Shown: one piece after another, positions 1-64,000 of the stretch | How the letters are laid out: each line of letters opens with the position of its first letter | How positions within the stretch are numbered: position 1 is the first letter of the stretch | Source: Clostridia bacterium | GTDB taxonomy: Bacteria; Bacillota; Clostridia; UMGS1883; UMGS1540 | Length of the DNA stretch: 64,000 nt | NCBI GenBank assembly: GCA_045533905.1 | Contig: JAZSIR010000001.1 | Location: 32,001-96,000 of the forward strand | Direction: 5' to 3' | The notes under the pieces: model-generated | Seen by the model: only the letters and a program-made list of their open reading frames with translations | Told to the model about the DNA's origin: nothing | Databases searched by the model: none | Position numbers and translations under genes: made by a program

Positions 1-2
1 TG

Positions 3-3000
3 TCTTTGCACGTGAATGTAATCCCCAGGCGCGTCAATCCCAAAACTTTCAAAGGTGCTTTTAACAAACTCGTCCGAATAGTTGCTCTCACGCCTCGCGG
101 GGACGCTTTCAACCGCTTTTATATAGTCGGAGTCTTTGAGAGAAAAATCACTCTTGACAATTTTTTGGGGGTGTGATATATTATCCCTAGAGTAGTTCTC
201 TTTAACGTCTTGGACGTACGCCTTGCGGATTTCATGCAAATCAGCGAGATATTGAGAACTACTCTGTTTTTTATGTATAGCATCAATCAAGCCATACAGG
301 TTTGGAATACTATCTATCCCCGTTTTTACCATTTGCTTGTTAATAAGAAGTTTTTCTCTGTTATATTCCGTTGTTATTGCTTCGACATAATAAATCACAT
401 CACCCGGCATTACTTTTACATAAATCAAACCCGGATCACCATTTGCGTTTGTTTTGTAAAATACTTTATCGTAATTTTCAACAATATACGGAATTAGCTC
501 AACATCTGCTTCGGTAACAGGGTATTTTTCATTTGTTTTTTTGCCGTGGGAGTTCTTGATATGCCGAATATCATTATCGCGCAACGCATGAGAATAACCC
601 GATATATCCACATCAGAAGATACTTCATTTATCAAATCCCTTCCAACCTTTAGGAATTTAATGTAAGATTTTTCATTATCGTTTAGATAGGCTTTTTCTA
701 TGTACCGGTTGATGTCAGATTGCGTAACCTCAAAATCAAACACTTTATCCGCATATCCTAATGTCTTCAAGGAAAAGTCCACACCGCCCTCTGGAGCGGT
801 GTTCTTTTGTCCGTCTATTCTCTTGAGTGAATAGCTCTTTTCTTCCGATTCTCTGAAGAGATTTTCGAGGACATTTCTAAAAGCTCGGCTTCCGTTGCGT
901 TGGGATTGTCTCGGCAAAACTCCAACATTTTGATTGTGTCTTCCGCCTCCCAGGTTTCGAAGATTATTTTGACTACTGTTGACATTTTGCAACCAACTTC
1001 CTTGAGATACCCTTTGAGCAAAACTTGGTTTTCCGTTAATACCCTTGCCATCTTCTTCGTCCTCCAATAAATCAATTAAAATATCTAATTCAAAGCTTCC
1101 GTCATCGCCTTTTCTTTCGTAGAGGATTGTAGGATGTTCTGGGGTTTCCGTGCTGTATATGGCAAACAAAGCTTCTCCGTCAATTCTGCCTTTATACCAA
1201 CATCCAACCGTATCTGCGATTCTTTTAGGTTCGTGATTCTCAACCTGCCGAATCCAGTCTTCCAGCATTTTGAACTGCGTTGCGTTCAAATCTGTGCGCC
1301 ATTTTAACGAATAGCTTGTATTTCCATTATACTCCGCTCCCATGTTTTTTTCAAGAGTATCGGAGGAATTCTCTTTTTTGAGAGAAATTTCATTCTTGAC
1401 AGAATTTGAATTTTGTGGTATATTGTCATTAGAAACACTATCCCGTGTAGCCTGTCTTTCGGCAGGCAATCTGGTCATTCTTTCGAGAAGACCAATCTCG
1501 GCGGTAGTGTTTTCTTCAATCCCAACAATATCGTATAGGTATTTGTTGCCATCAGAAGCATTCCTAATCAACAGCTCGACATCAAAAGCTCGTACCTTTG
1601 TTATCTTTCCTCGATTATCTTTTATCGGGAAAGCAAAGGAATTAGCATAACGATACATACCATACTTCGCATCCTTATTATGTGTGTGCTGCGTCTTTTC
1701 CCACCTGCGATTCGTAGCTGTTTCTATCAATTCTCCAAAGCCGTCAACAGCTTTATTTTTACCTCTTGCGGCGGTGCGATTAACCCTACGGAGAAAAGTG
1801 GTGTACTTCGAATGCGTGTACTCTTGCGGCAAATCCTCGCCAATGTAGACCTTCTGCCCACTTTCTATAATCGTATAAACTTCGCCTATATGTTGTGCAA
1901 TGTAGCCTGCAACAGCTTGATGGCTGTTTAATTGCTTGTTGGTCAGTCCACTTTCTTCAATCCATACAAAGCTCTTGCCATCAACATTTTTCAAGCTAAA
2001 GTCTACGCCGTCCTCTGTGTCGGTGTTTTTTTGTGCCTCTGCGGTCTGTTTAGTATGAGCCTTTGCTTCCACCGCCTTTTTGTTTTCCACAGCCTTTGCG
2101 ACAGCAGTCTCAAACATATCGCGAAGACTTGTGATTTCGTCAAGCTTTGGCTGAATCTTTGCTTTTTCTTTGGCGCTCTTGCCTGCAAGAAAATCACGAA
2201 TTTTCCTAATCATCTCGGCAAGATACTCAATGTACTTCCGCAAGCCTTGCTTTGCCTTTTCGTCCGTGCCGTTGATGATGCTGTCAATAGCCTTATGGAA
2301 TCGCGCCTCATCGTTGCCGTAAAGGTAGAGAATGTTGTTTGCAGAAACTTCTTCCATTGCCTTTGCAAGAGATATTTCCTCGCCCTGTGCGGCGTATGCA
2401 CTTCGTTTTTGGTCTGCAACGGTAAATATAGACGGCTCATTGCCGGCAATGTGATTATACATCGCATACACAAACGCGCTGCCTTCTTCAGGGGCAAGGT
2501 CGACAACTCTATGCAGCGCTATTTCGTGCGCCGCATGGAAGACAATAGATACCTTCTGCCCGCCCACTTCTCTTTCAAAATCGAAGTCAATAGGCACTTC
2601 CCCCGTTTGCCTGTTGTACTCGGCGTTGCCTTTTAGGCCCTTTGCCATATACGCCTTTACGCCAAGTCCTTCTGCTAAAAGATTGAGCGTTGCAACCTCG
2701 CTTTGTTTAACATCGCTCGGCAGGTTTTCCGCAAGAACGCCGCTTTCCATATTTACAACTGCATTTCTAAACCTTTCTTTGGCGGCGAGGTCTTCCATTT
2801 TTCTGTCCATCTGCCCTGCCGTGAACGCATCTTCTTGTGCTTTGGATATAAATACGTCCTTGCCTTTTTTAACATTCAAGTCCGGTTGCTTAAAGCCTGT
2901 CATGTACGATGCCTTGACCTCTTCCAGCACTTTGTTAAAGGTTGCCCCGTCTGCATTCGAATAATTGGCCACAAGTTTCGCCCCTTCCTCGCCAAACCCC

Positions 3001-3191
3001 GTGACCTTTCTTACCTCGTCGGCGGTTATCTCCACGCCGTTCTCGGTGAGGACATCTAGTGTTTCGCTGCTTACGATTCCTCTTCTGCGGTTTTCAAGAA
3101 GGGTGTAACCGTCTACTCGATTTTTTCTACCGCGCCCATTGCCTTCCTTATACGCAAAAAGGCTGTGAAACCTAGGTTTCACATCCTTTTC
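3..3191 (-). CDS. Large polyvalent protein (partial, runs off the left edge): zincin-like metallopeptidase + LPD3-like + small unknown domain + PBECR-like RNase
   Basis: Hand translation gives no stop from 3191 to base 3. Motifs: HEIALH (2511-2528) with downstream MEEVSAN; HNKDAKYGMYRY...LLIRNASDGNKYLYDIV (LPD3-like); DIRHIKNSHG...PVTEADVELIPYIVENYD (PBECR-like). Recurrent DFSLK/SYSLK/EISLK linkers. True start codon uncertain. Confidence 0.85.
154..182 (+). promoter_or_regulatory. sigma-A promoter antisense to the polyvalent gene
   Basis: TTGACA (154-159), 17-bp spacer, TATATT (177-182) with extended -10 TG. Confidence 0.75.
189..272 (+). ncRNA. Putative three-way-junction small RNA 1
   Basis: Starts 7 nt after the -10. 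12-bp closing stem AGAGTAGTTCTC (189-200)/GAGAACTACTCT (254-265), inner hairpins 205-217 and 222-248, then GTTTTTT. Confidence 0.65.
781..808 (+). terminator. Intrinsic terminator inside the polyvalent gene linker (antisense orientation)
   Basis: ACACCGC-8 nt-GCGGTGT followed by TCTTTT. Confidence 0.6.
815..1051 (-). CDS. Nested 78-aa protein in an alternate frame of the polyvalent gene (candidate antitoxin/immunity protein)
   Basis: GGAGG (1061-1065) 9 nt before ATG 1051; MARVLTENQVLLKGYLKEVGC...; protein-like helical sequence while the host frame here is linker-like. Confidence 0.7.
   Translation of the reverse strand: MARVLTENQVLLKGYLKEVGCKMSTVVKIIFETWEAEDTIKMLEFCRDNPNATEAELLEMSSKISSENRKKRAIHSRE
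1326..1354 (-). promoter_or_regulatory. Internal sigma-A promoter, sense to the polyvalent gene, upstream of the nested ORF
   Basis: Minus strand TTGAAA (1354-1349), 17-bp spacer, TATAAT (1331-1326). Confidence 0.7.
1396..1424 (+). promoter_or_regulatory. Second antisense sigma-A promoter
   Basis: TTGACA (1396-1401), 17-bp spacer, TATATT (1419-1424) with extended -10 TG. Confidence 0.75.
1431..1516 (+). ncRNA. Putative three-way-junction small RNA 2
   Basis: Starts 7 nt after the -10. Closing stem AAACACTATC (1433-1442)/GGTAGTGTTT (1503-1512), hairpin GCCTGTC-TTTC-GGCAGGC (1450-1467), UUCG-capped hairpin 1472-1494, U-rich tail. Confidence 0.65.
2005..2032 (+). terminator. Intrinsic terminator inside the polyvalent gene linker (antisense orientation)
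   Basis: ACGCCG-10 nt-CGGTGT followed by TTTTTT; homologous to 781-808. Confidence 0.6.
3156..3190 (-). terminator. Terminator after the acyl-CoA synthetase gene
   Basis: Inverted repeat AAAAGGcTGTGAAAC-CTAG-GTTTCACAtCCTTTT. Confidence 0.75.
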
Positions 3192-4820
3192 TTATTTCTC
3201 GATTTGCTTTTTTACGAGGCTTTCGCCGCAGTATTTTTCGCGGAGTTTCGGTTTTTCGATTTTGCCGGTGGGGTTGCGCGGTACATCGGCGAAGATGATG
3301 CGGCGCGGTCTTTTATATCGTGGAAGTGCCTGACAAAACGCTTCGATATCTGCTTCCGTGCAGGTGCTGCCGGGCTGCAGTTCGATAATGGCCGCGGCAA
3401 TCTCGCCGAGTCTGTCATCCGGAAGGCCGATAACGCCCACGTCCTTAATCTCGCGGTTTGTGCGGAGAAAATCTTCAATCTGCACAGGGTAGAGGTTTTC
3501 GCCGCCTGTGATGATAACGTCTTTTTTGCGGTCTACGAGGAAAATGAAGCCATCCGCATCTTCCATGGCCATATCGCCTGTGTAGAGCCAGCCGTCGTGC
3601 AGTACCGCATTTGTGGCCACCTCATCGCGATAATAGCATTTCATAACGCCGGGGCCTTTTACTGCAAGTTCCCCCACTTCGCCACGAGAAACGGTGCTTC
3701 CGTTTTCGTCAATAATCTTCGTTTCCCAAAGATGACCGGCAATACCGATGGCGCCCACCTTATGTATATTCTCTACGCCAAGATGTACACAGCCGGGGCC
3801 GATAGATTCGGAAAGCCCGTAATTGGTATCATATGCGTGATTCGGGAAACGCTCACGCCAGCGCTTTATAAGGCTCGGCGGTACCGGCTGTGCGCCGATA
3901 TGCATGAGCCGCCAAGAAGCAAGGTCATATTCTTCTATATTGACATCGCCGCGGTCAATCGCATCGAGAATATCCTGCGCCCACGGCACGAGAAGCCATA
4001 CGATAGATGCCTTTTCCTCGGAAGCGGCTTTTAAAATCCACTCCGGCTTTACGCCGCGAAGAAGCACTGCTTTGCCGCCGACCAGAAAGCTTCCGAACCA
4101 ATGCATCTTCGCGCCGGTATGATACAGCGGCGGAATGCAGAGGAACACATCGTCCTTCGTTTGCCCGTGGTGTTTATTTTCCGTAATGCACGAGGATATG
4201 AGGCTTCTGTGTGCATGCAAAATAGCCTTGGGGAAGCCTGTGGTGCCGGAAGAAAAGTAGATGGCCGCATCGTCCTCTTCCGAAAGCGGTGCATCCGTAA
4301 AGTCTGCACACATTTCGGGGAGGCGCCCGTTATAATCTACGGCAAAATCGGGTGTATCCTCACCCACAAAGATATATTGTTTCACGCCGGGCATATCGCC
4401 CTTGGCCGCGGTTACGCGTTCTGTAAACTCAGGGCCAAAGATCAAAACATCCACCTCAGCAAGACCCGAGCAATAGGAAATTTCATCTGCTGCATAGCGG
4501 AAATTCATAGGCACGGCCAGTGCGCCCGTTTTGAGAATACCAAAATAGATGGGAAGCCACTCGAGGCAGTTCATAAGAAGGATTGCAACCTTATCCCCCT
4601 TCTTGATGCCAAGCGCTGTGAGCATATTGGCAAAGCGGCAGGCGCTTTCGTCAAACTCGCGCCATGTGATTTCGCGGCGCCCTGCATTTTTTGCGGCCGC
4701 TTCCACTAGCTCAAAATCGCGCCAAGCCTGCTTTTCACGCACCTCGGGGCTGATTTCTACAAGCGCCGCACAGCTACCGTACTTCCTTGCATTTTCTCTT
4801 AAAACCTCAGTAATAACCAT
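3192..4820 (-). CDS. AMP-binding acyl-CoA synthetase (class I adenylate-forming enzyme)
   Basis: YFSSGTTGFPK, YGLSE, GWLYTGD and PRNPTGKI motifs. Confidence 0.93.
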   Translation of the reverse strand: MVITEVLRENARKYGSCAALVEISPEVREKQAWRDFELVEAAAKNAGRREITWREFDESACRFANMLTALGIKKGDKVAILLMNCLEWLPIYFGILKTGALAVPMNFRYAADEISYCSGLAEVDVLIFGPEFTERVTAAKGDMPGVKQYIFVGEDTPDFAVDYNGRLPEMCADFTDAPLSEEDDAAIYFSSGTTGFPKAILHAHRSLISSCITENKHHGQTKDDVFLCIPPLYHTGAKMHWFGSFLVGGKAVLLRGVKPEWILKAASEEKASIVWLLVPWAQDILDAIDRGDVNIEEYDLASWRLMHIGAQPVPPSLIKRWRERFPNHAYDTNYGLSESIGPGCVHLGVENIHKVGAIGIAGHLWETKIIDENGSTVSRGEVGELAVKGPGVMKCYYRDEVATNAVLHDGWLYTGDMAMEDADGFIFLVDRKKDVIITGGENLYPVQIEDFLRTNREIKDVGVIGLPDDRLGEIAAAIIELQPGSTCTEADIEAFCQALPRYKRPRRIIFADVPRNPTGKIEKPKLREKYCGESLVKKQIEK

Positions 4821-4964
4821 GTATACCGTCCTTCCGTACTGCATAATGTACTATTTATACAGTATACCGCAAAAAAAGGAGTTTGTAAATACCCAAAATT
4901 TCTTTTCGCATACTTTTTCTGTTTGTGCACAAGATAAGAAAAGTATATAAAAAGGAGAACCCCA

Positions 4965-6212
4965 ATGTCTCTCATCCGCATCCGTCCCACGGGGCCGCTT
5001 TCGGGCACTGTGCGCATTGCCGGTGCCAAAAATGCGGCGCTCCCTATCCTTGCCGCAACGCTTTTAGCCTCTTCCCCCTGCACGCTCTATGAAATCCCGC
5101 CGCTCTCCGATGTGTACAATATGCTGGAAATTATCAAAAAACTCGGCGCGGTATGTTTGCCTTCTTCAAAAGGGCTTCACATTGACACGCGCGGCGTGCA
5201 AAACCTCGAAGCCGCCTACACGGATACAAGCCGCCTTCGTGCCTCTTTTCTCATTGCGGGGCCGCTTCTTGCCAAGTACGGCCGCTTCAAAATTGCGCTT
5301 CCCGGCGGCTGTAAAATCGGCACGCGCCCTATCGACCTCCATCTGAAAGGCTTTGCCGCGATGGGCGCGCAGCTTACACATACACACGGCTATATAGAAG
5401 CAGAAGCTGCCCGGCTTCGGGGCGCAAATATATATCTGGACTTCCCGAGTGTTGGGGCAACGGAAAACATCATGCTGGCCGCGTGCCTCGCTGACGGGCA
5501 GACCGTAATTGAAAACGCGGCAGTGGAGCCGGAAATCACCGACCTTGCAACCTTTCTGTCCCGTATGGGTGCAGAGGTGCGCGGTGCCGGCACGGATACT
5601 GTCAAGATATGGGGAAAGCCTTCTCTGCACGCCGCCGAGCACACCATCATTCCCGACAGGATTGAGGCCGGCACCTTTATGGTGGCCGCGGCCATTACGG
5701 GAGGGCGGGTGGAACTTCGAAACATTGTGCCCGAGCATATAAAGCCGCTTTCGGCAAAGCTTCGTGAAATGGGCGTGCGGATTACGGAAAGTGAGACCTC
5801 CGCCCTTATAGAGGCCGGTGCGGAGCTTATACCCACCGATATCAAAACGCTTCCCTTCCCCGGTTTCCCCACGGACATGCAGTCCCAGCTTTGTGCGCTT
5901 ATGAGTGTGGCGCAGGGCACGGGCATTATCACGGAAACGGTTTTTGAAAATCGTTTCATGCACGTAAACGAGCTTCGGCGTATGGGCGCCGACATTACTA
6001 TTGAAGGGCGCGCCGCCATCGTGAAAGGAAGGGCGCATCTTATGGGTACGCGCGTGGCCGCCCCAGACCTTCGTGCCGGTGCGGCGCTTGTGCTTGCGGG
6101 CCTTGTGGCCGACGGCGAAACAGAAATCGAAGGTGCAGAATATATTGCGCGGGGGTACGCGCATTTCCCTGAGAAGCTCCGTGCGCTTGGAGCAGATATG
6201 CAGGCAAGATAA
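4965..6212 (+). CDS. murA: UDP-N-acetylglucosamine 1-carboxyvinyltransferase
   Basis: GAKNAALP, LPGGCKIGTRPIDLH, PGFPTDMQ, DLRAGAAL. Confidence 0.97.
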   Translation: MSLIRIRPTGPLSGTVRIAGAKNAALPILAATLLASSPCTLYEIPPLSDVYNMLEIIKKLGAVCLPSSKGLHIDTRGVQNLEAAYTDTSRLRASFLIAGPLLAKYGRFKIALPGGCKIGTRPIDLHLKGFAAMGAQLTHTHGYIEAEAARLRGANIYLDFPSVGATENIMLAACLADGQTVIENAAVEPEITDLATFLSRMGAEVRGAGTDTVKIWGKPSLHAAEHTIIPDRIEAGTFMVAAAITGGRVELRNIVPEHIKPLSAKLREMGVRITESETSALIEAGAELIPTDIKTLPFPGFPTDMQSQLCALMSVAQGTGIITETVFENRFMHVNELRRMGADITIEGRAAIVKGRAHLMGTRVAAPDLRAGAALVLAGLVADGETEIEGAEYIARGYAHFPEKLRALGADMQAR

Positions 6213-6244
6213 AAGAGACATACCAAACGGTATGTCTCTTTTTT
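6212..6244. terminator. Bidirectional terminator
   Basis: AAAAGAGACATACC-AAAC-GGTATGTCTCTTTT between convergent genes. Confidence 0.8.
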
Positions 6245-6731
6245 ACGCGGTTTTATGAAAGTGCTTACAAATTTTTCTTCCAAGCGTTACAAGTGTAATG
6301 CTGAAAAGCGCGCCTGCCGTATCGATGCAGACATCAAAAAATTCACAGCTTCGGCCTTTGACAAAGTTCTGGTGTACCTCATCACTCACCGCATACAAAA
6401 CACAGATGAGAAGTGCCCAAAGCCACACGCCTTTTTTGTTCCGGAAGGAAATGGCGGTGCAGAGGGCAAAAATACCCAGTACAAAATAAAGACAGAAGTG
6501 CGCCGTTTTTCGCACGATGCGCGTCATAAGTGACTGCGTTTTCGGCTTGTTTGTGTCGAGCTTCGGGAATACCTTTTTCACCACCGCTTCCACCTTCTTT
6601 TGTACGGCGCCGCTTACGGCAGATGACTTTTTCGCCGGCTGTGCGGAAAAGAAAAAAATCACGCCCATCCAGAGGCACAAAAGCACGAGGCTCAGTATTC
6701 TTTTAAACACCAGAAGTTCTCCTTTCCACAA
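6243..6731 (-). CDS. VanZ family membrane protein
   Basis: IFFFSAQ, VRKTAHF, YAVSDEVHQNFVKGR, DVCID. Confidence 0.9.
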   Translation of the reverse strand: MWKGELLVFKRILSLVLLCLWMGVIFFFSAQPAKKSSAVSGAVQKKVEAVVKKVFPKLDTNKPKTQSLMTRIVRKTAHFCLYFVLGIFALCTAISFRNKKGVWLWALLICVLYAVSDEVHQNFVKGRSCEFFDVCIDTAGALFSITLVTLGRKICKHFHKTA

Positions 6732-6770
6732 ATGACATTGGCGGGGCGTTTTTGCCCCGCCAAGCCTTTC

Positions 6771-9695
6771 CTAGTAACGGAAAATGATAATTGCCTTTAC
6801 ATTGTAGGAACCTGTGTAGTAGACCAGAATCTGCGATGCAGAATCTGCATTGTTTGTAATTGAATACGGCTGAATGTTGCCCTCAAGGCTTACATCCATC
6901 TGTACCTTCATATCGTCCTTCACGGCCGTATAGTCATACAGGAACACTTTGGCATTCTTGACATTATCAAAGAGGAACTCGTCTACTCTCTGGATACCGC
7001 CTTCGTCCTCTTTGATGGTCGGAACCAGCGACAGGGACATCTGCCCGTTTTCTTCCTTTTCGAAGCCCATCGCCGTGCCGAACAAGAAGCCGCCTGCTGT
7101 CGCAGAATCTAACACTGTATCTACTTTGAAGATTCGTGCCTCTTTTGCGGCTTTTGCCACCTCTTCAAGTTCGCCACGAAGCGGCGTGGAAACCTCAACG
7201 CCATCGCAGTTGAACACGGTTGCTTTCGTTGTGCCAAAATCTATGAGCTGCTGCGTATCGCTGACTTCGCCATCTGCGACTGCATACCGGAACATATCGC
7301 CTTGCTGATACTTACCGCGGAGCATTTCCTCTTTGGTGCTGCGGACATCCACTGCCGAACCGCCGGGGAATGTAAGACCTGAAACCCTATCCATAATTTC
7401 TGCAGTTTCATCGTCACGCACGCTGGAAACCTCTGTTGCAATCATAATGGGCGATTTCGTGTTAATAGCTGCGCTACCCGCAAAAATACCGCCCGAGTAG
7501 GAAATGGCATACTTTGCGATTTTCGTACTGCCGACATTAAACGCTTCCATCTGATATTTCGTATTGCTCGTAAAGGAATTCCGGATGAAATATTTGGAGG
7601 TGTCTGTAACATCCATCGGGATTTCCAGAACCTTGGTGGAAGAGTTTGCAATAAAGGCTACCTTCCCCTGCCCGTTTTCAAAACGGCCACTCGTGGTGTG
7701 CTTCAGTACATTTTCTCCATCCTGCTCTACCGTGTTATCCTGCGGATAGGAAACATCCAGAGAAAGGTCGGAGGAATTCTTCTTATTGAGAATCGTATCA
7801 ATCGTGTCAATCTTTCCTGCAGAAGTTTTACTGTAACGAATCATCTGCGAATACGGCGTGACCATAATGCCGGCTTCCGCTTTTCCCTCGTTGTAAATGG
7901 TGGCCGCATCTTCCAGAGCCTTTAAGGCATCTGCAGGTTCGCGATACAGCTCGCCGTCAATCGTTACAGGGTCAGCAAGTACCATCGTCTGGCGCTTGGT
8001 TGTGCCCGTGATACCGTAGAAGGTAGCATATACGCTTCCGCTTTTGCCGGCTTCCTTATCCGCATCAATGAGAAATGCAAGATACGTTGTACTTTGCGCT
8101 GTGGACACGGTTGCCGCAGCGATTTTGCCTTCCATATCAAGGTATACGGAAACCTGTTCGCCAAGCTTCATTTCCGGCTTTGTGCCCGTATAGCGGGCAT
8201 AGTTATCAGCAATAGCATAATAGGCATTTCCGATTTTTCTTCTGCCGTCTCCGTCGACTTCCGTGATTTTGCCGGTGACTTTTTTCGTGGAAACAACGCC
8301 ATTCCAAATGCCCTTGCCTTCTGCCGTGGGCTTGGAGCGCATAACGCTAATAACATTCCACTGAGAGAGCGAATTAATGATAGCTTCGGGCGTATCGGTG
8401 TTTCCCTGCTTTGTCAGCGAAAAATGTACGCCGGAATTTTTATAAGGGATCTCGAGTGTGCCCGCGTTGTACTTTCCGTACACCTTCGGCGGGTTCATAT
8501 TCTTATCCGCGCTGTTCACTACGAAGTTTTCGTACTCGGTTACGAAGGCTACTTCGGCATCGCCGTCACCATCGTTACAAATAAGTTCCACGATTGCGGA
8601 GCCAAGGTCACCGAAGTCATCCGTATCATACGTAGCATCGTGCTTGCCGTTATAAATAACCTCTACATCTTCAATCCCCATTTTCTGGGCTCGTCCGCCT
8701 TTTTCGGCATAGTAGGTGACGATTCCGTCAGAAACGGTCTCGATCATATCCGATGTGAGCCTTACCTCTTCCGTTTTGGTTATGGTAATCTGGGATATTT
8801 CAAGGGTATCATCCATGCCCGGTTCTACATAAGCACTGATTTTTCTGCCGAGGATGGACATTGTATCATACCCTTCGGGTACATTATAAAGTTTTTCTTC
8901 GCCTTTGACTTCTACCAGAATGCGATCTTTGGCAAGGCTTGTATCCCCGCCGTAAATACCGGTCTGCGGTACGCCCGTAACAATACCGGTGATCTGTTCT
9001 TTGCCTTGGAACTTATCGAGGGCTGTCTGCGAGTCCGAAATAATATTGCCATCGGCATCTGTTTCTATAATTTCAACGCGCAGGCAGTTGTTTGTGAGAA
9101 TCGCAACTGTGCCACGGGAGGCATAGTCCTCCACATTATTGACGGAAGCGTTCTTCAGAATGCCCTGTTCAGCCGCCACGGCCATATAGCCCGAATACCA
9201 CGGGGCGCCCGGTGCCGTGCGGCGTTGTGCCATATCTCCATAACCCAGGGAGCAGACAAGCATCTTTACGATTTCCGTATATCTGACGGGTGCATCCGGT
9301 TGGAATGTGCCGTCGGTATAGCCGTTTACAATCTTCTGGTCTGCCGCAAGCTTAATGTACTTTTTGGCCCAGTGCGCTGCATCGTCCACATCCGGGAATC
9401 CGGAGGGAACTGTATCGAATGCAATGCTCTCCTGCCCGAGGAAAGAAATGATGATTTTGGAAACCTCGCCGCGCGTAATGGTGTTATCCGCGCGGAAGGT
9501 ACCATCCTCGTACCCGTTGATAATGCCGAGCTTGACAAGCTCTGTAACAGCCTTTCCCACCGTGCTGCCGGCATCAATGTCTGTAAGATTTACCGCGCCC
9601 GTCGCCGTTTCTTCCGCAAAAACACCGAGAGGCACAAGCGAAAACAGCATCAAAACGCTCATAAGTGCCGCTAAAATTCTTTTTCGAATCTGCAT
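6771..9695 (-). CDS. SLH-domain surface (S-layer-type) protein
   Basis: Signal peptide; SLH repeats GIINGYEDGTFRADNTITRGE and IVNGYTDGTFQPD; long beta-rich body. Confidence 0.9.
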   Translation of the reverse strand: MQIRKRILAALMSVLMLFSLVPLGVFAEETATGAVNLTDIDAGSTVGKAVTELVKLGIINGYEDGTFRADNTITRGEVSKIIISFLGQESIAFDTVPSGFPDVDDAAHWAKKYIKLAADQKIVNGYTDGTFQPDAPVRYTEIVKMLVCSLGYGDMAQRRTAPGAPWYSGYMAVAAEQGILKNASVNNVEDYASRGTVAILTNNCLRVEIIETDADGNIISDSQTALDKFQGKEQITGIVTGVPQTGIYGGDTSLAKDRILVEVKGEEKLYNVPEGYDTMSILGRKISAYVEPGMDDTLEISQITITKTEEVRLTSDMIETVSDGIVTYYAEKGGRAQKMGIEDVEVIYNGKHDATYDTDDFGDLGSAIVELICNDGDGDAEVAFVTEYENFVVNSADKNMNPPKVYGKYNAGTLEIPYKNSGVHFSLTKQGNTDTPEAIINSLSQWNVISVMRSKPTAEGKGIWNGVVSTKKVTGKITEVDGDGRRKIGNAYYAIADNYARYTGTKPEMKLGEQVSVYLDMEGKIAAATVSTAQSTTYLAFLIDADKEAGKSGSVYATFYGITGTTKRQTMVLADPVTIDGELYREPADALKALEDAATIYNEGKAEAGIMVTPYSQMIRYSKTSAGKIDTIDTILNKKNSSDLSLDVSYPQDNTVEQDGENVLKHTTSGRFENGQGKVAFIANSSTKVLEIPMDVTDTSKYFIRNSFTSNTKYQMEAFNVGSTKIAKYAISYSGGIFAGSAAINTKSPIMIATEVSSVRDDETAEIMDRVSGLTFPGGSAVDVRSTKEEMLRGKYQQGDMFRYAVADGEVSDTQQLIDFGTTKATVFNCDGVEVSTPLRGELEEVAKAAKEARIFKVDTVLDSATAGGFLFGTAMGFEKEENGQMSLSLVPTIKEDEGGIQRVDEFLFDNVKNAKVFLYDYTAVKDDMKVQMDVSLEGNIQPYSITNNADSASQILVYYTGSYNVKAIIIFRY

Positions 9696-9778
9696 AGGAA
9701 GTTCCTCCTTTTCCTGCTTTAAGCGTATTTCTATTGTACCATTTTATCCCCCGAAAAGTCAACAACTATTTCGAAGTA

Positions 9779-10561
9779 TTATTCTTCCACGTTTGCCTTT
9801 TTCCGTGCGCGATAGAGGAATATGCCGCCTATCACAAGGACGAGTGAAAAAACCTGCGAAATGCGGAGATTTCCGAGCCAGAGGCTGTCCGCCCGCAGTC
9901 CTTCAATGAAGAAGCGCCCAATCCCGTAGCCGACCATATAAAGACTTGCGGCGCGCCCTTCGAAGCCACGCTTTTTCCGCGTAAACCACAAAAAGAGGAA
10001 AAGAGCAAGATTCCAAAGGGATTCATACAAAAATGTAGGATGTACCGCTTTGCCGTCTACAAGCATACGCCACGGAAGATTCGTAATTTCGCCGTATGCT
10101 TCGGCGTTGACGAAATTCCCCCATCTGCCGATGCACTGCCCGATAAGGAATCCGTATGCACCGATATCGAGAAATTTCCAGACCGGCAGTTTATGTTTTT
10201 TCGTATAGCAAATGCCTGCAAGTAAGGCCCCGATGACACCGCCGTAAATGGCGATGCCGCCCTCCCATATGTAAAACACAGACAAAAGGTTGTCCTTATA
10301 CTCCGAAAAAGAAAAGAGAACGTAATAAAGGCGGGCGCCCACAATGGCCGCAGGAAGCCCCCACAAAACCATATTATAAAGATGGTCGGGGTCCTCACCG
10401 AGACGCTTTGTTTCTCTTGTCCCGATCAAAAGTGCCGCAATAATGCCGAGCATAATAATAAGCGCATACCAGCGGATGCCCCCGCTTCCAAACGGAAGCG
10501 GTATGGCAATCTCATGTAGTGTGAAGGAAAGGCCGAGGCCCGGGAATGCTATCTTATTCAT
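9779..10561 (-). CDS. lgt: Prolipoprotein diacylglyceryl transferase
   Basis: GARLYYV, GRWGNFVNAEAYG, HPTFLYES. Confidence 0.96.
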   Translation of the reverse strand: MNKIAFPGLGLSFTLHEIAIPLPFGSGGIRWYALIIMLGIIAALLIGTRETKRLGEDPDHLYNMVLWGLPAAIVGARLYYVLFSFSEYKDNLLSVFYIWEGGIAIYGGVIGALLAGICYTKKHKLPVWKFLDIGAYGFLIGQCIGRWGNFVNAEAYGEITNLPWRMLVDGKAVHPTFLYESLWNLALFLFLWFTRKKRGFEGRAASLYMVGYGIGRFFIEGLRADSLWLGNLRISQVFSLVLVIGGIFLYRARKKANVEE

Positions 10562-11825
10562 TTTCTTCCCCTCCCTTTTTCGGTTTTACAACGGAAAGGA
10601 CGCATTTTGAAGCTGCAAGTCCGCCGCCGAGTGCCGCGGTTACATCTGAAAGCGTAAGCGCGCGCAAAACATCAGGGTAAGAGAGAAAATCGCCGCCGCG
10701 AAAGGCCATCGGCACAAAATTGTGCGCAATTTTCTCGGTGCTGTCCATCATACGGATCACGGTGCCCAAAGCGTTCTTTCTTGCTCTTTCAAATTCCGCC
10801 TCTCCGATGCCTTCTCTGCGCACCTTTTCCACGCGGTCTAAAATCCTGTCACGAACAACACGCGGGTTTTCGCTTTCCCCTTCTATTGCCAAAAATGCAT
10901 ACCCGCGCCCTGCGCTATAGCCGCAGGAAACATCTTCGCCGATGAGGCCTTCGCCGTAAAGCTCTTTGAAAAGAGAGGTGCTTTTGCCGAAAAGGATGGA
11001 CCCGAGCACTTCATACACGGCATCTGCAAAAACGGGGTCTTCCATAGGTTTCTCCTTAAAGCATACGGAAAACATCGGGCGCGAAACCATAAATTCGGCT
11101 TCCACTTCCGCTTTTACAATTTCCTCGCCTTCTTCCGGAAGGCTCCACTCAAGAGCTGGCGAGCGTCTTTCTGCCGCCGTCTCCTCTACAACCTTCTGCA
11201 CTTTTTCCGGTTCTACATCACCCGCAACGAATAAAATCATATTTTCGGGTGCATAGAACGCGTTATAGCACTGATACAAAAGTGTTTTATCGATTTTGGC
11301 GATGGATTCCTGATCGCCTGCAATATCAATCCGAATGGGATGGGTGCTGTACATTGCGCGAAGTGCCGAGAAAAAGCAGTTCCACGCCGGATCATCGCGG
11401 TACATATCAATTTCCTGCCCGATGATACCCTTTTCCTTTTCTACATTTTCTTCCGTAAAATACGGATTTTGCACAAACCGAATCAGAACCGAAAGTGCCT
11501 CGTACACATTCGAGGTGGCGGAGAAGAGATATCCCGTCATATCAAACGACGTGTATGCATTGGCAGAGGCGCCAAGTGCCGAGAATTTCTCAAATACATT
11601 CCCCTCTTCCTCTTCAAAGAGCTTATGCTCCAGAAAATGTGCTACACCGTCCGGCACGCGGATTTTTACGCTGTCCGCCGTAAAGGCAGTGTTGACAGAG
11701 CCGAAATCTGCCGCAAAAAGAGCAAAGCTCTTTCCAAATCCTTTTTTGGGAAGCACAAAGACGCGAAGACCGCTTTTATGCTTGAAATCATACAGTGTTT
11801 CACCGATGGAAGGATATGTTTTCAT
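10554..11825 (-). CDS. M16 zinc peptidase (YmfH-like)
   Basis: GVAHFLEHKLFE, NAYTSFD. Confidence 0.92.
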   Translation of the reverse strand: MKTYPSIGETLYDFKHKSGLRVFVLPKKGFGKSFALFAADFGSVNTAFTADSVKIRVPDGVAHFLEHKLFEEEEGNVFEKFSALGASANAYTSFDMTGYLFSATSNVYEALSVLIRFVQNPYFTEENVEKEKGIIGQEIDMYRDDPAWNCFFSALRAMYSTHPIRIDIAGDQESIAKIDKTLLYQCYNAFYAPENMILFVAGDVEPEKVQKVVEETAAERRSPALEWSLPEEGEEIVKAEVEAEFMVSRPMFSVCFKEKPMEDPVFADAVYEVLGSILFGKSTSLFKELYGEGLIGEDVSCGYSAGRGYAFLAIEGESENPRVVRDRILDRVEKVRREGIGEAEFERARKNALGTVIRMMDSTEKIAHNFVPMAFRGGDFLSYPDVLRALTLSDVTAALGGGLAASKCVLSVVKPKKGGEENE

Positions 11826-13108
11826 ACTTCTTTCCCTCCTTTTCCGTTTAAGAAGTAAACCGTATCCATAAAAATGCGCCCGGCAACTGCCGCAACGTCT
11901 TCCTTTCTGACTGCCAGAATCTTATCAATGACGCGGTCAATTTCTATAATATCACCAAACGGGAGCTGACGGCGGTGGTATCCCATAAGCTGGGAGGGCG
12001 AATCCTTGCAGGCGCGAAGATCCGAGATGGCACCCTGCACCGCGCCCGAAAATTCCGCATCGGTAATATTTCCCTTTCGGATTTCCGCTTCTTCCGCGCG
12101 GATAGCTTCCAGCGCCACGGCGTACTTCGAAAAAGAAATGCCCGACTGCACAAACATAAGCCCCTTGGCGCGTTCAAGCCCCGAGGATGCATAATAGCAA
12201 AGGCTCATCTTCTCGCGCACGTTATTGAAAAGCTTTGAGGCGGTGCCGCCGCCGAACACGCGGTTATACAGCATCAGGGCATACATGTCGTCCGAAGAAG
12301 GGTCCACATCCACACGGTAGCCGATAACGAGTTTTCCCTGGAGAACCGCTTCCTTGTCCTCCACATAGCGGACTTCGTCTGCAGTCTTTCGCAGTGCTCC
12401 CGGGTATTCTGCGCTTCGCGCACCCAGCTTTTCGGCAAGGCGTTCTGCGCCACTGCGAGCCGCCGCTTCCTCAAAATTGCCGGACACAAAAATATCTACG
12501 CGAGCCGAAGAGAGCATCTCGCGGTATATCTGATAAGCGCTTTCAGGGGTGATGCGCGGCAGGTCCTCCTCCCGCCCGTCAGCACGGATAGCATACGGCT
12601 CCCCTTTACACATTTCCTCGGCGCAGCGAACGAGGGCATACCGTCTTTTATCGTTCACAATGCCACGAATATCTTCCAAAAGCGCCTCTTTTTCACGGGT
12701 TAACACTGCCGCATCAAACCCCTCGCCTTCGGTGCGGGGGGAAAGAATGATATCGGAAAGCAGGTTTTGCATCTTTTCAAAAAGCGGTTCGCCTGCATAG
12801 GCATCGGCGATGGAATCGGCTACAAAATACACCGTCTGCATTTCGCCCGATTTTTCTACGCCTGTATGCAGTTTCGTACCGTACAGCTCCTCGAGGTACA
12901 GATGAAGCGCCGACCGATCAGAAAATTTCGAGTTGCCCGCCGTCAGCATTTTCGGCAAAAGTGCAAGCGCGGTTGCCTTTTCTTCTGCGAGCGGCATATG
13001 AAAATAGATGCCGATAACACTGTTTTTGAACTTTTTGTCCGGCAGCATACAAAGCGTTATTCCGTTTTTAAGTGTTCGTTTTTGTATATCCACAGAGCTT
13101 CCTCCCAT
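11822..13108 (-). CDS. M16 peptidase non-catalytic partner (YmfF-like)
   Basis: KFK, SKLFNNVREKMSLCYY; no HxxEH motif; paired with the YmfH-like gene. Confidence 0.88.
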   Translation of the reverse strand: MGGSSVDIQKRTLKNGITLCMLPDKKFKNSVIGIYFHMPLAEEKATALALLPKMLTAGNSKFSDRSALHLYLEELYGTKLHTGVEKSGEMQTVYFVADSIADAYAGEPLFEKMQNLLSDIILSPRTEGEGFDAAVLTREKEALLEDIRGIVNDKRRYALVRCAEEMCKGEPYAIRADGREEDLPRITPESAYQIYREMLSSARVDIFVSGNFEEAAARSGAERLAEKLGARSAEYPGALRKTADEVRYVEDKEAVLQGKLVIGYRVDVDPSSDDMYALMLYNRVFGGGTASKLFNNVREKMSLCYYASSGLERAKGLMFVQSGISFSKYAVALEAIRAEEAEIRKGNITDAEFSGAVQGAISDLRACKDSPSQLMGYHRRQLPFGDIIEIDRVIDKILAVRKEDVAAVAGRIFMDTVYFLNGKGGKEV

Positions 13109-14229
13109 AAAATTTCTTTCTTAGTATTTGCAGGGTTCTTGATGGCATACATAAAAAGTTTTCCGAGTGCCTCGCCGATTTCCCTGCCGGAAAAACCGAT
13201 TTCCGCAAGGTCCCTGCCTGAAATTGGAAGTTCCGCCATATGCATTAAAGTGCCGTTTTCCTTTGCGCATATCCATTCTTTCTCAGCCGCCGCGTCCTGC
13301 AAAAAATCAAAAAGCTCTTCCGCGGACGAATGTTTAAGAGACGCGACATCAAAAACTATGCTTTCGCCCCTTTTATAGGCAGAAAGCTCCTCTGCGGAAA
13401 GAACGAGTGCACGCGGGGCATGCAAAGACCGCAGTGTTTCCGCGGCATCCTCGTCCAGAAGGTGCGCCCATTTTGCCGAAAGCGTGCGACACGCCGCAAC
13501 CTTCTGAAATGTCGATGCAGAAAGCGAGGCCTTTGGCACAGTGACGCGAAAGACGACCTCAGCCGCCGAAAGCGCCGAAAAATTGGCATACGTAAGGAGC
13601 TTTGTAAGTTCGGCAAAAATCCGCTCGCGGCTTATATCCTGCAGCGTAGCCGCCATTTCCCTGGCCGCTTTTTCCGTTTCTTCTTCCACAGAAAACGAAA
13701 GCTGCGCCGCAAAGCGAAAAAGGCGCAGGATGCGAAGGGCATCCTCTCCAAACCGCTGGCGCGGATCCCCCACCGTGCGAAGAAGCTTCTTTTCAAGGTC
13801 GGCTTCTCCTGAAAACGGGTCATACACCCCGCTTTCAGGGCTATACGCTATGGCGTTTACGGTGAAATCCCGCCTTTTTAGATCTTCGTCAATCTCCGAA
13901 AGAAAATCCACGCTGTCCGGCCTTCTTTTATCGGTGTATGCACCGTCTTTCCGAAAGGTGGTAACTTCTATCGCACCCTCATCGGTTACAACTGTTACTG
14001 TGCCGTGCAAAAGCCCGGTATCATAGGTGTGCGGAAAAAGGCGCTTTACTTCCTCCGGCCGTGCGGAGGTGGCCACATCATAGTCGTGCGGCGTGCGGGA
14101 CAAAAGAAGGTCCCTTACACATCCGCCTACCGCATAGGCACGAAAACCCGCGTCCGTAAGTGTTTTACATATTGCTTCCACGTGCCGGGGCAGTGGCAAG
14201 TATCTCATCTTTTCTTTCATATTTTTCAA
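13057..14229 (-). CDS. cca: CCA tRNA nucleotidyltransferase
   Basis: VGGCVRDLLL, DYDVAT, DLKRRDFTVNA, EDALRILR. Confidence 0.93.
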   Translation of the reverse strand: MKNMKEKMRYLPLPRHVEAICKTLTDAGFRAYAVGGCVRDLLLSRTPHDYDVATSARPEEVKRLFPHTYDTGLLHGTVTVVTDEGAIEVTTFRKDGAYTDKRRPDSVDFLSEIDEDLKRRDFTVNAIAYSPESGVYDPFSGEADLEKKLLRTVGDPRQRFGEDALRILRLFRFAAQLSFSVEEETEKAAREMAATLQDISRERIFAELTKLLTYANFSALSAAEVVFRVTVPKASLSASTFQKVAACRTLSAKWAHLLDEDAAETLRSLHAPRALVLSAEELSAYKRGESIVFDVASLKHSSAEELFDFLQDAAAEKEWICAKENGTLMHMAELPISGRDLAEIGFSGREIGEALGKLFMYAIKNPANTKKEILWEEALWIYKNEHLKTE

Positions 14230-15310
14230 AAATAAAATCTCCCAGACGCTTCATAGGGTTTCGCTCGCTTATGGTGCGAATCCCCTCCCGAAGGTTTTCA
14301 CGCCGCCAATCATTCTGCAAAAACTGGTATACTGCCTCCTCAATCGGGCAAGTACTCGAAACAGCCATCGCAAGGCCGTTATTGACAAGGAACTCGCGAT
14401 TTCTGTCCTCATGCCCCGGAATCGGGTTCATCAGAATGGTCGGCACCCCTTTGACAAGGCTTTCCGAAAGCGTAATCCCGCCCGGCTTTGTAATCATAAG
14501 GTCAGCCGCATCCATCATCACATCCACATTGTCTACATACTCGTAAGCATACAAAGTATGCGCCGTTTTCAGCCGGTCGATATCGCGCTTCGCTTTCCTG
14601 TTTTTGCCGCAGACACAAAGAAGCTGAAAATCATCCTGTATCTTATCAATCTGGCGTATGCTCTTTGTCATATTGCCGTAGCCCATACTGCCCATCATCA
14701 CCAAAATCGTGGTTTTATTCTCGATGCCGAGCGCCGCACGTGCCTCCGCTTTGGAAACGGACGTGGTGAATTTTTCCCGCACGGGAATCCCAAACGGCAA
14801 AATCTTATACTCCGAAATTCCCTTCCGGATGCACTGGTAATTCAGGAGGGATGATGCGGTCACATAATAGTCAAGCCTTGTATTCTCCCAGTACGGATGC
14901 ATCGTGAAGTCTGTTACGATACCGAAGGTGGGGATTTCCCCGAGTTCTGCTTCCAGATATGTCAGATGGAGCGCCGCAAAAAGATGTGTGGTAATAATCA
15001 CATCAGGCGAGAAGGATTCGATATGACGAAGAAGCTTCTGCCCCACAACACTGTTGGCAATGCGGCTTAAGGGAATACCGTGGTGCTCGCTCTTTTCTGC
15101 AAGGCGGTACGCTCTTCTGTACATACCGGTTGCATACTGCGTGCCCACAAGATATCCCTTTTCAAGAGAATCGCTGAGAAGCGGGTTTGTTGCCTTATAG
15201 GCATCCAGCACGCGGCACTCATGCCCGCGGGTTTCGAAATACTCGGAGATGGCCATTGCAGTCTGCGTATGACCCTGACCGGTTGAAATTGTTAAAACTA
15301 AAATTTTCAA
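14165..15310 (-). CDS. MGDG synthase / UgtP-like diacylglycerol glycosyltransferase
   Basis: GQGH, VTDF, GIPV, ITKPGGIT, PIPGHE. Confidence 0.88.
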   Translation of the reverse strand: MKILVLTISTGQGHTQTAMAISEYFETRGHECRVLDAYKATNPLLSDSLEKGYLVGTQYATGMYRRAYRLAEKSEHHGIPLSRIANSVVGQKLLRHIESFSPDVIITTHLFAALHLTYLEAELGEIPTFGIVTDFTMHPYWENTRLDYYVTASSLLNYQCIRKGISEYKILPFGIPVREKFTTSVSKAEARAALGIENKTTILVMMGSMGYGNMTKSIRQIDKIQDDFQLLCVCGKNRKAKRDIDRLKTAHTLYAYEYVDNVDVMMDAADLMITKPGGITLSESLVKGVPTILMNPIPGHEDRNREFLVNNGLAMAVSSTCPIEEAVYQFLQNDWRRENLREGIRTISERNPMKRLGDFIFEKYERKDEILATAPARGSNM

Positions 15311-15330
15311 AACACTTCCGCCTTTCCTGT

Positions 15331-15360
15331 GTCACCAAAAAAGTGGCGTTTACATACTAT
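15331..15360 (+). promoter_or_regulatory. Possible mother-cell (sigma-E/sigma-K type) promoter
   Basis: AC (15334-15335), 17-bp spacer, CATACTAT (15353-15360) upstream of the Cys-rich peptides. Confidence 0.4.
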
Positions 15361-15420
15361 ACTATTGAAACAGCGGTGTGCTGTTTTACAGTACTATCAA
15401 TATTTAAGGAGGACTTACAC

Positions 15421-15570
15421 ATGGGTTTATTTGGTGGATGTGGCAACAACAACGGTAATTCCTGTCTCTGGATTATCATCATTCTGATCCTCATCTTCTG
15501 CTGCGGCTGCGGCTCGAACAATCTCGTAGGTGGCTGCCAGAGCAACTGCGGCAACGGTTGCTGCGACTAA
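15421..15570 (+). CDS. Small Cys/Gly/Asn-rich single-TM peptide (49 aa), probably sporulation-related
   Basis: AAGGAGG RBS; MGLFGGCGNNNGNSCLWIIIILILIFCCGCG... Confidence 0.8.
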   Translation: MGLFGGCGNNNGNSCLWIIIILILIFCCGCGSNNLVGGCQSNCGNGCCD

Positions 15571-15605
15571 GAGAATCTCTATCTAGCTTTCAGAAAGGAG
15601 TATAC

Positions 15606-15734
15606 ATGATGAACTGCGGTCTTTCTTGCGGAAACAACAGCAATAACTGCTGTGAATGGATTTGGTGGATTCTTATCATCTATGTTTTCTTGAACTGCTT
15701 CTGCGGCGGTTGTAACAACCAGAGCTGCTGCTAA
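15606..15734 (+). CDS. Second small Cys-rich single-TM peptide (42 aa), below the ORF-track cutoff
   Basis: AAAGGAG RBS; MMNCGLSCGNNSNNCCEWIWWILIIYVFLNCFCGGCNNQSCC*. Confidence 0.8.
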   Translation: MMNCGLSCGNNSNNCCEWIWWILIIYVFLNCFCGGCNNQSCC

Positions 15735-15785
15735 ATCCGAAAGGGCACTGCATCGGGCGAAGTTTCGCCCGATGTAGCCTTCCCG

Positions 15786-16361
15786 CTATTTTTCAAGATA
15801 TGCGCGAAACTTTGCCAGCGCTCGCGAGCGGTGGCTGATTTCATTTTTTATTTCGGGCGAAAGTTCCCCGAAGGTTTTGCCGTATTCCGGAATGTAAAAT
15901 ACGGGGTCATACCCAAAGCCGTTCGTGCCGTGCGGTGAAAACGAGATTACACCGCGACATTCGCCGCGAAAGACCTTTTCCTCCCCTTCGGGCGTGACAT
16001 AGGCGATAACAGATACGAATGCCGCCCCACGTGCTGCTTCGGGAATTTCCTGCATGGCGAGAAGAAGCTTCTCCACATTTTTTTCGTCTGTGGCGTCTTC
16101 CCCCGCATACCGTGCCGAATAAATGCCGGGCGCGCCGGAAAGGGCATCTACCGCAAGCCCCGAATCATCCGCAATCGCGGCTTTTCCCGTAGCGTGCATC
16201 ACAGCGCGCGCCTTAATCAGCGCATTTTCCTCAAAGCTTGCACCATCTTCTATTATTTCTTCCGTAAATCCTGCTTCCCGCATAGTAATAAGTTCATAGG
16301 AAGGCAGAATTTTGCGGAATTCTTTCATTTTACCCATATTTCCTGTTGCAACCACCAGCAT
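15786..16361 (-). CDS. rdgB: RdgB/HAM1 non-canonical purine NTP pyrophosphatase
   Basis: ATGNMGK, ADDSGL, GFGYDPVF, KNEISHR. Confidence 0.95.
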   Translation of the reverse strand: MLVVATGNMGKMKEFRKILPSYELITMREAGFTEEIIEDGASFEENALIKARAVMHATGKAAIADDSGLAVDALSGAPGIYSARYAGEDATDEKNVEKLLLAMQEIPEAARGAAFVSVIAYVTPEGEEKVFRGECRGVISFSPHGTNGFGYDPVFYIPEYGKTFGELSPEIKNEISHRSRALAKFRAYLEK

Positions 16362-16381
16362 TTTCGTTTCTCCTTTTGGGG

Positions 16382-16504
16382 CTATCGGATAATCGGCAGA
16401 AATTTTCTTGCGATTTCCTCTACGCCGTAAGTATTCGGATGCACCTCGTCTGCAGAGATAAAGGACATATCCCCAAGAACAAAGCGCCCGTTTATGTAGG
16501 TCAC
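16382..16504 (-). pseudogene. C-terminal remnant of an SGNH/GDSL hydrolase
   Basis: Hand translation ...GDMSFISADEVHPNTYGVEEIARKFLPIIR* with the DxxHP motif; upstream part absent. Confidence 0.55.
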
Positions 16505-16532
16505 ATTTTATAGTGCATTCCTTTTCCCCAAT

Positions 16533-17018
16533 TTATTTTTCTTCCGCCACAACAAACAAAGTCGAGTATTCTTCCACATCATAGTCGCCCGCGGCGCGAA
16601 AATCCATAAATTCTTTTTTGAGGCAGTATTCGCCGGGCGAAAGTTTGCCGTACAGATACTCCCAGTCTACCGAAAACTCGGTAGTTTCATTTTTCCGGAT
16701 GATATAGGCCATTGCATTCCACGTGTAATTTTCGATAATTGTGCTGACCGGTTCCCAGTCTTCGCCCTTTTTTTCAAAAAGCACAAAGTCCGCCCCTGTC
16801 TGAAGCTGGCCCGTAGGTTTGCCGCCTTTCTGTGTCACACGGATTTTTATACCGCCGGCGGTTACATTTTCTGCCGAAAGCGTAAGACCCCAGTCATATG
16901 TCTTCGATTCTTCTACATATACGGAAGTGGGGCCCTCTGCCCCGCCGATAGGGCTCTCGCCCGCGCAGCCCGAAAGAAGGCAAAGCGCCGAAAGCAGTAT
17001 GAGAGATATTCGTTTCAT
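16533..17018 (-). CDS. Lipoprotein with an Ig-like domain
   Basis: MKRISLILLSALCLLSGC lipobox; W..LYG.LSPG.Y pattern. Confidence 0.75.
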   Translation of the reverse strand: MKRISLILLSALCLLSGCAGESPIGGAEGPTSVYVEESKTYDWGLTLSAENVTAGGIKIRVTQKGGKPTGQLQTGADFVLFEKKGEDWEPVSTIIENYTWNAMAYIIRKNETTEFSVDWEYLYGKLSPGEYCLKKEFMDFRAAGDYDVEEYSTLFVVAEEK

Positions 17019-17044
17019 ATTTTCTTCCTTTCCCCAAAGTGCTC

Positions 17045-17989
17045 CTACAGTAAGCCCAGAAAGCTTAAAAGGAACGTCCAGCCGAACAGGGTGATAAGGC
17101 ACAGCGCTGAAGAAATAACTACCAGGTGCGCCGCCAGCTGCTCGTCCCCACCCGTTTGCTGCGCCATCGTAAAGGACGACACGGCAACAGGTGCACCAAA
17201 GGTAATGAGCACACAAACGAGTGCTTCACCACGGATGCCGAGGCAGGCGGCCGCGGAAAGTGCCAGAAGCGGAATCCATATGAGCTTTGCACTGACGGTA
17301 ACCGTGATTTCTTTTATACATTTCCGTATCGACTGATATTCAAACTCCGCGCCGAGCGCGATGAGTGCAAGCGGCGTTGCCACCGCGGCAACATCCTTTA
17401 CTGAACTTTCGAGTAGCGAAGGCAATCGAAGATCCAAAAGCAAAAAGCCAACACCGAAAAGGCATGCTATAATTAAGGGGTTTTTGAAAATTTCCTTGAC
17501 CATATGCATAGTGGAAGGGCGACCCTCGCCGTTTCCGAACCAGGTGAGCGCAAAGATGGCCAGAATATTAAAAATCGGCACGACCACGCTTACCATGAGA
17601 GATGCCACGCCGCCCGCCCCGCTTCCATAGAGGTATCCCACGAAAGGAAGCCCCAAAAGTGCGAAGTTCGAGCGAAAGGTTCCCTGCAGTATTACGCCCC
17701 TTTTTGCATTTTCCTTTGCGGTGCACATTGCCACCGCATACCCGAGGGCGAAATTTATAAGAATTGCGATAATGGTGAAGAGAACGAGCTTTCCATCAAA
17801 GATACTGCCAAGGTCCGTTTTATACAGATTATAAAATAAAAGCACAGGCAAAAAGACTTTGAAAACCATTTTATTCATCGTATCAAAGCCTCTTTTATCG
17901 GTAAGCTTTATCTTTTTCAGAAAATAGCCGATAAGCATCAGCACAAAGAGAGGCGCCACGGCATTATATGACAGCTGTAAGCTTTCCAA
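17045..17989 (-). CDS. AEC family transporter
   Basis: VFKVFLPVLLF, FRSNFALLGLP, multiple TM segments; TTG start with GGAGG. Confidence 0.88.
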   Translation of the reverse strand: MESLQLSYNAVAPLFVLMLIGYFLKKIKLTDKRGFDTMNKMVFKVFLPVLLFYNLYKTDLGSIFDGKLVLFTIIAILINFALGYAVAMCTAKENAKRGVILQGTFRSNFALLGLPFVGYLYGSGAGGVASLMVSVVVPIFNILAIFALTWFGNGEGRPSTMHMVKEIFKNPLIIACLFGVGFLLLDLRLPSLLESSVKDVAAVATPLALIALGAEFEYQSIRKCIKEITVTVSAKLIWIPLLALSAAACLGIRGEALVCVLITFGAPVAVSSFTMAQQTGGDEQLAAHLVVISSALCLITLFGWTFLLSFLGLL

Positions 17990-18011
17990 TTGTTTTCCTC
18001 CGTACGCTTTT

Positions 18012-18680
18012 TTAGATCTTATAGGCCTTTTCGGTAGGAATGGCGAACACAATGCCGTTTGCTTCTGAAGTAAGGCCGAACGCCCCGTTTACATCCTGCA
18101 TAATCCGGCGGCTTGTTTCAAGCGGTGCAAGGATACAAAGGATTTCGCGCTCACCCTCGATATTTGTTTTGCCCATTGCGGCAAACTGCTCAACCTCGGC
18201 AAGGCGCCCTTTGATGATCGTGCCGCCGGTGGCACCTGCTTTTCTTGCAGTATGCATTACGTCCTCGGCGTAGCCTTCATTTACAGATATGAAAATCAAA
18301 TTGTTATGATGCTCGTTTTTCATTGCGCCATCTCCTTTTTCTGCGTTTACATCGTTATTGAAGCCGAGCACCTCCGTGAGAAGTCTGCTCGCGGCGGAAA
18401 CCCCCAGAATAATCATAAGACCGCCGTATTTTGAGTGGCTCTCAAAGGCCGTGCCGAAATTCGCCATCATCGTTTTGACAACACCCTCCGCGCCGAGGCT
18501 TATGATGATATCTTTATCGTGTGAACCAAGGCCGAAGATGTCCATCATTTCCGTAGGTGCCGTGCCGAGGCCGACCGATTGGAAATTGATACGGATATCG
18601 TTCTTTTCGAGTTCTTTTATCAGTTTTTGTCCTTTATCCCGTTCTACAATGGATAAAAGGAACATCGGTTTTTTGCTCAT
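18012..18680 (-). CDS. Tandem P-II-like domain protein
   Basis: Two P-II-like halves (GLGTA...; ARKAGATGGTIIKGR...GIVFAIP). Confidence 0.8.
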   Translation of the reverse strand: MSKKPMFLLSIVERDKGQKLIKELEKNDIRINFQSVGLGTAPTEMMDIFGLGSHDKDIIISLGAEGVVKTMMANFGTAFESHSKYGGLMIILGVSAASRLLTEVLGFNNDVNAEKGDGAMKNEHHNNLIFISVNEGYAEDVMHTARKAGATGGTIIKGRLAEVEQFAAMGKTNIEGEREILCILAPLETSRRIMQDVNGAFGLTSEANGIVFAIPTEKAYKI

Positions 18681-20200
18681 ACGCTCTCCTCCTCATCAAA
18701 GAACAGAATATCATCCTCGAGCATACTGATTTCGGTGTGAAGCCTCTGCAGCATGCGGGCACGTCTTCTCCTTTCAAAAAGGCCTAATGTCTGAATCGTG
18801 ATGAGCGGTGTCATCGCAATCATCGCTACAATGCCGAAGGCATCCATCATCACATTGCCTCCGATGGCCTCGCAGGCACCCATTGCAAACGGAAGCATAA
18901 AGGTCGATGTCATCGGACCGCTCGCAACGCCGCCCGAGTCAAACGCGATGCCGGTATAGATGTGCGGCACGAAAAAGCTGATGACAATGGATATGGCATA
19001 TCCCAAAATCAAAAACGGCATAATCGGCATCCCCGTAAGAACACGGAGCATAGAGATGCCCACAGAAATCGAAACGCCGACGGAAAGCGCCGTTGCTACG
19101 GCTTTCTGGGAAATAGCGCCGTTTGTAATTTCGCTGACCTGTCTTTTTAAGGAGTGCACCGCAGGCTCTGCAGAAACCACGAAGTAGCCCATCACCATAC
19201 CGACGGGAATAAGCATCGCGCGAAAGGAACCCCCGGCAAGCTTTGCGCCGATAAGGCGGCCTGCGGGCATAAAGCCGACGTTGGCGCCCGTCAAAAAAAG
19301 TACAAGCCCTATATAGGTGTATACAAAACCGACGGACATTTTGAGAACATTATGAATATGGAATCTCCTTGTGATAAGCTGAAAGACAAGAAAGACCAAA
19401 ACAATCGGCACAAACGCCATCAAAACCTCTTTTGCATATTTCGGGAGCCAGTGTGCAAACTCGCCGAAAGCTTCCGTAGTTGTGGTAATTTCCGTCATCG
19501 TATAGGTCGAGGTGGCAGCGTGGGGCCTGAAGAAAATGCTAAGAAGAAGCACCGACAAGATGGGACCGATACTGCAAAGTGCTACAAGACCGAAGCTGTT
19601 TTCGCCGCTATGCTTACCACCCTTGACAGAGGCAAGACCTGCACCGAGCGCCATAATAAAGGGCACCGTGATGGGTCCGGTGGTAACGCCGCCCGAATCA
19701 AAGGCTGTAGGTACAAATTCGGCCGGTGCAAAGAAGGAAAGGCCGATAATTAAGATGTAGAAAATAAGCAAAAGTGTGCGAAGTGGGATATTCTTTTTGT
19801 TCCGGACAAGCGTGATACTGAGAAAAACACCGACGCCGATACCGACACAGTTTATAAGAAGTGCATTCGGAATGGTAGGCACCTGCTCGGCAAGCACCTG
19901 CAGATCCGGTTCCGACACGGTAATCAGAAAGCCGAGAACGCCGCAGATAATAAGCGGCAGCAAAATTTTGCTGTTTTTATTGAGAGACTTCCCGATGCCA
20001 TCGCCAAGCGGTTCCATCGATATGCCGGAACCTACCGTAAAAAAGCCCATTCCGAGGATCAGAAGAATTGTGCCGAATAAAAACAGAACGAGCACCCCGG
20101 CATCGAGCGTTACTGCGGTGACAGACAGAATTAAAACAATAATCGCAATCGGCAAAACCGAGGAAAGCGATTCTTTGGCAGATGCATAAATATGTGACAT
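18677..20200 (-). CDS. DUF1538 family membrane protein (two repeats)
   Basis: SEPDL, AFDSGGVTTGP and AFDSGGVASGP. Confidence 0.88.
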   Translation of the reverse strand: MSHIYASAKESLSSVLPIAIIVLILSVTAVTLDAGVLVLFLFGTILLILGMGFFTVGSGISMEPLGDGIGKSLNKNSKILLPLIICGVLGFLITVSEPDLQVLAEQVPTIPNALLINCVGIGVGVFLSITLVRNKKNIPLRTLLLIFYILIIGLSFFAPAEFVPTAFDSGGVTTGPITVPFIMALGAGLASVKGGKHSGENSFGLVALCSIGPILSVLLLSIFFRPHAATSTYTMTEITTTTEAFGEFAHWLPKYAKEVLMAFVPIVLVFLVFQLITRRFHIHNVLKMSVGFVYTYIGLVLFLTGANVGFMPAGRLIGAKLAGGSFRAMLIPVGMVMGYFVVSAEPAVHSLKRQVSEITNGAISQKAVATALSVGVSISVGISMLRVLTGMPIMPFLILGYAISIVISFFVPHIYTGIAFDSGGVASGPMTSTFMLPFAMGACEAIGGNVMMDAFGIVAMIAMTPLITIQTLGLFERRRRARMLQRLHTEISMLEDDILFFDEEESV

Positions 20201-20346
20201 GCAAACGACTCCTTGCCCTAAACCCACACGGATTTTTCTATGTATATCCTGACGGTTTTCTGCAAATTCACAGTTATAGTTTATTATACCATATTCTTCT
20301 CTTTTTTGCAATTTTTTTGAAAAAAATAAAAAATTAAAAAAAAGAC

Positions 20347-20375
20347 TTGTATATTTCAAAAAGTTATGCTATAAT
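20347..20375 (+). promoter_or_regulatory. sigma-A promoter of rpmB
   Basis: TTGTAT, 17-bp spacer, TG-c-TATAAT. Confidence 0.65.
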
Positions 20376-20419
20376 GTATCTGTTTCAGTATGGAAACGAA
20401 CCGAAGGAGGTGTATATAT

Positions 20420-20605
20420 ATGGCAAAGTGTGATATCTGCGGAAAGGGCGTTTCGTTTGGCATTCAGGTCAGCCACTCGCACAGAAGAGCAAATAAGATG
20501 TGGAAATCGAACATCAGAACAGTTAAGGCTATCGTTGGTGGTACGCCGAAAACGGTGCATGTTTGTTCCCGTTGTCTGCGCTCGGGTCTTGTGACACGCG
20601 CTTAA
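20420..20605 (+). CDS. rpmB: 50S ribosomal protein L28 (Cys-containing form)
   Basis: MAKCDICGKGVSFGIQVSHSHRR...CSRCLRSG; AAGGAGG RBS. Confidence 0.97.
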   Translation: MAKCDICGKGVSFGIQVSHSHRRANKMWKSNIRTVKAIVGGTPKTVHVCSRCLRSGLVTRA

Positions 20606-20683
20606 TTCGTTTGGTTTGAGAAGAAGATATTTCCTCGCGAATATCTTCTTTTTTCATTTAGAGAGAAACATAGAAAGGACTTT

Positions 20684-21574
20684 TTGAAAGTGAAAAGAAA
20701 ACGTCGCTGGGGTGACCGCAAAGACGGGAGACGCCTTCGTACTCTCCCCCCGATGTCTATGGTTTCCCCCTATATTATGAAAACACGCGCAGGCGCGCAA
20801 AATAAAGTGCATTATACGTTGGATATTGCAAAGGTAGAAGACTATATCCGTAAAAAACGTGCCGAAGGGCTTAAGAGTTTTGGCGTTCTGCACGTACTCG
20901 TAGCCGCCTATGTGCGGACCGTGGCCGCAAGGCCCGCTATCAACCGCTTTATCTCCGGGCAGAAGATTTTTGCCCGCCACGACATTGAAACGGTGATGGC
21001 GATTAAAATGTCGATGACGCTCGATGCGCCCGACACGATGATTAAGCTGAAGTTTGCACCGTCGGCAACGGCGGACGATGTATACCATGCTTTTGTAAAG
21101 GAAATTGATGCAAACCGTGGTGAAGGTGCTGCGGAGGAAAGCGATTTTGATAAGCTCGCACGTATTCTCCGCTACATCCCGGGGCTTCTTCTTCGCTTTA
21201 CGGTTTCGATTCTGACCTTCCTCGATTACTTCGGACATCTGCCGCGGTTTTTGACGAATTTAAGCCCGTTCCATGGCTCGATGGTCATTACCTCTATGGG
21301 GTCACTTGGTATTCCGCCGATTTACCATCATCTGTATGACTTTGGCAACGTACCGATTTTCATCGCGTACGGCGCAAAGAAAAAGATGATTGTACCGCAA
21401 AGAGGCACGTGCGAGCCGGAGTACAAGAAGTTTCTGGACTTTACGGTGACTACGGACGAGCGCATTTGTGACGGATACTATTTCGCCTCTGCCCTAAAGT
21501 ATCTGTGCAGCATTCTCGAAAATCCGGATGTTTTAGACACGCCCCCGGAAAAGGTTATTGAAGATATTGAATAG
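20684..21574 (+). CDS. Stand-alone 2-oxoacid dehydrogenase acyltransferase-like catalytic domain
   Basis: RPAINRFISG, ITSMGSLG, TDERICDGYY; no lipoyl domain. Confidence 0.8.
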   Translation: MKVKRKRRWGDRKDGRRLRTLPPMSMVSPYIMKTRAGAQNKVHYTLDIAKVEDYIRKKRAEGLKSFGVLHVLVAAYVRTVAARPAINRFISGQKIFARHDIETVMAIKMSMTLDAPDTMIKLKFAPSATADDVYHAFVKEIDANRGEGAAEESDFDKLARILRYIPGLLLRFTVSILTFLDYFGHLPRFLTNLSPFHGSMVITSMGSLGIPPIYHHLYDFGNVPIFIAYGAKKKMIVPQRGTCEPEYKKFLDFTVTTDERICDGYYFASALKYLCSILENPDVLDTPPEKVIEDIE

Positions 21575-21618
21575 ACAAGATAAGGGACTGAAAACCTCGG
21601 TTTTCAGTCCCTTTTGTA

Positions 21619-23529
21619 TTATACAATGCGGCGGAATTGTTTCTCTATTTCCTTTTTTGTGAGTGACAGAATAATCGGTCTCCCGTGCGGGCAGGTGGCA
21701 ATGCCTTCCAGAAGAAGTGCCTTCTTCACAAGAACCTCCTGCTCCTTTTCGGAAAGGTACCGGCCGCCTTTTAAGGCCGCCTTGCAGGCGATGCTCTCGA
21801 GAGCTTCCATCTCGGCAGTGGTCTTGGTGTCCCGTCTTGCGGAAAGTCTGTCGATAATTTCCAGAAATGCGGCGGAGACATCGGTATCGGAAAGTGCCGT
21901 GGGCACCATACTGATTTTGACAATCCCCGTGCCGAACTCCTCGGCATCAAAGCCGATTTTCTGCACAAGTGCTTCGTTTTCAAGAAATACAGACATTTCG
22001 CTCGGCGAAAGCCGCACATTCGTAGGCATCAGAAGCATCTGGCTGTCCACGCCCTTACCCTTTATATCTTCAAGGAGGGCATTATATAAGATACGCTCGT
22101 GCGCTGCGTGCTGATCAACTAAAATGAGCTTTCCTTCTGCTTCGGCCACGATATAGGTATCAAATGCCTGCCCCAAAATGCGCACAAACGGCTCCGGCTC
22201 GGGTGCGGGCACAGCTTCGGCTTTACCTTCGACTGTAGATTCCGGTACGCGTGCGGGCGCAGGTGTTACCGCAGTTTCCTTCTTCTCAGGAAACTCCGGA
22301 AGCGGAACTTCCACGGAAATACGCGGTGCAGAGCACATCTCTTCTCTTTCTCCGGCATAGGAATATGCGGGCGGCGGCGTCACGGTCACCGTGCGCGGCG
22401 ACTCTCTCTTTTCCGGCGTTTCTGGCGTGGCAGCACGCGGCTTTGTGGGCGCTGAAGGCGGTACGACTTCGGTCTGCACCGGAGAAGCCGTCTCCCTCTT
22501 CGGCGGAGGCGTCGTTTCTATATGCAGCGTGCGCGTATCGCGGATCGCATAGAGCGAATTTTTCGTACCCCAGTAAATCACATCAAAAATGGGCTTGTCA
22601 TTTGCAAACTTGATTTCCGCTTTCGAAGGATGTACATTCACATCACAAAGTGCAGGGTCAATATTGATATGTAAAACGGCCACAGGGAATCTTCCTGTCA
22701 TAATCTGACCGCGGTATGCCTCCATAAGCGCTATGGAGAAGCTTTTATGCATAACACTTCTGCCGTTGACAAAGAAAATCTGAAACGTGCGGTTCGGCCT
22801 TGTCAGCTCACTTTTGCCAATGAGCCCCGTAATCTGCACGCCGTCCTGCGCATAGGAGACGGGAAGCATTGCCTCGGCATAGTCACGCCCGAAAAGCGCC
22901 AGAACTGCATTTTGTAGCTCGCCGTCACCGGGCGTGAAAAAGATTTCTTTGCCGTTTACAATAAAGCGAAAGGAAATATCCGGGCGTGCGAGGGCGATTT
23001 TACGGACAATCTCCTCCGCATAGCCTGCTTCAACACTGTCTTTTTTCAGAAACTTCATTCTTGCCGGCGTATTAAAGAATAAATCACGAACAACAACGCT
23101 TGTGCCGTCGGGACAGCCGCAAGGCTCGAGCAGCGGCTCGCCGCCACCTCGTACGGCGGCGCGCGTTCCCATTGCATCCTCGCGGCGCTTTGTTATGATT
23201 TCCACTTCCGCCACAGCCGCGATACTGTAAAGAGCCTCCCCGCGAAAGCCGAGTGTTACGATGCTTTCGAGATCCTCTTCCGTTTCTATCTTACTCGTTG
23301 CATGGCGCAAAAACGCCGTGGGTACATCCTCTTCGGCCATACCGCGGCCGTTATCGGTGACCCGCATATATGTAATGCCGCCACGGCGCAGCTCCACGGT
23401 AATATGGCTCGCCAAAGCGTCAATTGCATTTTCCACAAGTTCTTTTATAACAGATGCCGGGCGTTCTACCACCTCGCCCGCAGCAATAAGCGCCGCAACT
23501 TCAGGCGCCAGTTTTCTGATTTCTGCCAT
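21619..23529 (-). CDS. mutL: DNA mismatch repair endonuclease MutL
   Basis: IAAGEVVERP, GFRGEAL, DQHAAHER, CPHGRP. Confidence 0.97.
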   Translation of the reverse strand: MAEIRKLAPEVAALIAAGEVVERPASVIKELVENAIDALASHITVELRRGGITYMRVTDNGRGMAEEDVPTAFLRHATSKIETEEDLESIVTLGFRGEALYSIAAVAEVEIITKRREDAMGTRAAVRGGGEPLLEPCGCPDGTSVVVRDLFFNTPARMKFLKKDSVEAGYAEEIVRKIALARPDISFRFIVNGKEIFFTPGDGELQNAVLALFGRDYAEAMLPVSYAQDGVQITGLIGKSELTRPNRTFQIFFVNGRSVMHKSFSIALMEAYRGQIMTGRFPVAVLHINIDPALCDVNVHPSKAEIKFANDKPIFDVIYWGTKNSLYAIRDTRTLHIETTPPPKRETASPVQTEVVPPSAPTKPRAATPETPEKRESPRTVTVTPPPAYSYAGEREEMCSAPRISVEVPLPEFPEKKETAVTPAPARVPESTVEGKAEAVPAPEPEPFVRILGQAFDTYIVAEAEGKLILVDQHAAHERILYNALLEDIKGKGVDSQMLLMPTNVRLSPSEMSVFLENEALVQKIGFDAEEFGTGIVKISMVPTALSDTDVSAAFLEIIDRLSARRDTKTTAEMEALESIACKAALKGGRYLSEKEQEVLVKKALLLEGIATCPHGRPIILSLTKKEIEKQFRRIV

Positions 23530-23617
23530 ACTGTTTCCTCGCTTTTCTCTCGTTCTCTCCGTGCCCGCTAGAACAAAAAGGCAAATGAAAACTCATTTGC
23601 CTTTTTGTTTTGGCAGA

Positions 23618-23893
23618 TTACTCTGCGTCGTCTTGTTGCAGAAGCGTTTCTTCGTACTTACGAAGAATGGCACTCTGAAGAAGCTCTCGCATTTCGGCAT
23701 TGATCGGGTGCGCAACGTCCTTAAAAACACCCTCAGGCGTTTTTCTGCTAGGCATTGCTATGAACAGCTTGTCTTGACCTTCAATTACTTTGATGTCATG
23801 GATTACGATAGCGTTATCGAAGGTTACAGAAACAACCGCCTTCATTTTGCCCTCTGCCGTCATCCGCCTGACGCGGATATCCGTGATGTCCAT
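23618..23893 (-). CDS. spoVG: Septation regulator SpoVG
   Basis: [33 protein letters not shown]. Confidence 0.97.
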
Positions 23894-24070
23894 GAATGCA
23901 TCTCCTCCCGTTTATGTAGGTCAGAAGCGTCTCTAACCCCGCTTATTTACTATTTTATCAAATAAAAAATAAAATTTCAACAAAAATTACAATTTTATTG
24001 TATTTTTTTTATTTTTTAGTGTATAATATATATAATAGTATATTCTGATTTGGGAAAGGACAACATCGAA

Positions 24071-25441
24071 ATGGCATTTTTATTATCTTCCTTACCGCAC
24101 GGCGCACATATTCATTTTATCGGCATAGGCGGCATCAGTATGAGCGGCCTCGCCGACATACTAATAGACCGAGGCTTTCGCGTAAGCGGTTCTGATGTGC
24201 GCGAATCCCGCCTTACGGAGCATCTCCGTACGCGCGGTGCCACCGTGTACATAGGCCAACGTGCAGAAAACATCCAAAATCCGGATGCCGTTGTATACTC
24301 GGCAGCCATAAAGCCGGATAACGAGGAATTTCGCGCGGCCGAGGAATGCGGCGCGCCTTTGTTTGACCGTGCAACGCTGATGGGCGCGATCATGAAGCTT
24401 TATAAATACCCCGTAGCAATTGCGGGCACACACGGCAAAACCACAACCACCTCCATGATGACGCATATTGCACTCGCAGCTGACCTTGACCCCACCATTT
24501 CCCTTGGCGGGGAGCTTTCTGCCATCGGCGGCAACATCCGCGTTGGCGGCGGCGAGCATTTTATTTGCGAGGCTTGTGAATACCACCAGAGCTTTCTGCG
24601 GTTTTTTCCGCTTGTAAGTATTATTTTAAATGTAGAAGAGGATCATCTCGATTACTTTAGAGATCTTGACCATATTATGGATACTTTCCGCGGTCTCGCG
24701 GATTTAACGCCGCCGGAAGGGGCCGTAATCATCAATGCCGATGACGAAAACACCTGTACAGCAGTGTCGGAAAGTTCTGCCCGCATTATCACCGCTTCTG
24801 TACGGGACAAGTCAAAAGACTTTGTGGCCGTAGATATCGAAACGGATGAAGCCGGCTTCCCCGCCTTCTCCGTTTTAGAGTATGGAGAGAATCTCGGGCG
24901 CATTACGCTCTCCGTTTTCGGTATGCATAATGTATCAAATGCTCTTTGCACCGTGGCCGCTGCGCGTTTTCTCGGTATTCCGTTCTCGGCCATTTCGAAA
25001 GGGCTTGCTGCCTTCACAGGTGTTGGCCGCCGATTTGAAATCAAGGGCACGAAAGACGGCGTTATGGTGGTAGATGATTATGCGCATCACCCCACAGAAA
25101 TTGCCGCTACACTTCGCGTAGCGCAGGAGACCGCAAAAGGGCGCGTGTGGTGCATTTTTCAGCCGCACACCTATACGAGGACCAAAACACTGTTTGACGA
25201 CTTTAAAACGGTATTTTCAAACACAGGCGTACTTATGTTAGACATTTATGCCGCCCGTGAAAAGGATACGGGACTTGTAAGCGCAAAAGAGCTTGCGGAT
25301 GCAACGCCGGGCGCTATGTACCTTCCCTCCTTTGAGGCGTGCGCCGCATACCTTCTTGAAAATGTCAGAGAGGGAGATATGGTGCTGACGATGGGCGCGG
25401 GCGATGTATACCGCATCGGCGAAATGTTTTTAAAAAAATGA
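24071..25441 (+). CDS. murC: UDP-N-acetylmuramate--L-alanine ligase
   Basis: HFIGIGGISMSGLA, GTHGKTTT, DDYAHHPTEI, FQPHTY. Confidence 0.96.
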   Translation: MAFLLSSLPHGAHIHFIGIGGISMSGLADILIDRGFRVSGSDVRESRLTEHLRTRGATVYIGQRAENIQNPDAVVYSAAIKPDNEEFRAAEECGAPLFDRATLMGAIMKLYKYPVAIAGTHGKTTTTSMMTHIALAADLDPTISLGGELSAIGGNIRVGGGEHFICEACEYHQSFLRFFPLVSIILNVEEDHLDYFRDLDHIMDTFRGLADLTPPEGAVIINADDENTCTAVSESSARIITASVRDKSKDFVAVDIETDEAGFPAFSVLEYGENLGRITLSVFGMHNVSNALCTVAAARFLGIPFSAISKGLAAFTGVGRRFEIKGTKDGVMVVDDYAHHPTEIAATLRVAQETAKGRVWCIFQPHTYTRTKTLFDDFKTVFSNTGVLMLDIYAAREKDTGLVSAKELADATPGAMYLPSFEACAAYLLENVREGDMVLTMGAGDVYRIGEMFLKK

Positions 25442-25486
25442 ACAGATATACAAAAAGGCTTTAGCAAATAGCTAAAGCCTTTTTTC

Positions 25487-26818
25487 TTATTGCTCCGGCA
25501 TTTTCATAATGCCAAATTCGTCTTTGAGCCAGAGAAGTACTTCTCCATCGAGGGATGCCAGGCCTAAATTGAACTGACCTTTCAGTGTTGTATCCTTTCG
25601 GATGGTTTCGTACAGACCCTTTGCAATATCCACCTGTGCTTTGATTTCAGGTGTTTTAAACATAAACTGCCTGTCAATGATAGCCTTATCTTCATACGTT
25701 AATACATCTATAATGCAGTCATGAATCGTTGTGATTAAGAGATACGGCTCAACGCCGGAAAACTCATTGAGATGTGCACTTATGTCGTCACGCACAAATC
25801 TGAGCTGGTCGGCCATCGCCTTGTTTTCGAGCGCGTAGTTCGGCGTGGGCGTCGGTTTCGGCGTAGCCGTTGCAGTGGGCTTCGGAGAAGCGGTTGCAGT
25901 AGGTTTCGGCGTAGCTGTTGCAGTAGGCTTCGGAGAAGCGGTTGCGGTAGGCTTCGGAGAAGCGGTTGCGGTAGCACTCGGGCTCGTAGTTGCCGTGGGT
26001 GCAGGGCTTGCCGTGGGCGCAGGAGAAGCCGAAGGGCTCTGTGTGGGAACCGGTGTGGCTGTAGGTGTGGGCGTTGTGCCGCCGACAACATTGTTGCCGC
26101 CGCCTCCACCGCCGCCTCCACCGCCGCCACCGCCGCCTCCGCCGCCGGAGGAGCTTGTGGGTTTGGGTGTAGGCGTGGGAACTACAGGCACATAGAGATT
26201 TGCAAACATCTGGCAAAACTCAGCTCTTGTTATGTTTTGCGTAGCACGGAAGGTGTTCCCCGCTTCCAGCGAAACGAATGCATTTCCAAGCGCGGCCTGT
26301 ACATACGGAACGGCCCACTCGGAAACCACGTCACTGATTTCGGTTTTAATCCCCAAGTCAAAAAGAGCTGCCGTGCGGCAAAGGATAGCGCACGCTTGTT
26401 CTCTTGTTACCATATTCTGGCCGCGGAAGGTGCCGTCCTCATACCCTACGATGTAGCCGGCCTTCTTGGCAATCAGTACATAGTCATAATACCAGTCCTC
26501 AGCCGTTACATCCGAAAAACCGGTAGCGTCTTTTTCAGTGTAGGCGAAAATGGCATTTACAATCTTGGAAAGCTCTGCACGTGTGATGGGAGCATCCGGT
26601 CGGAATGTACCGTCGCCATATCCAAGCAAAATGCCGCCGTCGGCAAGCTTGTAGATGGCTTTTCCTGCATCTGTGTTCTTATCTACATCCGTAAACACAA
26701 TGGGAGTTTTCGTCTCCGCCGAGCGTGCGGAAAGCTCTGTTGCAGAAACGGATGCAAGTGTGGCGAACACTGTCATGGCAATTGCCAGAAACAATGCGCC
26801 TTTTCTTGAAGGTTTCAT
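25487..26818 (-). CDS. SLH-domain protein with poly-Gly and Pro/Thr linkers
   Basis: Three SLH repeats, long Gly run, KPTATA(S/T)P repeats. Confidence 0.88.
   Translation of the reverse strand: MKPSRKGALFLAIAMTVFATLASVSATELSARSAETKTPIVFTDVDKNTDAGKAIYKLADGGILLGYGDGTFRPDAPITRAELSKIVNAIFAYTEKDATGFSDVTAEDWYYDYVLIAKKAGYIVGYEDGTFRGQNMVTREQACAILCRTAALFDLGIKTEISDVVSEWAVPYVQAALGNAFVSLEAGNTFRATQNITRAEFCQMFANLYVPVVPTPTPKPTSSSGGGGGGGGGGGGGGGGGNNVVGGTTPTPTATPVPTQSPSASPAPTASPAPTATTSPSATATASPKPTATASPKPTATATPKPTATASPKPTATATPKPTPTPNYALENKAMADQLRFVRDDISAHLNEFSGVEPYLLITTIHDCIIDVLTYEDKAIIDRQFMFKTPEIKAQVDIAKGLYETIRKDTTLKGQFNLGLASLDGEVLLWLKDEFGIMKMPEQ
25845..26160 (-). repeat. Coding low-complexity repeats (24-bp PKPTATA[S/T] units and a GGN run)
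   Basis: Tandem 24-bp units and ccgccgcctcca repeats visible in the DNA. Confidence 0.85.
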
Positions 26819-26878
26819 TTTGTTCCCTCCTTGTTCTGAAAATCCGCCACGGCCACACGGCTGTGGCGGATTTTTTGA

Positions 26879-29800
26879 TTAAAATTCAAGTTTTCTCGTG
26901 ATGCGAAGTGTGATATTTGCGAAATTTACGCGAAAATCATCTCTTGTAGCGATGTCATCCGCGGTCTCCGGTACGCGGAAGGGTTCCACACCTTCCTCTG
27001 CGATGAGGCAAAGAAGATCGTATACAGAATCCACAGTGCCTGTCACTCTACCCGAATTCTTGATTTCATCCATGCGGTCGGCCAGTGTGCCGAATCCGCC
27101 GCGGCCGGCAAAGAGTTCACCAAGCGATGTGCTTTCGAACTTGTTGACTGCTGTGCGGAGCTTGCCGGAATCAATCAGCTTCTTGAGAGCTTCCTGCGTC
27201 TTTGCTTCGAACTGATAGAAGAGCGTATAGAGAGAATCCATTGTGATAACCGGTTCTTCCTGCCCTACAATCCAGTCGGTAAGCTTCTGTACCTTTTCGT
27301 TATTTTCAATGTCACCCGAGAGGATCAGTTCATCCACGCGCGAGCCGAGATAACGTTCTACGAGTCCCTGCAATTTTGCGCGGTTCTTAGAAAGCAGATC
27401 GGAAATCTGGCTTACCTGCGAAATGAGCGAATCTATGCGACCGGGAAGCGTTCCGTCGTTTTCGAAGGCTTCTAAAAGCTCACGGATCTTTGCATATGCC
27501 GCATCGGCTTTATCAAAGAGCGCGCTGTAAACCGCCGCAAACTCTGTCGGCGTTACGTTGTTATCATCACCGTACCAGGTGAGTGCATCGTCCGCAACAA
27601 GGAATGTTGCATAGATGTAATCGTAATAATCCATAACATCCTTTACCGTGTAGCCTGTGAGCGTTTCGCTCCGGAGCGCCGGGTTATATGTGAGAAGGCT
27701 GTCAACAATGCTCGTTTCCACCAGATACTTAAGGTAAATGTTTTCATCGTAGCGAACACCGAGATCCCGGATCTTCTCTTCAGCCTTTGCCTGCGCCTTT
27801 TCATAGATCGGCACTACGATTTCATTGATTACGTCGATTTTCCATGTAAGCGAGGTTGTGTACTTCGCCGGAGCACCGGTATTTCTTGCTCTGTCAATAG
27901 CGGCTTCGAGACCATCGCAGTACTCGTCACGGATTTCAGTGAAGAAGCCGTTGATGCGGTCCTTGCCGAGGATGTTGACCATCTTCGAAAGGATTGCATT
28001 ATCCGTCTGCTCCAGTGCGGAATCGAGAGAGAGCGAACGGATGGCACCGGCAATGGCAATGACCATCGAAAGATTACCGCTGTTGATTTCAAATTCTTTC
28101 TTTGTTAGAAGACTTGTTAAAAGTGTATCGTACTCTGTAGTCTGGCTGATCTCGGTGTAAACGCTGTCTGCAAATGCAATCTTATCTTCAAGACGGCTAA
28201 TGTACGCCTTCACAAGCGTCTCGTTAATTACGGAAGACAAATCGAATGTAGCGAGCACTTCTGTGATCAGCGCGCGGTTATCATGAATAAATTCTGCCGT
28301 AATATTGTCGATAAATCCACCGACTTCTGTTGCAATTTCCGCGGGCGTTGCATCCTCGTTGATATAGGTCGTAGCCATAGATTCGAGCGTGGAAGCCTGC
28401 GCCGGATCTGCAATAAAGGTCTCCAGTTCTGCACGAATAAGTGTGACGTTTGCGGAGTCTGCCCCGAGGAACTTTGCGGTGTATCTGTTGAGATCGGACA
28501 GCGAGATCGTGCCAACACTGGTAACGAGCAGCCCCTCTACCATGGTTCTGTTTTCCGCTACCGCGGTTGCCATGTAGCCGGTGATTGCAGTGTTCGACAT
28601 CGTGGGAATGTACGCCGCAAGTTTTGTCTTTAACGTTTCCTTTGCGTTCGGAACCGTATTGAACATGCTTGTGAGATTTGTAGCAATCTGTTCCTTTGTA
28701 AGGCCGCCTACATATGTCTTAATCAGGGCCTTCATTTCTGCGCCTTCACAATTTCCGGCGATGAAGGAAGACATTGTGGCCGTGCTTACTTTCCCATCCG
28801 TTACGGCATCAATCAAGGCCTTTTCCACGTCTCCGTAGACGGTGCTGCCTGCTGCCTGCACCATAGGAACGAGCTTTGAAATCAAGAGGCTGTAATTGGC
28901 ATCCTGTTTTACAATGCCTTCGGCCATTGCGCGGTTTGTCGATACAAATTCGCGAATAACCGCAGCAATATCGTCCTGCTTGGTTTCGTCATGGAGCATT
29001 ACGTTCTTGAGCGTTTCAAGATGTCCCTTAATGGTATAAATTTCATCTGTGCTTTCTACGTTAGTAGCTTTTACAATTTCGCCAACGCATGTAATAAGGA
29101 TTTCTTCAATAACAGATGCTACATTCGCGTTGAGAGAAGAATCTTCCGTGAGATACTTTTCTACGTATTCCACCATCTTAGCTTCAATAATGCTGTTAAT
29201 CTTAGCATCGGTAATGGTGTTACCGGCGGCCAAAGCATCGAGCATTTCTACCTTGTAGGCGTCGAATTCGCTTCTTGCTGTTGCGAGGATTTCGTCGCGT
29301 GCGGCAGAATTGGTATACAGGTCATCCTTAAACATCTGCTGGTTTGCGCCTGCGTAATTCGTGGAGCCGTAAATAGCTGCAATCCCCGGGTTTGTAGCAT
29401 ACATTTCGTCATACAAATCCGAAAGCATAGCTTCTACTTCTGTCTGCGTGATAAAGCCTTCAAAGGCACTCGCATCTACCCCACTCTGGCCGCAGATGTA
29501 GGCGTACAATGCAGACTCATTCGGAACCACAGCGCTGAATGTGATGGAATTTAAAACTTCTGTACGCATCGCGCCACGGATATCTGTCGGTTCCTGACCG
29601 GGAAGCGGCTTGGAAATCAAGAGTTTGAAGTTTGTGTCAGCCTTTACACGGTTTAAAATGTTCGTTTTAAACGCGGTGTTGCCGGCAAGGAGTGCTTCGA
29701 TATCCGTCTTTATATCGCCGTGATGGAGGTTATCAACCACATGGTCATGGAAAATTGTGGAATGCAGAAGTGCATCAATAAATGCATCATTGGCAACAAC

Positions 29801-32800
29801 TGCATCGATAAGTGCATCGCGAAATGCCGTGTTTGCCAGGACCTTATCGATAAAGGTGTCTGCAAGAAGCATTGTGGCGATCATGTCCTTTACAGTGGTT
29901 TCCTGCAAAATGGTCGAGAGCGAGCTGCTCATCAAAATCGCTTTGCGAACATTGGTACCTGTAGATGTAGTGGTATCCAAAATAGCTGCTTTGACTTCTG
30001 TCAACACCGTGTTCATCATAACTGAGCTTGTGCTCTTAAGGTCGGCGCAAATTACGTTTACAAGTTCGTCGCTTCCTTTAATATAGGTTACAACAGCGTC
30101 GCTTGCCGTTCCCGCGGCAAGGTCACCAATAAGTGCTTCCGCAATGGTCGTCTTAATCGTGCCATTTTCGCGAATCTCCGCAATAACAAAGTCACGCAGG
30201 GGGTCTTCCGGCGCTGTGTTCGAAAGCGAGGTAATCAGTGTATTTACAAAGCGCTTCTGCAAATCGCTTCCTTCTGTTTTGAGAAGACCGTCAAGATAGG
30301 TAAGCGCGGAAGTTTTGAGCGCGGATTGTTTCTCTACATCCTGCAAATCTGCGAGAAGTTGATTTACAATTCTTGTGCGGAATTCCCCGTTGGTTGTCAG
30401 GTAATTTACAACGAACGAAAGCATCTTCGAAGGCGTTGCCGTAAGGTCTGTTACAATGTAATTTACAATCTGCGGCTTGAACTCTTCTGTTTTTACGAGG
30501 TTTGCAAGTTCTTCATCCGTCATCGCGCCAATGAGACCGGATACATCGATCGTGCCCGCGAGATCCGCTACGTCAATCATGCTGAAGAGGTTATCAAGCT
30601 TTGCCTCGTCACTTACAGTATCGCGGACAAACTGGCGAACCATGCTGTCAGCCGTGTTTCTCTTTACAAAGGTAGAAATCGGCAAGGAAATCTCCGAAAC
30701 CTTGATGTTCAAATCTTCGTCGATAAGACCTGCGTTCGAAAGCTTTTCGATAAGCTGCACCTTTGTTTCATCGTACCGCGGAATCATATCGAGCGTAATG
30801 GCCTTTTCAAGCTGCTGTCTGCCGGCTTTCGCCATATCCTTGACGGAATTCATTGCGCGCGTGCTTGCATTGTAAAACGCCTGCACGTAGAGCGGCTCGG
30901 GCATGTCGCGGATAAGCGCTGTGATAGCTATACTATCGAGAAGAATGTATACATTGGTATCTTCTGTAAGAACGACCTCTGTAGTGAAGGGTACGAGTGT
31001 ATTTGTATCATCTACATACCAAAGAGAACCCTCTGTCTTGTGTGTGTATTCGTTGCCGGCGTATACAGAGGCGAGGCTCGCAGTCTCAGAATACCCTGTC
31101 TTATAAAACTGCGTCATATCCGGAAGGTCTGCTTCCGAAAGTGTGCCGCCTACATAGGTACCGGAAGTTTTTACATTCAGAATTTCGTTGTAGCCGCGGA
31201 AGAACTTAACGACTACCGGAGGCTTCGGTACGAAGTTCGGGAAAAGTTCAATTACATCCGGTGTTTCGTCTGTAACTTCAAAGCCCGTAAACTCTGTGCC
31301 GTCCGCAAGAATCCAGCCGCCCATCATCTGGGAAGGATCGCTTACGACTACCTTGTCGAAGTCTGCAAGCGGCGTAATGCTTGCATTTAAGATGGTGTAT
31401 TCCGTAGTCGGTACATAGCCATCTACGAAAGTGGCGTTATAGTGCACCGTGTATGTGATAATTTCAAAGTCTGCATATACATCGACTGTCGTGCCCATAC
31501 CGGCTGCGACGGCGAGTGTGGCATCATACGGAACGTAACTTACGTTGCCGCCGTTTTCGACGCGCATAAACCAACCGAGGAAGGTATAACCGGTGCGGTG
31601 TACCTTATCAAGTTCCGGGAAGGTGTAGGCTGTTTCAATGTCGAAGTCCACGCCCGGCGTAAAGCCCGTGACAAAGTCGGTAAAGGCTGTACCGTCCATA
31701 TTCTTAAAGACAACTCTGTACGGAATCTTTTCCCATACTGCACGAAGCGTAATGCCTTCGGCCACGGTCATATCAGCAGTAACTGCAAGCTCGGTGACAT
31801 CCGCGCCCGAAGCATCCTTCCAGCCGAGGAATCTCCAGCCGAGTCTTTCAATATTTTCATCTGCCGGCAAAACTGTGGTGCCCTGATTCAGAATTGTAAA
31901 GTTTGCAGGGGCGGTATATCCGTCCTTATAATAGGCAAACGGCGTGGTGCCGTCCGCATCCATAAAGTGAATCGGATATGTGTTCAGGGTATAATTGGAA
32001 TATACCTTCATGCCGGAGGTAAGAACTGTGCCCGCGAGAACAGCTGTGCCATCTTCATATTTCCAATTGAAGGTATACCCGAGGGTATCCGCAAAGGTCA
32101 GACTTTCAATTACGCTGCCCTTGGCTACCTTCTTTTCCACATCGTCCACATAGATGGTAATCGGCCCGTCAATCCAGACTGCCTTTAAGGTAAGCCCTTC
32201 TGTCGTAGTCAGATCTTCTGTAACGGCAAGCGCAGTTACTGGCGTACCCGAAAGTGTCTGCCAGCCGTCAAGTGCAAAGCCATCTCTCTCCACATTGTCA
32301 TTTTGGGGAAGAACAATCGTGCTCTGATTTTCTACCGTGAAGCTTACGGGAGCGGTGTATCCGTCCTTATAGTAGGCAAACGGCGTTGCACCGTCCGCAT
32401 CTACAAAATGCAGCGGATACACATTCAGTGCATAGTTTGTGAAAATCTTCATACCGGCGGTGAGAACGGTTTCCGGGAGAACGGGGTCCCCGTTTTCATA
32501 TTTCCAGCTGAAGGTGTAACCGAGTCTGTCTTCATACGAAATGCTTTCAATCTTGCTGCCTGCGCGGACGGCTTTGGTTACGTTATCTACATAAATGGTA
32601 ATCCAGGAAGAACCGGCACCGCCTGAGCCGGGCTTTGCAAGGAAGCTTGCGCGTGTTTTCTCTAAAAGACCGGTAAATACGGCTTCATCGCGGTAATTCA
32701 TAAAGGGCGTTACGCCGTTTACGTTGTTTACCACAACATTTTCGCCTAAAGTTGTATTCTGAATCGTAATGGTACCACCGCGGGCTAAAAGGCGCTTTTC

Positions 32801-33559
32801 CACCTTGATGCCTTTGAGAAGGACATCTTCATCCATCGCGCCGTCACCGATCACAAGGTCACTTGTAACAGAAAGGCCTTCGAGGGTTACATTGCCGGTG
32901 CGGAGCACCACAATGCCTGCAAGGTCTTCTTTATATGTACCTTCTTCTGTGATGTAGGTACGAATGGCATTGTGCATAAACTGAGCAAATTCCTCGCGCG
33001 TGATGAGAGCGCCGGGATTTACATTGCCGAGATCGTCCCCGTTTACATAGCCGCGGGAAACAAGAGCAGCCATACCGTCCTTCGCCCAATCGGAAATCTT
33101 GGCGTTATCGCCGAACTTTGCAAGACTTTCGTGATTCGTGCTTTCCAGAACGAGGACACGGGATACTGCCGTGAACACTTCTTCTCTGGTAATATTATGG
33201 TCAGGATGCATCAGGGTCGCGCTGACGCCCTGCATAGCCCCCATCTTGACTACCTTTGCAATATAGTCATAATACCAGGCTGCGCGGCTCACATCCGAAT
33301 ACCCGGAAATATCTGCACGCGTTTCCGCCCCGAAGGCACGGACTATAATCGCGGCAAATTCTGCTCTTGTGAGCTTGCCTGTCGGTCTGATTTCTCCGTT
33401 CTCATAGCCATTCAAAAGGCCATTGTCGACGGCTGCCGTCATAGCCTCTTTTGACCAGCCGGTCGGAAAATCCACAAACGTTGCCGCCTGGACAAAGCTT
33501 GCGGGGATGAGCGATAACAAAAGTACTGTCGCTACCACTAAACTAATAAGTCGCTTCAT
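26879..33559 (-). CDS. Giant SLH-anchored surface protein (2226 aa)
   Basis: Signal peptide, SLH repeats, InlB-B/Flg_new-like repeats (GYTFLGW), long amphipathic helical region. Confidence 0.88.
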   Translation of the reverse strand: MKRLISLVVATVLLLSLIPASFVQAATFVDFPTGWSKEAMTAAVDNGLLNGYENGEIRPTGKLTRAEFAAIIVRAFGAETRADISGYSDVSRAAWYYDYIAKVVKMGAMQGVSATLMHPDHNITREEVFTAVSRVLVLESTNHESLAKFGDNAKISDWAKDGMAALVSRGYVNGDDLGNVNPGALITREEFAQFMHNAIRTYITEEGTYKEDLAGIVVLRTGNVTLEGLSVTSDLVIGDGAMDEDVLLKGIKVEKRLLARGGTITIQNTTLGENVVVNNVNGVTPFMNYRDEAVFTGLLEKTRASFLAKPGSGGAGSSWITIYVDNVTKAVRAGSKIESISYEDRLGYTFSWKYENGDPVLPETVLTAGMKIFTNYALNVYPLHFVDADGATPFAYYKDGYTAPVSFTVENQSTIVLPQNDNVERDGFALDGWQTLSGTPVTALAVTEDLTTTEGLTLKAVWIDGPITIYVDDVEKKVAKGSVIESLTFADTLGYTFNWKYEDGTAVLAGTVLTSGMKVYSNYTLNTYPIHFMDADGTTPFAYYKDGYTAPANFTILNQGTTVLPADENIERLGWRFLGWKDASGADVTELAVTADMTVAEGITLRAVWEKIPYRVVFKNMDGTAFTDFVTGFTPGVDFDIETAYTFPELDKVHRTGYTFLGWFMRVENGGNVSYVPYDATLAVAAGMGTTVDVYADFEIITYTVHYNATFVDGYVPTTEYTILNASITPLADFDKVVVSDPSQMMGGWILADGTEFTGFEVTDETPDVIELFPNFVPKPPVVVKFFRGYNEILNVKTSGTYVGGTLSEADLPDMTQFYKTGYSETASLASVYAGNEYTHKTEGSLWYVDDTNTLVPFTTEVVLTEDTNVYILLDSIAITALIRDMPEPLYVQAFYNASTRAMNSVKDMAKAGRQQLEKAITLDMIPRYDETKVQLIEKLSNAGLIDEDLNIKVSEISLPISTFVKRNTADSMVRQFVRDTVSDEAKLDNLFSMIDVADLAGTIDVSGLIGAMTDEELANLVKTEEFKPQIVNYIVTDLTATPSKMLSFVVNYLTTNGEFRTRIVNQLLADLQDVEKQSALKTSALTYLDGLLKTEGSDLQKRFVNTLITSLSNTAPEDPLRDFVIAEIRENGTIKTTIAEALIGDLAAGTASDAVVTYIKGSDELVNVICADLKSTSSVMMNTVLTEVKAAILDTTTSTGTNVRKAILMSSSLSTILQETTVKDMIATMLLADTFIDKVLANTAFRDALIDAVVANDAFIDALLHSTIFHDHVVDNLHHGDIKTDIEALLAGNTAFKTNILNRVKADTNFKLLISKPLPGQEPTDIRGAMRTEVLNSITFSAVVPNESALYAYICGQSGVDASAFEGFITQTEVEAMLSDLYDEMYATNPGIAAIYGSTNYAGANQQMFKDDLYTNSAARDEILATARSEFDAYKVEMLDALAAGNTITDAKINSIIEAKMVEYVEKYLTEDSSLNANVASVIEEILITCVGEIVKATNVESTDEIYTIKGHLETLKNVMLHDETKQDDIAAVIREFVSTNRAMAEGIVKQDANYSLLISKLVPMVQAAGSTVYGDVEKALIDAVTDGKVSTATMSSFIAGNCEGAEMKALIKTYVGGLTKEQIATNLTSMFNTVPNAKETLKTKLAAYIPTMSNTAITGYMATAVAENRTMVEGLLVTSVGTISLSDLNRYTAKFLGADSANVTLIRAELETFIADPAQASTLESMATTYINEDATPAEIATEVGGFIDNITAEFIHDNRALITEVLATFDLSSVINETLVKAYISRLEDKIAFADSVYTEISQTTEYDTLLTSLLTKKEFEINSGNLSMVIAIAGAIRSLSLDSALEQTDNAILSKMVNILGKDRINGFFTEIRDEYCDGLEAAIDRARNTGAPAKYTTSLTWKIDVINEIVVPIYEKAQAKAEEKIRDLGVRYDENIYLKYLVETSIVDSLLTYNPALRSETLTGYTVKDVMDYYDYIYATFLVADDALTWYGDDNNVTPTEFAAVYSALFDKADAAYAKIRELLEAFENDGTLPGRIDSLISQVSQISDLLSKNRAKLQGLVERYLGSRVDELILSGDIENNEKVQKLTDWIVGQEEPVITMDSLYTLFYQFEAKTQEALKKLIDSGKLRTAVNKFESTSLGELFAGRGGFGTLADRMDEIKNSGRVTGTVDSVYDLLCLIAEEGVEPFRVPETADDIATRDDFRVNFANITLRITRKLEF

Positions 33560-33573
33560 TGTGTTCTCCCTTC

Positions 33574-34263
33574 CTAATCCATATATCGGTTAATAAAATA
33601 TGCTTTCTTTGCTTTTTTCTCATTCAGATATGCACTTTCAAGCTTATCTGCAATGCTTTCATCCTGTCCGCTTTTCTTTGCAGCCTCGCGTACCTCTTCC
33701 AAAATGGCATATACCACAGCGTCACATTCATTTTCCCATGCTACCACCTGCGAGAGATACTGGTTCAAAAGCCTTTGCTTTGCACCTTTTTTCTCCTCCG
33801 GCGACATCGCAATGTAAAGACCTCTTACCTGTGCCTCTACCCCATCGAGTTTGCCGAGATACATATTCTTCTGTACATACAGCTTCGCGATGGCTTCGGA
33901 AACTGTCTTGTCCATCACACTCGGCGTCGGCGATGCGGTCACACCCGGTGTTGGATCCGGCCCCTCCTCTTTCGGTTCCTCCTTGGAGGTGAGCCGGTTT
34001 ACAATTTCCTCTTCCGTCATCGTGCCTTCCTCCAGCGCCTTTTGCTCTTCTGGCGTAAGGTCACGTACCACGATTTCTTTGCTGTCTATATATTCCTGCA
34101 GGTCCTCTTTTGCACCCTCCAGCTGACGGTCTATATCCTCCTGCGAATACCGGAGCGCATCGAAAAATGCCTCAATGCTGTTCCGGTTTTGATACAGAAT
34201 CCCCAGAAGAATAAGGAGTACGACCAGCAGAATGCACAGTACAATTTTCAGAGCTTTTTTCAT
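33574..34263 (-). CDS. Membrane-anchored hypothetical protein
   Basis: AAAGGAG RBS, N-terminal TM segment, helical C-terminal domain. Confidence 0.8.
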   Translation of the reverse strand: MKKALKIVLCILLVVLLILLGILYQNRNSIEAFFDALRYSQEDIDRQLEGAKEDLQEYIDSKEIVVRDLTPEEQKALEEGTMTEEEIVNRLTSKEEPKEEGPDPTPGVTASPTPSVMDKTVSEAIAKLYVQKNMYLGKLDGVEAQVRGLYIAMSPEEKKGAKQRLLNQYLSQVVAWENECDAVVYAILEEVREAAKKSGQDESIADKLESAYLNEKKAKKAYFINRYMD

Positions 34264-34443
34264 ACTTTTCTCCTTTTTGGACACACCACTCCACTATTTA
34301 AATGTATTCCAATATATTATACAAGGTTTCCATTCAAAAGTCAAGAATAATTCTACGAATTTACGCTTTTTTTATGTTCAAAAAAAAGCAAATCCCTTTC
34401 CCGGAAATCCGGGCGGGATTTGCTTGTTTTTTTTGTATTTTTC

Positions 34444-35634
34444 TTAATCCGTAAGGTTATCAAAATAGCCCTGTACCAAAACAATCGGCGTGCCCTTATC
34501 GCCCGAGCCGCTCGTAAGGTCGCACAAGGAACCGATAAGGTCTGTAAGGCGACGCGGCGTAGTCCCCTGCGAGGCCATATTCCCGACAAGGTCGCCATCT
34601 TTTTTACGGATAGCATCGGCGATGGCATCGTTTAAGGCCTTGCCGGAAAGATTTGCAAAATCATTGTCGGCAAGATACTTGAGCTTCAGCTCGTTCGGCG
34701 TACCTTCAAGCCCCTTTGTATAGGCGGGCGACACAACCGGGTCGGCAAGCTCCCAGATTTTTCCGATCGGATCACGGAATGCACCGTCCCCGTACACCAT
34801 AACCTCTACACGCTTGCCGCTTGCGGCATACAGCTTTTCCTGGATAGTGTCTACAAGAGCAAAGCACTCCTGCGGGAAGAGCTTTACTGTGTCTTCCGTG
34901 GATTTATTCGAGCCTAAAAGCCCGTATCTTTCGTTAAAGCCGCTGCCGTCTACGGAAGTGTTCATAATTTCATCCAGGCCCAGAACCCGTTTGGCGCCTG
35001 CCGCAAGGAGGATGCGCTTTGTGCGGGCACGGGAGTGAATGTCGCAGTTTAAAACTGTATCGGTATAGCGAAGGATTACACGCGGGTCATTGGCCAGAAG
35101 GATTTCCACCTCGGCGCCGCACGCGCGGATGAGGTCTCCGTAGTAGCGGACATAATCCACACCCGTGAAAGGATGGGGATTTTCGCCAAAGAGCTCTCTG
35201 TATTTTTCTTCAGTCAGAACATCCGAATAGGGATTAATGCCGGCTTCATCAAGCTGGTCAAGCGAAACGAGTGCATTGCCGACCTCGTCGCTCGGATAGT
35301 TGAGCATCAGCACAATCTTCTTTGCGCCCTTTGCAATGCCGCGAAGGCAGATGGCGAAACGGTTACGGCTGAGAATCGGGAAGATAACGCCAATGGTTTC
35401 ACCGCCGAGCTTTGTCTTTACATCCTTTGCGATCGCTTCCACGGAAGCATAATTGCCCTGCGCGCGGGCTACGACGGATTCGGTTACGGCAACCACATCA
35501 CGGTCACGAAGAGCAAAGCCTTCGGATTCAGCCGCTTCCAAAACGCTATTTACAACGATAGAGGCAATATCATCACCCTCGCGGATAATCGGGCAACGGA
35601 CACCTCTTGAAACTGTACCAATTTTTCTTTCCAT
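34444..35634 (-). CDS. Coenzyme F420:L-glutamate ligase (CofE)-like family protein
   Basis: PIIREGDD, VTESVVARAQGN, DLTSGSGDKGTP. Confidence 0.8.
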   Translation of the reverse strand: MERKIGTVSRGVRCPIIREGDDIASIVVNSVLEAAESEGFALRDRDVVAVTESVVARAQGNYASVEAIAKDVKTKLGGETIGVIFPILSRNRFAICLRGIAKGAKKIVLMLNYPSDEVGNALVSLDQLDEAGINPYSDVLTEEKYRELFGENPHPFTGVDYVRYYGDLIRACGAEVEILLANDPRVILRYTDTVLNCDIHSRARTKRILLAAGAKRVLGLDEIMNTSVDGSGFNERYGLLGSNKSTEDTVKLFPQECFALVDTIQEKLYAASGKRVEVMVYGDGAFRDPIGKIWELADPVVSPAYTKGLEGTPNELKLKYLADNDFANLSGKALNDAIADAIRKKDGDLVGNMASQGTTPRRLTDLIGSLCDLTSGSGDKGTPIVLVQGYFDNLTD

Positions 35635-35653
35635 AAAAAATCCCTCCGACTTC

Positions 35654-35682
35654 TTGACATTTCTGTCTACGCTCATTATAAT
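35654..35682 (+). promoter_or_regulatory. Consensus sigma-A promoter of the LysR gene
   Basis: TTGACA, 17-bp spacer, TATAAT. Confidence 0.8.
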
Positions 35683-35740
35683 ACAAATATAGCTATTAGT
35701 AAAGCAGATAATTTTTAGAACAGTGATAAGGAGAGCTTAT

Positions 35741-36616
35741 ATGAAAGCAAAGCCGGATGCCTACCGCATTTTTTATGAAACGGCGCGTTTTTCTTCCTTT
35801 TCTGCCGCCGCAGAGCATTTATACATCTCGCAGTCTGCCATTTCGCAGTGTATCCGTAATCTGGAAAAGGATTTGCAGACGCAGCTTTTTGTGCGCTCAA
35901 GGCGCGGTGCCGTACTCACGGCGGAGGGACAGCTTCTTTTTGAGAAGGTAGAAAGCGCGATGCAGGCGCTCGACCAGGGCGAGATGCTTCTGGCGCGCCG
36001 CCGCCATCTGGAAAGCGGCTCGCTTGTGATTGCGGCCGCCGATACAATTACAAGTCATTATCTCCTCCCCTATCTCGAAAAATTCCACGCGGCGTACCCG
36101 GGGATTCGCATTGAAATGGCAAACTCCTATTCCTCCCACATGCTGCAGCTTGTAAAAGAAGGTGCGGCTGAGCTTGCTTTCGTGAACCTACCGGCTGAGG
36201 AGGAGGCGCTTTGCATTGCCCCTTGTCTTGAAATCCATGATATTTTTGTTGCAGGTGCAGAATATGACGTGCAGGATAGCTATACCTGGGAAGAAATTGC
36301 GAAGGAGCCTCTTATTTTGCTCGAAACACATTCCTCTTCCCGCCGGTACCTTGACCATGCTTTTGCCCTTCAAAATATACCGCTCACGCCGCAAATTGAG
36401 GTGGCGGCACACGACCTTCTTATCCGTTTTGCCTCGATTCATTTAGGCGTTTCGTGTGTGGTGGAGGAATTTGCAAAAGAAAGCATCGCGCGAGGACTGA
36501 TTCGTCCCTTGCCGCTCACGCCGCCCCTTGCTCCTCGTCATATCGGCTATGCACACCTTCGAAACACGCCGCTTTCCCCTGCCGCAAAGGCTTTTTTAAA
36601 GCTGATAAAAAAATAG
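35741..36616 (+). CDS. LysR family regulator
   Basis: SFSAAAEHLYISQSAISQCIRNLE HTH; divergent from the CofE-like gene. Confidence 0.95.
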   Translation: MKAKPDAYRIFYETARFSSFSAAAEHLYISQSAISQCIRNLEKDLQTQLFVRSRRGAVLTAEGQLLFEKVESAMQALDQGEMLLARRRHLESGSLVIAAADTITSHYLLPYLEKFHAAYPGIRIEMANSYSSHMLQLVKEGAAELAFVNLPAEEEALCIAPCLEIHDIFVAGAEYDVQDSYTWEEIAKEPLILLETHSSSRRYLDHAFALQNIPLTPQIEVAAHDLLIRFASIHLGVSCVVEEFAKESIARGLIRPLPLTPPLAPRHIGYAHLRNTPLSPAAKAFLKLIKK

Positions 36617-36649
36617 AAAAAGCGCCAAACTTTTGTTTGGCGCTTTTGA

Positions 36650-38029
36650 TTATGCCGCATACATTTTTTGGAATGCTTTTTTACGAACACAAAGGAAGCA
36701 AATGTAATGCACTATAACAACAACCACCCAAGAAATCGGCCAACAGAGGAAAAGCATCTCTATAGTGTGGTGGAGAGGCAAAATGAGCGCAATCCACAAA
36801 AGACGCAGGCCGCAGGCACCCACGAGAGAGTTTACGGTGCTGAGGGTAGAATAGCCGAGACCGCGAAGCACGCCGCTCATGACCTCCATCATACCACACA
36901 GAAAATACGGAAGCCCCGTATAGATCATGCGAATAACACCGAAATCAATAGCCTCCGGCGAATCTGTGATGTAAATGCGAAGAAGCGGCCGCGCAAACAG
37001 GACGGTAATCGCACCGAGCAAGGCACCGACAACGCTTGTACACGCAAGAAGCGTGTACATGGATGTATATACGCGTTTTTCGTTTTTGGCGCCGTAGTTT
37101 TGGCCTACTGCCGTTACGGTCGCCTGCGAGAAGGCGTTCATTGCCGTATACACAAACCCTTCAATGTTGGACCCTGCGGCGCCACCTGCAATGGCAGCCT
37201 TGCCGAAGGAGTTTACGCCGGACTGAATCGTTACGTTCGCAACGGCAAACAGTGTGCTCTGAATCCCCGACGGCACCCCGATTTTGAGGATCTCCAAAAT
37301 TTCCTCCTTATAGGCGCGGATTTTAGAAAGTGTGAGTCTGTACATACCGTTTGTATGAATAAGGGCATAAATAACGGCAAACGCAGAAAGGTAATTGGAA
37401 ACGCCCGTAGCAATGGCAACGCCCACAACATCCATATGAAATACAATGACCAAAACGAGATTTAAAATTACATTTACGATGCCGGTGAGTGCCAATATGT
37501 AAAGGGGACGCTTGGTATCACCCACCCCGCGAAGAACAGAAGCACCAAAGTTATAGACAAGCGTTCCGGGAAGACACAAAAAGATAATGCGTATATACAA
37601 AACTGCGCCGTCGAAAACTCTTCCCTCGGGCGTACCCATAAGCCGAAGCATAGGGGCAGAAATCAAAAGACCTACCACAAGGGCAATCACGCCTACAGCA
37701 AGACTGAGGAATACTGTAGTATGTACAGCACGGCGAACGCCGGCCGCATCCTTCGCGCCATATTTTCTTGCCACAACAACGCCCGCTCCTATGGAAAGCC
37801 CGACGCAGAAATTGAGAACCAGTGTGTTTAGAGAGCTCGTGGCCCCTACCGATGCCATCGCATCACTTCCTGCAAAACGGCTGACCACAATAAGGTCTGC
37901 CGCATTATAGAGAAGCTGCAAAATGTTTCCCAAAATCAGGGGAATTACAAACCGAATTACATTTTCGAAAATAGAGCCCCGGGTCATATCGATTTCGCTT
38001 TTATGCTTTCGCATCTTTTGCCCCTCCAA
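36650..38029 (-). CDS. MATE efflux transporter
   Basis: LQLLYNAAD, LRGVGDTKRPL, GQNYGAK. Confidence 0.93.
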   Translation of the reverse strand: MEGQKMRKHKSEIDMTRGSIFENVIRFVIPLILGNILQLLYNAADLIVVSRFAGSDAMASVGATSSLNTLVLNFCVGLSIGAGVVVARKYGAKDAAGVRRAVHTTVFLSLAVGVIALVVGLLISAPMLRLMGTPEGRVFDGAVLYIRIIFLCLPGTLVYNFGASVLRGVGDTKRPLYILALTGIVNVILNLVLVIVFHMDVVGVAIATGVSNYLSAFAVIYALIHTNGMYRLTLSKIRAYKEEILEILKIGVPSGIQSTLFAVANVTIQSGVNSFGKAAIAGGAAGSNIEGFVYTAMNAFSQATVTAVGQNYGAKNEKRVYTSMYTLLACTSVVGALLGAITVLFARPLLRIYITDSPEAIDFGVIRMIYTGLPYFLCGMMEVMSGVLRGLGYSTLSTVNSLVGACGLRLLWIALILPLHHTIEMLFLCWPISWVVVVIVHYICFLCVRKKAFQKMYAA

Positions 38030-38195
38030 ATTCGCTTGTTACACTTATTATACACCCCAAAATCAAATATGCAAGTGAAAACACGTAAAAAAACAATGAA
38101 AACTCGCATATTTTGCGACATCTCCTGCAAAAAGACCTTGCGACGCTTTTTAAAATATGATAAAATAAATGTATACCTAAGAAAGAGGGATAAAT

Positions 38196-39074
38196 ATGAA
38201 AGAGATACGGCTTTGCGAGGCATGTATGCATTGCCTGATTAAAAAATTTACCAAAGCATATCCGGATAGCATAGACGAGCGCACAAAGCTTTCGTATATA
38301 CAGGGCGTACTCGCTTGTATCGCACGCGCCGATGTAGAAATGAGCGCGCCGGAGATTGTGCCGGAAATAGAAAAAGTCTGGGAAAAGCATTTTGGGCCGC
38401 AAAAGGAATTTGCAGAAATCAAGCGGCACTTTAATCTTTTGCTTCTCTCTATGGAAGATGCGCTTTGGAAGAAGATTTCCGAAAGTGACCGGCCCCTTCT
38501 CTCAGCTCTCCAGTATGCGATGATGGGCAATTACATTGATTTCGGCGCTGTGGAAAACGTAACAGAAGAAGCCCTTCTGGGCTTTATGGAAGACGCGGAA
38601 AACATCGTGCCGGACAAGGCTGTTTTTGAAATGCTTTTGCACGATTTGGAAAATGGGAAAAAGCTTATTTATCTTACGGATAACTGCGGCGAAATTGTAC
38701 TTGACAAGCTTTTTCTCCGCACCATTGTAGAGATATATCCGCATCTGGATGTAAAAGCGATTGTGCGCGGCTTCCCTGTTCTCAATGATGCCACGATGGA
38801 AGATGCCGAAATGATAGGTCTTTCGGATGTGGTGCCCGTTTTAGATAACGGCTCCCCCATTGCCGGCACGTGCCTCGGGAAAATTTCGAAAGAAGCGGAG
38901 AACGAGATTGAAGGTGCCGATATTATCCTTGCAAAGGGGCAGGGAAATTTCGAAACGCTTCTCCACTCGGGCAAAAATATATATTATATTTTTATGTGCA
39001 AATGTCTTTTGTTTGCCGAGAGATTTGGTGTGCCACAATATACGGGTATGCTCAAAAATGAGCGTCTTTTGTAA
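38196..39074 (+). CDS. DUF89/ARMT1-like damage-control phosphatase
   Basis: GNYIDFG, DNCGEIVLD, NDAT, KGQGNFETL. Confidence 0.9.
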   Translation: MKEIRLCEACMHCLIKKFTKAYPDSIDERTKLSYIQGVLACIARADVEMSAPEIVPEIEKVWEKHFGPQKEFAEIKRHFNLLLLSMEDALWKKISESDRPLLSALQYAMMGNYIDFGAVENVTEEALLGFMEDAENIVPDKAVFEMLLHDLENGKKLIYLTDNCGEIVLDKLFLRTIVEIYPHLDVKAIVRGFPVLNDATMEDAEMIGLSDVVPVLDNGSPIAGTCLGKISKEAENEIEGADIILAKGQGNFETLLHSGKNIYYIFMCKCLLFAERFGVPQYTGMLKNERLL

Positions 39075-39088
39075 AAGGAGATGACGAT

Positions 39089-40021
39089 ATGCAGGAATAT
39101 ACTTGTGATGTTCTGATTTTAGGCGGCGGGCCTGCTGGGTATACAGCTGCGCTCTATGCTGCAAGAGCCGGCCTTTCGGCCATCGTTGTGGAAAAAATGG
39201 CTGCCGGCGGGCAGATGGCCATCACGCCCGAAATTGATAACTATCCCGGATTTGATGCGGGTATTTCCGGTTTTGAGCTCGGTATGCAGATGCAAAAAGG
39301 TGCCGAGCGGTTTGGTGCGCGCACGGTGCAGGGCGAGGTTCTTTCAATAGAACTTGAAAGCACTTTGAAGGTTGCCGAAACACGCACAGCCCGTTTTGAA
39401 TCCAAAAGCGTAATTCTCGCCACGGGCGCAAGTCCCCGAAAGCTCGGCCTGCCGAATGAAGAAGCTCTTATCGGGCGTGGCGTGAGCTACTGCGCAAATT
39501 GCGATGGGATGTTCTACCGCGACAAAACCGTTGTGATTGTAGGCGGCGGCAACACCGCAGCAGAGGATGCGCTCCTCCTTTCTAAAATTTGCAAAAAGGT
39601 CATCCTTGTGCACAGACGTGACACGCTCCGTGCTTCCAAAATTTACAAAGCAGCGCTTGCAAAAGCGGAGAATGTAGAATTTTTCTGGAACAGCACCGTT
39701 TACGAAATCCTTGCAGAAGAGAGAGTCTCTGGCGTGGCGGTAGAAAGCACCGAGACAGGCAAAAAGACCAAAATCGATTGTGACGGCATCTTCATTTCCA
39801 TCGGCCGTGTGCCCGACACCGCACTGGTTTCCGAAAAAGTTACACTGGATGCGGGCGGCTATATCGTTTCGGACGAAAGCACGAAAACAAACATTCCGGG
39901 CGTATTTGCTGCCGGCGATGTCCGCACCAAAGCGCTTCGGCAGATTGTGACAGCGGCCGCCGACGGCGCCGTGGCCGCACACTTTGCCGAGGAATATATC
40001 GCAGAAAAATTTCAAAATTAA
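39089..40021 (+). CDS. trxB: Thioredoxin reductase
   Basis: GGGPAG, GVSYCANCDG, GGGNTA, GVFAAGD. Confidence 0.95.
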   Translation: MQEYTCDVLILGGGPAGYTAALYAARAGLSAIVVEKMAAGGQMAITPEIDNYPGFDAGISGFELGMQMQKGAERFGARTVQGEVLSIELESTLKVAETRTARFESKSVILATGASPRKLGLPNEEALIGRGVSYCANCDGMFYRDKTVVIVGGGNTAAEDALLLSKICKKVILVHRRDTLRASKIYKAALAKAENVEFFWNSTVYEILAEERVSGVAVESTETGKKTKIDCDGIFISIGRVPDTALVSEKVTLDAGGYIVSDESTKTNIPGVFAAGDVRTKALRQIVTAAADGAVAAHFAEEYIAEKFQN

Positions 40022-40065
40022 CAAAGGAGCAAGCCACAAGGCTTGCTCCTTTCGTATACTCTTCT

Positions 40066-40260
40066 TTATTGAAGCTCCGGTTTCCCGGGCATTACGATGG
40101 CTGCTATGATATAGGCAAGAATGCCGCTTCCGCCGAGGAGTGTAAAAGCTACCCATGCAAGACGGATGACGGTGGGATCCATGTCAAAATACTCTGCAAT
40201 GCCGCCGCATACGCCGGAAAGCTTCTTTTCCGTACTCGATTTATAAATTCTCTTTTTCAT
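40066..40260 (-). CDS. PspC domain protein
   Basis: KKLSGVCGGIAEYFDMDPTVIR. Confidence 0.93.
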   Translation of the reverse strand: MKKRIYKSSTEKKLSGVCGGIAEYFDMDPTVIRLAWVAFTLLGGSGILAYIIAAIVMPGKPELQ

Positions 40261-40676
40261 ATATTTTCTCCTTTCTGCAGGGTGTTTTCCTGGTTTCTGT
40301 ACATAACAAACTTGGAAAACAAAAATTCCAGAATAAAATTAGAAAGCATTGTGACCGCCAGAATCAGATATTCAGGGATGCCTGCCACATCTGCAAGATG
40401 CCCGAGATAGGTAGACAGCGGCGTAAAGACGGCATAGAAGCCGAAAAGCTTTGCCATCGCCACCGGCACATTGGCAGCCGACTGGAAGGTATACCGCCTG
40501 TTAAACGTAAAGTTCCAGAGGATGGACAAAAGCAACGAGACAAGATACGCCGGCCAATACGGCCAGGAAAGCACGGCATCAAACACCGCAAAGGATACGA
40601 CCTGCACAATGCCTGCAGATATGGAAAACAATGTGAATTTCACCATCTGCACAACGGTATTCTTTTGCATTTTCAT
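40257..40676 (-). CDS. GtrA family membrane protein
   Basis: WNFTFNRRYTF, four TM segments. Confidence 0.88.
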   Translation of the reverse strand: MKMQKNTVVQMVKFTLFSISAGIVQVVSFAVFDAVLSWPYWPAYLVSLLLSILWNFTFNRRYTFQSAANVPVAMAKLFGFYAVFTPLSTYLGHLADVAGIPEYLILAVTMLSNFILEFLFSKFVMYRNQENTLQKGENI

Positions 40677-40869
40677 CCCCCACTTTCACTTTTAGTATAG
40701 CATATGCTGCCGAAAGAGTCAATAACAAAAGAATAAGGGGATGTAAAAATACTCCAGACCGCAAAAGGCAGAAACAAAGCCAAACAGAAGAGCTTATAGC
40801 TTGGTAAAACACTGAAAATTTTATATACGTTGAAAAATATCGTAATTCGGCACTATTTTTCTCTTATGA

Positions 40870-41060
40870 AATGCTTACTTCACCGCTCGCAGGCGTCGCA
40901 AATCTCACTTTTGGGCCGTTCGCTGTCGCAGAGCGTCCCTTTTCGCTCGCTTGCTCCTTTTCCCCTTAAAGTCTTACGACTTACGGGGTCCCTTTATGTA
41001 CAGCTTCGGGCATATGCAAACCGAGCTTTGCCTCGGTTTGCATTCAGTTTGCTGCTTCTG
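40870..41060. repeat. GC-rich multi-hairpin intergenic element (REP-like or structured RNA)
   Basis: Perfect 12-bp stem ATGCAAACCGAG/CTCGGTTTGCAT (41014-41043); imperfect CCCC-TTAAAGTC-TTAC-GACTTAC-GGGG hairpin. Confidence 0.45.
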
Positions 41061-41080
41061 AAATATTTTTCATATCTCCA

Positions 41081-41130
41081 AAAAGGGGAGTAAAAAATCC
41101 AGTTGGATTTTTTACTCCCCCCCCTTTTCG
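41081..41130 (-). terminator. Terminator after fucI
   Basis: GGGGAGTAAAAAATCCA-GT-TGGATTTTTTACTCCCC. Confidence 0.75.
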
Positions 41131-41134
41131 TTTT

Positions 41135-42940
41135 TTACTTCCGTGTATCCCTAAAGAGCGGGCCATATGCCTCGCAGGCTCTGTAATCCGCGCCTTCCTT
41201 ATCCATCCCAAAGGCGTTCCACGCGGAGGGTCTGAATATCTTTTCCTCCGGTACATTGTGCATACATACAGGGATGCGGAGCATAGAGGCGAGCGTGATA
41301 AGGTCCGCACCCACGTGACCGTAGGAAATGGCACCGTGATTTGCGCCCCAATTATTCATCACATCGTAGGCCGTTTTGAATGCACCATCGCCTTCGCAGC
41401 GCGGGGCAAACCACGTGCACGGCCACGTGTAGTCCGTGCGCTTCCAAAGCGTATCCGATACTTCTTCGGGGAGCTCTATCGTCCATCCTTCGGCAATCTG
41501 CAAAACGGGGCCAAGACCTTTCACGAGGTTTAAGCGTATCATTGTTGCCGGCATTTCGGCTCTTGTTTCAAAGCGGGACGAATATCCGCCGCCTCTGAAA
41601 TAGCCTACATCTGCATAGTTCCAGGTAGAATTGGCAAGGATGGCCTTCTGGTCTTCTTCCGTAATCTCGTACCAGGGCTTCATCACGGGATTCCCGTTTG
41701 CATCCTTTGCCGCGCCGACAGCATCGAGGCAGCAGGCGCCGGAATTGATAAGATGAATAAATCCGTCCGCGTCTTTTGCCTTTCCTTCGATGGAATAGCC
41801 CGTGGCTCTCTTTACGGCATCGCCGCTCCAGTAGGTACGGACGTCCGCAAACATCTGGGCGCGGTTTGTAAGAAGCTTTAAGAACAGCATACCAATGCCG
41901 TTTAAGACATCATTTTCCGTAGCGAGGATATACGGTTCTCTTGCGCCGTCCCAGTCAAAGGAGGTATTGAGCATCGCTTCGGGGAAATCGCAGTTCGGGT
42001 AGAAATCTGTCCACTGTCTCTGCCCCTGGAAGCCTGCCGCAATGGCGTTATGCCCCACCCTTTCCTCCTCGCAGCCTTTCGGGAGGTTCGGGTTGCCGCT
42101 CATAAGGTCTTTGATAATGACCATCATTTTAACAACAAATTCCCAGTCACGATCCTTTTCCTCACGTGTTTTCTGGAGGTGTTCGGGGTTTTTATCAAAG
42201 CCTTCTATACAGTTGGCGCGTGTCCACGCGAGGGCTCTTTTATATTCTTCCTCATCATAGATCCCTTCTGTCATACGGCGGATGATTTCCACCTCGTCCA
42301 CCGATTCCACGCGCATACCGAGGTATTCTTCAATAAATTCAGGGCTGATAATGGAGCCGCCGATACCCATACAAATCGAGCCAATCTGGAGGTACGACTT
42401 ACCGCGCATCGTTGCCGCAGCGACCGCCGCGCGTGCAAAACGCAAAAGCTTTTCCTTAACATCCTCGGGAATCCGGTTATCATTGGCTTCACAGACATCG
42501 CGGCCGTAAATGCCAAAGGCCGGAAGGCCTTTCTGGGCGTGTGTGGCCAAAACGGAGGCCAGATATACTGCGCCCGGGCGTTCTGTGCCGTTAAAGCCCC
42601 ATACGGCCTTAATGGTGTTTTTATCCATATCCATCGTTTCCGCGCCGTAGCACCAGCAAGGTGTAACGGTTATCGTGATATCCACGCCCTCTTTGCGGAA
42701 TTTTTCAGCACATGCCGCCGCTTCTGCCACGCGGCCGATTGTGGTATCTGCAATAATTACTTTGACGGGTGTACCGTCCGAATACCGGATGTTTTCGCGA
42801 AGCAGCTGCGCTGCGCTTTCTGCCATCTGCATCGTCTGCCCCTCAAGGGATTCGCGAACGCCCAAAACGCCGCGTCTGCCGTCAATTGTGGGACGGATGC
42901 CGATTACGGGGTACTCCCCTATATATCTTTTTCTTGCCAT
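41135..42940 (-). CDS. fucI: L-fucose isomerase
   Basis: [39 protein letters not shown]. Confidence 0.96.
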
Positions 42941-43050
42941 AGAATACGCCTCCTTTTGTTTTCTTTAACTATAAGTATATACTTGACTTTTCTCTTTTTC
43001 TTGTATTATAATGATAAAAAGTATAATTATTTTTAGAACGGAGGGTGTGT

Positions 43051-43893
43051 ATGGCTTATAACGAAATTGAAAGGCGCGGCACGGAAGATTTTCCCTTTGC
43101 CTTTTTCCATGTGGACGAAACGGCGCCGCGGTATGTAATGGCAGCCCACTGGCATGGCGAGCTTGAGCTCATCCGCGTTCTGGGAGGGGAGTTCCGCGTT
43201 ATACTCGGGCAGGACGCCTACACCTTAAAAAAAGGCGACTTTCTCTTTATAAACAGCGAAATCGTGCATCAGGGAACGCCTTCGGACTGCATATATGAAT
43301 GCATTGTATTCCACGCCGATTTTCTGTACAATCCTGCCTTTGACAGCCACGGTTTTCTCAAAAGCCTTCTGGACGGCGAATGTGTGCTGCATCCGTTTTA
43401 CCCTGCCGGCGAAAGCCCCCTGCATATGGCGTTAGATTCGATTTTTGACGCAACGGCAGAAGATACACGTGCACGGAAATTCCGCGTAATTGCCGCCTTT
43501 TACCACTTTTTCGGACTGGCGTTTGAAGCGGGATGTGTTATGCGTACAATCGGAAACGATACATTTTCCGAGAATCCGAATATGCGGGCTCTTAAAGAAG
43601 GCCTCGCTTTTCTTCGCCGGAATTATGATAAGCCGGTCACGCTTTCGGAGCTTTCCGCTGTGATGCATAAATCGCCGGGATACGCGGGCAGTTTTTTCAA
43701 AAATATGACCGGTAAAACGCCAATGGAATATCTCGTTTCCTACCGCATTGAAAAGGCCGGTCACAAGCTCCGGCACACGGACCTTTCGGTGACGGAAATT
43801 GCATTTTCCTCCGGGTTTTCGGATCTGAGTTATTTTATCAAGACGTTCAAAAAGCATATGGGCGTATCGCCCGGGAAATACCGGAAGCAATAA
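43051..43893 (+). CDS. AraC family regulator
   Basis: Cupin HWH; C-terminal SVTEIAFSSGFSDLSYFIKTFKK. Confidence 0.93.
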   Translation: MAYNEIERRGTEDFPFAFFHVDETAPRYVMAAHWHGELELIRVLGGEFRVILGQDAYTLKKGDFLFINSEIVHQGTPSDCIYECIVFHADFLYNPAFDSHGFLKSLLDGECVLHPFYPAGESPLHMALDSIFDATAEDTRARKFRVIAAFYHFFGLAFEAGCVMRTIGNDTFSENPNMRALKEGLAFLRRNYDKPVTLSELSAVMHKSPGYAGSFFKNMTGKTPMEYLVSYRIEKAGHKLRHTDLSVTEIAFSSGFSDLSYFIKTFKKHMGVSPGKYRKQ

Positions 43894-43948
43894 ATGCGGC
43901 TTTTGGCATTTCTGTGCAGTCTGTGCGCGGAAAACCTTTGCTTTGTCC

Positions 43949-43977
43949 TTGACACTGCCTCTTTTTTATGATATCAT
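43949..43977 (+). promoter_or_regulatory. sigma-A promoter of the SDR-PHP operon
   Basis: TTGACA, 17-bp spacer, TG-a-TATCAT. Confidence 0.65.
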
Positions 43978-44029
43978 TTTGAGAGTGACAAAAAATGGTT
44001 TTTTGGAAAAATATAAGGAGAGTGTACGT

Positions 44030-44902
44030 ATGAATTTACAAGAAGCAAAGGCATATGCTGCCAAAAATATCGGAAACCGCCCCTTGGCGGAAGGCCGCCT
44101 CGGCGGAAAGATTGCCATCGTAACCGGCGGCGCACAGGGTTTTGGCTTTGGCATTGCGGAACATATGTACCGCGAAGGTGCGGCCGTAGTTCTCGCGGAT
44201 ATCAATGAAGATCTTGCCAAAACAGCGGCAGCTTCTCTCGGCGAACGCGCTGTGGGCATCCGTGCCGATGTCTCGAACCCCGAATCCGTAGAAAACCTGA
44301 TGATTCAGACGGTTGAACATTTCGGCGGTCTGGACATTCTGGTTGCCAATGCAGGCGTTGTAAAGGCAGGCAGCCTTGAAGAGCTCACACCCGAGCAGTT
44401 TGAATTTGTAACAAAGGTAAACTATGCAGGCTATTTTTACTGTGTAAAATACGCCTCTGAAATTATGAAGGCACAGCATGAGGCCGCACCGGAAAAATGG
44501 TTTGATATCGTGCAGATCAACTCCAAATCCGGTCTCACGGGTTCCAAAAACAATTTTGCCTATGCAGGCGGCAAGTTCGGCGGCATCGGTCTTACCCAGA
44601 GCTTTGCGCTTGAGCTTGTGGAATATCAGATTAAGGTTAACGCCATCTGCCCCGGGAACTTCTATGACGGTCCCCTTTGGTCCGACCCCGAAAAAGGTCT
44701 TTTTGTGCAGTATCTTGCTGCAGGCAAGGTACCCGGCGCAAAAACAGTGGAGGATGTAAAGAACTTCTACCTGTCCAAGTCCCCCATCCGCCGCGGCTGT
44801 ACGCCTCTCGATGTAGCAAAAGCGCTTTTCTACTGCGTGGAACAGTGCTACGAAACCGGGCAGGCACTCCCCGTTACCGGCGGGCAGACAATGCTGAAAT
44901 AG
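44030..44902 (+). CDS. SDR oxidoreductase, sorbitol-6-phosphate dehydrogenase (SrlD)-like
   Basis: TGGAQGFG, INSKSG...KNNFAYAGGKFGGIGLTQSFALEL. Confidence 0.85.
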   Translation: MNLQEAKAYAAKNIGNRPLAEGRLGGKIAIVTGGAQGFGFGIAEHMYREGAAVVLADINEDLAKTAAASLGERAVGIRADVSNPESVENLMIQTVEHFGGLDILVANAGVVKAGSLEELTPEQFEFVTKVNYAGYFYCVKYASEIMKAQHEAAPEKWFDIVQINSKSGLTGSKNNFAYAGGKFGGIGLTQSFALELVEYQIKVNAICPGNFYDGPLWSDPEKGLFVQYLAAGKVPGAKTVEDVKNFYLSKSPIRRGCTPLDVAKALFYCVEQCYETGQALPVTGGQTMLK

Positions 44903-44914
44903 GAGAAAAACACT

Positions 44915-46093
44915 ATGAGTATGTATGTAGAACTGCAGGAAAAAATAGCACTTCTGAATGCGCCGACGAAGGAAGAACGCCTCGGCAACCTGGAAAAGCT
45001 TCTGGCAGAAGAGACGGAAAAACCGGTCGTACGTCCGCAGTATGCGAACAATCACATTCACACCATCTTTTCCTTCTCCCCCTACTCCCCCACGGCGGCC
45101 GTATATATGGCAAGGGCTGAAGGCCTCCAGACGGCAGGCATTATGGACCACGACAGTATCGCAGGTGCAGAAGAATTCCGGGCAGCCGGTAAAATCGCCG
45201 GCATCGGCACCACGTGCGGCATGGAATGCCGTGTAGACTTTTTCGAAACGACTCTCGCCGGAAAACGTCTTAACAACCCTGACCAGGAAGGCATTGCCTA
45301 TATGGCCATCCACAGCGTACCGGCCACCGGTTTTGACCGGTTGCAGAAAGCGTTTCAGCCTCTTCTTGAAAAAAGAAACGAGCGAAACCGCAAAATGCTC
45401 GCCAATATCAACGCCTTAATGGCTCCTTACGGCATTTGTCTTGACTTTGAGAAGGACATTGTGCCCATTTCGCAGTATACGGCGGGCGGCTCGATTACAG
45501 AGCGCCATCTTCTCTATGCGCTGAGCCTTAAGATTCTCGAGATCTGCGGCATCGAAAACTGTGTGGATTTTGTAGAAAACAAGCTGGGTATCAAGCTTTC
45601 CGAAAAGCAGACCGCGTGCCTCGGCGACCCCAAAAACCCGCACCTTTCCTACGACCTTTTAGGTGTTCTGAAGGCGCAGCTTGTAGAAAAGATTTATATT
45701 CCCGCTTCTGCGGAATGTATGACACTTCGCGAGGCGGTAAAGCTTGCGGACGAGGTTGGGGCCATTTTGTGCTACGCTTATCTCGGCGATGTTACGGATT
45801 CCGTAACCGGCGATAAAAAGGCCGCCAAATTTGAGGACGACTTCCTTGACGATCTTTTCCGTGTTCTGCAAAGTGAAGGCGTAAAAGGCATCACCTATAT
45901 GCCGGCCCGAAACACAAGTGCGCAGATCAAGAGGCTGCAGGGTCTTTGCAAAGAATTCGGTATGACAGAAATTTCCGGTGAGGATGTAAACTCCTCCCGT
46001 CAGAGTATGATTTGCAAACAGCTGGAGCTTCCCGAGTTTTCCCACCTTGTGGATATGGCCTGGAAGCTTGTAGAAAGAGAAGCCAAATTTTAA
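44915..46093 (+). CDS. PHP domain phosphoesterase-like protein
   Basis: NNHIHT, GIMDHDS, GMEC, SGEDVNS. Confidence 0.85.
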   Translation: MSMYVELQEKIALLNAPTKEERLGNLEKLLAEETEKPVVRPQYANNHIHTIFSFSPYSPTAAVYMARAEGLQTAGIMDHDSIAGAEEFRAAGKIAGIGTTCGMECRVDFFETTLAGKRLNNPDQEGIAYMAIHSVPATGFDRLQKAFQPLLEKRNERNRKMLANINALMAPYGICLDFEKDIVPISQYTAGGSITERHLLYALSLKILEICGIENCVDFVENKLGIKLSEKQTACLGDPKNPHLSYDLLGVLKAQLVEKIYIPASAECMTLREAVKLADEVGAILCYAYLGDVTDSVTGDKKAAKFEDDFLDDLFRVLQSEGVKGITYMPARNTSAQIKRLQGLCKEFGMTEISGEDVNSSRQSMICKQLELPEFSHLVDMAWKLVEREAKF

Positions 46094-46134
46094 TCGAACA
46101 TAGAGTAAGAGCTGTGTTCTTAAGGATGTTTTGA

Positions 46135-46172
46135 ATAATAGGGTTACAGAAAATTTTCTGTAACCCTATTAT
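46135..46172 (+). terminator. Terminator
   Basis: ATAATAGGGTTACAGAAAA/TTTTCTGTAACCCTATTAT palindrome followed by a T run. Confidence 0.75.
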
Positions 46173-46518
46173 TTTTGATTTCTGTACTCTGATACCGATT
46201 CTTTTTTGAATACACGACAAAAATACTGAACTGTCCAAAAACCACAACTACATATAATGATATAGAAAGAGCAGTAAAAAATTTGAAGAACTACGGATTG
46301 AATGCTGTTAAGGGAATGATTGAAGACTGAAATTTTCTCCGGAACTGTAACAAGCATAAAAAATGTGTACCATCTTCCGAATATGTAGGATGTCCTAAAA
46401 CCTTACTTATAAAAAATATTGCTGAATCACTAAAAAAGACTGAACGAAATAAATCGTTCAGTCTTTTAATACCGTCCCGAAGAACACTCCTCATAAGCTT
46501 TTATGGCTTTTTGTTTTG

Positions 46519-47451
46519 TTAAGCCATAGGCACGAGTGCCTCTTTCTGTACAGGAAGCGAAAAACGAAATGCAGAAGGCACAATTTCAAAGCGCGCCCTT
46601 TTTGCGGCCATAATTTCGCCGTCGATACAAAGGCGCATCGAGCCATCGAGGGGCGATACAAGAATTTCTTCACATTTTCCGGTCCATATGATAGCTCCAA
46701 TGTTCCGACGCGCAAGATGCGTGCCCTTCATATACGAGGGTAAAAGCGACAAAAACCTGCATCGGGAGATGTTTTTCACGATATTGATATCCATTTTACC
46801 GTCACATACGGATGCGAGAGGATTGCTTTTAATGCCGCCGCAGAAAGAGCCGTTTGCAACAGATGTGAGAAGGAGTTTGCCGCGGTGTCGCACAAAGCCG
46901 TCCGTTATAATTTCAAGGTTTGCGCCGCGCTTTAAGAACAGCATCGCAAAAATAGAAAGGAAATAGGCGACCGAACCTGAAATAAACGGCTTCTTTTTCA
47001 TCCGCGCCGTCATATCCGCCACATTGCAGTCAAAGCCGATATTGACCATATTGGCCGCATAGCGGACGACGGAGCCCGTCTCTGTTTCCACGGTGATTTT
47101 CACAGCGTCACACCGCACGCTTTCTCCATAGACGGAAAGGCTTCCGTCATAAAAGGATGCGCCTTCGAAATTACGGCAAAAATCATTGCCCGTGCCGACG
47201 GGGATAATGCCGATTTCCGCTTCGGTGCCAATGGCGCCATTGAGAACTTCGCCGAATGTGCCGTCACCACCGCAGGCGATGAACCGCGCGGTGCCTTTTG
47301 TCTCTATGTAGTTTCGGACGTATTCTGTGGCGTCGCCCTCTCTTTGTGTGATGTAAATCTCCGCTTCCCCGCAGCGTTTCCGTATCGTCTCAGCGAGAAG
47401 GGCGGCACCCCCCTGCCCTGCACACGGGTTGACAATAAAAATAGTTTTCAT
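46519..47451 (-). CDS. Diacylglycerol kinase (YegS/DgkB) family lipid kinase
   Basis: IVNPCAG, CGGDGT, PVGTGNDF, IDGE. Confidence 0.92.
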   Translation of the reverse strand: MKTIFIVNPCAGQGGAALLAETIRKRCGEAEIYITQREGDATEYVRNYIETKGTARFIACGGDGTFGEVLNGAIGTEAEIGIIPVGTGNDFCRNFEGASFYDGSLSVYGESVRCDAVKITVETETGSVVRYAANMVNIGFDCNVADMTARMKKKPFISGSVAYFLSIFAMLFLKRGANLEIITDGFVRHRGKLLLTSVANGSFCGGIKSNPLASVCDGKMDINIVKNISRCRFLSLLPSYMKGTHLARRNIGAIIWTGKCEEILVSPLDGSMRLCIDGEIMAAKRARFEIVPSAFRFSLPVQKEALVPMA

Positions 47452-47520
47452 TCTTTCTCTTCCCTATGCCGTTTTCTTTTGTATACCGAAAAGCCCCGCG
47501 CCTTTTGGCGCGGGACCGAC

Positions 47521-48204
47521 TTATCTATTGAGAATTAACTTTGTAAGTTCAACCGGGTCTACGATTTCGTTGCCTTTGTAGACGCGCATATTGCCGGATG
47601 CGATTTCGTCAATCAGAATAACCTCGTCATTGTTATAGCCGAATTCGAATTTGATATCCCAAAGGTCAAGGCCGATGGAACGAAGGTCATCTGCTACAAC
47701 CTTGGTGATTTTCAGTGTCTGTTCCTTCATGCTTTCAAACATTGCCGGAGACATAACGCCAAGTGCGGCGAGGCCTTCGCCTGTTACAAGCGGATCGCCT
47801 TTTGCATCGTTTTTGAAGGTACATTCTACATAGCCACCCTCGAGCACGGTGCCATCTTCAATATATTCGCCGTATCTGCGGATGAAGCTGCCAGTTGCCA
47901 CAAGGCGGCAGATAACTTCAAGACCATGACCGAATACCTTGCCCGGAAGAACTTCCATCGTAGCATTTTCGATATCCGCACTTACATAATGTGTTTTAAT
48001 GCCGGCCTTCTTCAGAAGGTCGAAATAATAAACGGATGTTTTGAGGTTTTCCTTGCCGATACCTTCAATAGTAAGACCAACGCTGTTCTCGCCCGGGTCA
48101 AACTTGCCGTCTTTGCCGGTGCAGTCATCTTTGAACTTCAGAAGAACGTTGCCGTTTTCAAGGTTGTAAACATCCTTTGTTTTTCCTGTGTAAACCAATT
48201 CCAT
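47521..48204 (-). CDS. purC: SAICAR synthetase
   Basis: GKTKDVY, EVICR..ATGSF, DIKFEFG, LIDEI. Confidence 0.9.
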
Positions 48205-48375
48205 TGTACATTCCCCTATTCTTTCAGAATTTTCATACTATTTATTTTAGCACAAAAAATCTGTTTTGTCTCTATTTTTTTGAAATTTTTCCGATTTTTA
48301 TTTTCCTCTTCGGAATTTGCCCTCAAAAAAGGTCTGTTACCTAAAAACAGACCTTTTTTCGGGAACTATATTTTC

Positions 48376-49731
48376 TTATACAATACCCTGTGCCATCATA
48401 GCATTGGCAACCTTCTTGAAGCCTGCAATGTTGGCGCCCGCTACGAGGTCATAGCCGAGGCCGTATTCTTCAGCAGCTTCTACGGAAGCCTTATGGATGT
48501 TTACCATAATGTCCTTAAGCTTCGCATCAACCTCTTCCGCGCTCCAGCTGTAACGCATGGAGTTCTGGGACATTTCGAGAGCGGAAACGGATACGCCGCC
48601 GGCATTAACTGCCTTGGAGGGGCCTACAACGAGACCCTTGCTGCGAAGAAGTGCCATTGCTTCGTTTGTGGTGGGCATATTGGCAACTTCGATGTAGTAC
48701 TTGGTGCCGTTTGCGATAATCTGCTCGGCTTCTGCGATGCCGATTTCGTTCTGCGTAGCGCAGGGCATGCAGATATCAACCTTAACGCCCCACGGCTTCT
48801 GCTTTGCGAAGAATTCACAGCCGAACTTTTCTGCATAATCCTGTGCACGGTCACGACCGGAGGAACGCATTTCGAGAAGGAAATCCCACTTCTCCTTGGT
48901 GCCTACACCATTCGGATCGTATACGTAACCGTCGGGGCCGGAAATGGTAACAACCTTGCCACCGAGCTCAGTTACCTTCTGGCAAACACCCCAGGCAACA
49001 TTACCAAAGCCGGAAACGGCAACGGTCTTGCCTTCGAAGGTATCGCCTTCGTGCTTTAATACTTCATTGGCATAGTAGGAAGCGCCGAAACCGGTAGCTT
49101 CGGGACGGATGATGGAACCACCGTACTCCATACCCTTGCCTGTCAGAACGCCGTTTTCCCAGCAGCCCTTGATTCTCTTATACTGACCGTAGAGGTAGCC
49201 GATTTCTCTGCCGCCCACACCGATATCACCGGCCGGAACGTCAACATCGGGACCGATGTGTCTGTAAAGCTCCGTCATAAAGGCCTGGCAGAAGCGCATA
49301 ATTTCTGCATCGCTCTTGCCTCTGGGGTCAAAGTCAGAACCGCCCTTACCGCCGCCGATCGGAAGACCGGTAAGGCTGTTCTTGAATGTCTGTTCAAAAC
49401 CGAGGAACTTCATAATGCCGGAATATACCGACGGATGGAAGCGAAGACCGCCCTTGTAGGGACCGATTGCGCTGTTGAACTGTACACGGAAGCCTCTGTT
49501 GGAATGTACCTTGCCGTTATCGTCTACCCAGGAAACGCGGAAGGTGATCATTCTTTCCGGCTCTACAAGGCGCTCAATAAGGCCTGCAGCCTCGTATTCC
49601 GGATGCATGTTCACAACGGGTTCAATAGATTCGAAAACTTCTTCTACGGTCTGCAAGAATTCAGGTTCATTCTTATCTCTTGCTGCGACCTGTTCGAATA
49701 CCCGTTTTAAGTACTCGTTTGTAAATGCCAT
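48376..49731 (-). CDS. gdhA: NADP-specific glutamate dehydrogenase
   Basis: GPYKGGLRFH, GGGKGGSDFDP, DVPAGDIG, RPEATG. Confidence 0.97.
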   Translation of the reverse strand: MAFTNEYLKRVFEQVAARDKNEPEFLQTVEEVFESIEPVVNMHPEYEAAGLIERLVEPERMITFRVSWVDDNGKVHSNRGFRVQFNSAIGPYKGGLRFHPSVYSGIMKFLGFEQTFKNSLTGLPIGGGKGGSDFDPRGKSDAEIMRFCQAFMTELYRHIGPDVDVPAGDIGVGGREIGYLYGQYKRIKGCWENGVLTGKGMEYGGSIIRPEATGFGASYYANEVLKHEGDTFEGKTVAVSGFGNVAWGVCQKVTELGGKVVTISGPDGYVYDPNGVGTKEKWDFLLEMRSSGRDRAQDYAEKFGCEFFAKQKPWGVKVDICMPCATQNEIGIAEAEQIIANGTKYYIEVANMPTTNEAMALLRSKGLVVGPSKAVNAGGVSVSALEMSQNSMRYSWSAEEVDAKLKDIMVNIHKASVEAAEEYGLGYDLVAGANIAGFKKVANAMMAQGIV

Positions 49732-49994
49732 ACCAAACACTCCTCTTTATTAAAGAATGGAATTATTATACCATACTCTTTTGGGATTTTGCAATACAAA
49801 AAGAGAAATTTTTTTACTTTTTGTGTGATTTTGTAGAAATTTGATAGATTTTTGTTGTTTCCGGCTGTTTTGCCCGTCACAATCCCTCGTATTCTACATC
49901 TCCATTACAGTATATGCACTAATCCTGTTCCACTTGCCAATATCCCCTTCATACTCAAAAGGCAGGACAGTACGGAGAATGCTCTTATTGCCTA

Positions 49995-50351
49995 CTATTT
50001 CTTCCATCTGAGAGCCGTAATCTCATATTTTTCCCCGAGGGCGGTGCCGTCGTATATTTCTTTACCGTCATACGAAACGAAGCAGTTGCCGATGTACGAC
50101 CAGTGGGCGCCGTTTACCTGCCAGGTGATATGCATCACATAATAGAAAGTGCCGTTTTGGGACGCGGAACCTGTGCAACGATAGGCAATCGGAAACCCTG
50201 TTTCCGCATCACATTCTCCCAAAACATCACGGCAAAGCGCTTCCGCTTCCTGCGCGGTGATGGTATCCTTCTGCATTGCCACATATGCGCCCAGCACCAC
50301 CGCCAGTATAACTGCCAGAAGGCAGAAAGCCAAAACCCATATTTTCTTCAT
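49995..50351 (-). CDS. Small exported hypothetical protein
   Basis: GGGAG RBS, signal/TM segment. Confidence 0.7.
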   Translation of the reverse strand: MKKIWVLAFCLLAVILAVVLGAYVAMQKDTITAQEAEALCRDVLGECDAETGFPIAYRCTGSASQNGTFYYVMHITWQVNGAHWSYIGNCFVSYDGKEIYDGTALGEKYEITALRWKK

Positions 50352-50376
50352 CGTTTCACTCCCTTTTCATCGTATG

Positions 50377-50760
50377 CTATCCTTTCGCGCAATAGACGTC
50401 GATGGCGTCTCGGATAAACGAAGCCGTGCCCGCCCCGTGTTTATTGATGTTCGCCCGGAAGCGTTCATCTTCCACATACATTTTCCCAAGGCCCGACAAA
50501 ATCTCATTTGTGCAGAGGTAGTAGTTTTCGGTGATATGCACCTGCAGCTTCTCTGCCAGTTTTTGTGTTTCGGGAGACTCTGCTTTTTCCCCTTTTTGCA
50601 TCAAAGCGGCAAAAGACGCGAGTATCGCATCCATTTCGAGGGCGAGTGTGGCCCACTTTTCTTTTGCATACGCCTTCGTTTTTTCTGTATGTTCTTTATA
50701 GGCGGCCGTTTCGCCCCATCTTTCTTTTATCTCTTCTTTATAAGTTTCAAACGCCTGCAT
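50377..50760 (-). CDS. Stand-alone TipAS antibiotic-recognition domain
   Basis: EIKERWGET, GLGKMYVEDERF, GTASFIRDAI. Confidence 0.85.
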   Translation of the reverse strand: MQAFETYKEEIKERWGETAAYKEHTEKTKAYAKEKWATLALEMDAILASFAALMQKGEKAESPETQKLAEKLQVHITENYYLCTNEILSGLGKMYVEDERFRANINKHGAGTASFIRDAIDVYCAKG

Positions 50761-51263
50761 TATACGTTCCTCTTCACAAGTTCGTCGGGCAATCTGTATT
50801 CCAGAATAATCGTATTTGTCCACTTTCCAAACTTATCTTGCGCAATGCGTTCTCTGTAGCCTATCGTTCTGAAGCCGCATTTCGTATGCAGCTGCAGGCT
50901 GTTTTCATTGGTCGAAAACACAGAGGCGTACAGACACCAGAAGCCTTTGCCGGGTGCCTCGTCAATTAATTTTTGCATAAGACTTGTACCCACGCCCCGG
51001 TGCCGATAGTTTTCATCGACATAGACAGACACTTCCACAACGCCACGGTACGGTTCGCGCGTCGTCGTCGGGCTCACGGCCACAAAGCCTGCCACTATGC
51101 CGTCGCACAAGGCCACATACCGGCAGTTCTTATGGTGCACGGCATCCCATTCTTCCCAGGTGGGATACGTTGTGGTAAAGGTTGCCTTACCCGAATCAAT
51201 GCCCTTCTTATATATTTCAAAAACCCGATTCCAGTCTTCCGGAATCATTTCACGAATCTGCAT
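50760..51263 (-). CDS. GNAT N-acetyltransferase (phosphinothricin acetyltransferase-like)
   Basis: EVSVYV, RHRGVG, NENSLQLHTKCGF. Confidence 0.9.
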   Translation of the reverse strand: MQIREMIPEDWNRVFEIYKKGIDSGKATFTTTYPTWEEWDAVHHKNCRYVALCDGIVAGFVAVSPTTTREPYRGVVEVSVYVDENYRHRGVGTSLMQKLIDEAPGKGFWCLYASVFSTNENSLQLHTKCGFRTIGYRERIAQDKFGKWTNTIILEYRLPDELVKRNV

Positions 51264-51435
51264 TTTTTCCTCCACAGCTTTATTGTCTTTCCGGTATTCT
51301 CTGCCTATAAAACTGCATATATGCCCGGCAGTATACCTGTCTCGCTCTTTCGCTTTATGTTTTCGTAGGTCGAGGTGGTAATCCGGATGCAGGCAAATGC
51401 GAAAAGCAAAACCAAAATAATTATGATGCCCTTTT

Positions 51436-52194
51436 TCATCTCTCTATCCCCTTCGCGCAGTATTCTGCAGGGGCGCCTTTCCCCCGTTCTATGATGCCTG
51501 CACGTATGCATCTCAGTTCTTTTTCCCGATATGCAGGCTTTGCCCACCGCACGGCGTTCTGAATCACCTTCTGAATTTCCGGCTGATGGTAAATGGGATA
51601 TTCCTCGTGGCCGGGCTGAAAATAGAATATCTTCCCTCGGCCTCTTTGATACACACAGCCCGAGCGGAAAATCTCGCCGCTTTCGTACCAGGCAACCATT
51701 AAAAGATTGTCCGGTACCGGCACCCCGAAGGGCTCGCTGTACATTTCCTCCCTGGGGATTTCAAAATATGCGGGAAGCCCCATTGTAATGGGATGGTCGC
51801 GGTCAAGAATCCAGACGCGCTCAAATTCCCCGCCGTCACGCCACGAAAGATTGCAGGATGTGCCCATCAGAAGTTTGAAGGGCTTCGACAGATGTGCCGA
51901 GTGGAGAAAAATAGCGCCCATTCCGCGGAGAACCGCTTCCTGCACCATTTTAGCGACCTCGTCCGGCACCTTCTGATACGCCTCGTGTCCCCACCAGATC
52001 AAAACATCGGTTTCCTCGAGGATTTCGGGTGTAATACCGCAGTTTTCATCGTCTAAAGTTGCCGTTTTTACGCGAATATCGTCGCACTGCAAAAAGTTTT
52101 TTATGGTCGTATGAATCCCTTCGGGATAAATGGCCTGTACCTTTTCTTCCCGTCTCTCGTGAATGTTTTCATTCCACACCAAAACACGAATCAT
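51436..52194 (-). CDS. ThuA (trehalose utilization) domain protein
   Basis: VLVWNENIHE, DVLIWWGH, FLHSAH, YFQPGHE. Confidence 0.9.
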   Translation of the reverse strand: MIRVLVWNENIHERREEKVQAIYPEGIHTTIKNFLQCDDIRVKTATLDDENCGITPEILEETDVLIWWGHEAYQKVPDEVAKMVQEAVLRGMGAIFLHSAHLSKPFKLLMGTSCNLSWRDGGEFERVWILDRDHPITMGLPAYFEIPREEMYSEPFGVPVPDNLLMVAWYESGEIFRSGCVYQRGRGKIFYFQPGHEEYPIYHQPEIQKVIQNAVRWAKPAYREKELRCIRAGIIERGKGAPAEYCAKGIER

Positions 52195-52260
52195 TTTCTT
52201 CTCTCCTTTATGCGGGCAAAATCTCCCCCCCCACGTCAAAGTAAAAGCAAAACCGTGGGC

Positions 52261-53166
52261 TCAGAAAATAGTCAGCCGCACAACCTCACCTTTATTGCGG
52301 GTGCGGAGATGCCCACACTCGATGTACTCGCGGAAGGCGGACGGAATGAAGCTGTTGTCTCCCGGTTCGAAGGCTCTGAGGCGCTCTCTTGCAATCTCCT
52401 TGATTTCGTCTGCCGATTTGCCAAGTGCATAGCCTTCAAAATAGGTGGTGCAAAGCTCTACATAGTTCAGTTTTTTGTTTTTCTTCTCGGCATCATATCT
52501 CTTTTTATTCCAGTCCTCAAACACAAAGGGCGTATCAAAATCACATTCGGCAATCTCCCCGATTTCCTTCAGGAAAATCTGTGCCATCACGTGATAGCCG
52601 TAGTCTGTAGGATGGGTACGGTCGGGCTGTATAATCTCTGCTTTCCCGAGAAGCGGAAGCAGATGATCCTTAAAGTTTACAACGCGGCAGCCGTACTTTT
52701 CGGCCATTTCAAGCTGAAACGCGCACGCTCTCTCAAGGGCGGCCTGGTAGCATTTCTTTTCGGTGCCCGCTTCGGAAACTTCATCGTACGGCGTGGGCAG
52801 GCATATAATAACCTCCGCGCCCGCATTTTTGCAGCTATGGATAATTTCTTCATACGCACCTTTATGGCGCAAAAACCAGCTTTCCCGTGCCTCGGCTTCT
52901 TCATGGCTTTGCGGCGCGGCCGTTTTGTAGAGGTCTACATTCATATCGTTCATACCGAGCATCAAAACCACATAATCAGGATTATGGATAAGGCATTCCG
53001 TATGCATATATCCACGCACCTTGTCGGCAATGCTCCCGGAAACGCCGCAGTTATAACACTTTATCTTATACTTTTTCCGCAAAGTCTGGTAGACCTCTGC
53101 TTCCCAAAGCCCTTCAGCGGTGATACTGTCGCCAAGAAAACAAATAACATCTCTGTCCTTAAACAT
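52261..53166 (-). CDS. SGNH/GDSL hydrolase
   Basis: FLGDSIT, GVSG, GMND, DRTHP. Confidence 0.92.
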   Translation of the reverse strand: MFKDRDVICFLGDSITAEGLWEAEVYQTLRKKYKIKCYNCGVSGSIADKVRGYMHTECLIHNPDYVVLMLGMNDMNVDLYKTAAPQSHEEAEARESWFLRHKGAYEEIIHSCKNAGAEVIICLPTPYDEVSEAGTEKKCYQAALERACAFQLEMAEKYGCRVVNFKDHLLPLLGKAEIIQPDRTHPTDYGYHVMAQIFLKEIGEIAECDFDTPFVFEDWNKKRYDAEKKNKKLNYVELCTTYFEGYALGKSADEIKEIARERLRAFEPGDNSFIPSAFREYIECGHLRTRNKGEVVRLTIF

Positions 53167-53182
53167 TTTTTTCTCTCCTTTT

Positions 53183-54184
53183 CTACATAAGTCCCATACA
53201 CCAGATGACAACGAGTGCCGTAAGCGTTACAAGCGTATCAATGGTGATTCCGTAAAACATCGGCGCAAGGCCTGCCTTCTTAAAATCGGCAATGCTTGTG
53301 CCAAGGCCGATGGCCGCCAGTGCCGTCACCATCAGAAACTTACTTGCGCTCTTCATAAGGCCTGAAAGTTCTGCAGGAATCATACCGACACTGTTTGCAA
53401 CCGCAAGCGCCAGAAAGCCGCCGATGAACCAGGGGATGATTTTCATAAGATTGACCTTTTTGCCACCGCTTTCGGCTTGGAGTTCTTTCTGCTTTATACG
53501 GGTGCCGATATAGGCAAACACCAAAACGGTGGGAATGATGGCGATTGTGCGGGTGAGCTTCACCATCGTGGCAAAATCGCCTGCGGCCTCCGAAAATGCA
53601 TAGCCGGAGGCAACCACGCTTGCCGTGTCATTTACCGATGTGCCTGCCCAGATGCCATAGGCAATATCGCTCATACCGAGAACTTTTCCCATAATCGGAT
53701 ACAGGGCAATCATCACCATATCGAAGAGAAAAGTAGAGGATAGTGCAAAGGCGATATCCTTATCGTCGGCGTCAATGACGGGGGCAATCGCCGCCACCGC
53801 AGAGCCGCCACAGATGCCTGTCCCTGCCGAAATCAAATTGCCGAGCTTCCAGTTGAGCCCGAAGAGCCTGCGGACAAAATAGCCGCCACCGAAGCACATT
53901 GCAAAGGTAAACAGCATTACGAAAAAAGTCATTTTGCCGACAGACATAATCGTACCGACAGAAAGGGATGCGCCGAGAAGGATGATGGCACCTTTCAAGA
54001 TTCTTTTAGAGGTGAATTTGAGCGCCGGCTTTATCCAGTCCGGATGGAAAAAGCTATTGAGGATCGTGCCCATAAACAGGGCAATGATGGATGCGCCAAG
54101 AAGCTCGCCCGGAATGATGCGCTCGAGCCAGATGGATAAAACTGCAACCAGCATACAGATTGCAATCCCCGAGATAACTACCAT
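53183..54184 (-). CDS. YeiH / putative sulfate exporter family membrane protein
   Basis: GTGICGGSAVAA, GTSVNDTASVVA, VKLTR. Confidence 0.9.
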   Translation of the reverse strand: MVVISGIAICMLVAVLSIWLERIIPGELLGASIIALFMGTILNSFFHPDWIKPALKFTSKRILKGAIILLGASLSVGTIMSVGKMTFFVMLFTFAMCFGGGYFVRRLFGLNWKLGNLISAGTGICGGSAVAAIAPVIDADDKDIAFALSSTFLFDMVMIALYPIMGKVLGMSDIAYGIWAGTSVNDTASVVASGYAFSEAAGDFATMVKLTRTIAIIPTVLVFAYIGTRIKQKELQAESGGKKVNLMKIIPWFIGGFLALAVANSVGMIPAELSGLMKSASKFLMVTALAAIGLGTSIADFKKAGLAPMFYGITIDTLVTLTALVVIWCMGLM

Positions 54185-54231
54185 TGTTTTTTTTATTTTG
54201 TCTTCTCTCCTTTCAGCACCGGTATGTTAAT

Positions 54232-54420
54232 TCATATGCATATAAATCTTTTACTTCTGCATACATCATTTTTGAAAAGCTCTGCTCTTATAAACCGATA
54301 CAGTTTAGACCGCAAGCCTTGCGCCGGCGACCATAATATATATGTACCGGAATAAACGGAAATGGCATTTGCCATATCTGCCGCCAGATATACGCCTGCG
54401 GCACCGCTCCATCCGAAATA
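54232..54420 (-). pseudogene. C-terminal remnant of a beta-lactamase-family serine hydrolase
   Basis: Hand translation YFGWSGAAGVYLAAD...; compare FGWSGAYG in 57954-59078; cut off at the repeat at 54427. Confidence 0.6.
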
Positions 54421-54426
54421 GACATC

Positions 54427-54457
54427 CTTTATATAAAGACTGTATAATCTGGATGCC
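54427..54457 (+). repeat. 31-bp direct repeat, copy 1
   Basis: CTTTATATAAAGACTGTATAATCTGGATGCC, identical at 56530-56560. Confidence 0.9.
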
Positions 54458-54502
54458 GGTCTTTTTAGCTGCGGTTGTTACTACAACCACATTAGGTGTA
54501 AA

Positions 54503-56506
54503 CTATAGTTTGCCCAATATTTTTATTGCATAATATAACGCCCAGTCCTGATCGTTCGCAAAGCTATCATATTTATGACCTGATGCGACACCCGGTCTCA
54601 TATGTGCGTTCTCATATCCTGCTACGGAAGAATACTGCATTACCTTATACGGAACCAGATATCCGGCAGAAGCAAAACCATTTTCGAAATAAACGCAAAG
54701 ATTGTTCTTTACTACAGCCTCCGCATACTCCCTATACGCACTTTCAAATCCACACTTATATAGGAAATCATATGTTTCAGCAGACAATGCACATAGCCAT
54801 TGGGGCATAGTATCACCATAAGTTTTGCTTTTCCCAAACCAATACAAATCCCAGTAGCGAACAGCATTCATATTTACGTGATAATCAGGTTGCCTTGCAA
54901 AAAACGCATTTGATTTTTCGATGAATCCTGGTGCCATTTCAAGATATTTTTTATCACCTGAAAGCATATATGCCTGACACAAAATATTCACTTTGCCATT
55001 GAACATAAACTGCGTACATTTCACTTCTTCAGAAAAACATTTACTGCCGTCTCTTATAATTCTTTCTGCGTGAACAAGGGTATGATGTATAAGTCTTTCC
55101 CTGAGTTCATGCAAGCCTTCTGCCTGAAGTAATTCGCATATTTCGTATGTTCTTATGCATGGGGATTCCTGCTCTCCTCCCCGTACCTTTTCATAATACG
55201 AAACCATAGTACGCGCAGAAATTTCAAGACATTCCTTTTCTTTTGTAAGCAAATACCATTCAAGATAATACACAGCCATCCACGGATAATTATATGCACG
55301 CTTCCATTTATCATCGCGATTTACGCCGTTGTATACGGTTGCAGTGTCTTTATCAAAAATTTCCCTTTCAATGAACCTTCGGTGTTTAATCAAGGATTTC
55401 ATCATAGTTTCATCGTATCTTTTTTGCAAAGCCTGTGCCACTACAACCCCCATTGACAATCTTTCACGGCACGCATTGTTGTCCTGAAAACACTCATCAT
55501 AATATAGCTTGTCTGTGTCTCTGTCATAAATAAGGTATGCACCGTCAAGACAACTCCCCGATCTGTGATATTGTTGTTTTGTTGTGATAAACTCAGCTCT
55601 TTTTATAACAATTTCATCAAGCGGTAATAATATATTTATTTTTAACCATAATAATTTACCATTTACCGACAAATAAATCGTTCTTTCTCCAGGAGTCTTG
55701 AAGGAATGTGTCCATTTTGCTTTGTTTCCGAATTTAGTGTACTTTATTTCTTTATCTTCACATACAATTTTCAAATCATCCCAACAATCAAGACTATCAA
55801 ACTCGCATTCAACAGCTTCGTCTATAAAAGCACTGTATTTATTTGCAATTATTTTCATCCTGGAAAACTCATTCAATATTCCCTCGTCCGGAGCTATATT
55901 GTCGAAACGAAATACAAATGACAAAGTTATACTTTCTCCCGGTGCAACTACAATATCACCCGGATGCAACACTATATCACCACGGTAACTCGCGCCTACC
56001 TTTACGCGGCTCACATCGTAGCTGATGCTGTAATCAGCTATTCCTCCTTTGACTATGTTACATACAAGGTAAGGTTTTATACCGCTCGGTTTCGCTGAAT
56101 ACATCCACGCGCCATCTCCACCACACCAGACGTGTGTTATGCACGAATTATTATGCAAATTGGTTTTGTTCTCAAATGTACAGTTATAAGGAAAGTGTAT
56201 TCCCAGATTATCTTTTGTAAAAAAGTATTCAGAGCAATTATTATTTGTTATGCAGTAGCACTCTGTATATATCCCGTTTTTTACTCTTTTATTAACACAT
56301 AATTCGAGCGATTGATTTTCCGAATACACATCAATACCATCTTCTGCATTCATTACCCGATAATTCTCAAAGCCGATAACCTTTCCCCAATCTGAATTTT
56401 CTAAAATCCAGTTAAATCCATATTCATCATCCGGATTATATATCGCTGTGGTATAGCCATTAACTTCATCGAATGCAACACAAATTTTACCATCATTATA
56501 CTTCAT
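54503..56506 (-). CDS. Six-hairpin glycosidase-like protein
   Basis: RAYNYPW, RYWDLYWFGK..YGDT, FANDQDWAL; helical C-terminal half; AT-richer DNA. Confidence 0.65.
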   Translation of the reverse strand: MKYNDGKICVAFDEVNGYTTAIYNPDDEYGFNWILENSDWGKVIGFENYRVMNAEDGIDVYSENQSLELCVNKRVKNGIYTECYCITNNNCSEYFFTKDNLGIHFPYNCTFENKTNLHNNSCITHVWCGGDGAWMYSAKPSGIKPYLVCNIVKGGIADYSISYDVSRVKVGASYRGDIVLHPGDIVVAPGESITLSFVFRFDNIAPDEGILNEFSRMKIIANKYSAFIDEAVECEFDSLDCWDDLKIVCEDKEIKYTKFGNKAKWTHSFKTPGERTIYLSVNGKLLWLKINILLPLDEIVIKRAEFITTKQQYHRSGSCLDGAYLIYDRDTDKLYYDECFQDNNACRERLSMGVVVAQALQKRYDETMMKSLIKHRRFIEREIFDKDTATVYNGVNRDDKWKRAYNYPWMAVYYLEWYLLTKEKECLEISARTMVSYYEKVRGGEQESPCIRTYEICELLQAEGLHELRERLIHHTLVHAERIIRDGSKCFSEEVKCTQFMFNGKVNILCQAYMLSGDKKYLEMAPGFIEKSNAFFARQPDYHVNMNAVRYWDLYWFGKSKTYGDTMPQWLCALSAETYDFLYKCGFESAYREYAEAVVKNNLCVYFENGFASAGYLVPYKVMQYSSVAGYENAHMRPGVASGHKYDSFANDQDWALYYAIKILGKL

Positions 56507-56529
56507 ATCTATACACTCCTTTTGAAATT

Positions 56530-56560
56530 CTTTATATAAAGACTGTATAATCTGGATGCC
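56530..56560 (+). repeat. 31-bp direct repeat, copy 2
   Basis: Identical to 54427-54457. Confidence 0.9.
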
Positions 56561-56620
56561 ACTTTTTATGTTTATTGCGACACATAAGGTTTAGATGCAA
56601 CTTTTCAAAGGCTCCCTTGA

Positions 56621-57069
56621 GGCTCCCTTGTGTAAAGGGAGCTGTCAGCGAAGCTGACTGAGGGATTGTTTCACTACATTATCTATAAACATACAAACTC
56701 CATCAAAGTTTTTCAAAACATCAAGATTTGATATTCGGATAACTTTTATCCCATATTGTTCTAAATAAGCAGTTCTTTTTTCATCATTGAAAAGCCCGTC
56801 ATCTTCGTAGTGTTGCGAACCATCTAACTCTATAACAACATTTGCTTTTGCGCAATAGAAGTCTGCTATATATTTACCTAACACCTTTTGCCTTGTAAAC
56901 TTTATAGGATAACTTCTTAAAAAATCATACCAAAGATGTCTTTCTTCTTTAGTCATATTTTTTCTAAGTTCCTTTGCAAATGGAACTATTTTATTATTAT
57001 GTTTTCTATCCATTTACAACCCCTCCGAGTTTGCTTCGCAAACTCACCTCCCCTTGCACAGGGGAGGCT
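56621..57069 (-). mobile_element. DUF559 gene flanked by inverted REP-like double hairpins
   Basis: Left 56621-56669 and right 57016-57069 are related hairpin pairs in opposite orientation. Confidence 0.6.
56645..57013 (-). CDS. DUF559 (Vsr-like PD-(D/E)XK) endonuclease
   Basis: AKELRKNMTKEERHLW, FTRQ, YIADFYC, IELDGSQH. Confidence 0.92.
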   Translation of the reverse strand: MDRKHNNKIVPFAKELRKNMTKEERHLWYDFLRSYPIKFTRQKVLGKYIADFYCAKANVVIELDGSQHYEDDGLFNDEKRTAYLEQYGIKVIRISNLDVLKNFDGVCMFIDNVVKQSLSQLR

Positions 57070-57219
57070 TTTTCCTTTTCGTCATATTTCGACATCTTTA
57101 CATTGCGAGGCATAAGGTTTAGATGCAAGTCTTTTTAGCATAGCGAATGCGACATATAAGGTTTAGATGCAAACCTTTTTGGTGGCTGTTAATATCAAGA
57201 CATATAAATAAATTGGAAT

Positions 57220-57870
57220 TTACTTAACTGCCTTTAGCGTATAAGTTGCTCCCCAATGGTTCAAAACTTCGACCGCAGAAAACCCTGCTTCAAGTAATGC
57301 TTCCGTTTCATGCTTTACGGTAAGAGGTGTATCGTAATGATAGAATTCATCATCACAAATACCTTGTTCTGCTTTCAATGCTGACAAATTCCGTCTGTGC
57401 ATCTGTTCTTCTTCATCGGATAATGAAAAATAATCCGTAAGGATAAAACATCCCTTATCCTTTATTGCCGTATGTAGTTTAGAGTATAACGCAATCTTTG
57501 CTTCTTTTCTGAAATGATGCAGACTCTCCACCGATACCGCTGCATCGAATACGTTCTCGCCCAAAGGCACATTAAAATACGAGCCGAGTATCAAGGTTAT
57601 ATCCTTGCCCACGAATTTACGCTTGAGTTCGGCTAACATTCCTTGCGAGAGGTCAATTCCTGTAACCTTTGCTAACGGATTCTGCGTATAGTATTCTTGA
57701 AGTTCTAATCCCGTGCCACAGCCCAAATCAAGCACGTGGCAGTTTTCAGTGGTCGGCAATTGTTTTGCTGTAAAGGGATAGAATTCGTTTGCGGATTCGA
57801 TGTTGGTCATCATATGCTCATCGTATCCATCAAGTCTTGCTTCAAAAAAATCGCTCATTTTTTCAAGCAT
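57220..57870 (-). CDS. Class I SAM-dependent methyltransferase
   Basis: VLDLGCGTG, GIDLS. Confidence 0.92.
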   Translation of the reverse strand: MLEKMSDFFEARLDGYDEHMMTNIESANEFYPFTAKQLPTTENCHVLDLGCGTGLELQEYYTQNPLAKVTGIDLSQGMLAELKRKFVGKDITLILGSYFNVPLGENVFDAAVSVESLHHFRKEAKIALYSKLHTAIKDKGCFILTDYFSLSDEEEQMHRRNLSALKAEQGICDDEFYHYDTPLTVKHETEALLEAGFSAVEVLNHWGATYTLKAVK

Positions 57871-57953
57871 ACATAACCTCCTACAAATTCTTATTTATCT
57901 GTTCGACATTTTTCGACATATCAATAATACTTGCGTTAAGTTAATGGCAAAAA

Positions 57954-59078
57954 TCAATATATCATTGCATTAAATACAGCCTCTTCAAATCGACGTGCTG
58001 AACTATTTCCTGCTCCTCCATCAAATCTGGAGTTTTTCATAAATACTGCGCAAATATCATTTTTAGGATCTACCCAAAAGTGAGATCCATAAGCTCCACT
58101 CCACCCAAAACTTCCAACAGATAAATGCGGATATTCCTCATCCGTGATAACACGCACACCTAACCCCCATTTTTGATAGCCCGGCATAATTTTTTCCGAC
58201 ACATAGGCTTTTGAAAGCTTGTTGATTGCCTGTTCAGATACAATTCGATTATTGTTTATTTCCCCTTTATTTAAAAGCATTTGTGCAAAGTTTGAATAAT
58301 CATCTAGTGTGGACACCAATCCGGCACCTGCAAGCCTGTGTTCACAAGGAAATCTTTCAAACACACACCCGGAATAAGTTATACCAATATCATTTTTTTC
58401 ATCAACTTTGTTATGCATCATCATAAGCTGTTTCCATTGTTTTTCCGTTGGTGAAAAAGTTGTGTTTAACATATTGCACGGAACAAAAATTTCATTTTTC
58501 AAAAAAGTTTCATAGTCTTGTTTTGTTACATATTCAACAATCGCCGCAAGCACATCAAAAGCGGCAAACGCACTATATGCTTGCTTTGTAAATGGTTCAA
58601 AATCCAGTCCTGCGTTTATATAACACTTTACTGTATTTGAAATAGTTTCCCTATCATCCTCAGACATAGCAATAATCTTATCACTACCAAATCCGGATGT
58701 ATGTGTCAAGCAATGTAAAATTGTTACCGGTGTTTTTGTTTTTCCTAAATCTGCGCCATCGGAAGTTATAACATGTATATCTTCAAATTCAGGGATATAT
58801 TTACTAACAGGTTCATCAAGAGAAATCAATCCTCTATCAACCAAAATCAGTATTGCCACTGCTGTTATTGGTTTTGTCATCGAAGCAAGACGATATATCG
58901 TGGTGTCATCCACCTGTTCTTTACCATCAATGCTTGTATGCCCAAAATGTTTCTTCAATACCACTTCGCCATTCTGATATACAAAATAAGATGATCCAAA
59001 CAAATTATTGTTTGTTAAATCAAATGTTGCAATTTTCTCAACATTGTGTTTGAGTTTTTCTTTGTTCAACAGTCTCAT
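57954..59078 (-). CDS. Serine hydrolase, beta-lactamase family
   Basis: ASMTK (SxxK), LTHTSG, FGWSGAYG; no signal peptide. Confidence 0.92.
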   Translation of the reverse strand: MRLLNKEKLKHNVEKIATFDLTNNNLFGSSYFVYQNGEVVLKKHFGHTSIDGKEQVDDTTIYRLASMTKPITAVAILILVDRGLISLDEPVSKYIPEFEDIHVITSDGADLGKTKTPVTILHCLTHTSGFGSDKIIAMSEDDRETISNTVKCYINAGLDFEPFTKQAYSAFAAFDVLAAIVEYVTKQDYETFLKNEIFVPCNMLNTTFSPTEKQWKQLMMMHNKVDEKNDIGITYSGCVFERFPCEHRLAGAGLVSTLDDYSNFAQMLLNKGEINNNRIVSEQAINKLSKAYVSEKIMPGYQKWGLGVRVITDEEYPHLSVGSFGWSGAYGSHFWVDPKNDICAVFMKNSRFDGGAGNSSARRFEEAVFNAMIY

Positions 59079-59181
59079 GTTTTGTTTCTCCTTTTATTTA
59101 CTAAAAAATGTTGTTAATAGTTCATATAAACTTATGTCTAAAAAATGTATAAACAAATTTTAAGTTATCTCCGGACATCTA

Positions 59182-60030
59182 TCAATACAGCCCCACATCC
59201 ACAAAAACCGGCGAATGATCAGACAAAGGTAGGTAATAATCCGGGGTATACCGTTCAAAACGATGCACAAAACCTGCCGGTGAAAATTTCACCATAATAT
59301 GATCTATTCCTTTTTCAAACGGTGCTCTCACATAAGGCTTGTAGCCATCGCCAAAACAATAGTGGTAGCCCCAATCCTGGTCAGCAAAATCCGTGGCAAT
59401 ATCGTGGGCGTGTGCATAACCTCTGCTTAGCGCATTTTGAATTACAGAGCTTGTGTATCTTGCGTTAAAATCGCCCACCAAAACCACAGGACAGTTGTAT
59501 ATGTTATGAAATTTCTCCAGACGGTCCATTGCCATGTTCAGTTGGTAAACTCTCGCCTCATCAGAACCTGCCTGATAGTTTTTTGAATCAGAACTACCAC
59601 TCATCCACCAAAGATGGGTAGTCATAAAAACAAGCTTTTTCCCGTCTGTTTTATCTTGAAACACAGCACAGCACCATGATTTTGTTCCGTTGTTGTTGAA
59701 TTCGCCATCCCAGCCCGGAACTTCCGTAGGGTACATCAAAAAATCAGAATCCAACAGCTCCAGTCGCTCCTGACGATACAGTACCGGAGTATCTTTACCC
59801 CACAGCAAGGCATAACAATACCCCTGCTCCAACAGCCCCTGAATAATATGATCAGACATAACATGTGACATTTCTTGGAAACCAATGATGTCGGGCTGTG
59901 TATCAGCATAAACCCGTACCATCCCCTTTGCCCTTGCAATCGCAGAACAATCTTCTCCTTTTATTTCCCATGCAGGGAGATTGTTGTCACACTTCCAAAC
60001 ATTGTGACTCATAATACGCAACTTCCCCAT
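59182..60030 (-). CDS. Endonuclease/exonuclease/phosphatase family protein
   Basis: MSHNV, DIIGFQE, GDFNA, IDHI, SDHSPV. Confidence 0.92.
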   Translation of the reverse strand: MGKLRIMSHNVWKCDNNLPAWEIKGEDCSAIARAKGMVRVYADTQPDIIGFQEMSHVMSDHIIQGLLEQGYCYALLWGKDTPVLYRQERLELLDSDFLMYPTEVPGWDGEFNNNGTKSWCCAVFQDKTDGKKLVFMTTHLWWMSGSSDSKNYQAGSDEARVYQLNMAMDRLEKFHNIYNCPVVLVGDFNARYTSSVIQNALSRGYAHAHDIATDFADQDWGYHYCFGDGYKPYVRAPFEKGIDHIMVKFSPAGFVHRFERYTPDYYLPLSDHSPVFVDVGLY

Positions 60031-60170
60031 AAAAATTCCTCCAATAATTTTTTGATATGTGTAAAAAAACACTTTGACTTTCAATATATTTTGATATATT
60101 CACTCTATAAACTCGTGTTAAGTCAAAAGCGAAAAACATTACCGTTCTGCATCTTCATTAAGTGTTTCAA

Positions 60171-60224
60171 TATAAAAACTTGTCCTTCTTTCAAATCTCA
60201 CGTATGCTCAATCGGATTTTCGTA
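60171..60224 (-). pseudogene. Short remnant resembling a TIGR04076-family protein
   Basis: YENPIEHT*DLKEGQVFI, recalled family motif YENPIEHACD..EGQVF with Cys replaced by a stop. Confidence 0.4.
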
Positions 60225-60258
60225 TATAATTCGTGGCCGATTCAGTTGCGGGCACTTC

Positions 60259-62283
60259 TCAGCTAATAACAGCTTTTTTCAAAACAACAACTCCATAAGG
60301 TTTTATCATTTCTTCTTCGAAATTGCCGCTTATAATTTCATAACCGGCTGGCAAATTCACCTTCTTTTCCTCATTATTGAAATTCATAATAAAAATGTAA
60401 TTATTGTTTGAGGAATAGCGCATTGTTACGCTTACATTTTCAGGCGTTTCGAAAACCTTATCAGCTGATATAATGTCCTTAAGCCATTCTTTATACAATT
60501 TTATATACCCATCAGTCATTAAATCCGTAGCTATGTAATATGCCTTACCTTTGCCATATTCATTTACTGTTACGGCAGGCATATCTTTATAAAAATCTTC
60601 ACAGTATTTTCCTATTACCGTCGCTCCTTCGAGGTATGCAAGCTCGCAATATTTCTCACTTCGGTATGACGTACCAAACATTTTGACAAAATTATACTGA
60701 CCGTCATACAGCGAATCCGTTTCCTCCGTCTTTACACCAAGTAATTTTCGCAAAGGATAACACTCTTTATCAAAAAAGCTCAGACCATATTCATCCACAA
60801 CGCCTGTTCCGAAAGTGGTTACAAAAATCCCGCCGTTTTTTACATAATCCTCGATTTTTTCTTTCAGACCATTTTTTAACATAAAAAGCATCGGTGCAAT
60901 GACAACTTTATATTTCGAGAAATCGTCATTTTCAAAAACAAAATCACAGCCTATATTAAGCTGCCACAATGCTCCGTAGTTTTTCATAAGAGTATCTGAA
61001 TATCCTTTATCCTCGTCTATATTTCTGTATGCCTGCGAAATTCTCAAACTCCAGAAACTGTCGTAATCGAACAGAATCGCCACTTCATTTCGTGTAAGTG
61101 AACTTGCAATTTCTCCAATGTTTTTGAGCTCTTCTCCCACCTCTGCAACTTCTCTGAATACTCTCGTATCCTCACTGTTATCATGCCCGACAACAGCACC
61201 GTGGAACTGCTCGGACTGGCCTCTGCTTTTTCTCCACTGGAAATACTGAACGGTATTGCTGCCATGAGCAACCGCCTGCATCGATGCCAAAAGGTGCATG
61301 CCCGGGCGTCTTAACCTTGAAACCGCCTGCCAGTTTGTTGCAGAAGGTGAGCTTTCCATCAACATAAACGGCTTATCCTTTTTAAATGAGTTGAACAGCG
61401 AATGAAACAATGCAGTTTCAGCTGCCTCTTTGTATTCGTTATCACTTGAATGCCATGCCGGGTAATTATCCCAAGATATAACATCTATGCTTTTTGAAAG
61501 CTTGGCATAGTCAATTTCCCAGAATCTCATAAAATTCGTCGTAACGGGAATATCCGGATTTATTCTCTTTACTGCAGCTGCTTCGCAGTCAAGAAAATCC
61601 TGCAGCATAGAATTTTTAAACCTGACCCACTCCAGTTTAAGAGGATTGGAAGAATTTTCTCCGTGTTGCCCCGGAGGCTCAATCTGCGAAAAGCTCTGAT
61701 ATGTATGCGACCAAAACCCATTCCACCATTTTTCATTAAGGCTATCTATGGTTTTATACTTATTTTCAAGCCATTTTCTGAAATTTTCACAGCACAACGG
61801 GCAATGGCAATCCCGTACATTATATTCATTGGAAATATGCCACATCAAAATACCCGGATGATTTGAATATCTTTCAGCAAGCTTTGTGTTGATTATTCTC
61901 ACTTTTTCTCTGTATACAGGCGATGAATAGCAGTTGTTGTGACGGTTTCCGAATCTGTCTCTTATTCCGTCCTCCTGCACACGTTTTACTTCCGGATATT
62001 TTTCAGCCATCCATGCAGGCATTGCACCGGACGGTGTCGCAAGTATTGTATATATACCGTTTTCATAAAGAGTATCTATAATTTTATCAAGCCATTCGAA
62101 TTCAAAAACGCCTTCCTTCGGCTCAAGCCTGGACCATGCAAAAATCCCTACCGACATAACATTACAGCCGGACTTTTTCATCAGCTCAATATCCTTTTCA
62201 AGAACTTCAGGATAACTGAGCCATTGGTCAGGGTTATAATCACAACCGTGCCATATACCTCTTAATTTTTGATTAATGTTCAT
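60259..62283 (-). CDS. Beta-galactosidase, GH42
   Basis: GCDYNPDQW, FAWSRLEP, WHISNEY, SWDNYP, FMLMES. Confidence 0.95.
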   Translation of the reverse strand: MNINQKLRGIWHGCDYNPDQWLSYPEVLEKDIELMKKSGCNVMSVGIFAWSRLEPKEGVFEFEWLDKIIDTLYENGIYTILATPSGAMPAWMAEKYPEVKRVQEDGIRDRFGNRHNNCYSSPVYREKVRIINTKLAERYSNHPGILMWHISNEYNVRDCHCPLCCENFRKWLENKYKTIDSLNEKWWNGFWSHTYQSFSQIEPPGQHGENSSNPLKLEWVRFKNSMLQDFLDCEAAAVKRINPDIPVTTNFMRFWEIDYAKLSKSIDVISWDNYPAWHSSDNEYKEAAETALFHSLFNSFKKDKPFMLMESSPSATNWQAVSRLRRPGMHLLASMQAVAHGSNTVQYFQWRKSRGQSEQFHGAVVGHDNSEDTRVFREVAEVGEELKNIGEIASSLTRNEVAILFDYDSFWSLRISQAYRNIDEDKGYSDTLMKNYGALWQLNIGCDFVFENDDFSKYKVVIAPMLFMLKNGLKEKIEDYVKNGGIFVTTFGTGVVDEYGLSFFDKECYPLRKLLGVKTEETDSLYDGQYNFVKMFGTSYRSEKYCELAYLEGATVIGKYCEDFYKDMPAVTVNEYGKGKAYYIATDLMTDGYIKLYKEWLKDIISADKVFETPENVSVTMRYSSNNNYIFIMNFNNEEKKVNLPAGYEIISGNFEEEMIKPYGVVVLKKAVIS

Positions 62284-62407
62284 AAGTAGCACCTCATCCT
62301 ATTATTTATAAATATGTTTTATGTAATTAAGCGACAACTACGTCACCATAAATTCTCGTTGCCGTAAGTCTCTTATCAAGTCAAGAGCAAAATCTAACTG
62401 CCCCAAA

Positions 62408-62995
62408 TTACAATTCGATAAGATACGCCCTCGTGGGGGCGCCGTCAAAACCTGCAAGGTTTAAAGGGGCGGCGTTTAAGAAGTATTTCCCTTCGGGCGC
62501 ATTTTTTAGGACAATGCCTTCGAGAAGCACGACGTCTGCGCCGAGGAGGATTTTATGTACTTCCATAGGCGCATCGATAGGCCCCACGGTTTGCCCTTCG
62601 TTTCCAAGGAGTAAAAGCGGCGCTTTGGCAAAAACCGCGGCGGCTTCCGCCGTGACGGTGACAGTGCCGCGAAGCAAAATGCGCTCTGCCGCGCCGTGAG
62701 CGCGCGCCTTTTCGAGGATACGCTCCGCATCCGCGGCAAAAAGCTCGCCTTTACAGTCGACAACAAAGCAGGCGCCAACAACACGAAAAAGGTCTATCTC
62801 CTCCACTGTTTTGCCGTCCTTTATAAAATGAAACGGCGCGTCGATATGTGTGCCGCTGTGCGCGCACATAGAAAAAGCAGAAAGGTTATAAAGTGCGCCC
62901 TCCTCCATCCGCATAAGCTGCGAGGCCGCGGGGCGAGGGTCACCGGGGTAAACGTCTGCGGCGAGTGCCTCCTGCGAAATATCGATAACCTTCAA
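62408..62995 (-). CDS. Cyclase (kynurenine formamidase-like) family protein
   Basis: HSGTHIDAPFHF, DGAPTRA; TTG start. Confidence 0.9.
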   Translation of the reverse strand: MKVIDISQEALAADVYPGDPRPAASQLMRMEEGALYNLSAFSMCAHSGTHIDAPFHFIKDGKTVEEIDLFRVVGACFVVDCKGELFAADAERILEKARAHGAAERILLRGTVTVTAEAAAVFAKAPLLLLGNEGQTVGPIDAPMEVHKILLGADVVLLEGIVLKNAPEGKYFLNAAPLNLAGFDGAPTRAYLIEL

Positions 62996-63011
62996 AGGGA
63001 TGCCCCCTTTC

Positions 63012-63662
63012 CTATACTGCAAAAAGAATGAAGCCTATTGTGTTTGTGGCAAAGTTTGCAAACATATGGATAAGCCACGAAAGATATATATTCCCGTGCT
63101 TTTCGTCACACAAATTAAATAGCAGGCCGCCGACGAAGATCCCCGCAAGGGATAAAAGCACCACGGGAAGGCTAAACCAGCCGAGCATCATCGCAATATG
63201 ATAGAGTGCAAAGGCTATGCTGCTGAAGAAAAAGGCAAATTTCCGGGAAGTGTATTTTCGAAGTGCCAGAAACGAAAATCCGCGGAAGAAAAATTCTTCC
63301 AGAAAAGAATTGACGAATGAAATATACAGCGCCACCCACAGGAAATTGGATGTATTGACGCCCGTAGTCTCGCCAAGGCTTTTGGTGAGGGCAGAAAAGT
63401 CGAACACGTTCCGGAAAATAAGGTAGCCGCCTACGATGATGGCATACACGAGGATGCCGAGGAATATGGCCATAAAAAGACCTTTTTTATCCGGTTTCAA
63501 AAACGGTTTTACCGCCCCGCGGCACCACAAAGCGGGTATGCCGAGAAACAGCACCATTTTAATGGCGGATTTTATGATATAGCCCGGCTGCCAGACAGCA
63601 TCGACAAGCCCCATCAGCGTGCAGGCTGCGAGGACAAGCACGGGAATTTTCCATTTTTTCAT
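63012..63662 (-). CDS. CPBP family intramembrane metalloprotease
   Basis: LEEFFFRG, FALYH, IHMFAN. Confidence 0.92.
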   Translation of the reverse strand: MKKWKIPVLVLAACTLMGLVDAVWQPGYIIKSAIKMVLFLGIPALWCRGAVKPFLKPDKKGLFMAIFLGILVYAIIVGGYLIFRNVFDFSALTKSLGETTGVNTSNFLWVALYISFVNSFLEEFFFRGFSFLALRKYTSRKFAFFFSSIAFALYHIAMMLGWFSLPVVLLSLAGIFVGGLLFNLCDEKHGNIYLSWLIHMFANFATNTIGFILFAV

Positions 63663-63689
63663 TCCGCCCCGCTCCTTTCTCGAGAAGGC

Positions 63690-64000
63690 TTATTTATCCT
63701 TATAGTAATCACCCAACACAATGATATCGTTTACTTCCATACTGGCCCGCACGCGTTCGCTCTGCTTTGCGATATATACCTCTTCCTCCGGCGAGAACGC
63801 GTGTTCTTCCTTCGGGATATAGTGCATACGGTCGTCCATCCAGGCAGACGTTTCAAAGTAGGCAAAGCCCGGATTTTCGGGTGCGAGCACATCGTTGCCG
63901 ATATATTTGCCGCTTTTATCAAGACCGAAGAGGTTTGCGATGGTGGGCAGCCAGTCCACCGTCATCATCGGTTTGGAAACCTCATTATTTTTCATTCCCT
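63690..64000 (-). CDS. C-terminus of a sulfatase/LTA-synthase-like protein (partial)
   Basis: VDWLPTIANLFG, YIGNDVL; continues beyond the window. Confidence 0.65.
   Translation of the reverse strand, partial: GMKNNEVSKPMMTVDWLPTIANLFGLDKSGKYIGNDVLAPENPGFAYFETSAWMDDRMHYIPKEEHAFSPEEEVYIAKQSERVRASMEVNDIIVLGDYYKDK

Follow-up and report, generated by a model that had tools for sequence, protein, structure and literature searches.

Antisense structured RNAs at the ends of phage polyvalent-protein domains, and their protein-free arrays in bacterial chromosomes, as candidate RNA inhibitors

A fragment of a phage-type polyvalent-protein gene carries a predicted small RNA gene, RNA-1, on the strand opposite the tail of its PBECR3 domain. 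The window, the whole stretch of DNA analyzed here, comprises 64,000 nucleotides (positions 32001-96000 of contig C11 in genome G000). That RNA-1 is a conserved structured sRNA gene, with a predicted transcript, is strongly supported by covariation, by frozen synonymous sites, and by copies that persist protein-free. Beyond the original prediction made on this DNA, domains of the PBECR3, LPD3, and MuF-C families mostly carry their own family-specific RNA, and chromosomes keep such RNAs protein-free, often in arrays. Comparison of the sequences makes it somewhat probable that RNA-1 is a domain-specific inhibitor that binds the protein of its domain in the manner of a type III antitoxin and that hosts keep such RNAs as immunity arrays.

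An RNA gene opposite the tail of a PBECR3 domain

The polyvalent-protein gene is a truncated fragment of 1365 codons on the minus strand (1..3182, continuing beyond the window start to C11:31085), in which no convincing start or ribosome-binding site was seen. The adjoining acyl-CoA ligase gene has its 3' end duplicated, with one copy on either side of the fragment (window 1-3232, C11:31085); three large ORFs that look recombinase-like by sequence (C11:26587-30680) adjoin it. In a congener (L002), a polyvalent fragment has an identical first residue and lies next to a gene resembling a tRNA. Four domains separated by short linkers make up the fragment: D3 is PBECR3, D4 is LPD3, and D1 and D2 are unclassified. 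The same genome has a second, full-length polyvalent gene of 3247 aa in a prophage-like region (C3:100249-109992, minus strand), with two antisense cassettes (105521 and 106427).

D3 with its tail (P0001; 150..773, minus strand) matches Pfam PF18812 (PBECR3) over residues 54-138 (E 7e-14; 52 bits against a cut-off of 30), giving a family to what had been described as a PBECR-like domain adjoining the RNA. The predicted BECR core spans approximately residues 59-153. In the AlphaFold model (pLDDT 84) this core precedes the RNA-1 stretch, and the part encoded by the promoter is disordered; the RNA-encoded tail (residues 172-191) is a confident helix, which suggests that the peptide of the overlapped tail may matter too. 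The nearest folds are the CdiA tRNase 5i4q (Z 5.0, rmsd 3.6, 88 residues aligned), BrnT 3u97 (Z 4.8, rmsd 3.3, 75 aligned), and colicin D (in the Z 4-5 range), all of them weak at Z under 8; Foldseek returned no significant match to the D3 model. The canonical PBECR pair is described as a His within the N-terminal helix together with a C-terminal Ser/Thr (Iyer et al. 2017, PMC5512222). His70 of D3 is conserved, and the Ser/Thr of distant homologues aligns to Gln147. With Gln at this position, RNase activity, the predicted function of the domain, is not assured for the D3 subfamily.

The D2/D3 linker holds an intrinsic-terminator-like hairpin (781..812, plus strand) that would stop antisense read-through, and a weaker look-alike lies before D1 (about 2004-2030, plus strand). 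Several homologous proteins have a similar linker peptide ahead of PBECR3. In several PBECR3 homologues (P0011, P0014, and P0018), the frame terminates or slips precisely where an A-run forms the U-tract of the RNA; broken genes, slippage, or natural solo toxins are possible.

RNA-1 overlaps residues 169-195 of the D3 tail, and the minus-strand frame over its promoter reads NISHPQKIVK, as originally stated. The promoter (154..182, plus strand) is of the sigma70 type with an extended -10: TTGACA (154-159), a 17-nt spacer, TG (174-175), and TATATT (177-182), matching 11 of 12 consensus positions. Both boxes are kept in homologues, and the spacer is variable. The predicted +1, A189, is the seventh base past the -10 box and the first base of stem P1, exactly where the original prediction had placed it. 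The RNA (189..272, plus strand; predicted length ~80-84 nt) is recognized by its fold, by covariation, and by synonymous constraint. MFE and centroid structures agree on a three-way junction comprising P1 (189-200/254-265, 12 Watson-Crick pairs), P2 (205-209/213-217), and P3 (222-232/238-248, one bulge per side); G266 and six U (267-272) complete the 3' end. The perfect closing stem, two inner hairpins, and U-tract claimed earlier are thus all recovered, with a folding energy of -30.5 kcal/mol (z -5.35; 0 of 200 shuffles equally stable). A single-stranded seed is almost absent, as the ends are locked in P1 and the open loops are only 3-5 nt. The opposite strand folds too (z -5.25), so folding alone does not settle the orientation. 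The plus strand is indicated by the promoter, by the U-tract, and by G-U pairs, which would read A-C in the other direction.

The RNA had also been likened to a tRNA. Its size fits; the likeness goes no further, ARAGORN finding 0 tRNA genes in L001, L013, L016, and L034 and neither it nor Rfam recognizing a tRNA cloverleaf with consensus loops. The proposed Rfam search for a known family gave no match, with nothing relevant at the RNA-1 locus or in the arrays described below. P2 was considered as an anticodon-loop mimic; loop size and bases fit inconsistently, and the idea is left as speculation. In a genome-wide control, 540 promoter-like sites in G000 were reduced to 21 by a closing-stem and U-tract filter and to seven by a folding energy of -30 kcal/mol or lower. 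Five of these seven strongest candidates are antisense in polyvalent genes, the other two being a sequence that resembles a tRNA and an ordinary terminator hairpin.

Covariation among homologues had been set beforehand as a test. We aligned 27 copies (23 of 31 motif matches plus four added by hand; five near-duplicates and three divergent matches were left out) and scored them against the structure taken from the window's own fold: 91.9% of cells pair, and 19 of the 27 pairs are two-sided. None of 500 shuffles reaches the observed value, slid controls give 35-42%, and RNAalifold independently predicts the same helices. The P2 core and the junction bases are invariant; the apex of P3 varies in sequence and length. 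Constraint is also evident in the codons. Among eight close copies, synonymous variation at codons for invariant residues occurs at 13 of 14 just upstream versus 3 of 18 under RNA-1 (Fisher p 4e-5, which is overstated, the copies being kin). In a comparison with a congener, 44 of the 168 codons of the domain differ synonymously and 23 by replacement, against 0 and 1 of 27 for the RNA-1 stretch.

Sister cassettes, domain families, and protein-free arrays

An antisense promoter with a closing-stem RNA lies at the end of D1, of D3, and of D4, the sequence differing each time, and every predicted +1 is an A. Opposite the tail of D1 (domain and tail 1392..1991, minus strand; weak LPD3 resemblance in two of seven homologues), a sequence scan finds an extended -10 promoter (1396..1424, plus strand) followed by RNA-2 (1431..1518, plus strand; z -5.72), a second three-way-junction cassette from a different sequence family, for which 20 of 30 pairs are two-sided in five sequences; the family covaries in viral contigs. 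RNA-3, of another family again, lies behind D4 (C11:31515-31625, plus strand). Each RNA goes with a domain and not with an mRNA: the window's gene has three cassettes and the C3 gene two. We infer that LPD3 and D1 are BECR-fold nucleases; structure comparisons did not tie either fold to BECR.

D2, a small unclassified domain (834..1316, minus strand), holds a nested gene in its tail instead of an RNA. This out-of-frame ORF of 78 aa (815..1051, minus strand) has a GGAGG ribosome-binding site and is a candidate protein immunity gene for D2. It has 14 homologues, is conserved together with its start Met in L002 (79%) and L023 (48%), and lies in a stretch of the D2 tail that is conserved in both frames. 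An orphan homologue (L009 2896-3108) stands beside the RNA array of L009. A near-consensus sense promoter (11/12; 1326-1354, minus strand) just before D2 could drive the nested gene.

The association with particular domains was examined in 23 long polyvalent ORFs, within 120 codons around the ends of 40 Pfam domains, two of which are cut by the end of the locus. An antisense cassette lies behind 16 of 21 PBECR3, 5 of 5 LPD3, and 1 of 1 MuF_C domains, counts that are not independent because the loci are kin and were gathered by PBECR3/D3 similarity. At domain ends, the same filter finds no cassette for the single PBECR1 and the single PBECR5 domain and none for nine ART, LPD23, RadC, ParB, and DUF6782/peptidase domains; on the sense strand it passes none, and among 300 host ORF windows it passes 2. 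One of the five PBECR3 domains that fail it, in L021, matches the RNA model. Extra RNA-only cassettes occur in frame in four polyvalent genes (L006, L008, L010, and L031). In the cultured Burkholderia phage phiE058, a promoter, a closing stem, and two hairpins can be made out by eye in a portal-PBECR3 tail, which model R1 leaves unscored; in the polyvalent gene of Helicobacter phage DeM53M no cassette was seen. Searching viral contigs with P0001 alone gave no match, and the exact core pattern gave 0; an alignment-based search found 10 viral loci, of other subtypes.

RNA-1 is present in 15 of 15 GTDB loci found with D3, a count that is partly circular because L009-L016 matched through the tail itself. 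Stops or frameshifts interrupt the old frame in L012-L016, and similarity does not extend past the U-tract; these copies lie between housekeeping genes, single or in tandem with other promoter-stem-U-tract units. A strict filter passes eight units in L016, six in L013, and three each in L012 and L009, so that arrays reach eight or more. Further protein-free copies, in G022, G013, and G009, came from a model search that, across the order, detected the RNA in at least 6 of 87 genomes (50 candidates scored per genome). Seven of the 10 genomes with protein-free copies have no PBECR3 match, most of these assemblies being incomplete and one rated 100% complete. Thirteen protein-free copies, with L009 and L011 among them retaining a domain stub, keep the fold and the promoter (90.6% paired); their compensatory changes may be inherited from embedded ancestors. 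Orphan copies consist of the folded unit only, and the flanking complementarity is gone.

Compared with a small embedded set, 17 of the 33 non-embedded cassettes have a match at z >=3.5, and the remaining 16 have none. Array RNAs match RNAs embedded at MuF_C (z 9.9) and LPD3 (z 13) domains and at a further two phage domains (z 48 and 27), and one is almost identical to a viral contig copy. The arrays L013:412-1378 and L016:2896-4416 (both minus strand) contain many further cassette families without a cognate domain in the set examined. Two array families recur in two hosts each (L012-3148 with L013-685; L013-579 with L016-4198). The L013 array retains a 306-codon open frame; together with the stubs in L009 and L011, this points to an origin in decayed genes and suggests that arrays form by deletion of the domain DNA between cassettes.

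Candidate roles of the RNAs

The original prediction had left the role between an inhibitor or decoy and an antisense repressor. Comparative evidence favors an inhibitor or antitoxin, as a predicted function, and is less kind to the repressor. An inhibitor of this kind would be made constitutively, fold, and bind its cognate domain via the invariant P2 hairpin and junction bases. Such binding would shield a producing cell or lysogen against a nuclease whose packaging and injection are predicted, the packaging of polyvalent proteins into virions having itself been put forward as a prediction (Iyer et al. 2017, PMC5512222). Because the RNA gene occupies the opposite strand and the frame is kept open, domain and antidote would travel together when polyvalent genes shuffle their domains. 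Bacteria may then retain the cassettes after the intervening domain DNA has been deleted, and the resulting RNA immunity arrays would blunt incoming phage effectors. A protein-binding inhibitor explains why there is one RNA per domain, why junction bases are invariant and stems free to vary, and why no seed is exposed; it also accounts for retention in domain-free genomes, for mixed arrays, and for a protein gene in the D2 slot. Direct binding has precedent in RCd22, which neutralizes AbiF in cis and in trans (bioRxiv 10.1101/2025.04.15.648962). The most general form of this proposal is put forward tentatively: phage polyvalent effectors may hide one antisense RNA inhibitor per nuclease domain, which gut bacteria hoard as an acquired RNA immunity against virion-injected nucleases, an equivalent in RNA of the orphan-immunity clusters discussed below.

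The main rival is a type I-like antisense repressor that pairs with the polyvalent mRNA to cause decay or a translation block, host copies then silencing the phage gene in trans. RNA-1 is perfectly complementary to its own mRNA in cis (duplex -156 kcal/mol vs folds of -30.5 and -28), its promoter is convergent at the 3' end of the domain, and orphan copies are close in sequence to the phage copies. A single such RNA would nevertheless be enough to silence the entire mRNA, and every domain carries one. The RNA exposes no seed, variation is greatest in the loop that is most accessible, and the orphans have dropped the flanking complementarity, keeping only the folded unit. The terminator-like hairpin in the linker would, moreover, cut antisense read-through, and no action would be possible on a protein delivered by the virion. 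We regard repression as unlikely.

The strict pairing of domain and RNA and the invariant junction bases would also suit a ribonucleoprotein cofactor, in which the two form an active complex with the RNA as scaffold, substrate mimic, or adaptor. The catalytic pair is incomplete in the Gln-substituted D3 subfamily, which may only bind RNA, and RNA binding has been predicted for inactive PBECR domains (Iyer et al. 2017, PMC5512222). Hosts, however, retain the RNAs in the absence of any domain, a variable guide segment was not seen, and the D2 slot is filled by a protein gene, so that this role appears quite improbable. Slightly less credible again is a DNA-level or neutral origin, with the stems acting as recombination, pausing, or termination signals in domain shuffling and the chromosomal copies being prophage remnants or selfish mini-cassettes that stop convergent host transcription. 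P1 is indeed a strand-symmetric inverted repeat with both strands able to fold, and the domain stubs and the open frame in the L013 array would be expected of remnants. Against this, near-consensus promoters are retained in every unit, always equally far from the stem, while the domain DNA is lost; the G-U pairs are one-sided in favor of the plus strand, and the families are domain specific, not a single recombination site common to all.

As many as 26% of polyvalent proteins contain PBECR domains (Iyer et al. 2017, PMC5512222). If the RNAs inhibit them, the RNA antitoxins would acquire a large and diverse class directed at BECR-fold nucleases, and otherwise toxic domains would become clonable and testable. 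The conserved low-complexity tails behind the domains would be explained as overlapping RNA genes, and hosts would possess a counter-defense layer consisting of small RNAs only, missed by gene callers and Rfam.

Comparison with known systems

Embedded RNA partners of phage effector domains, together with host-side arrays, apparently constitute an undescribed system. A literature search, with subscription papers and supplements mostly outside its reach, returned no description of embedded RNAs of this kind; candidates may be present, unnamed, in bulk ncRNA catalogs. The window's gene belongs to the polyvalent proteins of Iyer et al. 2017 (PMC5512222), with the same PBECR3 and LPD3 architecture; the main text of that study contains neither "antisense" nor "small RNA", and neither an associated RNA nor a PBECR antidote was found in it. 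The accessible text of a BECR classification preprint (10.64898/2026.08.28.747851) likewise lacks "non-coding" and "polyvalent" and reports no associated RNA. The Minerva preprint (10.64898/2026.09.22.753630) was considered as a prior description and set aside, its accessible part concerning UG27 RT arrays.

Type I toxin-antitoxin systems of the TxpA/RatA kind have a convergent promoter and an RNA complementary to the message of the toxin, a small membrane peptide. RNA-1 resembles them in its complementarity to the domain mRNA and its convergent promoter. It differs in that its partner is not a small membrane peptide and in that it sits in the middle of the CDS, has a stem of its own to close it, and recurs from domain to domain.

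MuF polymorphic toxins (PMC5576092) also place a phage-borne toxin domain before its antidote, and gut bacteria are described as collecting toxin-free arrays of antidotes in the orphan-immunity AID and polyimmunity clusters (bioRxiv 10.1101/471110). The antidotes in those reports are proteins in downstream ORFs; the ones proposed here are RNAs, by prediction, and a single nested protein read out of frame. Arrays without cognate toxins in the locus, a defining feature of AID clusters, are found at L012-L016; their units are RNA-like rather than encoding immunity proteins.

In the type III systems ToxIN, CptIN, and TenpIN, tandem pseudoknotted antitoxin repeats lie upstream of the toxin in one operon with a terminator between (PMC12283969). 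The likeness is in a predicted endoribonuclease coupled to a structured RNA that probably neutralizes it by binding. RNA-1, by contrast, is single, downstream, on the opposite strand, under its own promoter, and inside a coding frame, and its partner is a domain of a polyvalent protein. Its covariation is explained by a nested three-way junction, with no match to an Rfam antitoxin family. Pfam assigns D3 to PBECR3 and to no ToxN family, its nearest folds being BECR RNases, if weakly so.

The closest known counterpart is AbiF/RCd22, in which a prophage RNase toxin is neutralized by one structured ncRNA (bioRxiv 10.1101/2025.04.15.648962). AbiF is described there as an abortive-infection protein linked to Cas13 ancestors; in the system presented here, the RNA has as its partner a PBECR3 domain of the BECR fold, in whose gene it is embedded in antisense, and orphan copies form arrays.

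Follow-up and report, generated by a model that had tools for sequence, protein, structure and literature searches.

Near the left end of the window, by which we mean the whole 64,000-nucleotide stretch of a Clostridia bacterium analysed here, a promoter and the sequence of a structured RNA lie antisense within the coding sequence of a large protein. We asked what such an RNA could be for, and why it should be placed at the tail of a protein domain. The overlapped frame (1..3182, minus strand; 1365 codons, open and extending 915 nt beyond the window's left edge) encodes a fragment of a polyvalent protein in which a HExxH-containing region, an LPD3-like domain (codons 395-559), an unnamed domain, PBECR3 (codons 857-941) and LPD3 (codons 1081-1179) follow one another. 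It is incomplete at both ends, its relatives being longer by 450-570 residues at the front and by about 900 at the rear. Iyer et al. 2017 (PMC5512222) described polyvalent proteins with PBECR, MuF-C and LPD3 domains; the frame shares PBECR3 and LPD3 with them, and the domain of interest is LPD3-like. Three predicted RNAs lie along it: RNA 2, the main subject of this work, after the LPD3-like domain, RNA 1 after PBECR3 and RNA 3 after LPD3. A terminator-like GC-rich hairpin (781-802, plus strand) is also present in the linker before PBECR3, and no promoter was detected for it.

The element at 1396-1516, placed in the linker that follows the LPD3-like domain, was confirmed as an antisense sigma-70 promoter with, behind it, the sequence of an RNA predicted to fold as a three-way junction. 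The promoter, on the plus strand, has a −35 hexamer TTGACA at 1396..1401, where the coding strand reads V-K, and 17 nt past it a TG extension with the −10 hexamer TATATT (1416..1424; TG at 1416-1417, TATATT at 1419-1424), giving 11/12 consensus matches. The predicted small RNA 2 (1431..1516, plus strand, ~86 nt) is antisense to codons 556-584. On the same strand, its closing stem is formed by P1/P1b (5' strand 1432..1447) and P1b/P1 (3' strand 1497..1513, placed from the predicted fold and covariation) and encloses hairpin P2 (1450..1467, loop UUUC) and hairpin P3 (1472..1494), whose UUCG loop is closed by U-A; a U-rich end at 1510..1520 is the likely terminator. Segment 1431-1516 folds at −36.5 kcal/mol (z −6.16), and 0/200 dinucleotide shuffles were equally stable. 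The initial annotation had proposed codon-preserving shuffles as the yardstick for this fold, and it proved more stable than 1000/1000 synonymous-codon resamples drawn with the ORF's usage and 999/1000 drawn with uniform usage (0/1000 and 1/1000 as stable, respectively). Stability alone would not settle the case, because 8 of the 11/133 sliding windows of the ORF that reach z < −2.5 lie away from the three cassettes. The U-tract is degraded in this copy (C1517 and A1518, positions at which 98% and 94% of the family carry T), so that the 3' end of RNA 2 in the window may be less sharp. Rfam gave no match at the element (E <= 10), and ARAGORN found 0 tRNA genes in positions 1-6000 of the window. 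Where the unnamed domain begins, a strong promoter-like site on the sense strand (1354-1326, minus strand, TTGAAA-17-TATAAT) stands back to back with the promoter of RNA 2; it is also present in another genome, G002, and could provide separate expression of the downstream domains.

The RNA 1 cassette (154..272, plus strand, after PBECR3) belongs to a separate RNA family. As had been annotated, its promoter at 154-182 has the same design as the one at 1396-1424 (TTGACA-17-TATATT with a TG extension), and in both cassettes an AGA begins 7 nt past the −10 hexamer, at 189 for RNA 1 and at 1431 for RNA 2. The annotated lack of primary-sequence similarity was borne out as well, since 333/500 shuffles aligned equally well and the covariance model of the RNA 2 family gave RNA 1 only 10.4 bits (E 8.1). 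A promoter and a closed RNA of two hairpins, including a conserved one, were found in 4/6 viral PBECR3 relatives, and in an alignment with one wrongly cut row (L198) this RNA 1 family has invariant loop nucleotides; cassettes of the same type occur in L117 and in G005, the RNA 1 of the latter being one base from that of the window. The third cassette lies outside the window (G000:C11:31515-31625, window −485 to −375). It has a TTGACT-17-TACACT promoter at −485 and a 76-nt structured RNA from −450 to −375, whose fold was matched in stability by 0/1000 codon resamples. A 45-bp linker repeat of 87% identity (window 134-178 and C11:31495-31539) includes the −35 hexamer and codes for the motif that ends the module; it is possibly a recombination joint for module shuffling.

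To follow the LPD3-like domain and RNA 2 beyond the window, we used loci (L003-L196) from viral, metagenome and genome collections, the two larger scans contributing the best 80 of 487 and the best 80 of 317. The 198 domain copies were reduced to 148 distinct copies with enough flank, 68 of which continue into a longer protein (embedded) while 80 stop within 50 codons (stand-alone). A promoter was present at a fixed distance in 60/68 embedded and 68/80 stand-alone copies. When a single scan was applied to each part of the locus, it found a promoter in the antisense strand of the tail in 61/68 and 73/80 copies, against 1/68 and 5/80 in the sense strand of the tail and 1/68 and 1/80 in the domain core. 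Among the embedded relatives (n=62), the −35 is TTGACA or TTGACT in 54/62 and the spacer is 17 nt in 57/62, and the RNA starts with AGA in 36/62; the spacer and the AGA start are thus family traits. The initial annotation had given the two window cassettes a TG extension, which both indeed have, and a closing stem with two hairpins, one of them UUCG-capped, a fold that we also found. Neither the TG extension (21/62) nor the UUCG loop (7/62) is conserved among the embedded relatives, which rules both out as defining features.

We then looked for compensatory changes among 35 non-redundant RNAs of embedded copies aligned with MAFFT, four of the 39 (L020, L021, L022 and L025) being excluded because each folds as one extended hairpin. 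In this plain alignment 22/24 tested pairs change on both sides, with compensatory changes in 15/17 pairs of P1+P1b and 7/7 pairs of P3, and the covariation score was 0.496, compared with 0.253 for shuffled alignments (0/500 reach the observed value) and 0.16-0.24 for slid registers. In a model-fitted alignment, which is biased toward structure, 27/30 pairs covary, including 5/6 in P2, whose register varies among relatives. RNAalifold run on the MAFFT alignment returned the closing stem only, because the hairpin registers shift. All of the 35 RNAs form a three-way junction (35/35, median z −4.6), compared with 21.9% of codon-resampled controls, and in 35/35 the antisense strand is more stable than the sense strand. 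By a loose test used without a control, the closing stem is kept in 67/68 embedded relatives. Few unpaired nucleotides are conserved in this family. The initial annotation had argued from the geometry shared by RNA 1 and RNA 2 to selection on structure. We retain the selection, because the relatives covary, but not the argument: the topology is shared by 21.9% of the controls, and the stand-alone RNAs and several LPD3 relatives fold otherwise. Searched with the RNA 2 model, 72 sources gave 49 matches, all at the domain tail and including copies that fail the strict promoter pattern. In 150 other genomes of the class, with 28 candidates scored per genome, the model had no match, so that no orphan RNA was found there; the domain itself occurs in 2 of them.

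The end of the domain gives a second view of selection at the RNA level. The residues I-K-E/K found there use ATA-AAA almost exclusively, with AAA 56 times and AAG 3 times in embedded copies (background 570:414), and 79 times and 0 times in stand-alone copies (background 632:447). Read antisense, the fixed AAA codons are the U-tract after the closing stem, meaning that the codons on the terminator side are fixed at the DNA level. In the stand-alone genes the promoter is located in non-coding DNA, and the stop codon falls inside the RNA at a shifting position (14 codons after YLYD in 32/80, 19 in 30/80). Because the stop moves while the promoter and the stem persist, the conservation does not lie in the peptide of the tail. 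The 11-bp closing stem of these copies is 96.8% paired, with modest covariation (7/17 pairs). Their RNAs are shorter than RNA 2, adopt other folds that its model does not match, and contain unpaired U's that are invariant beyond the stop codon; Rfam gave no match to them in the 10 loci scanned (E <= 1). No universal protein partner was found beside the stand-alone genes. A small upstream ORF (19/71) makes up the largest cluster of neighbours, and the 55 of 81 neighbour representatives that were scanned are mixed regulators and housekeeping genes. In one locus (L148:1-5519, Butyrivibrio hungatei), a stand-alone copy and its RNA directly follow cas1, cas2, a csn2-like gene and a masked array, names that were read from the translations. 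Loci L170, L090 and L158 each hold two stand-alone copies with different RNAs close together.

Is the arrangement peculiar to this domain? Over 62 polyvalent ORFs (352,014 nt) we counted 113 strong promoters in the antisense orientation and 12 in the sense orientation; when a closed structured RNA had to follow, the counts were 78 and 1. A single ORF can hold up to six cassettes, whose folds differ. With domain positions taken from Pfam and from profiles built here, a cassette follows the focal domain in 48/55 cases, LPD3 in 14/16, MuF-C in 4/7 and PBECR3 in 1/1, but ADP-ribosyltransferases in 0/16, PBECR5 in 0/6, the HExxH motif in 1/51, and LPD1, LPD23 and the unnamed domain in 0/1 each, random positions giving 1/173; as the sequences are related, these counts are not independent trials. 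The cassettes are thus restricted to LPD3/PBECR-type domains. Each domain family carries its own RNA family, which supports cognate pairing in the sense of genetic linkage. The cognate nuclease-RNA pairs of the initial annotation hold to that extent, and the nuclease role and the binding are discussed below as probable properties. In the MuF-C modules of L117, L118 and L009, the C-terminal GLQLP motif corresponds, in reverse complement, to a hairpin that is conserved in the module's own antisense RNA. In phage Mu gp30, whose MuF-C is predicted to be inactive, the scan found no antisense promoter; this is one case from another host and was not weighed.

We next considered what the LPD3-like domain might do (1506..2000, minus strand; 165 aa, predicted alpha/beta fold). 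The window domain has no match to LPD3 (PF18798) above the Pfam gathering cut-off, while weak matches are seen in 21/95 relatives (best E 5.1e-5). Comparison with an LPD3 profile built here by hhalign gave a probability of 75.9 (E 2.3e-5, 66 columns), structure matches in BFVD are polyvalent and LPD3-named viral proteins (TM 0.43-0.76), and the neighbour cluster in the Atlas is 47% LPD3, at 0.89. These comparisons of profiles and predicted models point to remote homology and a shared fold with LPD3, in agreement with the LPD3-like label first given to the domain. We counted 91 relatives within large proteins, and the domain search returned one phage record of the annotated collection and no plasmid. 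NCBIfam, PHROGs, PADLOC and PDB sequence searches gave no name for the domain, nor was there a Pfam, NCBIfam, PHROG or PADLOC match to the ToxN, CptN, TenpN or AbiF families. The model predicted from 95 sequences (pLDDT 92.3), which replaced an earlier one from 7 sequences (pLDDT 59.7), shows a helix (75-93) followed by four strands. Its best match among solved structures, a weak one, is 6cp9, the Klebsiella CdiA tRNase (Z 4.8, rmsd 3.8, 101 aligned), which is a BECR tRNase (PMC9086364). Many BECR toxins follow at Z 3.2-4.2, among them ParE, RelE, BrnT and colicins E5 and D at Z 3.3-4.2, interleaved with VirB8/NTF2-like folds, and Foldseek on the PDB returned NTF2-like rows alone (TM <= 0.29) and no BECR row. 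The invariant residues of the domain are E60, K81, G114, Y154, L155, Y156 and D157. No His or Arg reaches 90% conservation, and a conserved histidine is a trait of the PBECR RNases as section 19 of PMC5512222 presents them. We therefore consider a nuclease role likely for the domain, and a BECR-like fold possible, the fold matches being weak and mixed and the histidine not conserved.

What, then, is the RNA for? The reading that we favour, with a probability of roughly 0.55, is that it is a domain-specific antitoxin, likely binding and blocking its cognate predicted RNase at the protein level. That it is the domain's built-in antidote seems likely because relatives keep the domain and the RNA together. 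The host sigma-70 polymerase would produce an RNA of ~85 nt from 1431, ending at the U-tract; the domain would be a BECR-like RNase toxin, and in cells carrying the gene the RNA would bind it, possibly as a decoy that takes the place of a structured substrate RNA, tRNA for instance. Domain protein delivered into a cell that lacks the RNA would then be free to act. Since the RNA gene lies inside the coding tail of the module, any shuffling among polyvalent proteins would move toxin and antidote as one unit, and the stand-alone gene and RNA of Lachnospiraceae may be a two-part form, ancestral or derived. Neutralisation at the protein level fits best with a predicted RNase that hardly ever occurs without its private RNA and has no universal protein partner, with one RNA per domain even in a single mRNA, and with the absence of the RNA after other effector domains; a single antisense RNA would presumably be enough to silence one mRNA. 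The main results that speak against an antitoxin are PBECR5, a predicted BECR RNase that has no cassette, and the weak fold match. Further ones are the MuF-C domains without a detected cassette (3/7), the scarcity of conserved unpaired nucleotides in RNA 2, and, in the window, a degraded U-tract in a gene that is a fragment. The upstream ORF of the stand-alone genes could be a protein partner, and the convergent 3' overlap recalls type I systems (PMC6562991).

This last resemblance leads to the rival that survives best, although we think it unlikely: the RNA would pair with the overlapped mRNA and, through RNase III cleavage or a translation block, limit the toxic domain, each module needing its own copy because internal or read-through promoters can drive its transcription. 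The convergent 3' overlap suits this rival no less well, and for the stand-alone genes it may hold. Lambda OOP RNA has its own promoter, is transcribed convergently and overlaps the 3' part of a gene. The same is true of RatA, SR4 and SR6, the Bacillus subtilis type I antitoxins of txpA, bsrG and yonT (PMC6562991), and at the sequence level RNA 2 shares with them a cis-encoded position, a promoter of its own and complementarity to the toxin mRNA. This complementarity is perfect, but it is automatic; in addition, the stand-alone RNAs span the stop codon, and the sense promoter-like site at 1354-1326 lies inside the ORF. Silencing of the message explains less well why up to six cassettes with different folds are apparently all maintained in one ORF, and why other toxin-like domains of the same mRNAs (ADP-ribosyltransferases) have none. 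The strong closing stem would moreover sequester both ends of the RNA, and simple pairing needs neither the invariant loops of RNA 1 nor the unpaired U's of the stand-alone RNAs, although a kissing interaction could use them. Type I antitoxins also target the mRNA of mostly small toxins, whereas here the partner is a globular domain of 165 aa, and unlike them the RNA can sit deep in an ORF of 2000-2900 codons that holds several different RNAs.

It is quite improbable that the RNA is instead a positive partner of the domain (guide, cofactor or chaperone) packaged or delivered with it as an RNP. One-to-one linkage and domain-specific folds would fit any cognate RNP, but there is no variable single-stranded segment beyond loops of 4-9 nt that could act as a guide, and a constitutive host-type promoter would be expected to fire in lysogens and not specifically at virion assembly. 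We also regard as very doubtful an effect exerted through transcription or DNA, that is, convergent transcription dampening read-through, or a stem marking boundaries for recombination or mRNA processing. The cassettes do lie at module ends beside the repeated 45-bp linker; however, the strand-asymmetric stability and the G-U-rich pairing favour an antisense RNA, the U-tract codons are fixed, the internal hairpins covary, and modules lacking RNase-type domains lack the element. Finally, the idea that the element is a side effect of the protein sequence and of codon bias in an AT-rich linker, and has no role as an RNA, is barely credible and was rejected: other windows of the ORF do reach z < −2.5 and the −35/−10 hexamers coincide with recurring linker residues, but the promoter is fixed and specific to one strand of the tail, promoter and stem continue past the stop in stand-alone genes, compensatory changes occur despite divergent peptides, and synonymous codons are fixed.

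In type III toxin-antitoxin systems (ToxIN, CptIN, TenpIN) a structured RNA is proposed to neutralise its cognate RNase directly (PMC3401426). The likeness is one of proposed logic, a structured RNA against an RNase, and not of layout, as in one respect the RNA departs from type III systems: it is present once, in antisense orientation, at the 3' tail, both in the window and in its relatives. In a Clostridioides difficile prophage, the AbiF toxin is neutralised by the small RNA RCd22 through direct contact (bioRxiv 10.1101/2025.04.15.648962). AbiF is an Abi_2 family protein and its RNA has repeated abiF motifs, neither of which was matched here, and unlike RCd22 the RNA described here is antisense within the coding sequence of multidomain proteins. 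The main text of PMC5512222 does not use the words 'noncoding' or 'RNA component', and its section 19 gives no immunity partner for PBECR domains. Likewise, neither 'antisense' nor 'RNA antitoxin' appears in the text of a 2026 preprint on BECR classification, and the polyvalent proteins are mentioned in PMC11879866, PMC11980606 and PMC10910872 in passages that give no antisense RNA feature. Outside subscription journals and supplementary tables of candidate RNAs, the literature searched contained no description of the arrangement. We conclude that it is real and widespread and, pending bench tests, a variant of RNA-antitoxin systems.

The frame sits between an AMP-ligase gene and a trio of serine-recombinase genes. 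A 39-bp direct repeat of the 3' end of the ligase gene (3187..3225; second copy outside the window at G000:C11:31080-31118, 90% identical), whose left copy adjoins the trio, bounds a 4.1-kb fragment, and the frame of the fragment and the ligase have their last residues in common. A similar truncated polyvalent frame of 917-1368 codons was found in 5/9 genomes of the genus. The four others, L214 (G002), L215 (G008), L216 (G005) and L217 (G001), differ in their modules, but every one of them retains one or more intact antisense cassettes of promoter and structured RNA. These same-genus fragments lie among housekeeping genes, three of them near a tRNA gene, and the motif at which they start is shared by those of G000, G002 and G005. 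Two fragments reach contig ends and all of the genomes are assemblies, so that some may be chimeras; if the fragments are real, the hosts may keep them for their RNAs. Orphan toxin/immunity cassettes are known for the CDI, Rhs and MuF polymorphic toxins, in which truncated toxin modules are kept with the cognate immunity factor. There the factor is encoded by a downstream protein gene; in the present case an RNA within the module would take that role. A bolder proposal, which we put forward tentatively and would not yet lean on, is that phage polyvalent proteins consist of self-immunising modules: the tail of each LPD3/PBECR-type RNase domain would hold, in antisense orientation, the gene of a private structured RNA that binds and inhibits the domain, type I in geometry and type III in mechanism. 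The internal fragments of 3-4 kb in the chromosomes of this genus would then be kept by their hosts as orphan cassettes of RNA immunity against the RNases that incoming phages inject.

For the PBECR and LPD3 domains, predicted phage RNases for which the describing paper names no immunity partner in its account of them (PMC5512222), these results supply a candidate partner. They also explain the C-terminal 'motifs' IKEN, YVQDV, GLQLP and SI..VK that recur in these domains: what they spell out, in reverse complement, is an RNA gene together with its promoter. Complete RNA genes here overlap protein-coding sequence and travel with the shuffled domains. Polyvalent proteins would in this way provide many natural candidate pairs of an RNase and its cognate RNA inhibitor, and the signature of an antisense promoter followed by a closed RNA may offer a way to spot RNase-type domains among the unnamed domains of phages.

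Follow-up and report, generated by a model that had tools for sequence, protein, structure and literature searches.

A candidate immunity gene overprinted out of frame on a phage polyvalent-protein gene in Clostridia

We describe a 78-codon gene that lies out of frame within a much larger ORF of a Clostridia bacterium. The window, i.e., the whole stretch of DNA analyzed here, is 64,000 nt long, and its features are listed in Table 1. Judging from sequence comparisons, the ORF at 815–1051 (− strand) is a real gene overprinted on a linker of a phage polyvalent protein. We think it rather probable that this is an embedded immunity gene, whose product neutralizes a virion-delivered, predicted RelE-like domain (domain A) encoded just upstream.

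Table 1. Positions of the nested gene, its signals, and the surrounding features (window coordinates unless a locus is named)
Feature	Position	Strand	Remarks
Nested 78-aa gene (P0001)	815..1051	-	Four-helix protein, proposed immunity/antitoxin; from sequence, pN/pS, AF2, and homologs
Shine–Dalgarno GGAGG for the nested gene	1061..1065	-	Within the host codons for L-E-D; 9 nt to the nested ATG
Internal sigma70-type promoter TTGAAA-17-TATAAT	1326..1354	-	Within the linker that precedes domain A; predicted to serve the nested gene alone
7-bp hairpin, possible terminator (putative function)	781..802		Lies 13 nt beyond the stop of the nested gene, with its T-run on the + strand
Domain A of the host protein, 83 aa, proposed toxic effector	1053..1301	-	Host-frame pN/pS 0.48; AF2 pLDDT 70.6; weak RelE-family matches
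Antisense promoter TTGACA-17-TATATT (154-182) and predicted ~85-nt RNA with U-run (about 188-274)	154..275	+	PBECR3 C-terminal linker; z −4.2
Antisense promoter TTGACA-17-TATATT (1396-1424) and predicted RNA (about 1432-1513)	1396..1515	+	C-terminal linker of the domain before cassette A; z −6.1
Third antisense promoter and predicted structured RNA	L013:7549-7638	+	Just before the window
Host ORF, phage polyvalent-protein fragment, 1,365 aa in all (G000:C11:31085-35182)	1..3182	-	Extends past the window start
PBECR3 domain, host aa 857-941	360..614	-	Next cassette; E 9.7e-13
Repeat of 39 bp, matching the 3' end of the adjacent 550-aa gene	3187..3225	-	90% identical copy at the far end of the host ORF

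The nested ORF is 237 bp long and occupies the +1 frame relative to the large ORF, running from an ATG (1051–1049) through 78 codons to a TAG (817–815); around its start, the host frame on the − strand reads ...ILIDLLEDEEDGKGING.... Both signals named in the preliminary description, GGAGG 9 nt before the ATG and TTGAAA-17-TATAAT (1354–1326, − strand; 11/12 matches), are found in the window. Its portrayal of the host frame as linker-like yet stop-free, and of the nested product as helical and globular, also agrees with our results: read in the host frame, the overlap is without stops and rich in N, S, Q, G, and R, and the AF2 model of the nested protein consists of four helices (mean pLDDT 86.5). 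The net charge of the nested protein is 0, i.e., it is not notably acidic. We rejected ORF length as proof of a nested gene, as a +1 stop-free stretch of at least 86 codons arose in 58% of 2000 synonymous shuffles of the host gene; the nested stretch itself stayed open in 5.6% of 2000 such shuffles. Since the length in the window is not beyond chance, the case for the nested gene rests on its homologs.

Fourteen close homologs of the nested protein are annotated as proteins of 70–88 aa, and 12 of them start at the same Met. A profile of the family matches 84 clusters at 50% identity, mostly of 60–110 aa, with the match beginning within the first residues. We fetched 23 genome loci for comparison of the nested gene and computed frame-wise selection over 17 cassettes in which both frames are open. 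As simple Nei–Gojobori proportions on related, non-independent sequences, with the overlap of the frames not modelled, pN/pS over the overlap was 0.47 in the nested frame versus 1.15 in the host frame, with pN below pS in the nested frame for 136 of 136 pairs, and over the domain A stretch it was 0.48 in the host frame versus 1.07 in the +1 frame. Selection therefore changes frame at the nested ATG, where the most variable codon position also shifts: up to that point it is the third position of the host codons, and beyond it the first, corresponding to the third position of the nested codons. Additionally, an SD-like word lies upstream of the nested start in 32 of 34 cassettes. The overprinted gene put forward in the preliminary description, which had called for dN/dS in both frames, is borne out by this nested-frame selection, the conserved RBS and start, and the gene calls elsewhere.

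The same comparisons bear on the host frame. Given the nested protein, a stop-free host frame has a chance probability of 0.0005 in the window, and at none of the 19 host-open loci does this value exceed 0.03. A broad family profile search gave matches in 17 of 400 class genomes and 12 of 87 order genomes; among the 31 distinct matches, including the window, the −1 frame was stop-free in 28 and the other frame in 0. In these sequences, the host frame over the overlap is kept open and is otherwise a passenger. A count of T avoidance before risky codons was set aside as circular, the loci having been picked for an open host frame.

That the ORF is merely a chance open frame, with chance matches to an RBS and a promoter, is barely credible. 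Such a length is common in one window, as noted above, and about 15 of the 31 RBS-led +1 ORFs observed per 70 kb would be expected from synonymous shuffles, but selection in the nested frame, intact nested copies whose host frame is broken, and a free-standing operon (below) argue against chance, and the switch of pN/pS between frames together with the openness of the −1 frame (28/31 vs 0/31) refutes it.

Searches that started from the domain matched 4 of 22, 7 of 87, and 6 of 399 genomes, corresponding to 10 distinct places including the window, 7 of which were found without using the nested gene. An intact nested gene was present in all 10 places, in nine with an RBS and ATG and in the tenth as an open frame with a GTG start. 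A host frame kept intact over a broken nested frame, which had been named as evidence against the gene, was seen in none of the homologs examined, and the reverse does occur: the intact nested gene contains one to three host-frame stops in L026, L028, L029, and L033b. In L087 and L088, the domain is broken and the nested gene intact, and in L035 both frames are broken. Scans of viral sequences yielded one real contig, a second match (L003) being false. A metagenome scan with a three-sequence domain alignment gave no match.

The cassette in the window begins with a promoter in the preceding linker, followed by the domain, whose last helix contains the RBS, and then by the small gene; this gene is in the +1 frame, and its off-frame reading serves as the next linker of the giant protein. 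Single genes can carry multiple nested ORFs, each after another domain (three in L002, three in L047, and at least four in L017). When domain types were assigned by eye, all 33 of 33 nested genes had the same type of upstream domain as their nearest nested neighbour, a pairing that physical linkage alone could yield. We also observed further nested +1 ORFs with an RBS after other domains (L002:3503-3685, L017:7337, L014:6488, L017:4655, and L034:1667), some of which fall outside the family profile used.

Of 19 cassettes, 11 have a promoter with at least 10 of 12 matches 35–65 nt upstream of domain A; the other 8 are without their own promoter, and several of these sit behind another nested cassette. 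In total, the 18 host ORFs contained 25 sense and 23 antisense promoter matches, compared with about 10 each in shuffles. The promoter sits before the domain rather than before the small gene, as it would if it drove a complete toxin–antitoxin operon with the domain translated from a leaderless or weak start, and 9 of 11 cassettes have a TTG or GTG codon, without an RBS, close to the predicted start site. We nevertheless regard such an operon as highly improbable: the positions of these codons are not conserved, the predicted start site falls at the first residues of the domain in L025 and L036, any domain product would continue to the end of the giant ORF, and none of the 11 promoter-bearing cassettes has an RBS-led host-frame start anywhere from the promoter through codon 20 of the domain. 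Because of this last result, the domain should exist only within the giant protein, and the small protein should be the sole product of the internal transcript. Hence, of the captured toxin–antitoxin operon proposed in the preliminary description, the separately translatable nested gene with its RBS and the conserved internal promoter are supported, whereas the production of both partners is not.

Domain A was modelled by AF2 as a helix (11–23), four strands (30–32, 35–44, 47–54, and 62–68), and a final helix (72–85). In a VIA search with the domain, RelE/ParE-family chains made up 18 of the top 50 rows, including a Cami1 row that we presume to belong to the family, and two CdiA toxins were also present; the best match had a Z of 4.8 (rmsd 3.3, 76 aligned), and a Z below 5 denotes a common arrangement on the scale of the tool. 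Foldseek placed HigB2 at ranks 3–6 with weak E values of 0.3–0.5. Domain A had no sequence match in Pfam, PHROG, or PDB and no usable match in the ESM Atlas. The residues invariant among 18 sequences are W5, L9, W39, G46, F50, Y53, S54, T62, Y65, E75, L79, and E84. When we looked for an RNase site, i.e., either a first-helix His together with Ser/Thr or the basic residues typical of RelE, none was conserved, as no His, Arg, or Lys is invariant among the 18 sequences. Moreover, the domain A of the window is acidic (net charge −11), unlike a RelE-type RNase. The helix–four strands–helix topology of the model agrees with the RelE/ParE (BECR) core as defined in the accessible text of PMC5512222, namely, a sheet of four or five strands preceded by an N-terminal helix.

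On the basis of its model, domain A likely has a RelE/ParE-like fold. RNase activity is doubtful, and the domain may act in a non-catalytic, ParE-like mode. Since the fold matches are weak (Z below 5) and no catalytic residues are conserved, we only infer that the domain is toxic. The toxin role that the preliminary description put forward as an inference is in line with the RelE/ParE-like topology and structural neighbours of the domain, all of them weak matches. Among proteins of 46–158 aa, we found no clean stand-alone domain A; the nine matches were all apparent fragments.

The nested family was seen once as a two-gene operon, at L057. This is an ordinary operon comprising TTGACG-17-TATAAT, an RBS, a 114-aa ORF, TAG, a second RBS, and a 64-aa member of the nested family (E 2e-13). 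The 64-aa gene has the same +1 phase and contains 11 off-frame stops, and it is followed by a hairpin with a T-run. The operon lies just before a terminase small subunit gene in a prophage-like region; viral scans with the L057 protein gave no match. Its domain is 39% identical to an embedded domain of type B (E 8e-15), and domain B is linked to domain A only weakly (hhalign E 0.12 and 0.0011). Fourteen further proteins of 114–129 aa, known from protein sequences alone (12 of the 14 viewed), match the L057 domain protein over most of the length of the latter. Thus, the free-standing two-gene homolog suggested as a check exists for the nested family, and its domain is of type B rather than type A. 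Adjacent, co-inherited domain and small gene were found in 10 of 10 domain-first places for domain A, and in free-standing form for type B.

Several stand-alone effector-like genes (L057:1149-1493, L075:9936-10478, and P0098–P0111) start with interchangeable short N-terminal motifs, of the HPRxxxGxF type and two others, and a PBECR1 protein in the same region shares such a motif, which is possibly a head-packaging signal. Separately, L033:4353-5810 looks like a small array of remnants: it contains two nested-family genes, one of them without a domain, together with two RNA copies of the MuF_C type outside the main ORF.

The small protein could have a function independent of the domain, e.g., as an exclusion factor or small regulator in lysogens, on a linker that tolerates overprinting. 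It does survive alone in chromosomes, and the best fold match of its model is to a helical part of DdrC, a DNA-binding protein (Z 8.6, rmsd 3.0, 78 aligned), a match under the helical-bundle bar of the tool. Otherwise, the fold search returned generic helical bundles only, the ESM Atlas unnamed clusters only, and the viral structure library no match at E 0.001; sequence searches of Pfam, PHROG, and PDB gave nothing useful, with no antitoxin family matched in Pfam or among solved structures. We consider an independent function unlikely, however, as each intact domain A found is followed by the nested gene, as the order of domain and small gene is kept even in the free-standing operon, and as, across 18 host ORFs, no PBECR3, LPD3, or MuF_C domain was seen with a nested family gene after it.

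Alternatively, the small protein may be a partner rather than an antidote, i.e., a chaperone, activator, or co-factor of a non-toxic anti-defence domain. The absence of conserved catalytic residues in domain A and its acidic surface fit this, and cognate pairing would fit any partnership. Conversely, orphan small genes persist as the domain decays, which suits protection better than help, and the position of the promoter suits production of the small protein in the absence of the domain; a partnership of this kind therefore seems to us improbable, and we prefer to read the nested gene as an embedded immunity gene.

The other domains of the host gene are accompanied by a different element. Three antisense elements, each with a predicted RNA of 75–85 nt ending in a U-run, cover the C-terminal linkers of the three domains other than domain A (Table 1), and those in the window are predicted to form a closed two-hairpin fold of about 85 nt. 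Across the 18 host ORFs, 17 of 18 such antisense promoters were followed by structure at a z of −2.6 or lower (13 below −3), compared with 3 of 60 random antisense windows used as a control. An antisense promoter with a predicted RNA was present at 11 of 11 PBECR3, LPD3, and MuF_C domains in these ORFs, and a twelfth in L078 makes 12 of 12. None of the elements from 6 loci matched Rfam. Two-sided changes were observed in 7 of 16 predicted pairs of the MuF_C-linked RNAs (six copies); the joint fold of the PBECR3-linked RNAs (five copies) aligned poorly, with one hairpin supported. We infer that these antisense RNAs are expressed and act as antitoxins.

Two motifs recur along the host protein. 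GVDFSLK coincides with + strand T-run hairpins at about 1985–2030 and 781–802, which may end antisense transcription between cassettes, and (Y/F/H)SLK recurs at cassette borders in the window and its relatives and could be a recombination or cleavage signal.

The host ORF has PBECR3 and LPD3 domains above the Pfam cut-off and is therefore a piece of a phage polyvalent-protein gene; its relatives carry MuF_C, LPD23, and ART-PolyVal. Full-length relatives of the host protein reach 2,400–3,000 aa (L002, L014, L021, and L078), and in L014 an internal virion protein (PHROG 511) is encoded two genes upstream of the polyvalent gene. A Phage_Mu_F domain was absent from the host ORF and from 18 other proteins scanned. 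The copy in the window is cut at both ends and forms a chromosomal insert between two 39-bp copies, the second at about G000:C11 31080–31118; the neighbouring 550-aa gene is presumably acyl-CoA-synthetase-like. The closest relative (L099) has nothing at the insertion site, and the six further relatives that were read have no such ORF after the neighbouring gene. The 39-bp duplication appears to mark the 4.1-kb piece as an insertion, the genomes being metagenome-assembled, so that an assembly join is possible behind any single insert. Many other relative loci are fragments among housekeeping genes. Related fragments were also seen at many unrelated chromosomal sites with no integrase seen nearby, and the polyvalent fragment of L018 is flanked by 41-bp repeats. 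Elsewhere in the window, positions 54001–61000 have a GC content of 34–41% versus about 49% and are probably a separate island.

HigBA-type type II toxin–antitoxin operons are toxin-first and belong to the RelE superfamily. The cassette resembles them in its order of promoter, RelE-like domain, and small helical gene and in its weak structural similarity to HigB chains, but its domain A has no separate start or stop and no conserved RelE catalytic residues, and its small protein matches no antitoxin family in Pfam or among solved structures. Phage polyvalent proteins, as outlined in the accessible text of Iyer et al. (2017, PMC5512222), are large multidomain phage proteins that contain PBECR3, LPD3, MuF_C, and ART-PolyVal domains in shuffled order and are encoded near virion genes. 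The host gene and its relatives are alike in carrying these domains and, in L014, in having a virion gene nearby, and they differ in that domain A matches no Pfam family; in that text, out-of-frame genes, internal promoters, and antisense RNAs inside polyvalent genes are not mentioned.

Two other systems come close. In Rpn (Zhong et al., 10.1101/2023.05.02.539157), according to the portion of the preprint available, a gene within a gene has an internal promoter and translation start, and its small product, an in-frame C-terminal tail of the PD-(D/E)XK nuclease, is proposed to block the larger one. The nested gene likewise has an internal promoter and its own start inside a larger gene; unlike the Rpn small proteins so described, its product is read in the +1 frame, is unrelated in sequence to the host protein, and is repeated per cassette in a phage gene. 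For MuF polymorphic toxins (Jamet et al. 2017, PMC5576092), the available sections report a small ORF directly after the toxin domain in 89.4% of 191 muf toxin genes. L057 is similar to these in that a phage-encoded domain is at once followed by a small ORF, whereas the cassettes differ from the arrangement in those sections in having no MuF N-terminal domain, an internal domain A, and a small ORF that is read through so that more domains follow. A 2026 BECR preprint, in its accessible part, mentions downstream immunity genes for MuF-linked domains and not nested ones, and a literature search that took in few subscription papers and no supplements turned up neither out-of-frame immunity genes nor antisense RNAs described within polyvalent genes. 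The arrangement would thus work like a MuF-type toxin–immunity pair folded into a polyvalent gene, and also like Rpn, but it is not a member of either family.

We propose the following course of events. From the gene context and the accessible text of PMC5512222, the giant protein would be packaged in the virion and injected on infection. Its variable middle is a string of cassettes. The internal promoter would give the cell the small protein without the domain; with a promoter but no domain start, a cell carrying the DNA would make the small protein alone. Such a cell would be safe from the domain both during production of the giant protein and upon its injection by a related phage. The cassette may have originated from a coupled two-gene toxin–immunity operon, as in L057, that lost the stop codon of the toxin and from which off-frame stops were then purged, so that the pair would have become a portable in-frame module. 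Bacteria would keep inserted fragments, often just the small gene, as acquired immunity, and the 4.1-kb insert of the window may be one such capture. More tentatively, and with somewhat less than even confidence, we suggest that Clostridia phage polyvalent genes are self-immunizing arrays, in which each toxic domain has a hidden out-of-frame gene (RelE-like domains) or an antisense RNA (PBECR3, LPD3, and MuF_C domains), and from which bacteria capture pieces as immunity.

If this is true, it would explain how phages can produce and rearrange long strings of toxic domains while the producing cell stays unharmed, and the low-complexity linkers of polyvalent proteins would then read as hidden genes missed by annotation. 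The overlap described here is a natural same-strand, out-of-frame one, and along the stretch common to both genes it is the larger that acts as the passenger. Every cassette names a directly testable candidate pair of effector and neutralizer, and the chromosomal orphans would point to a form of acquired anti-phage immunity.

What the first reader, a model, noticed from the sequence alone, without database searches (positions are those of the whole stretch)
54232..62340. Cassette-like array of co-oriented foreign genes separated by a family of related repeats
Functionally unrelated, AT-richer genes all lie on the minus strand. The spacers share GACATC-TTTA...ATAA...GATGC..GTCTTTTTAGC (54421-54469 versus 57091-57139). 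A perfect 31-bp direct repeat brackets the glycosidase gene, a 25-bp repeat occurs three times, and a serine-hydrolase gene is cut at the first repeat. No recombinase is visible in the window. Inference: a site-specific gene capture array, integron-like in logic but with non-attC sites, acted on in trans. The repeats are clear only up to about 59.2 kb.
Basis: partly seen in the sequence, partly recalled or inferred. Interest (0 to 1): 0.7.

Follow-up and report, generated by a model that had tools for sequence, protein, structure and literature searches.

The report
Serine-recombinase gene-cassette array in Clostridia
Six unrelated AT-rich genes in this gut Clostridia genome are separated by a repeat family that marks the ends of one-gene units shared between species; small large-serine-recombinase modules found at the same junctions in other genomes likely move them, which would give these bacteria an integron-like gene exchange without an integron.

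Summary
Nine repeat arms of three types (S, A, B) lie on the minus strand from 54.43 to 62.39 kb and bound six one-gene units of 35-41% GC (flanks 48-50%). Three units recur at about 97-99.7% identity in other gut metagenomes, two with ends at the arms. The scan noted this repeat family before in other genomes, without an enzyme. New here: two modules made of a recombinase-domain-only gene plus a full large serine recombinase (LSR) start exactly after these arms. The commoner one occurs in 9 of 399 Clostridia genomes, 8 of them among the 75 that carry an array marker. Its subclades track three junction types: S arms, tRNA/tmRNA CCA ends and TATAAT boxes. This genome lacks both modules, so its array is orphaned or served by a passing element. 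No activity is shown, and only 18 of 59 shared-segment ends fall at the exact point. Corrections: the 'glycosidase' resembles a PL27 lyase, and the serine-hydrolase remnant starts 17 nt past the arm. Verdict: a new variant of SCC/ssrA-island-type cassette stacking, not an integron.

The parts
54232..54417 (-). Last ~60 codons of a PF00144-type serine hydrolase; 5' ~310 codons missing
   Evidence: 73% identity over 51 aa to P0140 residues 310-360
54421..54433 (-). Truncated cassette left end (TA, 7 nt, TGTC) fused to the remnant
   Evidence: sequence; geometry
54434..54470 (-). A arm, right end of the lyase unit
   Evidence: matrix score 52.7
54503..56506 (-). 667-aa homolog of PL27 lyase BACCELL_00875; 2,103-bp unit between two A arms
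56537..56573 (-). A arm
   Evidence: score 48.4
56576..56611 (-). B arm followed by AT and a linker into the A arm
   Evidence: score 53.1
56620..57074 (-). DUF559 gene (56645-57013) inside its own hairpin-flanked unit, here carried as a cassette
   Evidence: Pfam; same 454-bp unit in relatives with and without arms
57078..57094 (-). Tandem TGTCGAA-type boxes (V), left end of the DUF559 cassette, 9 nt after the B arm
   Evidence: sequence
57104..57139 (-). B arm
   Evidence: score 55.6
57148..57183 (-). B arm, right end of the methyltransferase unit; its S arm is damaged by a 12-bp deletion at 57199
   Evidence: score 52.1; 12 letters put in at 57199 in run X4
57220..57870 (-). Class I SAM methyltransferase, also bracketed by a 14-bp inverted pair (57208-57221, 57885-57898)
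   Evidence: unit 57156-57922 in run X4
57902..57918 (-). Tandem V boxes, 9 nt after the S arm
57928..57955 (-). S arm
   Evidence: score 15.1
57954..59078 (-). 374-aa PF00144 serine hydrolase; far below all beta-lactamase cut-offs, best match an esterase family
   Evidence: near-identical pieces in four runs
59119..59146 (-). Divergent S arm followed by AT
   Evidence: score 11.9; contig pieces of 4 of 4 runs stop at 59117
59182..60084 (-). Endonuclease/exonuclease/phosphatase-family gene; unit 59117-60109
60110..60137 (-). S arm
   Evidence: score 25.7; pieces stop at 60105-60109 in 3 of 4 runs
60259..62292 (-). GH42 beta-galactosidase; likely a cassette, less well supported
   Evidence: Pfam; GC 0.39; no long near-identical piece listed
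62368..62395 (-). Weak S arm just after the cyclase stop codon; upstream edge of the array
   Evidence: score 15.1

Best explanation
The region is a stack of recombinase-less one-gene cassettes whose junctions are likely attachment sites for large serine recombinases (LSRs) encoded on small related elements that this genome assembly lacks. Shown: each unit starts at a 2-bp TA or AT step, usually followed after 7 nt by TGTCGAA boxes and a ribosome-binding site, and ends in an S arm and/or a 'GCATCTA + 22 nt' arm (A or B); near-identical units sit behind different arms in different hosts. Shown: two module types (recombinase-domain-only ORF + full LSR, one with KilA-N between) begin exactly at such junctions. 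Inferred: the LSR, probably with the helper ORF, circularises a cassette (right arm - core - left end) and reinserts it at another junction with relaxed directionality, as Ccr does for SCC composites. Inferred: relatives of the same LSR clade use tRNA/tmRNA CCA ends (C arms, CA step) or TATAAT boxes (D arms, TA step). The route between cells is unknown.
For: Arms far above chance and co-oriented (23 vs 0; 358 vs 1). Fixed geometry: V box 9 nt after the arm in 58 of 69 A, 62 of 101 B and 38 of 69 S junctions that have one; TA follows A and AT follows B. A|TA|V is a near inverted repeat about the TA. The same unit lies behind different arms with the break at the arm end (L061/L239, L038/L109, L061/L104). 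The EEP unit is near-identical in 4 of 4 runs with ends at the two S arms, while the host flank is hardly covered. LSR module 1 starts after an S arm in 2 genomes and 1 metagenome contig, three different contexts. LSR module 2: of 17 copies 12 have a readable left junction: 4 at S arms, 3 at ARAGORN-called tRNA-Cys/tmRNA ends, 1 at a partial tRNA-like end, 1 at a C arm, 3 at TG-N-TATAAT. Junction type follows the tree (subclades 89/90, 100/99, 100/100). Downstream arms are A/B, C or D to match. 8 of 9 module-2 genomes are among 75 of 399 marker-positive genomes (Fisher p 9e-6; kin not independent). Controls: no arm in 80 of 80 viral LSR loci; one loose match in 45 other recombinase loci.
Against: No recombination was shown. 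This genome has neither module; its best LSR is 39% identical to module 1 and outside the module-2 clade. The modules are rare: module 2 in 8 of 75 marker-positive genomes and 4 of 50 B-site handles; module 1 in 2 of 87 order genomes and in none of 399 above 50% identity. Only 18 of 59 shared-segment ends lie within -1..+4 of an arm end; 48 lie within -45..+30 and 10 are more than 60 nt away. The same gene can carry different right arms with the break near its stop codon (window serine hydrolase vs L226). The core is not one invariant dinucleotide: TA, AT and shifted forms occur, and S-to-linker joints are degenerate. Module-2 elements at S arms end in A in four cases and in B in two. One complete marker-positive genome has no resolvase domain (G236). 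No joint skipping the lyase unit was among the 15 of 110 joints listed (the host strain is not in those runs).
Confidence: 0.6

Rival explanations
1. The cassettes and sites are real, but the LSR modules are passengers; an unidentified enzyme (host Xer-type or other tyrosine recombinase, or an HUH transposase) moves them.
For: Modules are missing from most site-positive genomes. XerC-like and XerD-like genes are in all five positive genomes tested and in this one. Many cassettes are hairpin-rich non-coding units of REP type.
Against: No 6-8-bp shared overlap: identity across junctions is 1-3 bp. No arm beside the 35 tyrosine-recombinase loci examined beyond loose matches. Y1 transposase found in only 3 of 5 genomes. 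A passenger reading does not explain why junction type follows the LSR tree.
Confidence: 0.2
2. The arms mainly serve as short homology and expression modules (promoter, Spo0A boxes, ribosome-binding site); genes are swapped between them by homologous or illegitimate recombination after uptake of DNA.
For: V equals the 0A-box core TGTCGAA (PMC3485338, passages). A and B arms read like -35/17/-10 promoters (sequence). 41 of 59 segment ends are not at the exact point.
Against: Unlike arms (S, A, B) are exchanged in front of one unit with a break at the same base, which homology cannot give. Several left ends have no V box. Homologous arms also close elements inserted at tRNA ends, where no gene follows.
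Confidence: 0.12
3. The repeats are ends or remnants of non-autonomous DDE transposons (MITE/MIC type) that cluster at a hot spot.
For: A ~290-bp non-coding unit has S arms in inverted orientation at both ends; the methyltransferase has a separate 14-bp inverted pair.
Against: Arms are direct, one-sided and strand-locked (358 vs 1). No target duplication beyond 1-3 bp. No transposase among 150 of 340 site-adjacent protein representatives.
Confidence: 0.08

Closest known systems
Staphylococcal cassette chromosome (SCC) composites and ccr-less elements (PMC13739063, passages)
   Same: LSR-type att sites of two degenerate inverted half-sites around a central dinucleotide; tandem stacks; members without recombinase.
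   Different: No fixed rlmH target: arrays lie at many loci. Units are 0.2-2.3 kb single genes, not 11-158 kb. Helper is a recombinase-domain-only ORF, not CcrA. Arm motifs differ from the TATCATAA core.
Dehalococcoides ssrA genomic islands, DsiB/DsiA (PMC3146451, passages)
   Same: ~540-aa LSR with a smaller recombinase-related partner; tandem islands behind tmRNA; members without integration module. The C-type subclade here sits at tmRNA and tRNA ends.
   Different: There a 20-bp ssrA repeat bounds the islands and the partner has a catalytic domain without DNA-binding motif; here the partner has only the DNA-binding recombinase domain, the repeat is CCA plus an arm, and the window array is not at ssrA or a tRNA.
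Integron cassette arrays and CALINs (PMC4889954, passages)
   Same: Co-oriented one-gene units, each closed by a site right after the stop codon, shared between species, with no enzyme beside them.
   Different: No attC hairpin, no IntI link, no single attI anchor; serine rather than tyrosine chemistry inferred.
CIME/IME tandem accretion and Tn4451-type serine-recombinase IMEs (PMC5704250, passages); multi-targeting LSRs (PMC10083194, passages)
   Same: Recombinase-less elements that keep their att sites and pile up; clostridial LSRs with very short shared cores and several targets.
   Different: No relaxase or replication gene seen in the modules; no DUF4368 hit in the module LSRs; cassettes are minimal and cross family borders.

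Membership tests
Integron / CALIN | attC sites that fold into a single-strand hairpin | tested here: not met
   DNA folding z between -1.1 and +1.2 for 6 of 7 junction stretches; one at -2.3/-3.0; no Rfam match in 50-64 kb
Integron / CALIN | IntI tyrosine recombinase in the genome or beside the array | tested here: not met
   All 5 tyrosine recombinases of the genome score far below the integron-integrase cut-offs
Integron / CALIN | Co-oriented one-gene cassettes each with one site | tested here: met
SCC / ccr-less SCC | Insertion at the 3' end of rlmH | tested here: not met
   Window array lies between a cyclase-family gene and a PF03601 gene; other arrays have varied neighbours; one locus (L113) has an rlmH-type gene beside a site
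SCC / ccr-less SCC | LSR att sites: two half-sites around a central dinucleotide | tested here: inconclusive
   Geometry fits for A|TA|V and C|CA; S and B junctions are less symmetric and the core varies
SCC / ccr-less SCC | CcrA/B/C allotype recombinases | not tested
   No direct comparison with Ccr proteins was run
Dehalococcoides-type ssrA islands | Tandem islands at ssrA bounded by an ssrA repeat | tested here: not met
   No tRNA or tmRNA gene in the window; one related module sits at a tmRNA end (L404)
LSR-mobilised elements (general) | Full LSR: resolvase domain with intact YxRxS motif, recombinase domain, zinc ribbon | tested here: met
   In the related modules (fold matches serine integrases); not in the window
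LSR-mobilised elements (general) | The LSR recombines these sites | not testable with these tools
   Needs a recombination assay
Xer/pdif modules | dif-like 11-6-11 sites in inverted pairs | tested here: not met
   Arms are direct and the break lies outside any 6-bp spacer; my dif-pattern search found no dif in the genome for comparison (pattern recalled)

The most novel reading that the evidence does not exclude
Herbivore-gut Clostridia share an integron-equivalent gene economy built on serine chemistry: one LSR clade with a recombinase-domain-only helper has split into versions that dock at tRNA/tmRNA CCA ends, at TATAAT promoter boxes and at arms carried by the cassettes themselves, so that rare autonomous modules shuffle a large pool of one-gene cassettes across at least seven families.
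Probability: 0.4. Interest if true: 0.82.

Novelty: new variant of a known kind. Interest (0 to 1): 0.66.

Why it matters
Complete integrons were absent from all Firmicutes genomes in the IntegronFinder survey (PMC4889954, passages). These arrays do the same job in gut Clostridia: carbohydrate enzymes, hydrolases, toxin-antitoxin and defence genes move as single units between species. Naming a candidate enzyme and the junction geometry turns a repeat noted several times by this scan into a direct plasmid assay. An LSR clade whose close members switch between CCA ends, promoter boxes and cassette arms would also show how these integrases change target.

Tried and rejected
Rfam: no match in 50-64 kb. 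Arms in plasmids or phages: none; viral contigs 1 and 0. Recombinase beside sites: none among 150 of 340 representatives; the other 190 were not scanned against Pfam, though all 1,218 ORFs then held were clustered with this genome's recombinases. The modules surfaced only in longer stretches. An 'LSR tail' frame in the 290-bp unit: dropped, since it spans a variable insert. The 281-aa tyrosine recombinase at C11:2158-3003: has its own paired sites, not these. Resident LSR triplet at C11:26.7-30.7 kb: outside the module-2 clade; a C-like arm at C11:26077 lies inside an ORF and may be chance. Module 1 in two other small orders: 0 of 18 and 0 of 14; its left end in a 401-genome phylum sample: chance-level hits only. 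Module 1 was not searched in the B-site genomes. One C-arm pattern had the wrong gap and was redone: 7 matches vs 2 in the reversed genome, 2 of the 7 within 5 kb after a tRNA. The idea that each cassette carries a spare intact target at S is only weakly supported: B-to-linker joints keep AT (36 of 39) but S-to-linker joints do not. The ESM Atlas look-up for the lyase did not complete. Paper searches with no description of this system: (open-access library only); no supplements were read.
Full report
Setting. The window is C11:32001-96000 of a 1.57-Mb, 95.5% complete genome. Named records that share the repeat are Clostridia and Oscillospiraceae assemblies, from herbivore gut where the title says. 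GC falls from about 0.49 to 0.34-0.42 between 54 and 62 kb.

Genes. All on the minus strand: a GH42 beta-galactosidase (60259-62292), an EEP-family gene, a PF00144 serine hydrolase, a SAM methyltransferase, a DUF559 gene, and a 667-aa protein whose only PDB match is BACCELL_00875, a PL27 rhamnose-glucuronate lyase (PMC8377490, passages). At 54232-54417 lie the last ~60 codons of a second serine hydrolase. The neighbours are also minus strand, so orientation alone says nothing.

Repeats. Read in gene direction there are three arm types: S (TTTT..TRACTTRACACGAAC), A (..GGCATCTAGATTATACAGTCTTTA) and B (..TGCATCTAAACCTTATGTGTCGCA), often followed by TGTCGAA boxes (V) and a ribosome-binding site. 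Matrices trained on other genomes find nine arms in the window, all between 54434 and 62395, and 23 in the genome at six loci against 0 in the reversed genome. A B pattern is in 21 of 58 genomes of the order, control 0. A ~290-bp non-coding unit tied to S arms is in 75 of 399 class genomes; I use it as the array marker. Motifs in one locus share a strand 358 times to 1, at fixed spacings. Neighbouring genes differ from array to array: there is no fixed anchor gene.

Are the units mobile? Contigs of four gut metagenomes barely cover the host flank (51-53.1 kb) but hold the cargo almost unchanged. EEP pieces stop at 59117 in 4 of 4 runs and at 60105-60109 in 3 of 4, with 2-9 differences per piece. 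The methyltransferase unit spans 57156-57922 in one run. These stops are the S arms. Among stored loci, one unit stands behind S in one host and A or B in another, with the break at the arm end. Over all 59 ends of shared segments (at least 300 bp, 93%), 18 are within -1..+4 of an arm end, 48 within -45..+30 and 10 beyond 60 nt. So the junction module is the boundary, while an exact point holds for about a third. Some breaks lie near the stop codon, so right arms can also be replaced.

Geometry. In a common register (A22, B22, S16), V starts 9 nt later in 58 of 69 A, 62 of 101 B and 38 of 69 S junctions that have a V; TA follows A (56 of those 58) and AT follows B (61 of those 62). A|TA|V is close to an inverted repeat. 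There is no attC-like hairpin. A 1-3-bp shared step between dyad-related arms is what serine recombinases use (PMC13739063 and PMC10083194, passages).

The enzyme. Nothing turned up next to the sites at first. Longer stretches showed two modules. Module 1 is a 200-aa recombinase-domain ORF plus a 533-aa LSR with a sigma-2-like tail in homologs. It starts at S|AT behind different genes in G054 and G057 (97% identical) and after an S arm in a third context in run X1; one short contig has its left end after a tRNA-like end. Module 2 is a 111-157-aa recombinase-domain ORF, a KilA-N gene and a ~515-aa LSR. It is in 9 of 399 class genomes at 59% identity or more; I left out a tenth match at 45%. Eight of the nine are marker-positive and the nine span seven families. 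Counting duplicate handles once, I saw 17 copies; 5 are cut by contig ends. Of the other 12, four follow S arms, three follow tRNA-Cys or tmRNA CCA ends, one a partial tRNA-like end, one a C arm, and three a TG-N-TATAAT box. Twelve module-2 LSRs form one clade (100/100) whose subclades match those junction types (first 400 residues, 24 rows, midpoint root). Downstream of the cargo the S group has A or B arms, the CCA group 'GCATCTA..22|CA' arms and the TATAAT group 'GCATCTA..22|TA' arms. The arms thus share a distal GCATCTA box at a fixed distance and differ in the part next to the core. Other LSR loci lack arms: 0 of 80 viral loci and one loose match in 45 others, most with only 1.5-kb flanks. 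This genome has C-type arms 3.4 kb after tRNA-Cys and 4.3 kb after tRNA-Lys and one D arm, but neither module.

Mechanism. Shown: site-bounded units, cross-species sharing, constant geometry, LSR modules at the same junctions. Inferred: LSR-made circles that reinsert at existing junctions, so stacks grow, as in SCC composites and CIME accretion (PMC13739063, PMC5704250, passages). All arm-to-end combinations occur, so directionality must be loose. The B-linker-A order fits insertion at an S-linker-A site, but degenerate S-linker joints weaken that step. The remnant at 54232-54433 looks like an older cassette with an internal deletion. Homologs of the flanking PF03601, cyclase and CAAX-protease genes are arm-flanked cassettes elsewhere at 54-65% identity, so the array edges may be older, settled cassettes. 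How cassettes enter cells is open: the arms are nearly absent from phage and plasmid collections.

Limits. No activity data. The modules are missing from most site-positive genomes, which are incomplete assemblies. The co-occurrence test ignores kinship. V equals the Spo0A box core (PMC3485338, passages), so a regulatory role may coexist; of 4 tandem V sites in this genome 2 follow a scored arm and a third a near-threshold one.

Novelty. The scan noted this repeat family in other genomes and, separately, small LSR cassettes at tRNA/tmRNA ends. It works like an integron in layout and like SCC or Dehalococcoides ssrA islands (PMC3146451, passages) in likely chemistry, and belongs to neither by the tests above. 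Score 0.66.

Noticed in passing
window 56620-57074: Hairpin-flanked DUF559 unit, present in many relatives with or without cassette arms and also as gene-less hairpin pairs; it looks like a separate small mobile element.
   Followed up: partly
window 57208-57221 and 57885-57898; G000 C13:113978-115970: A 14-bp inverted pair (ATAAATAAGAATTT / AAATTCCAATTTAT) brackets the methyltransferase; a relative shares exactly 57210-57899. It may be a second, nested cassette system.
   Followed up: partly
L003 (G000 C11:2158-3003), L253, L256, L259, L261: A ~280-aa tyrosine recombinase, 60-78% identical across families, is followed by two inverted CACATAA-N6-TTATGTG sites around a promoter-like stretch; probably a promoter invertase.
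   Followed up: partly
L026:1670-1985; G000 C11:125995-126258 and 104549-104745: A ~290-bp non-coding unit with S arms at both ends in inverted orientation, a promoter-like box and hairpins; found in 75 of 399 class genomes. It could be a small RNA or a portable promoter.
   Followed up: partly
L298:10260-11861 and P0020-P0023: LSRs fused to sigma-70 region 2, and regions 2 and 4 in longer relatives.
   Followed up: partly
L379, L380, L382; G000 C19:~20426: An LSR subclade whose elements begin at TG-N-TATAAT and whose right arm is followed by TATAA, suggesting insertion into promoter -10 boxes.
   Followed up: partly
L302:13150-13532: A ~330-bp gene-less C-type cassette behind tRNA-Leu with CCA plus terminator repeated at both ends.
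   Followed up: yes
L377-L394, left end of module 2: The left end holds a 14-bp inverted repeat with a 24-nt spacer centred on AT; it is intact in every copy, so it is not the split site.
   Followed up: partly
L378, L381, L382, L384, L386, L076, L088: Cargo right behind the LSR modules is mostly defence-like (DpnII restriction-modification, SIR2, TIR, RES, Abi, helicase, deaminase), whereas later cassettes are often metabolic.
   Followed up: no
window 54478-54505: A worn S/B-like stretch about 39 nt upstream of the A arm end, below the matrix cut-off.
   Followed up: no
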